DNA of 63,356 nt, filler included, from Lenisia limosa (Eukaryota; Protista; Breviatea): NCBI GenBank assembly GCA_001655205.1. It is 19 parts of 19 records of this genome, joined end to end, with 100 filler letters (N's around TTAATTAATTAA, not from the genome) between each part and the next. Parts side by side here need not be neighbours in the genome. Positions count along the whole stretch, not along the records: positions 27,829 to 32,280 come from LPNZ01002426.1; 18 more parts are not named here. The stretch is one strand, 5' to 3'. A program made the position numbers and the translations under genes. Positions within the stretch are counted from its first letter, which is position 1. Each line of letters opens with the position of its first letter. The notes beneath the pieces were generated by a model. The model had not been told where the DNA came from. It saw nothing but the letters and a program-made list of their open reading frames with translations, and made no database searches. Below are positions 1 to 63,356 of this stretch, in pieces.

Positions 1-439
1 CTGATAGAGATATAGAATTATACTACACTATTAGTAATGAACCCAATCATTTTCCTTACAACTTTGTGCAGAGCTTTTTGCGTGCCTCTTCAGCATACAC
101 AGTTTATCCAATCTTATTCATCTGTATTGCATACTGTTTGATTGCGATGCGGCATGGAAGGCCGGGCTCGAGAATGACGTAATCAAATCCACCTCCTGAC
201 AAAAGTTAAGCTGAGTTGAAAGCGAACCAATAACCAGCGTATTTCAAGAATAGTGGGGCTTCACTTTCGGTTCCAAATAAGAGTGAATTCTCGATAAATC
301 CTCGATATGTACTACATGTACTATTCAATAATTATCAGGGCTTTTGAAACCGAAAGTAAAGCTCTAAAAACAATATATTCGGAACAAACTGGCTCAGAAG
401 CTGACAGTTTTGTTATTGTTATGCGATTTCTCTGCTTAC

Positions 440-1286
440 ATGAGGAGATGTTTTGGTGGGAAGATTCTCCACTGAAGTGGACTGATGGTCACCCAGTTGA
501 TGCATTATATACTCATCGGCCAATTCGTCTTCATGTGCGAGGAAGTCAGAGGATGGTTCTCCTACAAGGTCAGGGGGAGGGGGGTGAAAAGGAAACCCAA
601 AATCAACTCTGTTGGCTCAGCACTTTGGGAAACAAAACAAAAACAAACAAAGCCTAGGCCAGTCGCTTCTGCAGCATCACTCCAACAAAACAAAGCACAG
701 GCCAGTCGCTTCTGAAGCACCGCATCCCATCACTCCAGCGGAGTGTTTATGAAGCAAAAGACCAAACAACTGTTGGCTAAACAGTTGATACACAAGGGGG
801 GGGGGGGGGGGNNNNNNNNNNNNNNNNNNNNNNNNNNNNNNNNNNNNNNNNNNNNNNNNNNNNNNNNNNNNNNNNNNNNNNNNNNNNNNNNNNNNNNNNN
901 NNNNNNTTCTATATTACTTCTGTCCCCCCCTCCCCAAAGAAGAGAATATCCATTACTGCGTCACTTTCAGGTCTTCTTATTAAAAGAAGAAACATTCAAA
1001 CAATATACAAAAAATAAGGATATTCATTCTGTGACTTTAAGAACCGAAAGAATGAATATCAGTAGTTCACAGTCATGTTGTTGCTGACTTTTCTGTTGAG
1101 ACGGATCGTAGTGGTTCCGCGAGCCATGGGAAGGGGTCCTTTCCCTCTGAGAGTCGCCACTGTAATCTTCGGGGGTATTCTGATCCGGAGAGGACGAGTA
1201 CGGGGACTGATGCTGCTGAAAAGAGGGCTCCACGGTTTTTTGGGGGCTTCTTCTTTGAGGTGCTTGTTGAGTTGGTTCTGGAGTGC
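440..1286 (-). CDS. Hypothetical hydrophilic protein, partial (exons about 1286-1071 and 561-440)
   Basis: Open minus-strand exons TPEPTQQAPQRRSPQK...QQQHD and EPSSDFLAHEDELADEY...KTSPH are bounded by AG/GT, with a GTAAGC donor at 439. Direct joining gives a stop, so an exon is probably lost in the gap. Strand assignment is not certain. Confidence 0.4.
575..735 (-). repeat. Repeat family C copy (about 150 bp, non-TIR, ends in pyrimidine/C-run)
   Basis: Reverse complement of the GGATGCGGTGCTGCAGAAGCGACTGGCC...GTCAGCCAACAGAGTTGATTTTGGG...TTTCACCCCC consensus. Also seen at 3893-4020, 14550-14720, 19340-19555, 22195-22350, 25495-25610, 33935-34027, 46555-46600, 60670-60768, 61080-61213 and 63290-63356. 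Confidence 0.85.
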
Positions 1287-1584
1287 CTATTCGAAATTAG
1301 ATAAAACTCAAAATGACTGAAGGGCCAACTGAGAAATTAATAATGACGTACCTGACTGAAGATCATGCTAATAAGAGACATTTTGGATGATAGTATATAA
1401 TACTAATTCACCCAGTATCATTTGCCATCATAGGCATTGGTAGATCACAGCGTGTGGGCTCAGAAGTATGGGAATTTGTTTATAGTATCCCTATGTATTT
1501 CTTTGTTTCCCAAGATTTCTAATGTATTATTTCTCTTGCTCAAAAGTTTAGTTCAGGCCGAAGCCGTCCAGAACAACCCCTCTC

Positions 1585-1684
1585 NNNNNNNNNNNNNNNN
1601 NNNNNNNNNNNNNNNNNNNNNNNNNNNNTTAATTAATTAANNNNNNNNNNNNNNNNNNNNNNNNNNNNNNNNNNNNNNNNNNNN
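1585..1684. other. Artificial scaffold linker (N44-TTAATTAATTAA-N44), first of 18
   Basis: The same 12-mer, with stops in all six frames, is centred in a 100-nt N block at 1629, 3521, 6181, 9303, 14767, 18379, 20827, 22488, 24278, 27773, 32325, 35570, 46022, 48998, 52275, 56885, 59928 and 61583. Confidence 0.97.
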
Positions 1685-2898
1685 GGGTGATGGCAATATT
1701 GGTGGTGGCGCACTCTCACACACGCACACATACACATATTTTCAGATGATTGTTTTGACAGAATAGTTGTTTTGGACCTTCGGAAGAAGCTCAGTTCTAG
1801 CAACGAACCAACCATCCAATCCTCGCCCCAAACAGGCAAACACACCAACCCTGTTTGGTAAGCGACAAAAGAGGCTTATTTTGGGGAATGTTTGCCTTAA
1901 AAACCGGAGCAACTTACCATATTAGGCAAGTGTTGTGGCAAGAGGATGACCTAGCCAAGAACCTGAACCTAGTCTCCGTGTCGGGTGACGGAACTGTTGC
2001 TGGGTGGACTGTTGTCAAGAACGTGTTGGTCCACACCGTGAGGGGGGCTTTCCTACTTAGCTACCATAATATATACATGTACCTTATGAAACAATGCCTA
2101 TTTGGAAAGATCTACGCCCCTCCTTGCTGGTTGCTTTATTTTTTGTTTGGAGAAGATTCAGATTATTCGGTTCGTGATTAGTTCATTTACGCCATTATTC
2201 TTCATCGAAATTTCCTTCACCCCTCCCCCCCCCCCTCGTAGAAGATCTTAGATCTGGAGCGCAACCTGCCTGCTGATGATGATACGGACCAACTCGAGGT
2301 CTTCAACATCACTGGCGGCACTTGCATTGAGTTCAATAAAGTTGGATATTATTGTAATAAGTAGGGCTTCACTTCTGTTCGAAAAAAGACTGAATTTCTT
2401 GATAAATCTTCGAAAACTATCGATATTTTCCGGTATTTTTCGAACCGAAGTGAAGCCCTTGTATAATGTGGGATATTATTGTGTATTTTATATTCAACAA
2501 GGTTGGGGATGGTACGCTGGAGTGTTATAATAGGAGAGAAGTTCAACAAGTTGGGGTATTGTATGTCATAATTCTCTTATGTGTGANNNNNNNNNNNNNN
2601 NNNNNNNNNNNNNNNNNNNNNNNNNNNNNNNNNNNNNNNNNNNNNNNNNNNNNNNNNNNNNNNNNNNNNNNNNNNNNNNNNNNNNNNNNNNNNNNNGAAT
2701 TTATATACTACTTTTATCCAATACCTCTTCTAAGCGTGATGGTGTGGACGGCGTCTGCAAGAGACCTATTTTTTTTTCATCTCTACATACATAATAACGT
2801 CCTAGGCGTCCGACCACCTTTTCCTGTTGGGAACCGAGGATGGAACCATCCACAAATGCAGCAAGGCCTACAACTCGCAGTACCTCCACACCTTCCAT
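1685..2898 (+). CDS. DNAI1: Axonemal outer-arm dynein intermediate chain 1 (WD40), partial; exons 1685-1701, 1767-1857, 1926-2037, 2242-2340, 2806-2898
   Basis: Spliced: [13 protein letters not shown]...[40 protein letters not shown]...[40 protein letters not shown]. This matches DNAI1/IC78 (KHSDPVWQVKWQKDD...[32 protein letters not shown]). Intron phases are consistent. Confidence 0.92.
2362..2460. mobile_element. MITE family A copy (hAT-like)
   Basis: TIRs TAGGGCTTCACTTC(G/T)GTTCGAAAAA ... TTTTTCGAACCGAAGTGAAGCCCT; lies in a DNAI1 intron. Confidence 0.9.
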
Positions 2899-3576
2899 GT
2901 ATGATTTTTTGCAATCTTCCATCGTTCAAACTCTACACTCCCCCCCATTAATTCACCCATTACCCCCCTCCCCCGCCGCTGGANNNNNNNNNNNNNNNNN
3001 NNNNNNNNNNNNNNNNNNNNNNNNNNNNNNNNNNNNNNNNNNNNNNNNNNNNNNNNNNNNNNNNNNNNNNNNNNNNNNNNNNNNNNNNNNNNNNNNNNNN
3101 NNNNNNNNNNNNNNNNNNNNNNNNNNNNNNNNNNNNNNNNNNNNNNNNNNNNNNNNNNNNNNNNNNNNNNNNNNNNNNNNNNNNNNNNNNNNNNNNNNNN
3201 NNNNNNNNNNNNNNNNNNNNNNNNNNNNNNNNNNNNNNNNNNNNNNGGGTGGTAATTCAGAAAATTGGCTCGGATTTTCGTTCAATTTTCTGTAAGATTG
3301 GCGCATATTGAACGTGATTTACACCAAAGCTTGGAGTCTTTCAAACTGAAGAAACGGGAAGTTATTAACAACAAAAGTAATTCGTTTCAAAGAAGATCTT
3401 AGAACAATTTCCTAACAGCATCAGTGACAATTTTTTGAAAGCATCTGACAATTTTTTGAAAGCTTTAAGGGGGGATNNNNNNNNNNNNNNNNNNNNNNNN
3501 NNNNNNNNNNNNNNNNNNNNTTAATTAATTAANNNNNNNNNNNNNNNNNNNNNNNNNNNNNNNNNNNNNNNNNNNN

Positions 3577-6053
3577 GATTCTTTGTTGGACCTCAAGCAC
3601 CGTTTTCCATGCACGAGAAACATGGTAGGTCACTGGATGAGTTGCGGTGCTAAGCGACAGGCCTGGGCTTTGTTTGTTGGAGCGAAGGGATGGGTGCTAA
3701 GAGACAGGCCTGGGCTTTGTTTGGTTAGGGCTTAAAAACACTTCGGTTCGAAAAAAAAGAATGAATTTCTCGATTTATCTTCCAAAACTATCAAATTATA
3801 TCAGACCGAAGCCGTAGATGTCATTGTTTTACCTGTGATGAGTTGACATTATAATGAATGGGTTTGTGAAAGCTTCAGACCCCCTCCCTCCCAATGGGAT
3901 GCGGTGCTGGTCTGGGCGTTGTTTGTTTTGTTGTTATTAACTCTTGTGTGTGTGTTGTCATCCAACAGAGTTGATTTTGGTCTTTATTTGTTTCATAAAT
4001 TTTTCAATTTTACCCCCCTTTGTTATTGCTTGGTCGGTTTTATTTTGGTTGGAGTTTCGTTTTACCCCCTGTGTTTTTTTCATCAGGTTTTTGTCCGTTT
4101 AAAAGTTTGTTGCCTGTGTGTTATGCTGTGTGCACAGAGTTGTAAGGCAAATGATTGGAATTAATATAATACTATAATCCAATATCTCTAAGATTATTCA
4201 GCTTTGCGACAATATTTCATCGAAACTTCCTTCGTTTTACAATATTTCTTCATCGAAATTCCCTTCGTTTAACCCCCCCCCCCCNNNNNNNNNNNNNNNN
4301 NNNNNNNNNNNNNNNNNNNNNNNNNNNNNNNNNNNNNNNNNNNNNNNNNNNNNNNNNNNNNAGCTTCATTGGCTGCGCGCACTTTTTCAATGCGCGCACG
4401 CAACGTGGCTATCTTCTCTGCGCCCTCCCCCACATTGTTTATTATGTCTACTATGTGTCCTATATGTAAGTCCCACTCCCCCACGTATATAGTGTCTTCT
4501 ATAATGCAATATTTGTGCATATTGGAGTGGACGGCTTTATTTCTCATCTCCATATGATATATACATGTATATCTGATATATATATATATATATAATTATA
4601 TATATACTACATGTACTATACATGTTCTTATTATTTATAATTATATAATAATATGCTTATGTGTTTGAGCTTGGGTGTTTCCCAGAATTTGGTGAGAAGT
4701 TGTAGTTAATGCAACAAATGCAATTGCGTCACGATTCTAGGCTCTTCGTTAAGTTTGACTACGGCTGGCACGTGGACACAGGAATTCAAATCATCTCCAC
4801 GCACATCCTGTTTTGGACGCTGTACTTCTACTCAAATTGGAACCGGTAAGGGGCGCATGTAGGGCTTCACCGGTCCAAAAAAGACCGGTAAAATATATCG
4901 ATAGTTTTCGGGGATTTATCAAGACATTCAGTCTTTTTTTGAATTGAAGTGAAGCACTAGTGGCAAGTTATTGGTTTATCTTGTGATGGCTATACCTTGG
5001 ACGGTCCGAACAATCTGTAACACATCGATATGTAATACATAGCATATTGCAATGAGAAATAAAAAACATGGTTGTATATGTCCAAAGCCGTCCCTTATAA
5101 AAGATATTGGATTATTGTATCTGGCCGAAGCCGTCNNNNNNNNNNNNNNNNNNNNNNNNNNNNNNNNNNNNNNNNNNNNNNNNNNNNNNNNNNNNNNNNN
5201 NNNNNNNNNNNNNNNNNNNNNNNNNNNNNAATGTCTGAAATCCTCAAATGAATAGCGATATTCTTACTGGCTTCACCTCGGGCTTACTTCGGTTCGAAAA
5301 AAATGGATTTCTCGATAAATCCTCGAAAAAAAAAAAACTTTCGATATTTTCCTGGATTTTGTCGAACCGAAGTGAAGCCCAAGTTTCAGCCGAAATGCTC
5401 AAGTTGATCTTGTGAAAATCTCAGAGACTGACGACAAAAGAACCGAATTAGTACGATACTATAATCCAATATCTCCTCTAAGAGTGATGGTNNNNNNNNN
5501 NNNNNNNNNNNNNNNNNNNNNNNNNNNGATACTATAATCCAATATCTCTTATAATCGTGAGTACTATATCTTTGGGTCCAATACAGATAGAATTCTCGAA
5601 ATATCCTCGATAAATGTCGATATTTCATATGTCTTTTAAACCGAAATGGAGAACACGAAGAATGTGCATTAAATAAATCAAGGGGAAACAAAGAAATACA
5701 TTGGGGTACAATAAAAAAGGTGTTTTTTTTTTTTACTTTTTTTCTTCTTTTTTTANNNNNNNNNNNNNNNNNNNNNNNNNNNNNNNNNNNNNNNNNNNNN
5801 NNNNNNNNNNNNNNNNNNNNNNNNNNNNNNNNNNNNNNNNNNNNNNNNNNNNNNNNNNNNNNNNNNNNNNNNNNNNNNNNNNNNNNNNNNNNNNNNNNNN
5901 NNNNNNNNNNNNNNNNNNNNNNNNNNNNNNNNNNNNNNNNNNNNNNNNNNNNNNNNNGCCGTTAGAGAGGTGGCCTGGAAGTTCTTCATTGCCCTTCTGG
6001 CCCTTCTTTTCTGCGCTCCCTTTGAACTCTATGACTTCTACCCACTATGGAAG
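3577..6053 (+). CDS. PGAP3: Post-GPI attachment to proteins factor 3 / Per1, partial; exons 3577-3624, about 4362-4465, 4741-4845, about 5958-6053
   Basis: ILCWTSSTVFHARETW resembles WFWSTVFHTRDT; YYVSYMLFVKFDYGWH resembles VHVSYLSLIRFDYGYN; FCAPFELYDFYPLWK resembles LSLLELLDFPPLFW. Donors are canonical GT. Confidence 0.85.
4860..4959. mobile_element. MITE family A copy
   Basis: TAGGGCTTCAC ... GTGAAGCACTA, 14 nt after a PGAP3 donor. Confidence 0.8.
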
Positions 6054-6436
6054 GTTTGTAGGACTCCTTTATAGTTATTATTATATTATTATTAATTTGC
6101 TTACTAAAATCCAATATCTCTTATAAGCGTGATGGTNNNNNNNNNNNNNNNNNNNNNNNNNNNNNNNNNNNNNNNNNNNNTTAATTAATTAANNNNNNNN
6201 NNNNNNNNNNNNNNNNNNNNNNNNNNNNNNNNNNNNGTAAAGCTGTAGAACAAGGGGTAGACAGAGCTAAGGACGTATTCCGCCCTAAATAGTCAGCAAT
6301 TGATCACTTGGAGAAGGGTAATAAAGTGGTATCACACCATCACGCTAAGAGAAATTTGTCCACTTTTAATTGTAGCCAACAATTTCGCAACAGAGGTAGC
6401 TATATGAAAACTAAATTCAATAATATATACTATATC

Positions 6437-6522
6437 TAGAGCTTCACTTCGGTTCAAAAAAAGACTATATATCTCGAAAAATCCTCGAAAACTATCGATT
6501 CCCGAACTGAAGTGAAGCCTTA
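6437..6522. mobile_element. MITE family A copy with 8-bp TSD
   Basis: TIRs flanked by ACTATATC / ATTATATC (7 of 8 match). Confidence 0.85.
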
Positions 6523-6637
6523 ATTATATCATATAGTATGTCATATTGACTGCGTATAAATAGCTACATATGATGATGGGATATTGAAGACCATACGCAA
6601 AACTCAATATTTAAGATCTCCCAGGATCCACACCCAC

Positions 6638-8156
6638 CATTCGCGGGTGCTGATAAGGACTCCATGCACACGTTCAACAAGGACTTGGTATCCTTCTTTG
6701 GTTGACTACAGATAATTATTGCCTGAAGAAGGAAGAAAAGAATGACGAGAAAAAGATTGAAGAAGAAAGGAAGGAGAAGAAAAAAGAGAAGAAGGAACGC
6801 GAAAAAGATAAAGAAGAAAAGAAAAGATATAGAAGGGGGGTCGTCATTTATACATGTAGTATATACATTTTTTTCGGCTTGACCCCCCTACCCCCTTGTA
6901 NNNNNNNNNNNNNNNNNNNNNNNNNNNNNNNNNNNNNNNNNNNNNNNNNNNNNNNNNNNNNNNNNNNNNNNNNNNNNNNNNNNNNNNNNNNNNNNNNNNN
7001 NNNNNNNNNNNNNNNNNNNNNNNNNNNNNNATTGCATGACTGGCCATGTTATTGTTTAATGAAGCTTAATCGTCAAACTTTTTTCGGTTCCTACATTTCC
7101 AACACCCTGTAGCCAAATCAATTATTACATATCATACGTAAATATATGATAAAATATGTTTATTGATGAGAAAAATAAAGAGGCAGTATATGGCCGAATC
7201 CACTTATACTCCGTCCCGCGGCCATACAAAGCCGAGAAAAAAAAAGCCGACTTGAGCACTGCGCGGGCATTGTCATCTCAGTTTTCACAATATCAGGCCA
7301 AAGCCGTCCACATAATCACGTCTATAATGGAAATTGATGATAGCATAAAGCCGAAGCCAATCACATCATCATGTTACGGGGTATATTGATGAGAGTACTC
7401 TACCGAAAACCAACATCATGGCTATCAGGGATATTGCGTTCATAATCTGACCGAAGCTGTCCAAAGCATTAGGCAGGTTTACTACAACGTGCTATGAATT
7501 CACCCAATTACAAGCTTCGGGCCATTTACAACAAGATTGATTTAACCATCATCACTTCCCCGGAACCCCATCAAGGGGTTTACTGAAATTTGGCAAATAA
7601 CTTAATAACATACTAATTCATGTCTAAAAGTATTCATCCGGAGAAAAATCTGCAATTCAACTCCAGCAAAATGAGAAAATGAGGTTTGATAGAGATGTTG
7701 TGCGATTAGTGACATCCCTGACTCCCACCTCAGTAACGACTTGGATAAGGACACACGACAGGATCGCCACAAAAAGAACACTCAATGACACCAACGAGAG
7801 CTCATCAAACGCAATGTAAACGATTGCCGGCGCCAGAGTTCCGATCAGTACCAGGAAGGTTGTGGCTGAATCCTGAGGCAGAGGTGAGGCAGAGAGCGAT
7901 AAAAAGGACTAGGTTGCCAAAAGCCGCTTCACCAACTCTGTTTCCATCAAGACGTTCGTTAGCGAGGGCAATGGCATCGTCCCTACGTTGCCAACCCCTG
8001 AACTGTGATAACCTGAAGAAATAGCCGCCGGTTAGTATATATTTGGCAATAACATGTCCATATGACTTCAGTAGTATCGCCTGGAAGGCCATCACTGCCT
8101 TGGGAGAAGAATATCACTCCAAACCTAAGGGTTGCCGATTCGTTGGTGGCCTTCAT
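6638..8156 (-). CDS. Hypothetical membrane protein, 5' part
   Basis: ATG at 8156. Spliced reading MKATNESATLRFG...VIWTCYHSSGVGNVGTMPLPSL...ETELDSATTFLVLIGTLAPAIVYIAFDELSLVSLSVLFVAILSCVLIQVVTE uses a 41-nt intron (with an ACTAAC branch-like site) and a 60-nt intron. A further exon AIIICSQPKKDTKSLLNVCMESL lies at 6722-6638. Confidence 0.5.
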
Positions 8157-8560
8157 TGCTCGCTCTTTTTAGTTGATATAATAATTTCTGATAACATATC
8201 GAGGTAGTATTAGCATAACACGCTTTGGTGAAAACTGGCTATTACTCCTTGGACGTACCAAGTTCTCTTATATACCTTATTATTAAGTTATTATCAGGTT
8301 ATTATGTTTTAGTTGCGAGCTGCAGAGTTGCAGACCACAATCCGCACAATTTCCCGTTCATATAAAATCCTAGTACCAGTGATTCTGTTTAAAGCAATTG
8401 TCAGAAAGAAAAACAGTCTTTACTCCCTTACATTACTACTATCAGAAGCACAGCTACAAATTACGGTTGACAGTTCACAATTTAGCAAGGTCAGCGCATT
8501 GTCATGTGAGATTGAGGACACCACACAGCACATATCCTTTCTACTGCCCCAACAACGAAA
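8157..8560. promoter_or_regulatory. Putative bidirectional promoter region
   Basis: About 400 bp between divergent ATGs at 8156 (-) and 8561 (+); inferred from gene models only. Confidence 0.4.
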
Positions 8561-9258
8561 ATGGTGAAGTCTAAGAAGGCTCAAGCCTTCCCCTCGGAGT
8601 TCACGGACTTCATCGAAGCCGTTCGTCAGAACCCTACCCTGCTTCTCCCTCCTGCCCCCTCAGAAGCTGAAGATTACAAGGGAATCAAAATGGTTAAGGC
8701 TGCCCTTGAGGCTGTCAACAAGATGATTGTGAGCGAGGAGAAGAAGCTCTTGAAGGAAGGCGTGATCTCAGAGCCATTCTCGTCATTGAACACTGTGGGA
8801 GCCGAGCATTTCAGCCCGGAAAAGGTTGGGGGTTAGGTGTTATTCAAATGGTTTGGAGGCTATTGTAATGGGTGTGAAAGATGCTGGGTGATTGGGGCTA
8901 TGTTACTTGAAACGAAGATTTGGAGAATGGAGATTTACATGTGGGTTTTATCATGCTAAGAGATAAATCATGCCAAAGAACTAAACACATCCGGAATTGT
9001 CTTCAGAGTTGTTAGGTAAATGATTGGGTGAATTAATATTATACTATATTGTAACTGGGGAGGCACACAGAAAGCTGTGTTCTCTTATCATCCAATTTTT
9101 TTTGCCCGTGTCTCTTTATAGGAAGGGGCTAATTGTCAAAATATCCTTCGTTTTAAGTTGATTTGGTTTTTTTTGTTTCACACCTTTTCTAATTATTACC
9201 CCTCCCCAGGTCTCAGAATTATTACACACGCGTCTCAACCCCCTGCTGAAGTACCTGC
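8561..9258 (+). CDS. MPHOSPH10: U3 snoRNP protein MPP10, N-terminal part; exons 8561-8824, 9210-9258
   Basis: MVKSKK...FIEAVRQNPTLLL...EPFSSLNTVGAEHFSPEK|VSELLHTRLNPLLKYL resembles the MPP10 N-terminus (SPLQKLVIENFDDEQIWQQLELQNEPILQYF). Phase-0 intron. Confidence 0.6.
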
Positions 9259-10511
9259 NNNNNNNNNNNNNNNNNNNNNNNNNNNNNNNNNNNNNNNNNN
9301 NNTTAATTAATTAANNNNNNNNNNNNNNNNNNNNNNNNNNNNNNNNNNNNNNNNNNNNAAAAAAAAAAAAAACAATATATATATAAAAAAAAACAAGCAA
9401 TAACCCCAAGGTAAAAAGCAGCTACACCCTTGGTACTCAAATACGTCCCACTCTATCAAGCTTCTGTTAAAGTCCCCACCACTTTCAAAAATAAAGTATT
9501 GTTACCTGAAATAGCTATCAATTATTATCTTGGAAGCCAGTATATTAAACCAAGTTTATCGGATATCAAACTAACTGCCATTATTACCGATTCGACTTCA
9601 ATAATTTTATTATGTAGAGATGAGAAAAACAAGTATCTGTTCGAAGCCGTCCAAACCATCATGCTTATATGGGAGATTGGATTATTATAATATTAATTAA
9701 TTCACTCAGTGATATACCTTACAACTCTCATTATTCTGCGTGCCTACTCACCATTTAGCCAGATATAGTTGCCAATTACATTAATAAGATGTTTAATATA
9801 TGACACCAATTATTACTATGGGGTATTACCATACCAATTTATTTTCTGATGTGATTGCAGCGGATATGAGGCTATTTATAATATCATATCAGTTTTTTTC
9901 ATACCATAAACTATACCGTTTTGTATCGTTCCAGTGTAGCCAGCATACCACTGAAAAGGAGAAGGGTCATGAACAACGTCACTCCAAGAGTTTCCTGTGA
10001 AATAAGAAGAACAACCCAGACATTCCAATAACATTATCAAGCCCTAGAAGACAATATCAATTCACTCTCATTATGAGGAAAAGTTGCCTCATCTCTTTCA
10101 TTAAAACTCCAAGAATGTCCAGAAACCCACAGCATGCTGGACTCTAAAGAGCTTCTCAATCTGAGGGTTCGAGAAATTCAGTAAGAATTTGGAAAGGACA
10201 TTGTCCGCAGGTAACTGCTCGTTGTGCGGTCTGACTGGTCAGATACTTCCGAACTCATTGTTTCAAACCTTAAGAGCGGAGGGAGGGCACGAGGGGCGTC
10301 ATTAGAATCGGAAAGGCCAGAGAACCGACGCTCAAGCAGAGGCATTTTCCTGCAACAATTCCTACTTAATGCTTTTATTACATTATCGAGTTCTAAATTT
10401 CCATTGAATTACTGTCTTGCAACTATCTTGTTACTGTTCGTAACTGTTTTGAAAAGTGATCTAGACCTAGGGAACCATCCTGCCATTTTCCCTTTAAAGC
10501 CCCAACTTTCT

Positions 10512-10847
10512 CTATTTTAGTCGTTGTTTGAAGAAAGAAATGGATTTAATCAATTGTAATAATTGTAAGTGAACAGGATAGAGTAATTCTTGTATTTCCT
10601 GGCAAACTTTTTTGAGACAGAAGAAGCCTTCTCCGATAGCTATCACTATGTAGTAGTCACGGAAATATGTAAATAAATAGTCAGAAGCGTGAAAGGCGGT
10701 CATAAGACCCCTTCGCTTTTCGACAAGATGCAATCGCCATATCAGGTATTTTGCTATTTGGGGCTCCAAGTACAGTGTTCTCTTCGTTGTCAATACGTCA
10801 TATAGGGGTTTTAGCCTAATTATATAATTAAGTCTTTCAATATCCAT
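10512..10847 (-). CDS. Hypothetical 111-aa protein, apparently intronless
   Basis: Uninterrupted ATG-to-stop ORF with protein-like composition and no repeat content; no family recognised. Confidence 0.4.
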   Translation of the reverse strand: MDIERLNYIIRLKPLYDVLTTKRTLYLEPQIAKYLIWRLHLVEKRRGLMTAFHASDYLFTYFRDYYIVIAIGEGFFCLKKVCQEIQELLYPVHLQLLQLIKSISFFKQRLK

Positions 10848-11105
10848 GGCTTGTTAGGAGCAAGTTTTCTTTTTTTTGCCCATATGTATAACGGCCTACG
10901 TTGTTATGACTGGGGGCTTGATAGCTGCGTCATTTTAGATGAGCTATGAAGGCGACTGTGTTGGAGATCCCAACAGGATAAGGTTGAATAGAATGTATGG
11001 TTGTTTAGTAGCCGCATGATTCCAACGGTTTGTTCCCCCTTGCCCTCTTTAAACTCCTCCTATCCAACAAATAGCACAGCTGTAGCCACATTTGACTGTT
11101 TTTAG

Positions 11106-11271
11106 GCCCAACATCGGCCGGCCCGAGCATCAACATTGTCCCCCGGGGGCATGGCTATTTCTTCTTTTAGCGTACCGGCAAGCCCATCAACCCCGATATC
11201 ACTCCATCGTCTCCCCGCTTCCACTCCGTCATCACCCGGTGCGGGAGGGGAGGCTTAGGTTTTATTTGTGT

Positions 11272-11305
<34 letters not shown>

Positions 11306-14133
11306 TGAAGGGACGGGGGCTTTAGCTTTTTGGTGTATTGGGGGCTGGCAACAATGATCTTATGTGCACCTAGGTGCTAATTGATATATTAATTACCTTG
11401 CCCCAAAATCCAAGTATTTATATGGAAACTTTTAGAAAAAGTATCCTTCGGTATTATGGCTTCAATTTCCCGCTTCTATGAATTAGAAATAAATATCAAC
11501 GTTTCATATTAACAAAAGTATCAACAGTCTAATATCAATTTCTTATATATGTTACAGTAAGCAGCGGATATTGATATTATTGTTTCAAAAGTATTTCCTC
11601 CTCACAGGGAGACTTTGTTTCTGTGGGATTTTGTAACAGCTTTCCATTTTCATTCCCCAGGACAGTATGCAGTCCCTCTTTATCCTCCCACTCGACTTTC
11701 ATATCCTTCCCGACCACAACCAGAACATTCTGTGGGGAGGGGGGTAAACGAAGGGAATTTCGGTAACAAGTTGGATATAACGAAGGAGATTGAAAATGAT
11801 AAATATTGCGTGACAGGAGGTGGAGGGGAGGGGAGTAAATGAAGGAAATGTCAATCATGAATATTTGCGTATAGGTACCGAAATTAAAGAGTTTGAAATG
11901 GAATTCTTGGTACAGTTTGTTTTTTCTTTTTCAAAATTACTCACATTGCTTGCAGGGTCCTAGGATTACATTACTTGCACAGAGTCCTACGATTACATTA
12001 CGCTATACTTATATACTTAACGGGATTTATACCACTGATTGAGTTAATAATATGAAAGTCTTTTTCTGACAGTAACAGCCAGGATCTTCATGATCCTAGT
12101 TTCTAAGAGGGGCTTTACCACAGAACTCTATTCTCACACCATTGTTATACTTTAATCAATATCATATCTGTTACAAGCGTGATGGTGTGAATGGCTTCAA
12201 CCAGATACCGACTATTTTCGTCTCATCCCTACGTAATCTCACATCGTAGCCACTCCACTATGGCAGCCCTTCTCGGTCCCTTCAAACCTCACAAAGCCGC
12301 GAACAGTTTATTCGCTTTGGTGCCGTGCTACAAGGGAAAGTAAGGGGGACATGGGGGATGGGAGCAGTTAACCAATGAATAATTGTGGGAATGAATTGTT
12401 GAGCATGTACATAAATTATATCGGCTTGTCTAAATCTTTTTTAAAAAACGTCTGTAGTTGCAAAACCTTTTTTTTTTTATTTTGTTCATAAAAATACCAC
12501 TTTTACCACTTTTTTTTTAAACTACAGACACTGCCACCCCCTTTTCAGATGAGTATTATTAATTTGAGGGTGGTGGGGTGTTATTAATTTGAGGGTGGTG
12601 GAGTGTTATAGGGAGAAGACCTCATAAGGATTAAACCGGACAATAATGTGATATTTTAGTTTGAGTTAGGGCTTCACTTCGGTTCGAAAAAAGACTGAAT
12701 TTCTCGATCAGGAATCAAATAAGACATGAGTAGATTTTCTGAAATTTTGATCTTAGTGGGATGATGTTTTTTTTGTAAAAGAAGAAACAAGAAAAGTTAT
12801 TACAGAATTAACACTTTACTGCAGATTTACTCCGGAGTGTAAGGATTTTCCCATGGATTTGGGTACAGCTTTTGGCTACTTTTGACCAAAATTCATGGAT
12901 TTGGGGCTCGGTTAAGATTACGTAATGAATCTGATTTAGCGAGCTGAACTTATTGTTAGTCCCCCCTCATTGCTACACCTGATCCCCTCTCCCAGGTTGT
13001 ACGCCAACGGTTACTCAGTAGACCTGCAGTGAATTTGCGGACCCAGATTCTGGTAGGTAAAACAATGATTTAATCGCGGCATCTTTACCCATTATCAAGG
13101 TTCTCCTTTTCATTACCCACGTTTTGTGCCGTTCTTTCACGATTTTATTATCCACCGTCATTTTCCTTTAGTGATAACTCCATATCCACTGAATAATAAT
13201 GACAGTTATGTTCCAAGACTCTGATTTTCTGGGGATTACCAAATTTACCCATTTGTCCGAAAAGACAGTATTTTTTTTTTGGTATTTCTCAAATGTTTGG
13301 CTAAGAGAGTTTATCTTTTTTCCTGTTACATTCAATCTGTTTTACCCCNNNNNNNNNNNNNNNNNNNNNNNNNNNNNNNNNNNNNNNNNNNNNNNNNNNN
13401 NNNNNNNNNNNNNNNNNNNNNNNCTCACAGGACTTGGCTTCAATGATCGAGGAGTCGACGGCTGACGGCGGCGGAGACTCGGCCTTTGTGGCGCAACTCC
13501 GAACCGAAGTAGGCGGATGGTATACTGTACAAATGGGTGACTTACACGTGACTGGGTAACATTTACCGAGGTTTCTTCGAATAGTGTGAACACTTTCTCT
13601 ATCATTCTCTGTTATTAATATGTGCTTGATATTGTAATTTCTTAGTTTTATCACAACAATCATAATAATAAATGTTTCACTCCAAAACTATGAGATCTCT
13701 GATTCTACATACATCCTTTTCAATTCTCATGTTTGTTGCGGGTAAGTCGTTACTATTCAGCGACACAGTAAAACCACCCATTTGCTTCATCTTTTGGAAC
13801 GAACAGAAGAAACTGCACCTGAAAGGCGTCCTGTCACTGTTGGGGAGGGGGTGGTATGTAGTGTATATATTATTCATATCGATACTATATAGTATAATAC
13901 AGTCTGATGTACATCTAATACATGTAGTTACATATCATGTACTAACATGTATAGTTAAGATTTGACTTGCTCAGTGCTGATATAGCACACATTTATTAAG
14001 GGCTTTTTGATAATTTACGTATTTCTTGGGTGGTGTGAACGAGCAATTACGACGCAGGTTATTGAGCCGATCCGATCTCCAGATCCAAGTCCCACCAAAG
14101 CCGTACAGAGACCCCATACCGCCTCCGCGAGAG
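11106..14133 (+). CDS. Multi-exon protein with Ser/Pro-rich region and IQ-like motif (CP110-like C-terminal pattern)
   Basis: Seven phase-consistent exons (11106-11238, 11661-11731, 12250-12339, 12996-13052, 13431-13508, 13761-13838, 14058-14133): ...FIRFGAVLQGKVVRQRLLSRPAVNLRTQILDLASMIEESTADGGGDSAFVAQLRTE... The gene is solid; the family call is tentative. Confidence 0.65.
12832..12941 (+). repeat. Repeat family E copy 1 (about 110 bp)
   Basis: Near-identical to 18540-18648 on a different scaffold (CGGAGTGTAAGGATT...GGGTACAGC...CTCGGTTAAGAT(T/C)ACGTAATGAATCTG). Confidence 0.85.
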
Positions 14134-14939
14134 GTACCCAGGATTTCTACTTTGCCTATTTGTTAAATACCTGATTAGAATTTCGACTTTTTTTTTTATT
14201 AGTGTTAAGGATTTGTTGAAATGCTTTTGCTTTGGAGAATCATTATTTGGTTCGGAATAAACCCCTAAACCCCTATTGAAGTATTCGCAAAATGGCCCAC
14301 TTCCTGGAGATATTGGAATACGGTGCTAGGAAATATGCTTTTGTTGTCGATCGAAGTGGGATGCAGCACAGTAGAAGAAACTGGCTATATGTTTGTTTTG
14401 TATCATTTTTGAGTGTCTCCTTTAACATGGGGCAGAATGTCGACTGTTTTTTTTTATCTTATCATAGCGTTCCTTTGCTAATGTTCGTTAATCTAATAGA
14501 GCTATTTTTTTTTTTGTACATCTCTCTACCCCCTTTACGGTGCTGTAGAAACGACTGACCTGGGCGTTGTTTTTGTTGTTTTCAGCCAACTGATTCGATT
14601 TTTGATTTTATTTTTCTCCCATATTTCCATGTTTGCGCTGGAGTAATGGGATGCGGTGCTACAGAAGCGACTGGCCTTGTTGTTATCAACCCTTGTGGTT
14701 GTCAGCCACCAGAGTTAATATGNNNNNNNNNNNNNNNNNNNNNNNNNNNNNNNNNNNNNNNNNNNNTTAATTAATTAANNNNNNNNNNNNNNNNNNNNNN
14801 NNNNNNNNNNNNNNNNNNNNNNTAGTGCGGGGGAGGGGGTATTGGTTCAATCAAAATGGGTTACAATTGGAGCTTCACTCAGTTCAAAAATCGACTGAAT
14901 ATCTTGAACCTAGTCTTGGTTGTCCCTCATACCCTCAAG

Positions 14940-17900
14940 GTTGCCTACGTCCCCGATCCCCACAAGAACCACTACCGTACTGACGTAAGCTATTTGTACA
15001 GTGATTATATAGCATACGAAATCCTTGGTACAGTCATTCTGAGAATAGTACAGAATCATAATTCTGAGACCCTTTTCCCGTCATCTTCTTTTGATTATAT
15101 ATTCCTGAGAACCTAGTGTCATCCTTCTAATCATCATATCCTTATCATCATACTTGGACAGTAATTAAGAATCCTTGAGTCTAAATCCAACCATACTGGG
15201 TAACTCAACCAACACACACTCCCAACTAATCCCGAATAGGTTGGCGACTCCCTAGACTGGATTGAGTACCAGGCCTCTGATGGTCTGGGTCTGACGTCTT
15301 CTGTACCTGGCCTGGTGGAGGTTACTGGTGAGCTCGGGTTATACATGAAGAGCCATTCACCCCATTCTTAAGCTATTTTCACTGATATCTGCAGTCGAAA
15401 GAATCAATGACGCTGTAACCCTCAACTACCCTGGTACTAAGACCGTTACTGAGGACCAGTACACCAAAATACCTTTCACTGTGGGGGTCATTGATTTTTT
15501 TATTTCTTCTTTTGTTTTAGCTCGTCCTTTTCTCTTTTTATCTTTCTTCTTTCATCTTTTCCCCTTTCTTCTATTTCTCCATTTTTAAAATGACCGTCTT
15601 ACTCCTCTAGTTCAGCGATATCGACTATAAGGACGATGCAGCCGCCTCCACTGTTTACACAGTAACTACTACCACGAAACATGGAACTGTGCGCTTGGAT
15701 TTGGGTTTTCAATTTTTAAAAAATCACAGATGAATTAGTCTCTATACATACATTACGATATTACAATTGGGTACTTAGAATTTCCCTGAAATAAAACTTT
15801 CATTAACTTCTATATATAAGATCAATATTAAAGTCGTACAAATGCAACCTTTTGTACATATTGTTATCTCTGCCCAACTTTTTCCTGTTTCTCTTTTTTT
15901 TTTTTTACCCCCCTAGATGTGGTATCGAGGNNNNNNNNNNNNNNNNNNNNNNNNNNNNNNNNNNNNNNNNNNNNNNNNCCGGAGTACCCGGGAGTGTTAT
16001 CAGCCGCCCGGTCTGGGCTATGAGCCACCAGAGGAATAAAAGGTGGGATATGGAGGAGGGTCTTTTGGGTTTTCTTGGAAATATGTGGGGGAAGTGAATG
16101 ATAGGGGGGGAGGGGTATTTGTTTCATTTTGTTTACTTCAATCTATTAGGCTTGTCGACTTGCTTCCGAATACGGTTCTTAAAAAACAAAAACAAAAAGA
16201 GCCCAATGTTAGGTCTTTAATAAACCTCTGAACTCCAGAACCTCAGACTAGTTTTTTTTTTCAAACAAAGCACTTATCTTTCCAGGACCGACGCGACGTA
16301 CACAGCAATGTGGAGAGCTACCGGTTACAACGCCGCCACCACTCTCCTGGCTAACCTGGAGTATGTTGCGGACCCGAATTACTGCAATGCACCTACTGCT
16401 GGTTTGTGGGGAGGAATTGATGTATTTCCTAGGTTTGTGGTCAAGAAGTATCCCGGTCACTCAATATTTTGTTTCTCTTTGGTCTAAAATAACAGCTTAC
16501 GACCCTTCGGAGTCTTTGACCGTCTGCATTGCTGATGATGGTGCTCCCAATAACAACGTGTTCGACTCCTGTCAGACTATGTATGGGTGGTATATCGGAT
16601 TTTGTGGGTGTATAATCTTAAGATTGTGGGAGGGTATGTCAGACCATGTATGAGGAAAATGATTAGTTTTATTAAACATTGATATTCGTCCTTATTATTA
16701 TCACACTTACACCGCCACACTCAACTTTTCCCAATTTCCCCTCATCCCCCACAGCACCATCACGGTGAACTGTGTCAACGATGCCCCAATCCTATCACTG
16801 ACCACAACATCTCGCAAGACCAACGAGGACTTTGCCCATTATCTCGCGGACCTCATTGTGACGGATGTTGACGCACAGGAAACTGATGGTACGCCTGGAG
16901 GGCTTCTCTCATCGAAAAAAGACTGAATTTTTCGGTAAATCTTTGACAATTATCGATATATTAGGATTTATCGAGAAATTCTATCTTTTTTTGTTTTTCC
17001 AAACCGATGTGAAGCCTTACCTGTATCATCATATGTATTGTATCATAGTGACGCTTTATCCAATATCTCTAAGCGTGATTGTGGCTTTGGCCAGCATAGT
17101 TCACTCCTCAGCATCATTGACGTTCACTGCCACTTGTAAGCATTGCGCCTTTGAAATGACCGCAGCGGACGGCTGTGGCATTTCTGTGGTGTCTGACTCG
17201 GATATCGGCAGTGTAANNNNNNNNNNNNNNNNNNNNNNNNNNNNNNNNNNNNNNNNNNNNNNNNNNNNNNNNNNNNNNNNNNNNNNNNNNNNNNNNNNNN
17301 NNNNNNNNNNNNNNNNNNNNNNNNNNNNNNNNNNNNNNNNNNNNNNNNNNNNNNNNNNNNNNNTCACCCCCCTTCCCCTAGGTCGGAGACTTCCCCGGAC
17401 ACCACATTTTCGAATACGACCCAAGTCACCAATCCTATCACACCCGCAACTACAACTCTGCTCAGAGCCACACGTAGGTTGTGGACATACAATATAATAT
17501 ATAAATATCATGTTTGACCGGCTTCGGACAGATACCCATCTTGTTTTGCTTACCGTCTGCATATCTCACTAAATATTAGGTATCATCTCGTTTTACTTAT
17601 TATATTCTCAACATGTCTCACAAACGCCACAGGTATCAAGCAGTCGGTTCGTTAGAAGCTATGCAATGCGGCTTCCGCTCGCTTCGCTACGTTCCCCACT
17701 CCAACTATAACACTTTCTACGATGGCGTTGACCCCGTAGGCTTGTAGAAAATAAGAGCAATTACGGCTTCTTGGAAAAAAGACTGAATTTCTCGATAAAT
17801 CCTCGAAAACTATCGGTAGTTTGACGGTCTTTTTCGAACCTTCGGCCAGTGTATGCCCACCGGTATGGATATGTAGATTGGTGCTCTGATTTTTCGAAGG

Positions 17901-18248
17901 ACTCAGTGTAATTAATTGAAAAATTAATATCAAAATTTCGAGTGGGACATTAGTGGGGCTTCACTTCGGTTCGAAAAAGACTTTTAACGAGAAACTCATT
18001 TCAGGCACTTTAGTTCAAATTTTGTCAATCAATTTCCTCAAAATAATTGCACGAAGCCCTAGGTTTTAGGTTCACCACCACCCCAAATTACCCCTTTTTC
18101 CTCTCCCTCCACCATTCACCCACCAGATCACCCTGCACATATCAGACAACGGGGGGTCCGGAAGCGGTTCATCCTTAACCGACCAAATCGCAGCGTCTGT
18201 GACTGTCACGGCCGTCAACGATGTCCCCGTACTTACTGGGCCGACTAA
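14940..18248 (+). CDS. Large adhesin-like protein with bacterial Ig/cadherin-like (VNDAP, tandem-95 type) repeats, partial
   Basis: Exons give RINDAVTLNYPG..TVTED, ITVNCVNDAPILSLTTTSRKTNED...VTDVDAQETDG, LRYVPHSNYNTFYDGVD and ITLHISDNGGSGSGSSLTDQIAASVTVTAVNDVPVLTGP. There are more than 10 GT-AG introns. Confidence 0.8.
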
Positions 18249-18539
18249 GTGGGGGGTTGTTTTGGGTTATTACTTCATAAATTTTCCAATTTACGGGCCG
18301 ACTCAGTGGGTTCAAAAATAATGCATACATATTANNNNNNNNNNNNNNNNNNNNNNNNNNNNNNNNNNNNNNNNNNNNTTAATTAATTAANNNNNNNNNN
18401 NNNNNNNNNNNNNNNNNNNNNNNNNNNNNNNNNNCCACAGGTAAGCCACCACCTCTCCACTTCGTCCTTGTCTATTCCGGTGCCGGCCCGCGCCCATTCT
18501 CCGTTGGGAGGGTATTATACCGCTAAACTAGAATGAAAC

Positions 18540-18648
18540 CTCGGAGTGTAAGGATTATCCCATGGATTTTGGGTACAGCCTTTGGCTACTTTTACCAAGT
18601 TCATGAATTTGGGACTCGGTTAAGATCACGTAATGAATCTGGTTTGCG
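18540..18648 (+). repeat. Repeat family E copy 2
   Basis: See 12832-12941. Confidence 0.85.
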
Positions 18649-18780
18649 GTCTGCTTTAAGGGGAGGGGGGTATAAACACAGAGATGAGGGAGAAGGTTGT
18701 ATTATCCCATTACCTCACGCCAATTTTCTGACATTTCACGCCAATTTTTTACGTCCTATTTTCGCACTTACGCAACTCCA

Positions 18781-20759
18781 GCCTTGACGTTCGGGCTGAA
18801 ACGGTCCGAGTCAGTAGGGTGTCTCTGAAAGCCATGACCGAGTTCCACCCGGGTTGTGACGATGAGCTTCATCTTCAGCATCATATTTGTTGCTGTATGG
18901 GGGTTTTATATCCTTGATTATTTGATTGTCGCTGTGGGGGGGGGGGGNNNNNNNNNNNNNNNNNNNNNNNNNNNNNNNNNNNNNNNNNNNNNNNNNNNNN
19001 NNNNNNNNNNNNNNNNNNNNAGGGGTAGTCGTCATTGTAATATATATAGATGTATATAGAGACTCCTCGAAAATATACATAATCTACATATACAATATGG
19101 GGTAGGGGTCTGGGGGATACTTTCGACAAAATTACTCCTTTTGTTGGCTATTCACTTATTTCGCATGTCATAACCCCTCGTTTGGCAGTTTGGCAGGCTA
19201 TTCACTTATTCACGTTAGTGTTCAACTTCGAAGAAGGGCGATTCATGGAGGGCTTCATTCCAATGAGCGCCACTCTCACCTTTTCCAACAAACAGGTTTG
19301 AAGAATCACCCCCCCTCCCATTTTGTTGTTTTCAATGCTTGATGTGGTTGCTAACAGAGTTGATTTTGGGTTTTTTTTGCTTATAAATTGACATTCTGAC
19401 CCCCCACCCACTCTGGATTGATGGGGTACGATGCTGCAGAAGCGACTTGCCATTTTTATCAACCCTCGTGCGTGTGTTGTCAGCCAGCAGAGTTGATTTG
19501 GGCTCTTTTTGTCTAATAAATTGTCCAATTTCATCCCCCCCCCCCTCACCCCTCAGACTGAGCGAATGTTTCGACAGTACTTCCGGCACGACTCCTCTCG
19601 ACACTTTCTTGCGGNNNNNNNNNNNNNNNNNNNNNNNNNNNNNNNNNNNNNNNNNNNNNNNNNNNNNNNNNNNNNNCTCTGTATAGAGTGGGGGCTGTCT
19701 GTCTTTCAAAAAACAAAAATCATTTTTCGAATTATTATCTCACTGTTTGGATCATTTTCACATGTGTGAAAGATCATCTTCGGCCAGATACAAACTTATT
19801 TTTTCTTTCTCATTGCTGTATATCATTTTCCGCACAGTAATATGAATAGATTTCCCCAAAAATGCCTATTTTGACTACTCTCCCCTCCCCTCCATCATTA
19901 TTATTTAGATGCCTGTTGGTGTTTGCCCTCATGCTGATTGTCATCATGGGCGGCACGGACTCCGGACCCTTCCAATTCTCCGATAGAAAACACTCGAGAA
20001 ACAGCCTGAAGCGCATCATATCCCTGCTTTTCACGTAGGGTTGGGGTTGACCTCAAATCTTGGGCTTCACTTCGGTTCAAAACAAAGACTGAATTTCTCA
20101 TAAATCCTAGATAAATATCGATATTTTATCAGTCTTTTTCGAACCGAAGTGAAGGCCTAATCGTATCCTTACTTTTACGTGGGATGTTGGGGGAAGTTAT
20201 TGTATGATATGTGTTGGAGATTAATATGATTGAGGGGGGCTATTGGGGAGTAGTATTGATCTAAAAAAAGACTCGAAAAGTGCCGTGAAGCTCCATATCC
20301 TTACCCTACTGCCAGACTGGTCTCCATCATGACCGCACTTGTTTTCGTCCCCAACATTCCGAAGCTTCGAACCGCTATCGCAACCTGGGCCCCGGTGTTG
20401 GGCCATCTTTCCCTCGTCTTGGCTTTTGTTGGGGGGAGAGGCTTTTGTTGGGGGGAGAGGCTTTTCCGGCATTATTTTTTTATGATGATTATCATTATTA
20501 TTTTTTGAGGGGGGTATGAGGCAAAATTTGGTTAATATCCTTATGTGGTAGGTCCTACTTACAAGATAAGGCAAGTGCTCTTACTTACCTGATTAGGCAA
20601 GTCTATTTCTATTTGACGATGTTCTCATTGACGAAGAGGCCTATCTACGTTTTTCGACCACAGTTGTTGGGCTCTGCGGCTTTCTATGGGTTTTTGACGC
20701 CCTGGTACTGCAAAGCTTCAGCCTGTCGTTGATGTCCATCACGTTTTTGCTGCCTCTTG
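18781..20759 (+). CDS. Polytopic membrane protein, partial
   Basis: Exons encode MSFIFSIIFVAVWGFYILDYLIVA, TERMFRQYFRHDSSRHFLA, CLLVFALMLIVIMGG...KRIISLLFTLVSIMTALVFVPN and YLRFSTTVVGLCGFLWVFDALVLQSF; several TM helices. Confidence 0.6.
19425..19555 (+). repeat. Repeat family C copy ending at a splice acceptor
   Basis: The C consensus runs into ...AATTTCATCCCCCCCCCCTCACCCCTCAG, followed immediately by an exon. Confidence 0.85.
20060..20159. mobile_element. MITE family A copy
   Basis: 100 bp with TIRs; degenerate TSD CTCAAATC/ATCGTATC. Confidence 0.85.
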
Positions 20760-20924
20760 GTGGGGGGGGGGGGCTGTTTTCGNNNNNNNNNNNNNNNNNN
20801 NNNNNNNNNNNNNNNNNNNNNNNNNNTTAATTAATTAANNNNNNNNNNNNNNNNNNNNNNNNNNNNNNNNNNNNNNNNNNNNAATATGATATCTCAGAGA
20901 TATATAATAGTATTGTATATGATA

Positions 20925-21913
20925 TGCTGGTGCGCAGAAACCTCGTTAATTCGAAAACTCCGTTGTTAATTCAAATTTATATTCTACTGATAATTCTACC
21001 ATGTTTCTATGAATACTAGCTATATGATATAATAAATGCATTAAATATCTTTTTTTTGTTTTAAATCTAAAAGGCAGTGAAAAAAAAAAAATCACCCTGT
21101 TGAAATCAAAATATGTTGAAAAACTATCTATTTATTGAAGACCGAAGAATGATTTGAAATCATTACAACACTAGTACTTGGCCTTGGTAAGCATTTTCTT
21201 CTTCTTCTGATTCTTCTTGAGTTTTTCAATTACAGCAGTATTGGGTGATAATACACCACTCTGATAAACATAATTTTTTTTCCTATGGTCCTTTTCCTTG
21301 TATTTCTTCTTGATTGGCGATAACCTTTATTTTAAGTTTTTAAAAGTAGGAAATAAAGAGATCTCAAAAACTGATGAGTAACTTTTGGGTAGCCGTCACT
21401 TTCTGTTGGACGAAAACAGTCTCCTTTTGCAAACATTTTGATATTTACTGACAAGGCATCAAATCCCTTGGCACTGTAACCGTAATCTTTTTGGGAGGCA
21501 CGGATAACAGAAAATGATGGTTCTTTTAAAGACACAGCAACAAACCAGCTAAATATAGTCGTAAAATCGTCTTGGTCCGGTGAGAACGGACCTAATTCAC
21601 CGCTTTGGTGAGGTTATAGTGGCTCACAAAAACTCTGCTGTGACAAAAAACTTTTGAAATCAAAACTATAAGGTTCAAGCTTGTAAAAGAGCAAAAAAAA
21701 AACACTAAATTAACGTCCGCTAAAAGAGGGATGGTATTTTCAAAAAAAAAAGCCACGAACTGGACTATGAACTGACCTTTTTTTTGTAATTCCTGACTGG
21801 TAACCGTTTCTTCAATATTGTTCCAAAAAGTATTTCGAAAAATTGTGAAATCTACGTTTTTTTGGAATTAACAACGTAGTTTTCGATTACAACGGGGTTT
21901 CTGCGCGCCAGCA
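20925..21913 (-). mobile_element. About 990-bp TIR DNA transposon derivative with a transposase C-terminal-like remnant
   Basis: Imperfect TIRs of about 50 bp (TGCTGGTGCGCAGAAACCTCGTTAATTCGAAAACT..CGTTGTTAATTC versus its reverse complement at 21862-21913), with TA at both flanks. Minus-strand remnants DDFTTIFSWFVAVSLKEPSFSVIRASQKDYG and the Lys-rich KKNYVYQSGVLSPN... Confidence 0.7.
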
Positions 21914-22594
21914 TATCTTTTTTCCTCTAATACCCCCCCCCCCNNNNNNNNNNNNNNNNNNNNNNNNNNNNNNNNNNNNNNNNNNNNNNNNNNNNNNNNN
22001 NNNNNNNNNNNNNNNNNNNNNNNNNGAACGTCCATTAGCTTCGACCTGGACCCTTTAAAGGTGTGCTAGGGGAGGGGTTTCCTATTATTCGGTTTTTGTT
22101 GAGTTTATTTTATTGTGAGAATGCTTTGATTAGTGTTCTTTGGTCTGTTTTGTATGCGATTTTTGAGTCTTAAATTATTTTGCTACATTGTTTTGCCCCC
22201 CGGGGTTTGTTTTGTTGTTATCAACCCTCGTGTGTTGTCAGCCAACGGTATTGATTTTGGGCTTTTTATTGTTCATAAATTTTACCATTCTTCTCTCCCA
22301 GATTCCCAAAATGTTGCACACCAGAGTTAATTTTGGACTTTCATTGCCCCTCCCCCCAGGATTATTGTCTTTACCGCAATATTCTTCAAGTTTCCTTCAT
22401 TTTACCTTTACTCCAATATTCTTCCAAGAAATTTCGTTCTTTTNNNNNNNNNNNNNNNNNNNNNNNNNNNNNNNNNNNNNNNNNNNNTTAATTAATTAAN
22501 NNNNNNNNNNNNNNNNNNNNNNNNNNNNNNNNNNNNNNNNNNNTACATATAGCTTAATGATCCCCCCTCCTCCCTTGTAATCCCCCCCCCCCAG

Positions 22595-24104
22595 GCCCTG
22601 TATCTGGTTGAGACTTGTCACGGACTACTGACCAGGTTGAGTGTGCCTATAAGCGCCTTCAAGGCCTTCCTACATAAAATTGAGGTTTGCACCCCCATGA
22701 TCTAACATATATTGATGTTTGTACCTCATATTCCAACATACATATATTGACCATGTTCCTAATAGAATTCGAGGTGTGTAGTACCCCCCCCCCTCCAGCG
22801 TGTATAACAACCTCACTCCTCACCACCCAGNNNNNNNNNNNNNNNNNNNNNNNNNNNNNNNNNNNNNNNNNNNNNNNNNNNNNNNNNNNNNNNNNNNNNN
22901 NNNNNNNNNNNNNNNNNNNNNNNNNNNNNNNNTCCATGCTGCTGATGTGCTATGGAAGGTTAACTTCTTCCTGACGAAAACCCCGAAGGTGAGAGGAAAC
23001 GATATTTGATATATAGTTTGTATTTTTGAAAGTTAGTTAAGATAATGATCATATTTCTTAATGAACTATACAGTGACTGGGATTCCTTGGGAAATCACAT
23101 AACAAATCGGTCAAGACTTACCCCGGTCTCTGTATATCATATAGCTATATCATATGTATTATACAGACTGGGTGACATTTTGTGAAGAATCAACCTCTTT
23201 GTTATTAGTTTTTGAAATCCTTTCTCATCATGTAGATTTTGTCACTTATCTCTGAACTTGATCGTGAGAGGGAGGGGGTAGACCTGTGTCCTTTTAGCTT
23301 GAATGTCACGCAAAACAACCCATTCATTTTCAGGCATGAAGCGGTCGAGACTTATCCCAGCCACTATATATCATTGTTAAAAACTCTATTATGATATACT
23401 GTGAGGCGATGCTTCGTTGATTTGATAATACTACAGTTAGGGCTCTCCTTCGGTCCCAAAAAGACTTAATTTCTCTATAAATCTTCGATAAATATCGATA
23501 TTTAACCCAGTCTTTTTCGGACCGAAATATCGATAGTTTTCGAGGATTTATCGAGAGATTCAGTCTTTTTTCGAACCGAAGTGAAGCCCTACCTGTGACC
23601 TTGATAAGTCAACACTGATGTTTTCGAAGGGAAGATATAGTTTGTCGGTACACCCCCCCNNNNNNNNNNNNNNNNNNNNNNNNNNNNNNNNNNNNNNNNN
23701 NNNNNNNNNNNNNNNNNNNNNNNNNNNNNNNNNNNNNNNNNNTTGTATGTAATATGCATGTATGTACAGTATATGTACGGCTTCACTTCGGTTCGAAAAA
23801 GTCTCGATAAAACCTCGAAACCTATCGATATTTTTCCGAGTTTTTTCGAACCGAAGTGAAGCCGTATGTGTTATGTGTACTATATGTATATGTAGCCGTA
23901 GTGCCGACATCACCTTTCAGTGTTTTCTTGTCTGCTCGCTGCTATTTGTCATGACGTTGATCATCCGGGTGAGGGGATTACCATCTTAAATAGTGAATGG
24001 TCACTGAGTATATCTTTTCGCTCTTTATGACGTATTACTGGTCTGTCCTCTCTGACCCCCAGGATGCAATAATGACTTTCTCGTGAGGACACGGGCAAAT
24101 CTAG
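22595..24104 (+). CDS. 3',5'-cyclic nucleotide phosphodiesterase (class I, HD domain), partial
   Basis: Exons ...PISAFKAFLHKIE, HAADVLWKVNFFL, CLLAAICHDVDHPG and CNNDFLVRTRANLA carry the class I PDE signature motifs. Confidence 0.92.
23438..23591. mobile_element. Composite or recombinant MITE A (one left end, two right-half segments)
   Basis: The internal TIR-half ...TTTTTCGGACCGAAA is followed by a second right half ending GTGAAGCCCTA; no matching TSD. Confidence 0.75.
23776..23866. mobile_element. MITE family A variant with TACGGC...GCCGTA termini
   Basis: Both TIRs carry the same G>C change relative to TAGGGC...GCCCTA. Confidence 0.85.
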
Positions 24105-24346
24105 GTATGAAACGGCATTTTATGATAGAAAAAAGACATTGAAGAAATTAAATAAATTAAATACTATATTAGAAAATCTCAAGGGAGTAGGGCATGATTG
24201 AATGACCACTCTCACCCCCAGCATTACTATATNNNNNNNNNNNNNNNNNNNNNNNNNNNNNNNNNNNNNNNNNNNNTTAATTAATTAANNNNNNNNNNNN
24301 NNNNNNNNNNNNNNNNNNNNNNNNNNNNNNNNCCCCCACCCCCCAG

Positions 24347-27300
24347 GTTGTCCCCCCTGCAGTGGTCAGAGGCCCCCCTGTGCCTCATCGCCAACCATCC
24401 GAGGCAAAATCCTCCATTGAAGTTCGAGAGGGTATTGTTCTTCATGACATATCCTTGTTTCAAACAACATTTACCTTTTTTTGTTTCATAAATTCACCAA
24501 TCCCCCTCCCCCCACTTTTAACCGTCATAGGTAGTGCGGCTGAACGCGGAAGACGCGCCACCATCATTTGCGAGGCTCATTCCAAAGGTGCCTGTTGGAA
24601 GCAGAATGTACAAAGGTGGGGGGATGGAGAAGAAGAGTATACACTTCACTTTGATAATTTATATCAATGTAATGGGTTCTTCGCCACGTAGAACACTATT
24701 AAGACTCAAATATTCGACGACTTTTCTTCCTAAATCCCCTAAAATCAGTTCAATTAGCCTCCTAACACCTTTTTTCGTCGTCTAACCGAAATTTCGGTTC
24801 CAACATTTTCAACTCACTGCGGCAAGTGCCATGTATTTTGATTCTTAATAGACAAGAAGGANNNNNNNNNNNNNNNNNNNNNNNNNNNNNNNNNNNNNNN
24901 NNNNNNNNNNNNNNNNNNNNNNNNNNNNNNNNNNNNNNNNNNNNNNNNNNNNNNNNNNNNNNNNNNNNNNNNNNNNNNNNATTTAGTTCTCTATTTTTAC
25001 TGGCCTGGGCTCTTTGTTTTGTTGTTCTTAAATCTCGTATGTTTCTCTATAACAAAGTTGATTATGGGATTTTTGTTTACAATTTTTCATTTTTAATTCC
25101 CCCAGATTCCACACTTGTTCGCGCCCCAGTTCTCCCTACAGTGTCAGGAAGCCCCAGTCAAACAGCTCATAATCCCGAGGATGGTCCCGTCAAAGACCTT
25201 GACAGCGGCGTGACTGATGACGGACTGTTCTCAGATGCGTCAGAGGTTGAAGATGAAAGTGAAAACGAAAATGAAGACAATGAAACGGTTCCGCCTTTTA
25301 TTGAGGAAGTGTCCCCTTCAGATCTGGCCAAGTGGGACAGGGGGAGTGATGCCTGATGGGACGTGTATGGACGTTTGAAGGGAGCTTATTGAAGGGGGTT
25401 GTAATTGTGCCGTCATCATATTCTCACCTTTTGGTTTTGTTTTATATCATATGATATATTCATTTTCACCCAATTTTACTCCCCCCCCCCCATACTGGCC
25501 TGGCCTGGGTTTTGTTTTGTTGTTATCAATCCTCGTGTGTTATCAGCCAACAGAGTTGATTTGTTTTTTTTTGTTTCATAAATTTTCCAATTTCACCCCC
25601 TCACCTTAACAGGCCGCGTCTCTGTCCACTGGTAAAACGCACGAGAAACCTCAGACCGTCCCCTCTGCTACCCTCGGTTTCTAAACCTTTCCCCGAGGCC
25701 CTAAAAAAGACGGGTAAAGTTGGTGGGATGTATAGCATACAAGGAAGTAAGGAGATGTGCTGTAATTCTATACTTAGGGTTTCCCAACGGTCCAAAAGAG
25801 ACCGTTTAAATATCGATATTTATAAGGATTTATCGTAGAGATTCTGTCTTTTTTGGAACCGTAGGGAAGCCCAAACTATAATATATGATATAGTATCCTC
25901 CCAAGCAAAGAGGTCAATAGATAAACGTTCCTAATTTATTACAACAACAGAATGCCAACATGTGTTGCCATTCCCGTCGTTATTTACTAGGTCGCCCTTG
26001 TCGGATCAGCGAAGACCGCCACACCCTCCATCCTTGTCAACGCCACCCTGGCTCCTGGTGTGACGTCGCGACTTGATCAGGGGTCGCGGGATATTTTGAA
26101 GTTCAATCGCGACGCTGCACAGAAGGAGGTTTGTGGAAAATATGCAGAGGGGGTTTTTATATCAGAGTAGCTATTGCATAGTTCTTGGTTTTTAAAATAC
26201 GTTGACATATCCGGAGTATCATAGGAGGTCTTGCTTTAACTCCCCCCCCCCCACGAATAGCTTTATCCAGATCTCTTCTGGGGTTTGGGGTGTGGTGGTG
26301 AGGGTATCTTTTCTTAGTAAACCAAGCGTAATGTTTTTTTTTATCTCGGTTTTTGTTCCGAAACACTCTCTTTTTTCCTTTGTAATTAACAGCTCTCCAC
26401 CGCTTTCGAAGCAGTCACTAAGGATGGAAATCGCCAACTGCTGGTTTCCCTACACCGCTCGCGGGACCGTGCATCGTCTTTGGAGGTGGGGGTATCGGAA
26501 AGGGGGGTTGTTGTTATTGGAGGTGGGAGGGATATTTCCAAATTTTTTTTTTATAATATATCAAAATTTACATGAAATATTGATATTATTCACAGTGCTT
26601 ACCTTATTAGGAAACCACGCCGCCGAAGCTTTCACAGAAAACCATGAAAAGGTCATCTAGTTCAGTTCAGTTTGCAGATCCTGATTTTTGCCCCCCAATG
26701 ACAGCTGACATCAGAAGAGATCTCGATAAGTTTATTCGTGGGGGGGATAACTCACATTTTTTTAAAGCAAGACCTTTTTTGATACTCCGATATCGGGATG
26801 AACCCTCTGTGTAATCTCCGTTCACTGATTTCGACTAACAATTGGGGCTTCACTTTTTGTTCGAAAAAAGACTGAATTTCTCAATAAATCCTCGAAATCT
26901 ATCGATATTTTCCAGGTATTTTTGGAACCGAAGTGAAGCTCTACTAGCAAATCATTTCACAACTGAGTGGACATCTTAACATATTTTGAGTACCAAGAAC
27001 AAAGCAAAGTGCTACTCTTAATACATTTAGAATAGTAACAAAACCAGCGATATTTTGCCGATGTGTTTTTCATATCGTTGTCAAGCTCTAATAAACAAAA
27101 TAACACCATTCTGACAAATGTAGAATATGCCAAAAATAGCCTCATTATTGCGATTAAATTATTGAATAATCAAGTTGTTCAAAAATCGAAGAGAAAAAAA
27201 CACCCAAACTCAGGAAAAACCCCCCGATTTTTCAAATAATGTAATCGCGCCATTCTGACAGCTTTAGAATATGCCAAGAAGTACCCTCATTCGGATGAGT

Positions 27301-27569
27301 TTATCTACCTCAAAGTTGACCAGTCCGATGGCAGGCTTCCTTTGGCTGGTTGGGAGGGGGGGATGGGATAGTGTTATAGAGAAGGTTGGAGAGCTCCTGC
27401 TTTAAGACCACTTTCATTGACTGTTTTCTTTTATATTTGAGCGCTTTATTCCTCCCCATTTAACCGCGTTTTGCTCTAAAGGTAATATCCTTCATTTAAC
27501 CATTTTTTAGCTCTAAAGGCGATATCCTTCAAGGAAGTTGGAAGTTCGTATTATACGCTCTCACCTCAG
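24347..27569 (+). CDS. Hypothetical multi-exon protein, partial
   Basis: Phase-consistent 3' exons VALVGSAKTATPSIL...DAAQKE / LSTAFEAVTKDGNRQLL...SSLE / ETTPPK...DLDKFIR / QYAKKYPHSDEFIYLKVDQSDGRLPLA / GDILQGSWKFVLYALTS, plus an acidic exon at about 25105-25350. The 5' exon chain is uncertain. Confidence 0.6.
25775..25874. mobile_element. MITE family A, subfamily 2 (TIR TAGGG(C/T)TTCCC(T/A)ACGGT)
   Basis: 100 bp; TSD TCTATACT/ACTATAAT. The same terminus occurs at 38869-38955 and 44329. Confidence 0.8.
26843..26943. mobile_element. MITE family A copy
   Basis: TIRs; TSD CTAACAAT/CTAGCAAA. Confidence 0.85.
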
Positions 27570-27595
27570 GTATGTACGTGATGGTGGATTGTGGC

Positions 27596-27668
27596 TTTGA
27601 TGGTGATGCTGATGATGATAATAATGATGATGGTGATGATGATAATAATACTAATACTAATACTAATA

Positions 27669-27715
<47 letters not shown>

Positions 27716-27728
27716 GATGATGATGATG
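27596..27728. repeat. (GAT)n / (AAT,ACT)n microsatellite
   Basis: Direct trinucleotide run up to the scaffold end, starting just after a GTATGT donor. Confidence 0.95.
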
Positions 27729-27828
27729 NNNNNNNNNNNNNNNNNNNNNNNNNNNNNNNNNNNNNNNNNNNNTTAATTAATTAANNNNNNNNNNNNNNNN
27801 NNNNNNNNNNNNNNNNNNNNNNNNNNNN

Positions 27829-27945
27829 ATCTGGCCGAAGCCGTCCACACCATAAACAATGATAAAGTGATACCATCACATCACGTTGACCCAATCATTT
27901 GCTTAACATCTGAGCATACAGCTTTGTGCGTGCCTCCCCAGCATA
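27829..27945 (-). repeat. Repeat family B copy
   Basis: Reverse complement of (G)TATGCTGGGGAGGCACGCAGAAAGCTG...GCAAATGATTGGGT...GGTGTGGACGGCTTCGGCCAGAT. Confidence 0.8.
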
Positions 27946-28013
27946 TTCCAAGCACTTAATTTACAACCCTGTGCAATAGTAATTATGTCAACAAAATAAA
28001 AATACTATACGAT

Positions 28014-28113
28014 AAGGGCTTCACTTCACTTCGAAAAAAGACTGAATTTCTCGATAAATCCTCGAAAACTATCGATATTTTACCGGCCTTTTTCGAACCG
28101 AAGTGAAGCCCTA
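28014..28113. mobile_element. MITE family A, near-consensus copy
   Basis: 100 bp; TSD TATACGAT/TATACAAT. Confidence 0.92.
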
Positions 28114-28137
28114 TATACAATGAACAATTATGTATAC

Positions 28138-30710
28138 CTTCAACACCCCACTTCGCTACATCGTACTCCGCTAGAACCTAATAGAAGTCCGTACCCAAAT
28201 ATAATACATATGTTTCAGTTGTTTTGATGTATAGCATATTTTTAATGTTATCCGACAATTTGACTCCCCAGTACCCCAGTACAAAAGAATATTCATCCCT
28301 TTTCTAATTTTTAAATACACCGACTGGGATCAGTCTTGACCGATTTTCTTTATGATTTCCCACGGACAATTGGTCAAGACTTATCACGGTCACTATATTT
28401 ATATTGTATTGAAAAAAGCAAAAACAATCCCCAGAACCTTAAACAAGTTGTTAGCAGCCCCCTTTTCGCGGATCTCCTCGACCATCTGATTGATAACTCG
28501 TCCTTTCGCGCTACACTGGCCAAGAACACTGAAAATATCGACCTAATACTGTGTGAATCTAAGATCAAACCAGAGCTTCACTTCCGGTTCCTAAAACGGG
28601 GATATAATGTAGGTATTTATCGGGGAGTTATCGAGTTGTTACAACGTATAAGTAAGCTTTCACTTCGGTTCGGGAAAATATCGATAGTTTTCGGATTTAC
28701 CAAGAAATTCAGCCTATTTTCGAACCGAAGTGAAGCCCTAGTTACAACGTATAAGGGCCAAACAAAGGAAGTAGCACCCCTCCCTCCCAACAAAGTTAAA
28801 GTAGTGCTCAGCGATCATGGAGGTAGGAGAGTAACTCTTCATGAACTGTTTACCAGCAGTATTCATCTTCCTGGAATATCAATAGATTTTCCTTGAATAC
28901 TATTAAGAATAGTATAAAGACTCCGCGTTAAGTAAATTATCGATGGAATCGAGAAAAAAAAACAGAAAATATAGCTCATACGTCTTTTGGAACATAAAGT
29001 GACTCCAGCATATAAAACACACAAAAAAAAATTTTTAAAAAAAAATTAAGTGTACTCAGAAGGACCACAAAAAACACCCCAATTACTTCAGCATATCCAT
29101 GATGAACGAGAAGTGCTGAAACATGGTATTGTAATGGAGCTGAGTAGCCTTGGGCTTTTTGGAGTTTAGCGACTTCTTTATGGGATCCACGAAGAGCTGG
29201 AATGATGAGTCACAGAGCGGAATTAATTGCAAAAAGAGAAACATAAGAGGTCAACTACCGATTAGTTCAGAAGAATAACCAAACTTTTTGGTTCTACAAA
29301 GATATCCAAAACCATAGCAAAACTAACCTTGATACATTGCTTTGAGTCTTTGATGAAACATTCCTCCTTCATCTACACGATTAATAAATATGTTCTTCTC
29401 AACATGTTATCACTCCTCACCCCTCCATCTACATGTTGTTGATGTACATATGATATATGATATAATTACATGTACACATGTAAATAAAAAATAAGGTTGT
29501 ATCAGGACGAAACCGTATACACCATGACATACATTTATTCCTCCAATCATATCATCACTTCAAATTGCTGCATCACCGCCAGCCCCCCCCCCCCCNNNNN
29601 NNNNNNNNNNNNNNNNNNNNNNNNNNNNNNNNNNNNNNNNNNNNNNNNNNNNNNNNNNNNNNNNNNNNNNNNNNNNNNNNNNNNNNNNNNNNNNNNNNNN
29701 GGTTCTAAACACATTTGCAAAGATTGTTCAAATCAAGCATATTTATTAAGTTTCATACAATAAATTGGGCAATTAATTGTTTCATTCAAATTTCTCAACC
29801 AATTTATTCAAACAATTAATTGAATGAAAATCGGATCGCCCCAATGTACAAATCCTTGATTGATTCTTCAGAAATGAAATTTGTATCTGAAATATCTGGA
29901 ATATTGATAACATGACAAGACTTAACCACGGTCACTCTAGTTCAACATTGTTGAATCAGCGAATAAGCATGCCATAAAAAAATAAGTTGGGAGGGAGGTG
30001 ACCGTGGTGAGTCTCGTTATATTGTTCCAGGGCGGGATTACATCGTGATACAGTATGATAATTTGCATATCATATATTTATTCCTTGTATTTTTTTTCCT
30101 GGGAGTGGTTTTCTGATTATTTTACAGGAGATTTCTGGCCGGAAAACACTCGTTCGCTTCGCAAACTCGTGTTTTCCTCAACAAAAAACTCCGAGTAACA
30201 AAAGGAAGACAACCACGAGTAAAAAAATAAGCAGGGAATTCGACTGAAAAACACTTAAGTCGGGATTGCCCCAAGTTTTCCTGAAATAATACAGTATTCC
30301 GAGATTTCTACGGCCATCATAGAGAAAGATGAGAAATACATGACGGTTGTAGGAGTATTAGTGGTAAATATAAGGGCGTACTCTGCTGTAATCCGCCTTT
30401 CAGTGTGGTCCGTTGGTGAACACCAATCAGTTGAAGGAATTCGGGGAACCGACCCATCACCCTGCCTACGGAGCTTCTTGAGCTGATGAATGGCAAGAAA
30501 GCAGCGCATAACAGACTAAAGGATGTTAAATAAGGCAAGATTTCTAGGAATGTCGAACATTGCACAACCTCTTACCTGAAGACGGACAACCGCTGGTTCA
30601 TCCTCTTCGTCCATCATCTGAATACGTTAGTTAATCTAATAGCGCGGGGGCTATAGTCGTGGCCTGCTTACAATCATCATTTTTTTGGTTCTACGGTTAA
30701 AGACGGCCAT
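28138..30710 (-). CDS. IQ-motif protein with a probable RhoGEF (DH) domain, 5' part
   Basis: ATG at 30710. EPAVVRLQSVMRCFLAIHQLKKLRR is an IQ motif. Exons 29372-29328, 29196-29087, 28870-28792 and 28177-28138 give MKEECFIKDSKQCIKLFVDPIKKSL..., resembling the DH helix 1 pattern TE..YV.DL...F..PL. Confidence 0.55.
28318..28395. mobile_element. MITE family D copy (Tc1/mariner-like)
   Basis: Palindromic element CA(G/C)TGAC..GGATAAGTCTTGACCGATT...AATTGGTCAAGACTTATC..GTCACT with TA flanks. Confidence 0.75.
28653..28740. mobile_element. MITE family A copy flanked by a 15-bp direct repeat
   Basis: GTTACAACGTATAAG at 28638-28652 and 28741-28755. Confidence 0.85.
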
Positions 30711-31012
30711 TTTGGCGAAACTATCCGTAGATTCGGATTGTCGAACCCAATTGTTTTCAAACAGATCAAAAAAAGAGCTATCTGAAATTTTCTTCTTACA
30801 TAGGGATTAAGTTCGAGTATTGACTGACTAATAAAACTGCTGTTTTCGCTCTTTTTTGTGTCTCTGGCATTGTAGTAGCGTATATTAGTTGATATAAGTG
30901 GTTTTAGTGATATAGTTTATCAGATACACCCTTCCCCTAAAAGACGTTGATCGTATAAGGGCGTTTTAGCGGGACTAGAGTAGCGCATTAAAGATTTATA
31001 GATTGGGAAAAG
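30711..31012. promoter_or_regulatory. Putative bidirectional promoter region
   Basis: About 300 bp, repeat-free, between divergent ATGs at 30710 (-) and 31013 (+). Confidence 0.5.
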
Positions 31013-32256
31013 ATGATTTCTCAGTTCTTCTGTCTCTCAACTCGCGGAGACAAGATCTTGCAAAGAACTTGTAAGCCAGTACTTCTGACGCTCCATCTTA
31101 CTCGCCATTTGTAGTTAGAGAAGATTGTACAGCTAGTGCCTCGGACGTCTTCTTCCAGAAGGTTCAATACTCCGGAAACCAACATGAACCTGTCTTTGTT
31201 TGTGGGGTCACCATTTTCATCATGCTATGAAGCTTCTCAGTGCTTTAGCACTATAGTTCTATGATTTAATAATATAATGGCATAAAGGAGAGAGGAAACG
31301 GGCAAATATTGGTCTTGTAGTTTGATCTACGCATCACCATTTTGATATTTAAAAAGTGCTACTTTGCTGAATGTTGCAAATGTTTGAAGTAATGAAAGAG
31401 AGTGAATTGGTTTACTGAGCTATGGTGTGCTGTATAAGATGATCCCAGTCAGAGATTTTTTTTTGAGAGAAAAAGTGTATAATAGGGTTTTTTTTTAAAA
31501 AAATAACAACTTTCTTTCAAGTACTTTCCCCATCACAATCCAGCATCACATGGGGCTGAACTTCGCCTTTATTGTCCGTTCGTCGCTGTTTTTCGGCGTG
31601 GTAACTCCCTCAAATGACTCGCCCTTTAAGCTGCTCAAAGTTCTTGAGAGACTCACACAGGTCAGTGGGGAGACACGCAGAAAGCTGAGTTATTAGGCAA
31701 ATGATTGGGTGAATTAATATTATACTATAATCCAATACCTTGTATAAGCGTGATGGTGTGGACGGTTTTGGCCAAATACAAGCTTATTTTTTATTTCTCA
31801 TTGCTGTATATTTTAAGGAAGCGGTTTGGCTGAGAGCTTCAATTCGGTCTTCGGAGACTACTTATTCATGATATCATCATCGTTATATTTATTTAAGTTT
31901 GTCGATAATTGTACTGTTTTTGGTATTTACATAGATCATTGAAACTCGATTCAAACTAGGATCAGCTTCATTAAGAAATCCATTTTCAGACTCATGCATG
32001 ATATGATAACCAACATCTCAGCTCTTCCAGGACTACTTACTAACATTACTTTTTATTTCTCATTGCTCTCTACATATAATGATAACCAGACTATTTACTC
32101 ATGCATGATATGATAACCAGCATCTCAGCTCTTCCAGGACCACTTTACTCATGATAATCACCATTTCAGCTCTTCCGTGACTACTGTGGAGTGCTCAGTG
32201 AGGACGCTCTACGGTCGAACTTCATTCTGTGCTACGAGATCCTTGATGAGTGCATT
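31013..32256 (+). CDS. AP4M1: AP-4 complex subunit mu, N-terminal longin domain; exons 31013-31070, 31115-31197, 31544-31660, 32170-32256
   Basis: MISQFFCLSTRGDKILQRTFREDC...DVFFQKVQ...LLKVLERLTQLFRDYCGVLSEDALRSNFILCYEILDECI matches AP-4 mu (MISQFFVLSQRGD...KDYLGVLNEDSFRKNFVLVYELLDEVI). Confidence 0.92.
31666..31808 (+). repeat. Repeat family B, near-complete copy starting 5 nt after a donor
   Basis: TGGGGAGACACGCAGAAAGCTGAG..TTAGGCAAATGATTGGGTGAATTAATATTATACTATAATCCAATA...AAGCGTGATGGTGTGGACGG...TTTTTTATTTCTCATTGC. Fragments recur in most scaffolds. Confidence 0.9.
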
Positions 32257-32380
32257 GTGAGCTGCGCGGGGGGGGGGGGGNNNNNNNNNNNNNNNNNNNN
32301 NNNNNNNNNNNNNNNNNNNNNNNNTTAATTAATTAANNNNNNNNNNNNNNNNNNNNNNNNNNNNNNNNNNNNNNNNNNNN

Positions 32381-32518
32381 ATTACAGCTACCTACTACAG
32401 CTACCACAGACCTATTACAGCTATCACAGACCTATTACAGCTACCTACTACAGCTACCACAGACCTATTACAGCTATCACAGACCTATTACAGAACTATC
32501 ATAGACCTATTACAGATC
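32381..32518. repeat. Minisatellite, about 20-bp unit ACAGACCTATTACAGCTA(T/C)C
   Basis: Direct tandem array at the scaffold start. Confidence 0.9.
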
Positions 32519-32721
32519 AGCATAGTTCCCAGATACAAACACACACTCCCTTAACCCTAGATTAACCTACACAGAGAGAGCAATAAGTAGAATACCCCCC
32601 CTCTATTATAAAGTATTCACCACATAAACCCCCCGTCCCCCTACAGAGTTGATGTTTTTTTTGTTTCATAATTTGCACCCCTATCCCACAGAGATCAAAA
32701 TGGTACCCATAAAGTCCCTAC

Positions 32722-35499
32722 AGATCAGCATAGTCAACGTCTCTGCACGGGCCTGGATGCTGGGAGGAGACACGATACGAAGTCTCAAAGCTTGGAGCAC
32801 CAAGGCTATATGCGAAGGGTCACCTAGTTTGTTAGGCTGGCGGGAGAGGTCACCTAGTTTGTTAGGATGTTTGTCAGGATGCTGTTTGTTTAACGGTGCT
32901 GTGGATAGGTTTCATCTTCAGAAGAAAAGGGCTTCACTCAGGTCAGGTTAGAATATCGATAGTTTACGAGTTCAGAATTCAATTCGGTTATTGTACCAAA
33001 GTGAAGCTGTACTTCAGAAAAATCAAATAAGGCTTGCCAAGGTCCCGGTCATTAAATATATGAAAGATCCCTATGAAAATAGTGTATTTTTTTTATAAAC
33101 GAAGGGAGTTAGTAAATCCCCGCGCTTACACTGGGAGTCAATGAGGTCCAATTGCAACGCCGCAATATCCAAATCCGGTAAGACGTTTCCCTCTAAAGGT
33201 GGGCCGCTGAGCGCAATCAAATCTTCCACCTACAGGATGTTAGTTTAGGGGAGTAAAATTGGAAAATTAAATATAGCTTGTACTACATATCGATATACAG
33301 TGATAGTGACCGAAATGTCACTCCTGAGGGAAATCGGATTTTGGACCTTTCAAACATTTTGTAAGTTACCCTACATTTATGTTTTCAAAATAATTTTGAT
33401 TAGTTATGAATTAAGTGAAGGATTCATTAAATTATGTAAAATATACCAATTTTAGTGAAATTTAGATCAAAGCTGCTGCACAGCGATTGGAGGGAATTGA
33501 ATCAATCAACTTTTTGACTTCTTCCAACATACAGCCCATTTTAGAAAATTAACTTAGAAAAAAAGTCAAGTATCAAGAAATAAGAGCTTAAGTAGGAGTG
33601 ACCTCAGTTTAGTTCATGAACTGAACTTTTAATTCACGTTTTTTGAATAATCCCATTCACTAAATTTCACTAAAATCGGTATATTTTCCATAATTTAGTG
33701 AGTCCAAACAAATACATTTCTCTGAGGAATTATAAATGTTGGGTCAAAAGCATTTTAATGCATATTTGAATAATAATAATAGGTCCAAAATCCGATTTCC
33801 CTGCAGGAGTGACAGTTCGGTCACTATATAACACGATCACTCTATATATCGTATATGAAAAAACAAAAACATTCAAAAACAACCTTTCACTGTATATATT
33901 TTAGATGTAAAAACAACAAAATTCAAAATCCTAGTTGTGGGGGGGGATTAGAAAATTTGTGAAACAAAAAAAAGCCCAAAATCAACTCTGTTGGCTGACG
34001 ACACAGAGGGTTGATAACAACAAAACANNNNNNNNNNNNNNNNNNNNNNNNNNNNNNNNNNNNNNNNNNNNNNNNNNNNNNNNNNNNNNNNNNNNNNNNN
34101 NNNNNNNNNNNNNNNNNNNNNNNNNNNNNNNNNNNNNNNNNNNNNNNNNNNNNNNNNNNNNNNNNNNNNNNNNNNNNNNNNNNNNNNNNNNNNNNNNNNN
34201 NNNNNNNNNNNNNNNNNNNNNNNNNNNNNNNNNNNNNNNNNNNNGAAGAATATCAGTATTGAGGTTAGCATTAATCAGGGCTTCGTGAAATTGATTGAAA
34301 AATTAATTGAAAAATTTTAAGTAAAACATTACATATAACCTCCATTTCAGACACTTTAATTACAAAACAATGTCATTTAATTCAAAAAAAAAAAAAGAGA
34401 ACGGAGCAATATATAAGGTTATAACTGGCAGAAGCCGTCCACACCATCACGCTTACATACAAGAGATATATACAGTTTAATTCACCCAATCGCCTGACAA
34501 CTTTGTGAATTCTTCTGTCTGCATGCCTCCCCAGCATATTAATTCACCCGATTCTGTGCTTTGAATCCCATATACCGCGACATTTCCTGAGACGCTATCT
34601 TGGTAGGCATCATAAACGGTCCGAAGCGTCAGAAGGGCGTCCTGGTATGCGGCCTGGGATTCGGATACGCTTCTGTCTAACTTCATATTGGCCTGGGGGG
34701 TAAAACAAAGAAAATTGCGATGAAGAATATTGGCGTAGGGGGGGGAGAGTTTGAAAATATATTAGGCATATCAATTATTAATAAGGAGAAATAAAAACAG
34801 GTTGTATCTGGCCTATTAAGAGATTTTGGAAAACAATAACAACACAATGTGTGGAAAAGAGAGCCCAACGAAAGCTAACTCAAAAACAATAATTTTTTAA
34901 TCAATTGCACAGACCCCTGATATTTTGGCAATCTTGTCAGGACTTATCGCGGTCAATGCATGTATAAATGCTTGAAGTGAGATCTATCGTCATGGGAACT
35001 CCATTTCAGACACTTTAATTTCAAATTTTATAAATATATGTTCCTAGTGAGGTTTCTGATCGTCAATTAGTGTCTATTTTCCTCTTTTAGTCTTTCAGTT
35101 CAATTGGAGGTCTTCAAAAAACACCACCCCAAAAAATTTGTTTGGGTTCATTATTGTCCAACCACCTGATCTTGAGTGGACAAAAACAAAATAAAAGAGT
35201 TACCGCTTTGGAAGTGGAGACACTTACAAAATATAAAGCTCAAGATCCATATAAAGACTTATCGCGGTCAGTCTACATTACTGCAAACACACAATCATGT
35301 ATAAAAGAGAGCCCAACTAATAAAGACCGGGATACGTCTTGACCTATTTTCCTTGGGGAATCATAAAGCAAATCGATCAAGACTTATCTCGTTCACTGTC
35401 CGTACAATGCAAACACACCTCATCCAGGGCTCTTTCCAGGGAAATGATGTGACGATCCACTTCTCTACGGGATACTAGAGATGGGTCGGATTCTGAGGA
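32722..35499 (-). CDS. Hypothetical multi-exon protein, partial
   Basis: Exons SSESDPSLVSRREVDRHIISLERALDE, RSVSESQAAYQDALLTLRTVYDAY...NVA, VEDLIALSGPPLEGNVLPDLDIAALQLDLIDSQ and DPSHIALVLQALRLRIVSPP...TMLI; the last three join in phase. Confidence 0.65.
33304..33826. mobile_element. About 520-bp foldback/TIR element
   Basis: TIRs of about 45 bp (TAGTGACCGAA.TGTCACTCCTG.AGGGAAATCGGATTTTGGACCT, 33304-33348 versus 33781-33826), plus an inner inverted pair near 33440-33468 and 33659-33688. Confidence 0.85.
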
Positions 35500-36635
35500 C
35501 TGTCGCGGTGAGGGGGGGGGGGGGGNNNNNNNNNNNNNNNNNNNNNNNNNNNNNNNNNNNNNNNNNNNNTTAATTAATTAANNNNNNNNNNNNNNNNNNN
35601 NNNNNNNNNNNNNNNNNNNNNNNNNCATCTGTAGATTATCCGAAGTGTGGACCGAAGGAAGGAATTTTTTTTGAAGGATTTTATGCTATATTATGATGAT
35701 TTCTAATATTATTATTAAATTATGTATTTAAAACAGGGTGTGTAAGGAAAAGCCAAACATGTGCTGTTTGGTTATGTTGTTAGTACCCCCAGGTTAATCT
35801 CTCGAAATGTTGTTTCAAACCACAACCAACAACTTTCACAATTCACAACACAAAGAAAAATGTATATGTATGTATAAGGTCAGAAAAAAAAATAGGACAG
35901 GCAAACAGAAGAACTGGAAGGTTAGGCAAAATGACCAGGTAGAGTCGTTTCCCCAAGCCCCCTCTACCATCTTTGTGTCGAATTGAAGGTTAACAGCTGC
36001 TTTTGAGGGCATCCGGAGAATGCAATAGCATGGGGACTCCAACCCTCGCGATCCCTTCCGGAGGCCATTCATCATCGAAGATCTCAGCTAAGCAATCAGT
36101 CCACTCCACAAGCTCCTCATTTCAGACACATGGCACATCAAACTCGTACGAGCCTAGCGAGGTTTTTTCTCCGCAGATCATCTCCCGAGCTGCCCTACGA
36201 CAATGCTTCATCTGGACACTCATCCTCCTCATCGAGCTCAGGTTCTCAAGCCATATTTGGGTTGGTGGCGTGTGGGCGGATTGAGAGGATTGGTGGGGGT
36301 TTGAGATGGCTTCGTTATGATTTTGATTCTGTTCTGAGACTGCATTCACATATTCATCGGGCCTCCGGTCCCTTTTAGGCCTCGTTCGGTTATGAACCAG
36401 GGCTTTCCGACAAAAGCTAGTATATCATATGATATACATGTGCAGTAACTGTATTTATGCTTAACCGATTTCTCTAAATGAAATTTGAATTATATAGGTC
36501 AAGACTTACCAAGGGGACTGAAATGTAGTATTTGTATAATATATACTGGCTAGTTCCTAATATTTCTATTTGCAAGTCTAACCGCCCCTTCTCTCCTTTC
36601 AACCATGCTTCTCAAAGTTCCTTCTCACCTTACAG

Positions 36636-39600
36636 TCAACAATGCTGATCGTGTGCCTTATCCCCCTCTTGGCCATCTTGATGCTCACAGTCTTCATCCT
36701 CACCATGGAGGCAGTTAGCAGTGACAGACTCAAGGGCGTCCTTATTTGGTTGTGGCCCCTCCAGGTTTGCACGGGGTATAAATGGTTTATGGAGCGGGTA
36801 GTTATTGTAGGGTGGGGGTAGAAAGTAATGTAATATGCTTTGATTGAGGGCTTATATCTGAATTCTCTCTGGTCATAGTTTTCATGACATTTAGTAGCTA
36901 TGAATTTCCGCAAGTATAAAAAGGCATTTTAAGTATCTCGCCACTCTGACTGACTCAGATTGTCTTAGTTGCTTGTTGGATGCTGTTTTCAGGTGCAGTT
37001 GAGTCTCCAGGTTGGCAAAACGAATGAATATTGTACTGCTATTATCCGGTATTGACGGCTTCAGTAGATACTGTTAGCCCATATCTCTTATAAGCGTGAT
37101 GGTGATGACGGCTTCAGTAGATAATACCTTGTTGTACAGTGACCAGGATAAGTCTTGACCGATTTTCCTTGGAAAATCATGAGCAAATCGGGCAAGACTC
37201 CTGGTCACCATATTTTCCCATCTCTACATATGATGCACTCAATGGATTCTGGTGCTTTATTTTTAATCAAGGTTCACTTTTGTGATCATTAGCCACCAGA
37301 CAGTATTTGGTTATCACTTTTATAGGCTACATCTACGTCGCGTTTTACCCGATTATGCTTGCAAACATGCCGCTTCCCACCGTTCGCTTCTCGGAGTGGG
37401 TACACTTGGGCTCAGAGCGACAAAACGCTATTAGATATCAAATATCATGTAATATGATATCATACATATTGTATACATTCATATTATTGTTTTTGAGCTC
37501 TGTTCGCAAATACATGTCCTAAGCTATGATACTCACCAGACCATTTACTCTACATACATGTATGATACATTCTTGAAGTATATACCAAAAGAACGCGCCT
37601 CATTTCTTTAGAATGAAAATCTTCACTGTTTTGATGGAAGTGGGTTTGGATGAATTGGTGATAAGACACAGCATGTTTTGATACCCAGGCATATAATACA
37701 TAAATTCTGGAACTGAAGTGAAATCCTTGTTCAATATGGTCACCGATACAATATTGACATTATTGAGGATTTGTAGAAAATATATGTCTTTTTTAGGAAT
37801 CCGAAAAGCAGCCAGGTCAATTTTCTGAGCTGGTCGCCTGCTTTCACATCTCAGATGGCCACACTGGGCTACTCAGCAGTGATTGTGCTGAACCGAAGGA
37901 ATTCCGTTAGCCTCATTTTCTTTGCGGCCTGGTTTTTTGTGTTTGGAATGGTGTGGGGGTTCATGTTCTGAATATAGAAAAGCATATGATTTCATAGTAG
38001 TACACCTTGTTCTTGGTTCGCTGTTTTTAACAAGCATTTCATATCCATTCATTCATACACACATATGATATGATATGATAAATTTTCTTAAAAAAAAATA
38101 GGCAACTTTTCTCAATTGCCTCTACAATTAGAATGATATAATACATATGATATGCATATATTATATGTATGCAATAATCCAGTAACTCTGATACGCGTGG
38201 TGTGGACGGTTTCGGCCAGATACAACCTTATTTTTTATTTCTCATTGCTATATCTGCTTTGCTCTTCTAACCGTTATGATATTCCTTTGTGTCATTTCTA
38301 TATCCCTTGACTTTTTCTCAAAGCAAAATAACCAATCCTTCAGTTCACAGCTCTCAATATGGCCTATATTGTCCTTCTATTCCAGCTGCAGCAGAATACC
38401 AACTTGATACAGAGACGTCGTAATCAGGTGTGTTATGCTTCACGTTGTCAGATCTACTATCAGGATACCGAATATCAATGGGAACACCGCAGGTTAATGA
38501 CCATACTATTCATATTTCAGGTTAATGTACAAGCCGTACGAGCGGCTAATTTGGTTCACTCTATATTGCCTCCTGCCGCGCTATCAAATCTAATAGAGGT
38601 TCGAGGGCCCATGGTCATAAATGGCAAATATGCGTTCATTTTGTTGACGACACAGCCTTACATGTTTCAACATGTGGCCGACTAATCCATCCTTAAGTAC
38701 ATGCAATATAATACCTATGATTACTCTCAATTGTTTTCACCATTTTAGAGTGCAATTGATACCTCAACAGTGCTGACGGAAATTTCGATCATATTCTTTG
38801 CTTTTAACTTTGCTGAAGACCAGTAGGCGTGTAGTGTGATGTACATAATAATAGCAAGATTATATTTATGGTCCGAAAAAGACCGGCTAAATTTCGATAT
38901 TTATCGATGATTTATCGGGTAATTCGGTCTTTTTTGGGACCGTAGGGAAGCCCTAATTATATTAGGAATGGAATGGATAATTATTATGATTAGTACCAGC
39001 CCTTTCACCTCTCCACTCCTAAATGCTCCTCACCACCCGCGTTTTTGTCTTTCATACATTTTGCCAACATAATTTTTATTTTTCACCCCTCCCCCCTTTT
39101 TACCCCCTAAGTGGCACACCCCTCGCTTCCGGCCGGTCACACAACCCGCACCAGGCCGCTCTGCATTTCAAGGCAAATTCTGCTGCGGTATGCCTGCGGC
39201 TTCTTACACGATGAAACATCCCGCGTTTGACAGCTCTCAAAATGTACCATCCTCACTTTTTAGTCCTTTAACTTTTTAGTCCCTAGCAATCCTCACTTTT
39301 CAGTCCCTTGGAAGTCATCGGAGCAAGTCCATGATTTACTCCCCAAGTCACACGCATCTCATTGAGGCGTCACCCTCGATTTTTTCGGTCAAAGTATGAG
39401 CTTCTGTGACTTTTTTCAACATATTTTCTGAAACTTTTATTGGATGGTATCATAGTAAGACGAAGATGCTCTACAGCATTGCTACAGATTAGCCCTTCTC
39501 ATCTGACCAGGCCGATTTGAGATCTTCAGCCCACGACCTTTTCACCAAAATCAAAACTGTTTTTGAGACAATGGACACGGTAGGGACACAATGATCCCTA

Positions 39601-42600
39601 TGAATTAGCAAATTACATTATCATATCATGTTAAGTATCTAGTCTTTATCTAAAAATGTAGCCTTTTTCCGAACTAATAGCTATAGTTGCTGAACCACCA
39701 TCCTGCTGCTTTCAAAGTCCACAACATGGGCTCTCAGTGGGCATGTGGATATGCTTTCTATACCCTCCTACCCTTTTATTTCTTTTCTCCTTCTCCCCAA
39801 ATTAGTTCCACTCTCATATTTGTAGATACGCTGTTGCTTTTGGTGTTCTGCAGCCTGTTGTTAATGTGGGTTGGGCCAAGGGCTTTACTTCAATCGAAAA
39901 AACCCGTTAAAATATCGTTCATTTTCGAGTTTATCGAGATATTTGCACTAGTTGTGCCCGTTACTTTCCTTTGAAGAACAGAATTAACAGTGCTATTGTA
40001 CCAACGTGGATGTATCATTATACTTGTTTAAGAATTTTTAATATGGAGGCAGGTCACTTTGTACATGTAATATATAATATAACCCTGCGTATAACATTGC
40101 TTAGTCCTAAATTTGTGTTTATAAATTAATTCTAGATATATATACCAATTTATTTTAGTCCACGGAGTTTTGTATGAACCTGTTGTTAGACGTCTACACC
40201 AGAAACCACTTTCCTAATATGGAAATCAGGGTAGGCTTGTATTTTTATTGGTTCCGTAATTACCTTTTAGGCTGGATTGCATTTTGGGGAGTTGACAAGT
40301 GGAGTGGTTCGAAGAATCCACCCAGAGTTCAAGGTTCGCTTTTTTGTCTTTTTTTTTTAGAAATCATGTTTCCACGTACTACTTCATCTGGCCTATTCAC
40401 ACCTTATTTATTACTCACGAATATACGCCTTGTTGCTTTGGAATGAATTAGAAAGTTCTATAAGTCATATTGTTTGTTTTTATATTAAAACGAGACAAAT
40501 CATTCATTTATACTTATCATGATCCTTTGGTAAAATGTTCCACACTGTCTCACGTTCCCAGCTATTTGGCCCTGTCCTGGGATATGCATCTCAACTCTGC
40601 AACGCAGCATCTTGGTGGGGTGCAGTGGCCAGCTCGAGCTTCTATCACCGCTGTGAAATGAGCCGCTCGTACTTCAAGACTCAAAGTGGGCACTGTTTTT
40701 TAGGGCCTTACTAGTCAAGAAAGACCGAGATGTATCAATATTTTCCGTTGGGTTTTTGACCTTAGTTGCCATTTCCATTTTATCTTGCGGAAGATCGAAT
40801 TGAAATTTGGTTCTTTGCATGCATCTCACTATTCCAGCTTTTGTTATGATCAAAAACTTTGGTGAACAATTATGCCACCGAATGTCTCCTGAAACCAAGT
40901 GAGTTTGAATTGTTTGGTGCGGTGATAGATTAATGGGGTGATTTTATGAAGACGACCAATTCTGAGAGTTGCGTCCATAGTTCACCACTTTCCCAACTGT
41001 TAACTCTTTAGACAAAACCCAACCATATTAGTCCCTGATGGTTTGTGGGGTTCAAGTGTGTAAATCCCTATATAGATGGATCGTTAGAATAGTTCATACA
41101 ACACCATTTTACATCCCCAGAGCATCACCAGCTGAATACTGAGTCGGACGACGAATTTGAACATTTGGTGAGCAAATGAACTACCTTTGGCCTGTCTCGT
41201 GTTGGGCTGTTTTATGTACTACTTGATTTGTGCCAATACGGCTGAGACAGTCTTCTTTGTACCTAAGTCGCATATCACTGGGACAACATGTACCAAATAG
41301 AAATAATATTCTAGAGTGCAACATTGATATTTTGAGTATTTCTCGTGGAAAAATATACTGCTATTTGACCATTTACAGAACAATGAATCCAGCCGAGGCT
41401 CGCTATACGCAGCGAAGCCCAAGTGAGGGGATTGTTCAGTAGTATCGGATAATCTAGCTAGACAATGTAGCTCTCATCTATATTCAAACTTTTTTTTTCT
41501 TTCTGCATCCATCCTTGGCAAAATGAACTCCTGAACCGAAGTTCTTTTTTTTTCAATTATCTGGACTTACTCTACAATTGGATTCCGGCCTCAAAATCCA
41601 AATGCTTGAAGCTGATTTTAGTAGATATTACACCTCTTCACTCTTCAGGGTATCCACGTCCACTGAACACCTGGACCATTACGACAGTTACAACTACGTG
41701 GGGGCCGAAGTCGCCACTGTGGGTAGTTTGATCAACTTATTATATTGAAATCAACTATGAAATAAATTCTATTATTTCGGAAATTTTATTTGTTTTCAAT
41801 TAATAGTAATTGGTTTAAATAATTAAGTGGACAGTCCTTGTGGCTTGTGTGGCGTCAATCGGTTTTGGCGTGTAAAACTGGAATAATACTGACTGGGTCT
41901 AGTCGTCCCATAGTTCAAACCAGCATCTGACTCTTCCTTACCAAACTAATCAGGTTTGCTGGCGGTACTCTTTTTTGGTTTATTTAAATGCACATTAACT
42001 GTAATTATCCATGGATCTGCAGATTATTTCAAAATAGGCTAATTTCCGTCTAGGAAACCCAGCCTATTTTGCCAATTTCATCCGGCCATGACAAGCGAGT
42101 TAGCTATGTTCCAAAATTGGGTTAGTAATTTGCAGTAACTTCATAAAATTGCCATCTTCATCAACCTTTTGTTGGCCTCAAAAGAACCTGTAGTTACTCC
42201 CATTTCTTATGCTCATTCGCAACTCTGGCATATCCACAGGAATTTTTTCAATCCATCAAGATATTTTGACGTTCACTACTCTCCATTCCATCATTATATC
42301 TTGGCATACATCACCCCCATATTCTCGAATATCCCATCAGTTAACATGCCCCATTCTGACATCCACAGGACCTCCCGAAGACATTGAGTCGGTTGGAATG
42401 AGGCCCTTCCACTACAAGAACCTTGAGAACGACTACTTGGAGTTTATAAACGCTAAAAACAGACCGTTGCTGGTGAGCTGCGGTAATAGAATTTTGATTC
42501 AAAGGGCAACAGGCCCTCACTGTTTGTTTTTAAACAAAGAGAAAAACAGAAATCAAATACTACATAAAAGCAGCCCCACATAGTTCAGTTGAAAGCTATG

Positions 42601-45600
42601 CACATAGTACTCTACTGTCGACCTCACGTCTGACGTTGTGAAATAATTATTGTTGTTTTATTCTTCCCTGGGCTTTGTTTTGTGTCTCACCTGTGGTGTA
42701 CCAAACAAACATGTACAGCCACCCCTTTATTCACACATGCAGCGAGTCTTTGGTGTAATTGTATTCTCAATTGGGATGCTGGCGTTCTTCCAACTGCTGC
42801 TCATGGAACCCGAGGAGGTTGTTGCTGTACCTATTGGTAAGTAGAGACCGTTTTCTAAATATATCTCATCATCATATACCACATTATGCATGTATCTCAA
42901 TAATATATTCGTTTGCTGGCTCATGTGGTGTGTGTGTGTGTCTAATATGAAAACAGCTTGTATACAGTACGATTTCCCACAAGGTGGGCCTGTTTGCCTT
43001 TCCTTGAGCCTGACTTCATGTAGGGTATGTTATAATGCTGACGATTATCGGTACCATTATGTACACGTCAAATAATATTGAATTGCGCCCTGAGGTAGGT
43101 ACTGTGTGGAATTCAAAATAAATGGAGGGCTATTTATAGTAAAAATATTCCGTGTTCTGAGAGTTTGTCGCTTGAGGGTTAGACATGTTTGATGCTTTAA
43201 AACAAGAAGAGAAGAAATCTGATGATATTAAATAGTTTGGGATAATGGAACCAACATAGGGATATTATTATAATATTGCCTGTTACCTTTTCATATTCAG
43301 GTGATGCGGAAGGTGACGCTCTTCGTATATATTCTTCTGATCATTTACTATCCCTTTGCTGTTGAGTACCACATCACGTAGGTGGAAAAAATCGGTTTGT
43401 GATGCTCTTGTTTGACTCTAATGCGTCTGTCAGTATCGTATTATGCACAAACTTTGATTTTTAGATCCTATTAATTTTAGGAAACTCAGCATCTTATAAA
43501 GCAAACAAAAAAAATCGGTTTCATGCACTTTAGACTGACGGGATACCGAACGCAGATTGTCGGTTTTATCATTGTCGAGCCGTTGTCGTTCCTCTTCTTT
43601 GCCTGCATAATCATGAACCGCTATCGGGTTGAAGAAGTGGGCTGAGGGCCAAGGGGGTTGTGTTGTTTTAAATGAAGGAATGAGTGTTTCTTTTTGTTGA
43701 AGCCTCCAATACACTCATATGATGCATCAGGAACTGTTTCGATAACTCAGCTCTTTATTTAAAATGAAGCCTTGGTCACACCGTTTAGTTCCAGCTTCTG
43801 TGTGTGGAGCTCTTCACGGGGTCAGTAGTGCTTATCCTCTACGGAGCCCAGTGGCTCCACATCATCCTCTATTGTTGGGGGGGGGGGGCNNNNNNNNNNN
43901 NNNNNNNNNNNNNNNNNNNNNNNNNNNNNNNNNNNNNNNNNNNNNNNNNNNNNNNNNNNNNNNNNNNNNNNNNNNNNNNNNNNNNNNNNNNNNGAAGTAA
44001 AATTGTATTTGGGGCTTTTTTTATTGGTAGACTATATCACGTATATCGGGTCAGAGTAGCCTAAGTGGGATAAAACTATGAACTAAATTAAGCAGAAGCG
44101 ATTACTTCGGGATCAAGTGCTTTTTTGTTATGTGTTCTGCCACCCTGTACCTGTGGTGGAACAAAAATCATTCCCTTGAATTAATTACCCCCCCCCCAGG
44201 TTTATTGATACTCCTGGGGTTCCGCTCCTTCATCTCCCAAGCCCATTTGATGGATGGCGGGCTGAGAACCGCTTTCATACTCCATCGCGACCTTCAGACC
44301 TACCTTGACTCCTCCACTGATATTGTGGGTAGGGCTTCCCTTAGGTTCAAAAAAAAAGACTGAGTTTGTCGATAAATCCTCGAAAACTATCGATATTTTA
44401 CCAACTCAAACCGAAGGAAAACCAATCAACAGATTCTCTTTTGAAGAATCCTCCACTTTTTAAAGTAAAACACCGAATTCCTTGAAATTGAGATTTTCAA
44501 CCCCTCTGACCGCATAGCTGCTCACCCTCCTTCCATTCCATATTGTCACTGAAATGATCTACGCCACTGGTGGTCAAGCCTTGGGTCACCAAACGGCGGA
44601 CGTCTTCGAGAACATTTCCGTCATGCGGGTAGGAAGCGCCGGGTTCTAAATGTCGAGAAAGCCCCGATAAACGTCGAGATACGCCCGTCTTATGGTTAAG
44701 ATACTATGAAGAAAATGATGACTGTATTCTCGGGGGTTTTAAATGGATAATTATATGTCATACAATATGATATACTATATAACTATATAATTACATATAT
44801 TATACATCATATATTATGCATATCATATATTGCGCTATATCATGCCTTAATGGAATATAATTTATCATGTGGCATGTGGGTAGGTCTGCTGTGTTCCTAT
44901 TTTGCGTTTCGTATAATGAAGATATTTCTTGCTTCTATTATTTTTTTTTTTGCATAATTACTAGTACATGCAACAAATACACATTTCTGTTTACTCGTTT
45001 CATTTCTCATTTTGCTATGTTCTCACTACTATAAAATGAGCTATTTTCTGTACCATTTTTAGCCATGTTTTTGACTCAAACCAGGCCGATATTGAGTCAT
45101 TCTCAGCCCTCCTGGCCACACTCACCACAAGACAAGTACGTTGGGTTGCCAACCTACCCTGAATAAAATGGGTCATAGTTAAAGGCTTCACTTTGGTTCG
45201 GGAGAATATCGATTGTTTTCGAAAATTTATCGAGGAATTCTGTCTTTTTTTTGAATCGAAGTGAAGCCCTAGTCATAGTACGTACACACTCTTCTCGCCA
45301 CCACTGCTGCTCCTCAAGCCGTCTTCACCACCCAGATCAGCGGTGTGATTTCAGAAGTATTTGACACCTTGGACCTCGCAGTCAACCGTTTGGACTGCCA
45401 TTATATCACGGCCATTGGAGGTACGCCAAGGGGTGATGAAGAGACTGGTGAACTATATCTTTAATGTCTTGCTTTTTCATTTTGTTTTTTGAGTTTTGTC
45501 TCAAGAACTATTTAAGTGGGTCACAGAGCAGAATAAAGACGGCCTTTGTAGACACGAGAAATGTTGAACGATTACAGTTTTTGATTATGAAATATATCAA

Positions 45601-45937
45601 CTAAACTGCCGTCTCTTTTCACATTTCAGACTCTTATTTAGCCGCTGCTGGAATCCCCTACACCAACAAAGACCACATTAATGCCATTACTGGTTGGCTT
45701 ATCTATGGATGTTTTAATAAATTGCTTTGCTCTCTTACCAGTGCACATATGATATTTAACATATTGATGTGAGAGAACCTGCTTTACTCTATTATATCAT
45801 AACATTATGTGTTAAGAACATTACTCACACCACCACAGCACTGGGCCTGGTTTCTGTCATAGCAATCAATCATCTTCGGCCTCTGTTGGCACTCTTTAAT
45901 GTTCCGAAGGTTGAATTACGAATAGGAATCGCCACCG
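36636..45937 (+). CDS. Multi-TM class III nucleotide cyclase with two cyclase-homology domains, partial
   Basis: TM exons, then ANLVHSILPP...ISIIFF...FETMDTLLNHHPAAFKVHNMGSQYAVAFG...EIRAGLHFGELTSGVV...LFGPVLGYASQL. A second TM block follows, then LLTLLPFHIV...ENISVMRADIESFS...EVFDTLD...ITAIGDSYLAAAGIP...ELRIGIATG. More than 25 exons. Confidence 0.9.
37137..37210. mobile_element. MITE family D copy
   Basis: TA|CAGTGACCAGGATAAGTCTTGACCGATTTT...AAATCGGGCAAGACTCCTGGTCACCA|TA. Confidence 0.8.
45180..45271. mobile_element. MITE family A copy with perfect 8-bp TSD
   Basis: GTCATAGT at 45172-45179 and 45272-45279. Confidence 0.92.
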
Positions 45938-46183
45938 GTGGGTGGGTAGATGTGAATGGGGGTAGGGGGGGGGGGGGNNNNNNNNNNNNNNNNNNNNNNN
46001 NNNNNNNNNNNNNNNNNNNNNTTAATTAATTAANNNNNNNNNNNNNNNNNNNNNNNNNNNNNNNNNNNNNNNNNNNNGCTCTTAATGCTACTTTAGGACC
46101 AACTACACCGCGCGCAATCCTTTCCTCATTTCCATCTTTAGACCCCCATTAGACCCCTCCACCCACCCATTAGGCCCAAGTAC

Positions 46184-48953
46184 GCCGCCGGCACAAAATG
46201 CGCCAACAGGGCATTGTTCACAGTTACCGGAGGAGGTTCGATAGAGGTCCCTTGGAGTGGTGAAGATTGAGTGAGAAGCATTGAAAAATCATAGAAATGT
46301 GAATAAAACAAAGAAGTATCTTGTTGAATCTGTCTTTGAAGGTTTCACGAGCACTTTTTTTCATAAGGTAAACAGCCAGCGAAATTCATTGTTTTTTCAT
46401 ACGGTAAACAGACGCATTCGCTGGCAAAGACGGCGGCAGTCGAAACGGTTGTGGTAGTGAGAGGGCAGTTCTGGCATTCTTCGTTGGCTGGAGTGGTTTT
46501 AAAGGTACCTTTTGGACACCAGACACATGAGTCAGAATCTTCCTGGCCTGGGAGGGGGGATTAAAATTGGAAAATTTATAAAAGAGCACCAAAATCAACT
46601 TTGAGAGGAGGAATCGGGGGGTGGGGTAAATACTGCTTTGAATGGGGAAACAAAAGAGAGTTACAATTAAAAAAAAGTATCATTTACGTATTTTGGAAAA
46701 AGAGTAAAAGACCAATATTGCAGTTCCTGTCAGGTCGGATCAATATATTAGGGCTTATTAAGGATTAATCGAAAATTCAGTTACTTTTCGAACCAAAGTG
46801 AAGCCCTAATTCCAAGCCTTGCATACTCATTCCAGCGCCGGGTTGACAGACACACTGAGTCACACCAGAGTCGTCGTTTCTCTCAATCACTTCCCTATGG
46901 TGTCAAAAATCATCAACCATTTCCCTGGTCAGGTAAGAAGTAATTCTAAATAGATACAGTGACCGGGATAAGTGTTGACCTATTTTCCTTGGGAAATCAT
47001 TCGGCAAATAGGTCAAGACTTATCTCAGTCAGTGTATATCTTATGAAATGTAGATACATATACTACTAATGACACGTAGATGCATACTACTCTATGGTAT
47101 ACAATCGGGAAACTTGGGATCGGACATCCCCAGCATACATAGGAAGGCAATGACACTCCTCATCATTGGTGCTTGCAGCTAGATAGTAATGAGGGGGAGG
47201 GCTTACATAAGCAATGAGAAATAAACAATAAGGTTCATCTTGCCGAAGCAGTCCGCACCATCACGAGGGCATAGAAATATAATCTAAAAAATCCTGAAAA
47301 TGAACGAATTGATAAATCATCGCTATATTTTCGGAAATTTTTTTTACTGAGTGAAGAATCCCTTGGTCAAAATAAATATATATCATATCATATCATATAT
47401 CATATATGATGCACATAATTTTGTCATCATATAGCACGACACGGCATACCCCTTGAAGTGAGCATTCGGAAACCACAATCTAAACACACGGGAACTGGCG
47501 CGAAGGCGAGGGGCTGATACTGGTTTCTGAGGGGAGAATACGTAAACAATAATAGCAACATAAGTAACCAATTGATCGTAAATACATGTAAGAGACGAAT
47601 TTCGTCAAACTACACAGTCAGAATGAAACCTTTCAGTATTAATATTAATAATTGGCCGTGATTCCAAAAGATACAAACAACCAGCGCTAAGCTATATCAG
47701 AACCCCTCAACTAGGGCTTCACTTCGGTCGAAAAATACCGGTGAATATCATTAATTTTCGAGGATTTATCAAGAAATTCAGTCTTTTTTGAACCGAAGTG
47801 AAGCCCTACCCCGACCTTGAACAGGGAACACAGCCGGTCCCTTCGTTTTCGTAGTCGAACACCCATCCAGCTGGACATCCACAGGTGTCGTACTGGTCAA
47901 CCAAGGGTCCTCCAAAGTTCTGGATTGTCAGATTCTAAGTCTGAATCTTATGCACAGAGAAGTACAGTGTTCTAAGTCTGAATCATCATCCTGTCAGGAA
48001 CGTTTATTGGCACTAATATGCCTACAGGGTTTCTAGCACTGGATTTGGGAGCCATGGTGGGCGGACAGTAGCATGTGGATCCTAAGAAAAGTTGCTGATT
48101 AATCTGAAGAAAAAAAAAAAGCATAAACCAAGGGATTTCCAATGCATTACAAGCAAACTGATATCGAAAAAAAAAACAAAAAGAATCTCCCCAACCTTCA
48201 AGAGCGTCGGGAATTCGCGAGAAGTTCAAGCCAGGATAGGCCTAAACAATAATTGTTGGGGTTTTATAAGTTGATGGTGATGCAGAGCGATAGAAGGAGA
48301 CATTAGAGAGCGACGGATTTGAGGAGAATGGAGGTGTGGAGATTTGATTTTCTTTAGCCAATCGTATCAGGAGTTTAGAGGTATAATATATTCGTTTGTC
48401 ACCACCACCGAGGATATCCCTCCGTGTCATGACATATTAGGAATTCACTTTGGTCCGAAAAAGACCGGGATTTATCGAGAAATTCAGTCTTTTTTTTGAA
48501 CAGAAGTGATGCCCTATGTGGTCCCATAAAATCCCGTCAAACGTCAATCATGGCATCGGAGAGAAGACCTGCAGCTATTGCGGCGTCTTTGTCCCTCTGA
48601 ATTGGTAAGAAAATGAGATTGTTACACGAAACTCAAACTCTCAAAAAGAGCCATGTGAAGTCTACTGGAGTGTTGAACGACTCGAGTCTGTTGTAAAAGT
48701 TGGATTGAAAATCTAACGGTGGAGTGGAGAAGTGTACCACGATGGAACAAAGATTATCGGTAAATTTAGCACCGATTTATCATGCAATTCGTTCATTTTC
48801 AGGATTGGAGTACAACTTTTACCTCCGAAGTGTAATATGATGGTATGAAAACACCTTTTCACCTCAACTTCAGGAAGAGAGGAAGGGTGAACATTGGAGG
48901 CGAACAGGGGGCACTGCATGCAGCTTTCACGGCCCTTATAAGGCTGGTAGTAG
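46184..48953 (-). CDS. Cys-rich surface protein with ephrin-receptor-like (GCC2/GCC3-type) repeats, partial
   Basis: YQPYKGRESCMQCP, CGCPAGWVFD...CVPCSRNQYQ, CVWCPKGTFKTTPANEECQNCPLTTTTVSTAAVFASECVCLPDLYRTSSGNCEQCPVGAFCAGG; phases consistent across the 3' exons. Confidence 0.85.
46957..47034. mobile_element. MITE family D, best copy (78 bp, TA TSD)
   Basis: TA|CAGTGACCGGGATAAGTGTTGACCTATTT...AAATAGGTCAAGACTTATCTCAGTCAGTG|TA. Other copies at about 23070-23135, 35322-35400 and 49403-49478. Confidence 0.88.
47712..47808. mobile_element. MITE family A copy
   Basis: TAGGGCTTCACTTCGG...CCGAAGTGAAGCCCTA immediately after a minus-strand donor. Confidence 0.88.
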
Positions 48954-49087
48954 NNNNNNNNNNNNNNNNNNNNNNNNNNNNNNNNNNNNNNNNNNNNTTA
49001 ATTAATTAANNNNNNNNNNNNNNNNNNNNNNNNNNNNNNNNNNNNNNNNNNNNACTTTCCATCCCCCCCTTTTCTCACATTCTTAGA

Positions 49088-49860
49088 GTTGCCGCTTCCA
49101 CCAGCAACCCCCCCGAGCCCGACAACAAAAGCGCCTCAGTTGAGCCAGTCAGAACTGACGTGACTGAAGATGGAACTAATGTGGAGTCTTCCGGCGCGCC
49201 GCCGCAGCCCGAGTTGAGCTCCGGACTCCTTCCACTTCGTTAGGGGGGGGGGTGTTGTACATTTGGGTAGACAGGCCGCCACTGAGCAGCGCATGTTGCT
49301 GCAGGAAGCCCTTGTATTTGCTGACATTGTCAATTGGTAAAGAAAATACAATGCAATTAATTTTACTATTATACAACATTATGACGTTGTACATGATATG
49401 TATTGTGACCGGGATAAGTCTTGACCGATTTGATATGAATTACCAAGGAAAATCGGTCAAGACTTATTCCGGTCACTGTTAGTGGGATACCAGAAACGAA
49501 GATTACTCCTTTAGTCCCCTTCCCTCCTTCTTTTTGAAAAGGGATGGCAAAAGCAGTACATAAGGACATCATAAACAGAAAAATAATATGCACTCATATC
49601 ACTCAGTTGCTCTCTCCTAACTAAACTTCACTTCGGTTCGAAAAAAGACGGAATTTCTCAACAAATCTTCGGAAACTACCAATATTTTACCGGTCTTTTT
49701 CGAACCGAAATGAAGAGGAAGTGAAGCTCTACATGTGACAGATTAGATATTTTACCAGTCTTTTTCGAACCGACTTGAAGCCCTCCTTGTCACCCCTTAG
49801 TTGATGATTTCGACCCAAACTCTTTGTTAACGAATCTACAGCCCTTCTACCCCCCTCAAA
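49088..49860 (+). CDS. Hypothetical protein exons
   Basis: GC-richer AG/GT-bounded blocks: EPDNKSASVEPVRTDVTEDG..., AATEQRMLLQEALVFADIVNW and DDFDPNSLLTNLQPFYPPQ. Phases are not fully resolved. Confidence 0.4.
49403..49478. mobile_element. MITE family D copy
   Basis: GTGACCGGGATAAGTCTTGACCGATTT...AAATCGGTCAAGACTTATTCCGGTCAC. Confidence 0.85.
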
Positions 49861-50739
49861 GTAGGGCATCATTCTCACAATGTTTACTACAACCCTACTT
49901 TCGTTTCAAAATTTCCGTGGATAATCATATGTAATTGTTCGACTAGGACTTACTACGATCACTGTACATATTTTTTGATATTTATCAAGGGATTTATTGA
50001 GAATTCAGTCTTTTTTAAAATTAACCAATAGTGAAGCTTGATATACTAATTGTAATGTGATACGTGGTTTCATAAATTGCCTTTTTTTCAACCTCTCTAG
50101 GCTTTTTTTTTTTTTTTTGTTTTTTTTTNNNNNNNNNNNNNNNNNNNNNNNNNNNNNNNNNNNNNNNNNNNNNNNNNNNNNNNNNNNNNNNNNNNNNNNN
50201 NNNNNNNNNNNNNNNNNNNNNNNNNNNNNNNNNNNNNNNNNNNNNNNNNNNNNNNNNNNNNNNNNNNNNNNNNNNNNNNNNNNNNNNNNNNNNNNNNNNN
50301 NNNNNNNNNNNNNNNNNNNNNNNNNNNNNNNNNNNNNNNNNNNNNNNNNNNAAATTACCTAGTTATTGAGGGCAACGCTTTAAATGCCAAATTGTTGTTA
50401 ATCAAGTTCCTTTTTGAATCAAATTATAAAATATATTTAACACTGTAACAGCACTTAGAGAGTCATTGAAGACAACTCTAGCCATAAATAAAAAGTGTTT
50501 GAGACTACACACTAACCTCTGTTGTTGGTGGAAAGAGTTATTTTCTCCTCTTATTAGCTGGAGCTTCTACGAATGTTATCTGTACGAAAAGAAAAACAAA
50601 CTCTTTTTTCTGATAGTTCTCTGGTGGTACTGCTTGATATTTTGGGCACGAATTTTCCCTGAAACAATAAAGAATTGTCTTTTTTTCTCAGCAATTTCGT
50701 CCTTTTTTTAATTGTAGTAAGCGCTCAGACCAATGCTTC

Positions 50740-51680
50740 TCAACCTTGCCCGATCCTCCCGAGTGAACGCATTGTCTGAAGGTGACCAAGACACAAAAAT
50801 GTTCACCTGCCAGCCTTGGGTCGATTCAAGCATTACTGCACCAGCTTTATCCAAAATTGAATTTTCGTCACCGGTGGTCTTCTGTCCTGACAGAAAAACA
50901 GGCTTCAGACATTTATTTGCAGTACTGATTTGATTATTTGGGTGATATAATACTCACCTAATAGTGGCCATAAGGGTGATATGTGAACATTGGCCCCCTT
51001 TGTCAGTCTTTGAATACGCGTTTTTACAATCAGAAAGGGTCACAACTTTAGGGCTTTTACCTGGGGTGAGTTCAATCATCGTCTCATCTGCGTTGTAAAT
51101 CAACTTTGGGTGAATTTTTTGAGAATGCAGCATGTTAGCAAAGGCTGCAGTGCGCTGCATATAGCGGCTAGGCTGAAGCGCATCAGAACGCGCCTTATCC
51201 AATGTATTAGGTCGCTGAAAAGTTAGCCAAAAACAAAGATAATTCTTACCATTGTTTTCAGAATAGGGTATTTAGTAAGAAACCGAGGAAACCACTTATC
51301 AGACAGCTTGATCCGCTTTCCAGTGTACCTTATGATGGTGCTCTCAGCCTGAAAATTGTTAATCAAAGTAATTTAAGAACCATTGATGTCACAGTGTTGA
51401 CAGAAGGGGGGGAAGTCGGTCAGTACTTGCTCTAGTACATCCGAAATGAATGCAGGGTGAAGATCATCTTCAAGCTTTTCGGGTCTTCCTCGTTTTCCAG
51501 GGATTTTAGTCTGATATTTGTGAACAGTGGCTCTCGACTTGATCTAAATAGTCAAAACAATACCCCTAATTCCTACATTTACAAGAATTTGAATGGCCCT
51601 TTCAGTAGGGGCTTATTGTTTGTCTTCGCGATTTGGATCAAAGTATCAACTTGCTCATGCCGCTTTAACTTAAGGAACGC
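50740..51680 (-). pseudogene. Decayed pogo/Tigger-like (CENP-B HTH + DDE_1) transposase
   Basis: GKRGRPEKL, LSDKWFPRFLTKYPIL, KLIYNADETMI, HITLMATISTANKCLKPVFL and STQGWQ are typical DDE_1 family motifs. There is a +1 frameshift in the G7 run near 51406-51412, stops in the 5' part, and truncation before the second catalytic Asp. Confidence 0.85.
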
Positions 51681-52330
51681 GGGTACTCCAATTCATATTG
51701 GTGCTAATACAGATGACAATAATCGTAATCAACACCAAAGTGACTGCCTCTTACTTTCTCGCTTAGTCTATTGAAGTTTATTTCAAAGGAATCACCCAAA
51801 ACCAAAAGATGTGAGGGTGAAATACCAAAATAGAACAACACCGAGCTTGCTTTCACAAGAGGGCCTAGTAAATGGCGTGAAAACTTCAAATTTCGGTGGA
51901 TTTCGGACCAACTTCGGTGAAATTATATTGACAAAAACACTCAGGAACAGCTGTTGGTGATATCTACTTTCAAATTAGCACAACTCCGAGCATACTTTTT
52001 TTACAATTTGAAGACGCGTTTGAGAGGGGTCTTCTTCTCAAAAAAAACTGAGTAAAGGGCAGTGAACTGAACTGATTTTTTAATAGACTATTATAGAATT
52101 TTCTAAAAAATTTTATTTGCTTAATTTTGCATTTCTAAACTTGTTTCAGGAAAAAAACGCATTATTGAGGATTTTGAGGGACTTTTAGGACCGTTTTTGG
52201 GGGATTTTCAAAAAGAGCTCGCGTTTTCGGNNNNNNNNNNNNNNNNNNNNNNNNNNNNNNNNNNNNNNNNNNNNTTAATTAATTAANNNNNNNNNNNNNN
52301 NNNNNNNNNNNNNNNNNNNNNNNNNNNNNN

Positions 52331-55070
52331 TGCCGTTGGTCTTCTTAGCATCCTTGAGCTGGATAACCTTGGTATTCACCCATGTTCCAGACCATGCCTG
52401 GATGGAAGGCCTTGTCATCGACAACTTAGGTCAAAGCCTTCTCTCTTGTAGAGTCCAGCACATTGGGGGTCTGTGATGAACAAGTAATGATAAGCATTTG
52501 GGTTGAATTAATGGGGTGTTTCAGGTTGATAATATTAATACTGATAGCTTAGTTTACTGTGTGGTCAGATGCATTATCCCAACCAACCACAAGTTTCAGG
52601 ATGTCAGCATGAGCCGATCTTCCCAGTCTTTGCTGGGAGGATTGACATTAATGAACCTAATTACTCTACTTGAACTGTTCGGTGTTTCCTGCTTATATGA
52701 TGTTACAAAAAAAAAAAAAAAAAAANNNNNNNNNNNNNNNNNNNNNNNNNNNNNNNNNNNNNNNNNNNNNNNNNNNNNNNNNNNNNNNNNNNNNNNNNNN
52801 NNNNNNNNNNNNNNNNNNNNNNNNNNNNNNNNNNNNNNNNNNNNNNNNNNNNNNNNNNNNNNNNNNNNNNTAAGTGTTGTTTGGATATGGGTTAGGCGAT
52901 TGACAACTCTAAAATGAAGACACTAAAGAAAAAAGATAATTCCTTTTGAATAAAAAAGACCACCCCGGGGTTCGAACCCTCGACCTTGAGCCCAAAAACA
53001 GTCTCAAACCGACCTTTATCCCATTTGGCCATTATAAAAAAAGGCGCGCAAAAAATGTCCTTGAGCCACGCTTTAAGGTGATACTGTCAAATTTTTATTA
53101 CATCAAAATGCGACAAAAAAAAGAGTGTAATTACATACATTCAAAATAATAACAATTACAAGGTCCAATAATAGGTTGCATGACAAAAAAGCAGGGAATA
53201 ATATTTTTATTGTTTCTGGGGGTGCATCTCCCATTTTTGCCAACCCCAAAATTGAAACTTGTTTTATCCCTTTATTGCTGTAATGAAAATTGTTAAACCA
53301 AGCATTAATATGAGAAACTTTAGGCGAGTTAATGAGCGTCTTTTTTAACAATGGAGACATTGTCTCTTTGTCTGGAGGCGTCATGCACCACCTATTACAA
53401 TAGAATATAATTTTTTGCAACCCCAAAAATGGACAATATTTCGTGACTAATCCAGCAGAAATGGGTAAGAATGGAATTATTTCTCAGAATAGAGTTCTCG
53501 AACAAAACTTAACAGTGACACGCTGGTCTACAACACCCAAAGCAACAGCTAACTCCCTGTAGGTGACGAACCTCCTCTCCTTGTTAGTCCAGGGGTGGTC
53601 TTCGTCCATGAGAAGGTCACGGTTGTGGCACCAATCCAAAATAATCATACAGATCAAACTGAAAAAAGATAGATTCTTTCATTATGAAACAACAAGTCAA
53701 AAACATATTTACTAATAACTATAAGAGTAAACCAACCCGAGAGGCTGGGGGAAGAGTATCTAGTAGGGAGCGAAAGAGAGATGGCTAAAGAAGTAAATTA
53801 TGATGCACAACAGTAATATTACTTAACTGCTTTAGAATCAAGGGATTCAATGAGGAAAAGTCACGCAAACCAGAGCTATCTCCCCACTTACACATTCCTC
53901 GAACATGGTGGCCCAATTCCTCCCATACCAGCTGCACCAACAGCCTCCACAGCCTCAGCGCTGTGGACGGAATGAACAACACCTCTACTCCTAATCCTCC
54001 TCCTCATCGTGTCGCTTTTGTCGGGGTTCCCACCACCACCTCCTTCTTCTTCCATTTCTTCATCCGAATACTCGGCCTCATCGTTAGCGTTCCTTTGTAA
54101 AATTGAAGTCATTATTAGTTATTTTTACTGTCAAATTTAAGAGACAATGAGATTTGTTATATTCAGTGTGCTTACCAAAATACGCAATATCGTTATCATC
54201 TTCCTCATTAAAACGGTGGCGCTTTAGGGCTTTTTTCCCCAACAGCAGTCGGGTCAGTGAAGAACTGAAATTGTTACCCATGAAGCAAAACAAAATATGA
54301 AAAAAAAAAANNNNNNNNNNNNNNNNNNNNNNNNNNNNNNNNNNNNNNNNNNNNNNNNNNNNNNNNNNNGCAGCTTCAACTCGAGAATGGATTCTTTGAG
54401 TCTTTTACAACACATATTTGAAAGGGGTTTTTTTTTAGGTAAAAGATTGGCGTCAATGGTGTGGTGACTGAGATTGTCAGGGATTTAATTTGGGATTTGC
54501 GTTACCCCCGAAAAAAATAGCTTTTATGACAGTGACAAGAAAACAGCAAAAACAACCTGAACAACAACGTGTGAACAACAAGTGAACACAGCAGAGAAGA
54601 CAAACAATTCTTCAACAACCAAAAACACACTTTTGAAATGAGGTTTTTCCTCCTCCTCATCCTCTCCAGTCTTCTTTCTTCTGTGTGCAACGCAGTGTGG
54701 AGACCTTCTTGTTTTTGGCTGACAAGGTCATGAAGAGTGGGAGTTCCCAGATAGTGGCTTACAGCCTTGGGTGGATTATGTTGACTGCTGTAAATGGCAT
54801 GGTGTTACTTGTGACATAAGATGGGCCAGTTATTTGGATTTAGACATTCTTTTTTCACACGGACAGATGGCGGGTATGGGAATGTGACCATTACTGACCT
54901 TGCATGAACACGTTTATAACCTGCTTTATATAAACACCTTTATAGCCTCCATTAAAGAACTCCTTTATTACCTACTCTCAATAATACCTTGTTATACATG
55001 TATCTCAAAAAGAAATCTAAGTCCACCAGTCTGAGTGCGAGCGCAGGATGAGTGTCATCACGGACCTGAC
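52331..55070 (-). CDS. Probable multi-exon hypothetical gene(s)
   Basis: AG/GT-bounded open blocks: ...RRLERMRRRKNLISK, SSLTRLLLGKKALKRHRFNEEDDNDIAYF|GTLTMRPSIRMKKWKKKEVV (PH-strand-like) and ILDWCHNRDLLMDEDHPWTNKERRFVTYRELAVAL. A full phase-consistent model could not be built. Confidence 0.35.
52958..53031 (-). pseudogene. Degenerate tRNA-like sequence
   Basis: About 74 nt with an A-box-like TGGGATAAAGG, B-box GGTTCGAACCC and a T6 run just 3'. The acceptor stem does not pair and there is an internal T5. Confidence 0.3.
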
Positions 55071-57186
55071 AACTTTTGAGAGAAAATTTCAATTTGAAAA
55101 TAAATGATTTGAGCGAAAATTCCTCTTTCAGCAAAAAAAAATAAAAGAGATTTTTTTTTTTTTTTTTTTTTCAATGTTTTCCTTTGAAACATATGATATA
55201 TTATATATCGATATGTATATATATACTATATGTGTATATATGTACTACATGTAAATATATATCCGTAAAACTCCGTAATTACTTTACAAAACAAAAAGCC
55301 CTTCAAACGTAGAGGCAAGTAGACTCCCATCACAATGTACTGACACTGAATATATCGGCTTAGAATGTCCTGGGAAGGTAATATTAATAATAAAATACGG
55401 AACAATTCAAAAATCGTAAAGATCCCCTCAATAAACATCAAAACAAAGCATTTTTGACCAGAACAAAGATAAAAGACGGTTTTTTTGTCATCAAAATCAG
55501 CTGGCTAACAACCCTGAAAAAAATGGAGGCTCAACAAAGGGCTGCAGATCTGGGAAAAAGGTGACCTCCAGATAATCCAGATAAATCTGAGATCTGTCTG
55601 GATAAAGTCGACATGATCTGGCCAAGATCTGACCTAGGAGGTGTATAGGAAGGGGTGTTGGGTCACCCTTTTATTTTTTGAAGAATTGTACACGAAGGCC
55701 ACGTCATCAAATCAGAATTATTCCATTTTCAATTGTTTAAAAAGGTGGAAGAGGAGAAAGTCATTGTTTTTGTTTTGAGGAGAAACACGAAAATAATACA
55801 CTTGAAGAGTATTGAAATAACAGAGGAGATGAAGTAATGATTTCTACTAGGGGTATTAATATAAACAAGTTTATGGGGTAGAAGGCAAAAAAAAAAGAGT
55901 TCCTTGAATGGTGTTTTGCAGAGATAAAGAAAGGTGAGATTAAGATGGTAGAATTCTAAAGTTAAGCTCTTTCCATTGGGTGGGTTGGCGGCATTTTCTT
56001 CTTACTCCTGTTTTCTAACGAAGTATCATGTGCTTATTAAGGTGGTTTAGTCGCTGTTTTGTTTTGCAAAAAATTTGAAGCCATGTGTAAAGAAAAACAC
56101 CATTCGGGATGATTTCGTAGGGTAGTTTTTCATATAAAATAGCCTCGGATAGATAATTTTGTAAATGACCATTTTCCCGACTACCGAGGTTGTTCCAATT
56201 TTGGACCTTTTTGGCTTATACATTTTTTTTTTTTTTTTTNNNNNNNNNNNNNNNNNNNNNNNNNNNNNNNNNNNNNNNNNNNNNNNNNNNNNNNAAGTAC
56301 GCACATCCGGTACTGCACCATTGTCTAGTTGTTGCACTCTTTGACTCATATAGTCTCTGTTAGGCACATTCCAGGCCTTTTTTATTTTGCATGCGAGAGC
56401 TGGTTCCACTTTGCTAAAATAAAACAACGACTGAACCACCTTAAGTGATTATTAAAAAGTATGGTTTTCTTAATAAGTATGGTTGTTTTATCAAGCTGGT
56501 TTTAAAGTGTTATAGCGTGAGGGAATCAGAGATAAACTACTAAGTCCGGATTTATATTGTTTTATCCAGTAATATATTTTTTTTCCCTCCGGCATAATAG
56601 CATTTTGAGCATATTTAAGTGTCCCACTATAGTAACGCAGATTATTAAGAAGAATTTGAAACTGAAGTCCATTTCTGGAGAAAATAAAGTGGTTTACAAC
56701 TGGGCAAAAGCACAAATTTTGTGCGCCACTATTTTAGTGGCCAAAGAATCTAATCCTTGTGGGTATGCTGGGGAGACACGAAGAAAGCTGTGTGCACAGA
56801 GTTATAAGGCTATATTCTACTATAATTCATTATCTCTTATNNNNNNNNNNNNNNNNNNNNNNNNNNNNNNNNNNNNNNNNNNNNTTAATTAATTAANNNN
56901 NNNNNNNNNNNNNNNNNNNNNNNNNNNNNNNNNNNNNNNNTAAAAATGGTCATTATACCGGCACCTGGGGGGTTTATACAAAGACCGTCACCCCCCTGAT
57001 TAAAGTCCAATCAGAGTCCAATCCTGGTCCAATCATATTTTCAAAAGTGTGAGTGCTCGCAGTTTGTCAGTAAAGCCCGGTCCGGGGAAATTTCAAGTTT
57101 TTCATTTTTTTCGAGGGCATCGAGGGCGCAAAATTGTAACGTACTACATATATAACATAATAACTGCATAACTGCATAATAATAAA

Positions 57187-58599
57187 ATGGAAGAAGAGAG
57201 GAGAAACAATGATGAAGGCCAAGGTCGTGGTGATGGATTTTGGGGAGTTAATTATGACGGTGCATTAAAAACTGAACCAATGTAGGCTTGTTGTGGATGA
57301 TGGTGATCACTACACATGGTTAATGGAACAGAGAGAATGATGGTTATTAACTGTACAGTACTGCGACCCAACAAAGAGTTGTGACTCGCACCTATCTCAT
57401 CACCGCTGCAATGGCTGTGGTTATGACTCTTGGATTCTATATGACGCATACTTTCCCTGTGATCACAAATACTGCTTTTGAGGCTCAAGGGTCTCTTCTG
57501 ATGATGGTAAGACAATGATTCAATTTGTAATGTTTAAGCTGGGAATTGCTGCAGTATCCTTCTTTAGCATGGTTGCCAATCTCACTGAAGCCCAGAGGTT
57601 TGAAAAGTCAACATCTCATTAAAACTTAGAATTCCAATTAACCTCTTGTTGGCCTTCTTTATGGGAATGAGTGGAGCTGTTCATGCGATGCTTTATGGAA
57701 GTGCGAGGGTTTTGGAATCTTGAAGTGTCAGACCTCTCTTTTTTATATTTTCCAATCTCAAGCATTCTCGTTAAAAGGAAAAAAAATACTTTCCCTTTTT
57801 GTTTTTTGAAATGATCTGAAACAGTTTTTAGTTTCTTGAAAACATAAAAAACATGACCATTGTAGTTACTTTTGGAATGGCAGGTACAGCTTTGGGTATT
57901 GCAAGTGGAGTGTTCCTTCTTCTTTCCTTCTTCGCCCACACCAGACAGTCTCGTTTCATGATCTATGGATCTTTTATGTTCTCCCTCTCCCTCTTGTTTG
58001 TGGGCTGTGTTTGTATCACGAATTCAAAATTACTTACTCTTTTAGTAGCCTTCTGTTTCTCTTTGTGAACCCTTTCGGAATTGGTTTTGACACGTATCTT
58101 TTTCTCACTCTTCTTTTGAATTCAGCTTATGTCATTTTTGACACGCAGGTAGAGGGTGTGAACTTTGGGATATAATACCCCAATTCTTATTTCGTTGTCT
58201 TTTATGCTGAAATGAGCAATATAAAAACTTGACCGAAACCGTCTACACATCACGTTTTTTAGGGATATGGTGTTAGTATTCATTCAGCAATTGTTTACCT
58301 TTCAATACTTCAGTGTTTTTCTTCTTTATTTTAAATTCTACCAGACTTTACCCAGTGTAACAAAAATAGTATAGTGGTAGAGCAACATCGAAATGATGAC
58401 GAAGATAACACAAGGGTTTTGCCCGTATGTATTAGAGTATCATTGCGACTTGTCGGTTAATTATCCACGAGGTATCATATCATTCTGTGGTAAATGATAT
58501 TTCACATGTGTGGAAATGATCAAACAAGTGATGTGATAGGATTCAGAGGTTCATGATTTTAGATTATGCTCCGTCGTATTGAAAATGGAGATCACCAAG
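57187..58599 (+). CDS. Bax inhibitor-1 (TMBIM6-like) family membrane protein
   Basis: MEEE...FWGVNYDGALKTEPITATQQRVVTRTYLITAAMAVVMTLGFYM...RIPINLLLAFFMGMSG...AGTALGIASGVFLLLSFFA...YLFLTLLLNSAYVIFDTQIMLRRIENGDHQ follows the BI-1 pattern (RVY.TL; YV.FDTQ.II.K.ENGD). The last exon is uncertain. Confidence 0.8.
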
Positions 58600-59075
58600 G
58601 TTAGTATTTTCCACCAAACCCTAATATTCAGCATTATTTTACTCCTTTCAACTCGCAAATAACCACTAGAACCATAGCATTACCTCTTTTACTTACCCTT
58701 AATCATCATACATATGATATGTACTAGTAATATATTGTCTATATAAGCTATGTATTATTTAAGCTATAAGCTAAAGTATCAAATAATTTGTACTAATACA
58801 TATGTATACTATTAAGATTTGTATTATCGTAGCTATCTCAATATCTCTTTTTATCTTAATGGTGTGGATGCTTCGGCTAAATGCCTCCATTTTCCGTTTC
58901 ATTTTTCAGTTCTACATATCGTAGCACTTTTTGAGTCATTTTCACACGTGTGAACATTTTCCACGCAGTGATATGATACCTCATATCCACTCGTATGATA
59001 AGTCTCAATGATACTCTGATACACTCGGGATGAACCCTCGTGTTATTTTTGTTCATCATTTCGTCATACGTTATA

Positions 59076-59113
59076 CCATATTCACTTGGGACGCCAGTCC
59101 CAAGTGAATATGG
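59076..59113. other. Perfect hairpin, 17-bp stem and 4-nt loop
   Basis: CCATATTCACTTGGGAC-GCCA-GTCCCAAGTGAATATGG. Confidence 0.9.
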
Positions 59114-59261
59114 GGAGGGGGTGGGAAGAGTTGGTTGTGAAAATCCCAGGGGGAAATGACGAAAATGAAAATCCCTAGATCATATCACTAGTGGATATGG
59201 GGTGGATATGGGTTAGCATAGCCCAGTCATTCTAACCCTGGTTAACAAATACAGCCAGTCG

Positions 59262-59870
59262 TCATGCCATGTTCTTGTTTATGGACCTCTTCCGTATTGC
59301 ACTTCGTATTATGATTCTCTTGAGGTTTGTCAATGAGAGTATTTGCGTTTGATGGAGCAACAAAATGAAATTGTTATTTTTCAGGGGACGACAGGAAGGA
59401 GGAGAGTCGTCTTCCAAAAGGAAATCCCGGCCTTCAAGATAAATGTCTCCCATACTCCATTCTTTTCTTAATTTATTTATCTCTCTGTCTAATACATTAT
59501 CTTTTGAATCCCCCTCAACCCTCGCCAACCGCAGGCCATCCGAATATTTAGTGGACGATTGGACCAAAAAGCAGGCNNNNNNNNNNNNNNNNNNNNNNNN
59601 NNNNNNNNNNNNNNNNNNNNNNNNNNNNNNNNNNNNNNNNNNNNNNNNNNNNNNNNNNNNNNNNNNNNNNTTGTACCGCCGCAAAAACGCAAAAACATCC
59701 CCAGATATAATATGTTACCCCATGGTCTAAACTCCAAGAACCAGTAATTATACCAGTCGTCAGTCCGTCCTTCCCCTTGTCCTTCCCTGCCTATTCTATG
59801 CCCTGCCTGCCCCAGAACCCAACCCTGCCCTGTCTGAAACACCTGCGCATTGCACCCAAGGAGGTTTAAG
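59262..59870 (-). CDS. Hypothetical protein, probable 3' exons
   Basis: Open blocks VLNLLGCNAQ, ACFLVQSSTKYSDGLRLAR and EWSMGDIYLEGRDFLLEDD...RKRSINKNMA*. Confidence 0.35.
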
Positions 59871-60112
59871 ACTGTATACGCATNNNNNNNNNNNNNNNNN
59901 NNNNNNNNNNNNNNNNNNNNNNNNNNNTTAATTAATTAANNNNNNNNNNNNNNNNNNNNNNNNNNNNNNNNNNNNNNNNNNNNGGGGGGGGGGGGGTATT
60001 TGAGATTGCTAGGATATTGGGTATTGGCGTAAGTGGATCATAATGCATGAACATTTCTACCTCTCTCTCACCCTCTTCCTCTCTCTTTCCCTATATATTT
60101 CATATATATCAT

Positions 60113-60248
60113 AAAAAATATTTTGATAGGCTTGAGATATAACACTGGTAGGTCCAGTTCAAGGCATATTTTCCAACCTTGTGTCCGAAATATTAGTCAA
60201 TTTTTGATAAGAATGTGGATATATCTCAAGCCTATCAAAATATTTTTT
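60113..60248. mobile_element. About 135-bp MITE-like element with 29-bp perfect inverted ends
   Basis: AAAAAATATTTTGATAGGCTTGAGATATA (60113-60141) versus TATATCTCAAGCCTATCAAAATATTTTTT (60220-60248); single copy in the window. Confidence 0.7.
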
Positions 60249-60768
60249 GACGAAAACTGCATGAATACATTGGTTTTAGAGGTCTGCGGTTTCAGAAAAA
60301 GGCTTTATTCGAAACTAAACACAAAAAAATCATTTTTTTTCAAGATTAGTCACGGAATATTTTGACCTTAAGGTCAAATTTTTTCAAAAAATAATAAAAA
60401 AATTTTGTCTTTCAAGATCCTTCTGTGGTTTCCACCACTTTTTGAGAGAATTCAACTTCAAGATTGTCTAAAAACCGGAATTGGCAAAAAAACCGGAATT
60501 TTGAACGGACGCATAATCATATATTATCATATATGACTATATACAGTATACATTTGATATGATCCCAAAAAAGTCCGACTTTCGATAAATCCTTGATAAA
60601 TATCGATATTTTAACGGTCATTTTCGGACCTTTGTGAAGCCCTGCACCCCCGAATACACCCCATTCCCCTTTTGTTGTCAGCCAACAGGGTTAATTTAGG
60701 TTTTTTTGTTTCATAAATTTCCAATTTCACATAAATTTTCCATTTTTATTCCACCCCCCCTCCCCTAG

Positions 60769-61527
60769 CATATGCCCGACTGGTACGCAGCGAGTGGACA
60801 ACTTCACAGACTGTCAGCCCTGTCCGGGTTCGTCACATCGTCTTGCCACACCTGGCGGCTCGGAGTACTGCTCATATGAGTTGAACAGCTACTATGACGG
60901 GGGGTGGAAGGCTTGTCCGCCGAATAGCATCGTGAGTAGGATGTGTAGGATATTAAACAAGGTTGTATCTGGTCGAAGCCGTCCACACCATCACGATTAT
61001 AAGAGATATTCGAGGATAGTTCCAAATGTAGAGGTAAGAAATATAACAAGGTTGTATCTGGCAGAAGAAGCGATTGACCTGGACTTTGTTTGTTTGTTGT
61101 TTTCAACCCTCGTGTGCAGCCAGCACAATTCGGTTCGGGCTTTTTTGTTTGTTTGTTTGATGAATTTTCTAATTTTACCCCCAGAAGGAACTGGCCTGTG
61201 CTTTGTTTGTTTTNNNNNNNNNNNNNNNNNNNNNNNNNNNNNNNNNNNNNNNNNNNNNNNNNNNNNNNNNNNNNNNNNNNNNNNNNNNNNNNNNNNNNNN
61301 NNNNNNNNNNNNNNNNNNNNNNNNNNNNNNNNNNNNNNNNNNNNNNNNNNNNNNNNNNNNNNNNNNNNNNNNNNNNNNNNNNNNNNNNNNNNNNNNNAAT
61401 GTTTCAACTTTACCCCCCTTAGAGCTTCCACTCCTTTATAACCGGTGGAATCGACAGCTGCATTTGTCTGAGTGGGTACTTCTTCGACAACAGTACGCAG
61501 ACCTGTGTTGGCTGTCCTGTTGGCAGT
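60769..61527 (+). CDS. Cys-rich repeat surface protein, partial; exons 60769-60931, 61423-61527
   Basis: ICPTGTQRVDNFTDCQPCPGSS...WKACPPNSI|SFHSFITGGIDSCICLSGYFFDNSTQTCVGCPVGS. Confidence 0.8.
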
Positions 61528-61638
61528 GTTAGGTGGGGNNNNNNNNNNNNNNNNNNNNNNNNNNNNNNNNNNNNNNNNNNNNTTAATTAATTAANNNNNN
61601 NNNNNNNNNNNNNNNNNNNNNNNNNNNNNNNNNNNNNN

Positions 61639-62921
61639 TGAGAAGGAGCGAGCATCATGCAAGACAACATGCAGTGTGTTTGACGTCGATGTTTACGCCG
61701 AGTGCACCCAGACTTGTACGACTGTTCACACTCCGTCGTTGAAGGTATTCACACACTCTGACCAGACACAGACACACACATGTACATAGTATATGATATG
61801 ATATACAATATCATATCATACGTTTTTTTATTTGTTTCATCAATTTTCCAATTGTACCCCCCAGGTTCAATTATTCACCACACCCCTCCAGACCTGGCAG
61901 TGTCCAGATGGTGAAGAACCCGACATTACAGCAGCCGAGGGCACATGCATCCCCATTAACTATTGCTTAATTGGTTTGCAGGGCCATTTTCGCGCAATTG
62001 CATTCGCTATTTCTACTCCATTTTTACGCCATTTTTTCGCTATGTTCATTTTTTCGCCATTTTCATGCCATTTTCACGTTATTTTCACGCAAGTCCACGC
62101 CATTTTTCGCCATTTTTACGCCATTTTTCGCTATTTTCACGCAAATCCGCGCTATTTTCACGCCATTTTAGGAGACGCATTCGGTTCGCCCACTTGCTAC
62201 CAGGAAGGAGCAACTTGCGAGTATATTGCTGGTACGGGGAGGTGGTAAATCGGAGTATAGCAAATACTTTTAATCATATTATCTTATCATTTTTTCATAA
62301 TATCATTTTATCATAATATCATTTTATCATACATAATACCATTTGATTTTATCCAATTTATCTTATTATTCTGTCAAATCACATGTGTTAACATTGTTGT
62401 TAGGCCCTGAACACTACAACTGTACCTGCCCCGATGGATTTGCTGGATTCAACGGCCAGTGCTATGACCCAAGAAAATGCGCACCCAACCAATGTGGCCT
62501 CGGTATCTGTGTCCTGGAGTCTTTCGGCGAATTTGAATGCCTCTGGTGCGCGCGGGGGGGTAAAACAAAGGAAAGTTCGATGAAGAATATTGGTGTAAAG
62601 GTACTAATCACGAACCGAATCATCTGAAACTCCAACCATTTCATGTCCTAATTATTTCCCTATTATTTCCCTATGCGCAGAGTTGTTAGGCAAATGATTG
62701 GGTGAATTAATATATTATACAATCCAATATCTCTTATAAGCGTGATGGNNNNNNNNNNNNNNNNNNNNNNNNNNNNNNNNNNNNNNNNNNNNNNNNNNNN
62801 NNNNNNNNNNNNNNNNNNNNNNNNNNNNNNNNNNNCCCACAGTATTTTCTTCCTCTAACCCTACAGTCCCCCCGGATCAGAGTTGAACGAAGATGCCACG
62901 CAATGTATCGACACAGATGAG
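61639..62921 (+). CDS. EGF-like / calcium-binding EGF repeat protein, partial
   Basis: CYQEGATCEYIAGPEHYNCTCPDGFAGFNGQCYDPRKCAPNQCGLGICVLESFGEFECLCPPGSELNEDATQCIDTDE; phases consistent. Confidence 0.88.
61985..62168. repeat. Intronic degenerate minisatellite (TTTTCGCCAT / TTTTCACGC units)
   Basis: About a dozen or more degenerate 10-12 bp units fill almost the whole intron up to the AG. Confidence 0.85.
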
Positions 62922-63105
62922 GTAAGGCTTTTCATACATATTCGGAGGTTTAACAGGTGAAAAATATGCTGAAAATGAGATTTTAACTCAAAAGGTAACA
63001 CAATTTATTTTGTTTGAAAAATTATACGGAGCCGGTCTAGCATATACTGTATATATATATTATTGCAAATGATTGGGTGAATTACTACTATTTGTATCTC
63101 ATTGC

Positions 63106-63205
63106 TTGGGCTTCACTTCGGTTCGCCAAAAGACTGAATATCTCGATATATCCTTGAAAATTATGGATATTTTATTGCTCTTTTTCGAACCGAAGTGAAG
63201 CCCTA
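63106..63205. mobile_element. MITE family A copy with perfect 8-bp TSD, inserted into a B element
   Basis: CTCATTGC at 63098-63105 and 63206-63213. Confidence 0.92.
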
Positions 63206-63356
63206 CTCATTGCTATGTGATATGTTGTAAAAGAATACCAGTTGATTTGATTATGACATTTCCCGATACTCACAAATATTTACATACGTTGGAGTGATGA
63301 TATGCGGTGCTGCAGAAGCGATTAGCCTGGGCTTTATTTTTTTTTTTTTTTTTTTT

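Follow-up and report, generated by a model that had tools for sequence, protein, structure and literature searches.

Larvacean tunicates, which are small-genome aquatic animals, offer a setting analogous to the case described here; MITE-driven expansion or creation of introns is reported for them (Naville et al. 2019; Henriet et al. 2019). Introners, short elements known from Micromonas, Aureococcus, fungi and dinoflagellates, create introns by carrying or co-opting splice sites, and the documented families include some that have neither inverted ends nor target duplications and no assigned mechanism (PMC9860276, PMC12130899). By the operational test of Gozashti et al. (PMC9860276; PMC12130899, section 12), the likeness between introner copies should reach both exon-intron borders and stop short of the exons, a filter meant to remove elements that entered older introns secondarily. 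For intronic transposable elements of mammals, selection that removes poly(A) and splice signals is the established source of the orientation bias (PMC3088655, PMC3517506). Poly(A) signals can indeed travel with such elements, as dog SINEs import AATAAA (PMC11699766). Here, we compare these systems with a repeat, B, that occupies an intron of an AP-4 mu gene in Lenisia limosa and that a preliminary description had likened to a mobile intron.

The window, i.e., the whole stretch of DNA analysed, comprises 63,356 nt including filler (GenBank assembly GCA_001655205.1). The piece examined within it (27829-32280, LPNZ01002426.1) is nuclear eukaryotic DNA of ~38% G+C, has an assembly gap of Ns at 29598-29700 and holds two genes head to head, an AP4M1-like gene on the plus strand and a second gene, gene 2, on the minus strand (Table 1). 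Record 3 of run X1, a contig of poly(A) RNA, covered the plus-strand AP4M1-like gene in four pieces and joined 31660 to 32170, so the intron holding B is removed from the mRNA by splicing. As CAG is common to both sides of the junction and leaves an ambiguity of 3 nt, the coding exons were set, from the ATG onwards, at the limits given in Table 1. The exon 3 peptide matched residues 50-87 of human AP-4 mu-1 (PDB 9u9i_M) with E = 0.0015, the exon 4 peptide aligned with mu-adaptin residues 90-116, and the two exons abut without a gap at consecutive mu-adaptin residues 88/89. The identity as a mu-adaptin came from the PDB search only; Pfam returned no match for the single-exon peptides. The interval 31661-32169 coincides exactly with a single, truly spliced intron in this AP-4 mu (AP4M1-like) gene. 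For relatives with which conservation of the intron position could be tested, the exon 3 peptide was compared with 1.84 billion representatives, which gave one spurious repeat protein, and a word search gave no candidate.

Table 1 Genes, B copies and tandem units in the piece examined; positions count along the whole window
Feature	Position	Strand	Remarks
AP4M1-like exon 1, coding part	31013-31070	+	from ATG; ends in phase 1; RNA contig 30952-31070; translation MISQFF... read from the sequence
AP4M1-like exon 2	31115-31197	+	RNA contig piece 31115-31197; preceding intron 1 is 44 nt
AP4M1-like exon 3	31544-31660	+	39 codons; RNA contig piece 31544-31657
AP4M1-like intron 3	31661-32169	+	509 nt, GT..AG, phase 0; skipped as a single unit in the RNA contig
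AP4M1-like exon 4	32170-32256	+	29 codons; RNA contig piece 32167-32257
B3	31666-31810	+	near full-length B without the first ~5 nt (TATGC); ~93% like the family majority over 31738-31775
B1	27829-27945	-	head intact, tail cut by the edge of the piece; in gene 2 intron of >609 nt; sense
B2	29466-29584	-	old, diverged B; head lost in assembly gap; in 1078-nt gene 2 intron; sense
B tail fragment	32042-32088	+	47 nt, 5'-truncated, sense; 11-bp direct repeat at 32031-32041 and 32089-32099
U-alpha	31848-31880	+	older, diverged unit copy; local alignment score 26 vs null maximum 22 (1000 shuffles), p < 0.001
U1	31990-32038	+	tandem unit with decoy acceptor TCTCAG/CTCTTCC
U2	32097-32145	+	tandem unit with decoy acceptor; 96% to U1
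U3	32146-32186	+	functional unit: last 24 nt of the intron, used acceptor 32168-32169, first 17 nt of exon 4
Gene 2 exons	30672-30752, 30578-30619, 30454-30543, 29331-29375, 29087-29196, ~28791-28870, 28438-28542	-	RNA record 2

B is a repeat of ~140-150 nt. In agreement with the preliminary description, an inverted-repeat search of the piece detected no terminal inverted repeats in it, and the head and tail motifs proposed there both recurred: the head, GGGGAGRCACGCAGAAAG, at 31667-31684 (plus strand) and 27922-27939 (minus strand), the tail at 31784-31804 and 32046-32066 (plus strand), each with a shuffling expectation of 0.00. A profile built from B copies and run on the piece returned three copies and nothing else, at 31662-31811 (plus strand), 29466-29584 (minus strand) and, cut by the edge, 27829-27943 (minus strand). 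In five DNA contigs, the likeness to B1 breaks off precisely at position 27945, which fixes the head of B itself as TATGCTGGGG (that is, TATGCTGGGGAG, as given before). The copies differ in age. B3 departs from the family majority at four sites within 31738-31775 and is thus a middle-aged copy, and B2 is far more diverged. Beyond the tail first given for B, B2 and the tail fragment have ~18 further bases (TACATRTAAT...) in common.

In the DNA run X2, the depth over B was 30,000-85,000 vs a single-copy baseline of ~38.7, and B variants were carried by dozens to more than 100 distinct DNA contigs (up to 82 per variant site). Being ~1,000-2,000 times the single-copy level, this depth corresponds to roughly one to two thousand B copies. 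B is a high-copy dispersed family: many similar copies lie at non-homologous places, as seen both in the depth and in the copies in two unrelated genes. Statements on the family as such draw on 4.4 kb of genome, with three copies and one fragment.

Searches for the affiliation of B gave negative results. B folds no more stably than its shuffles (z = +1.0), and no inverted repeat links its two ends, so B does not qualify as a MITE. Rfam searched over B with E up to 1 yielded no match; two sub-threshold microRNA-like hits fell elsewhere, on a MITE hairpin and an AT-rich stretch. Neither an RNA polymerase III head (tRNA-, 7SL- or 5S-like) nor a LINE-like tail was found on B. Among sequencing runs, B was found only in those of the same organism, and the viral contigs scanned for its head motif contained no match. 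Seven matches to the conserved 21-mer of B in JGI metagenome contigs were discarded as chance matches of 21-24 nt, the contigs having 53-71% G+C and being probably bacterial.

Within intron 3, likeness to B begins at 31666 (intron +6), i.e., 5 nt past the first base of the intron, exactly where the head had been placed relative to the AP4M1 donor. The five bases before this point read GTCAG vs TATGC in the head of B, while the 18 nt after it fit the head motif at 18 of 18 positions. Since GTCAG does not match TATGC, the donor of AP4M1 intron 3 is not that of B. The used acceptor lies 359 nt past the tail of B3, in a non-B tandem unit, so that B neither carries nor co-opts a splice site of this intron. 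In gene 2, the tail of B2 ends ~105 nt upstream of its acceptor at 29376/29377. The proposed position of B tails just upstream of acceptors is thus not borne out in the piece. The donor-like head, which had been taken as a sign of an introner, carries little weight, given that GT and a G at +5 are almost all that the 11 donors of the piece have in common. Moreover, the GTATG of B would already suit this local donor pattern, which leaves no reason for its being rewritten to GTCAG.

In none of the B copies in the piece does the likeness reach both exon-intron borders, and B1 and B2 lie deep within two long composite introns (>609 nt and 1078 nt) of gene 2, alongside other high-copy elements. The introner reading of B is therefore not supported at the AP4M1 locus. 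Instead, B3 has the look of a passenger, inserted into a short intron that was already there and contributing neither splice site. What holds of the term mobile intron is that B is mobile, resides in introns in sense orientation and sits in a host intron that is spliced; what does not hold is the role of an introner, with a donor and an acceptor foreign to B and no border-to-border copy in the piece. The proximity of B ends to splice sites follows from intron size. Where basic introns measure 30-50 nt, an insertion that spares the donor hexamer as well as the branch site and acceptor has to sit within a few bases of the donor. More generally, when introns are very short, geometry leads one to expect repeats beside splice sites, and such a position is no evidence of intron creation.

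The 3' two-thirds of intron 3 consist of a tandem array. Its unit of ~41-49 nt combines the 17 nt that open exon 4 with the last ~24 nt of the intron, and four copies of it are present, the first of which (U-alpha) probably marks a former acceptor ~38 nt after B3. A decoy acceptor is present in every unit upstream of the used one, and at least two of these decoys look intact (TCTCAG/CTCTTCC at 32021/32022 and 32128/32129). Their use would shift the frame into stop codons; the RNA contig uses the last acceptor only.

Between U1 and U2, the array is interrupted by the 47-nt B tail, which is flanked by GACTACTTACT and GACTATTTACT. This 11-bp repeat is identical at 10 of its 11 positions, a level equalled in 43 of 5000 shuffles (p ~0.009), and it duplicates exactly the native junction between one unit and the next. 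This suggests that the B tail is an independent, 5'-truncated insertion with a target-site duplication. We had also considered 31776-31882 and 32037-32165 as a single block duplication, a reading that was dropped since the 11-bp repeat favours a separate truncated B insertion into the array. No target-site duplication was found around B3. A probable 5'-truncated copy with a target-site duplication, as known from SINEs with their shared 3' end and duplications of 7-20 bp, occurs once in the piece, and this one case is a hint that B moves through an RNA intermediate. The acceptors of exon 5 in gene 2 and of exon 4 in AP4M1 resemble each other over 18 nt (89%), no more than chance would give in a region of such length.

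The reading that we favour, and consider reasonably probable, is that B is a high-copy, non-autonomous mobile repeat of no defined class, which inserted secondarily into a pre-existing AP4M1 intron and owes its sense bias to selection. The starting point would have been a minimal AP4M1 intron of ~37 nt. B3 would have inserted directly behind the bases of the 5' splice site, where it is now spliced out along with the intron. A segment of ~41 nt straddling the acceptor may then have been tandemly duplicated, leaving decoy acceptors and pseudo-exon starts within the intron, before a further B, truncated at its 5' end, would have entered the array and brought the total to 509 nt. Insertion of B may have been retroposon-like or SINE-like and RNA-mediated. 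The position of U-alpha ~38 nt past B3 implies that the intron before duplication would have measured ~187 nt (5 nt, B and ~32 nt). Subtracting B from this leaves ~37 nt; the repeat-free introns in the piece have 32, 44 and 52 nt. A broader rule, namely that every long intron in the piece holds a high-copy repeat, proved wrong, as introns of 134, 216 and 346 nt are at baseline depth.

Relative to the host gene, which is AP4M1 on the plus strand and gene 2 on the minus strand, all three B copies and the tail fragment lie in sense. This agrees with the sense orientation that had been described for most copies on either strand; four out of four is not significant alone (p = 0.06). Every tail-bearing copy (B3, B2 and the fragment) has AATAAA on the antisense strand of its tail. 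On the sense strand, AATAAA is absent from B3, B1 and the fragment, and one is present in B2. With B antisense to its host gene, the pre-mRNA would carry a poly(A) signal, which would truncate the transcript and lead to the loss of the copy, and a sense B would amount to a harmless pyrimidine run. The sense-only orientation would be best explained by selection against the antisense AATAAA. This also fits the fallback offered in the preliminary description, according to which B is kept only in the splice-compatible orientation.

Gene 2, in which B1 and B2 reside, runs off the left edge of the piece. Its exons 1-3 (81, 42 and 90 nt; 30454-30752) appear to be 5' UTR, as the frame opened by an ATG in exon 1 is closed by a TAA within exon 3, and the long open frame begins with the exon 4 ATG (29375). 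Exons 2 and 3 are separated by an intron of ~32-34 nt only. The transcript starts of gene 2 and AP4M1 are ~200 nt apart (30752 vs 30952), and the two genes probably share a bidirectional promoter.

Several other repeats are present in gene 2. Family A (28015-28113 and 28653-28740) is a MITE of ~90-100 nt with 24-nt terminal inverted repeats (AGGGCTTCACTTC...) and, at a DNA depth of 300,000-800,000 vs the baseline of 38.7, is far commoner than B. Contig joints put its end beside TA sites within B (31694/95 and 31743/44), which suggests TA as the insertion site of A and a younger age for A than for many B copies. Its hairpin accounts for a weak Rfam match to MIR319 (26 bits vs a gathering score of 54). 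The second copy of A is flanked by a perfect 15-nt direct repeat, GTTACAACGTATAAG (28638-28652 and 28741-28755); 15 nt is unusually long for the target-site duplication of a TA-inserter, and the repeat may be part of a larger composite one. A palindromic element at 28312-28401, with 37-nt arms that are 78% complementary, a 16-nt loop and a depth of ~7,500, belongs to another MITE-like high-copy family and shares a gene 2 intron with the first copy of A. A further repeat (30090-30180, bin depth ~2,200), which includes a short hairpin at 30141-30177, lies in the 1078-nt intron. Runs of C and G at contig ends, beside the N gap and the end of the piece (29585-29597 and 32269-32280), mask the head of B2 and are most likely sequencing or assembly artefacts.

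Could B3 itself have made the AP4M1 intron? In this case, B would be a true introner that landed in an uninterrupted exon between Q88 and L89, its GT head later changing from GTATGC to GTCAGT, with its pyrimidine tail in place and a nearby AG recruited as acceptor. The reconstructed ancestral intron (31661 to ~31847, 187 nt) would then be ~80% B and would fall within the 150-190 bp first given for B; it would be almost all B if a full-length B ran ~30 nt longer. That B starts at intron +6, that every copy is sense and that introner families without inverted ends or target duplications are documented would also be in line with such an origin. We nevertheless regard it as unlikely. The five donor nucleotides differ from the head of B, whereas the next 18 are perfect, and a GTATG that already fits the local donors was under no pressure to change. 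Between B and the former acceptor lie ~32 nt that are not B, and these cannot be remnants of the exon: as the mu-adaptin alignment has no gap at 88/89 and 37 nt do not make whole codons, the non-B flanks are not former coding sequence. The deep position of B1 and B2 in composite introns and the lack of any copy with likeness reaching both intron borders argue in the same direction. A role as an introner at the level of the whole family is likewise doubtful. Rather improbable is the fullest version, in which B, lacking inverted ends, would insert through an RNA intermediate in sense orientation only and would have made many introns, the AP4M1 intron being an old B-made one in which the donor bases changed by drift and tandem duplication reshaped the 3' part.

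The sense-only orientation could also stem from mechanism instead of selection, if B spread as RNA within excised introns, by reverse splicing or intron transposition. All four copies and fragments being sense would follow directly, and the 5'-truncated copy with its flanking repeat suggests an RNA intermediate. However, no complete intron ends on B, as the head of B1 reads ATATGC and a terminal AG occurs in no copy; B3 and the fragment lie within an intron and do not form one, and B has no stable fold. The fragment is flanked by an apparent target-site duplication, something that reverse splicing does not leave behind. Taken together, this makes spread at the RNA level very unlikely. Hardly any credence can be given to the view that the likeness reflects local gene or segment duplication at the locus and no mobile family at all. 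Intron 3 does hold local tandem duplications, but these would account neither for the depth of B and its many distinct variant contigs nor for copies in two unrelated genes on opposite strands. Secondary insertion of a mobile repeat into a pre-existing intron, as outlined above, thus remains our preferred reading.

The AP4M1 locus offers a stepwise picture of how a minimal intron could have grown more than tenfold, through B behind the donor, duplication of the acceptor and a second, truncated insertion. The antisense AATAAA provides a concrete and testable reason for the sense bias. If B were an introner after all, an element that makes introns strictly in sense orientation and has no inverted ends would be added to those known. 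Its host genome is apparently compact, with introns of 30-50 nt, and such an element would bear on the question of intron gain.

Compared with the introners of Micromonas, Aureococcus, fungi and dinoflagellates (PMC9860276, PMC12130899), B is likewise short, non-coding, high-copy, intronic and sense. It further resembles them in the GT-like start of the head in some copies and in its pyrimidine-rich 3' part, and inverted ends, absent from B, are also absent from some of the described families, which have no target duplications either. The difference lies in its relation to the introns themselves: here, no copy fills an intron between its two borders, at the AP4M1 locus both splice sites are foreign to B, and copies sit deep in composite introns. 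The larvacean tunicates may be seen as an analogous setting, with a likewise compact genome and basic introns of 30-50 nt, some of them inflated by abundant non-autonomous elements. The presence of a TA-inserting MITE (family A) alongside B in the same introns adds to the likeness. The difference is that B has no inverted ends and that the introns here are canonical GT-AG. Intronic SINE-like retroposons are similar to B in their size of ~150 nt, their thousands of copies and, judging by one putative case in B, the occurrence of a 5'-truncated copy that keeps the 3' end and has an 11-bp duplication. SINEs differ from B in that no tRNA-, 7SL- or 5S-like head was detected on it and that its tail is neither A-rich nor a simple repeat. 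As in the intronic retroposons of mammals (PMC3088655, PMC3517506), the poly(A) signal of B lies on one strand, and the surviving genic copies are those that hide it. The mammalian elements show an antisense bias, whereas the bias of B is towards sense because its AATAAA lies on the antisense strand.
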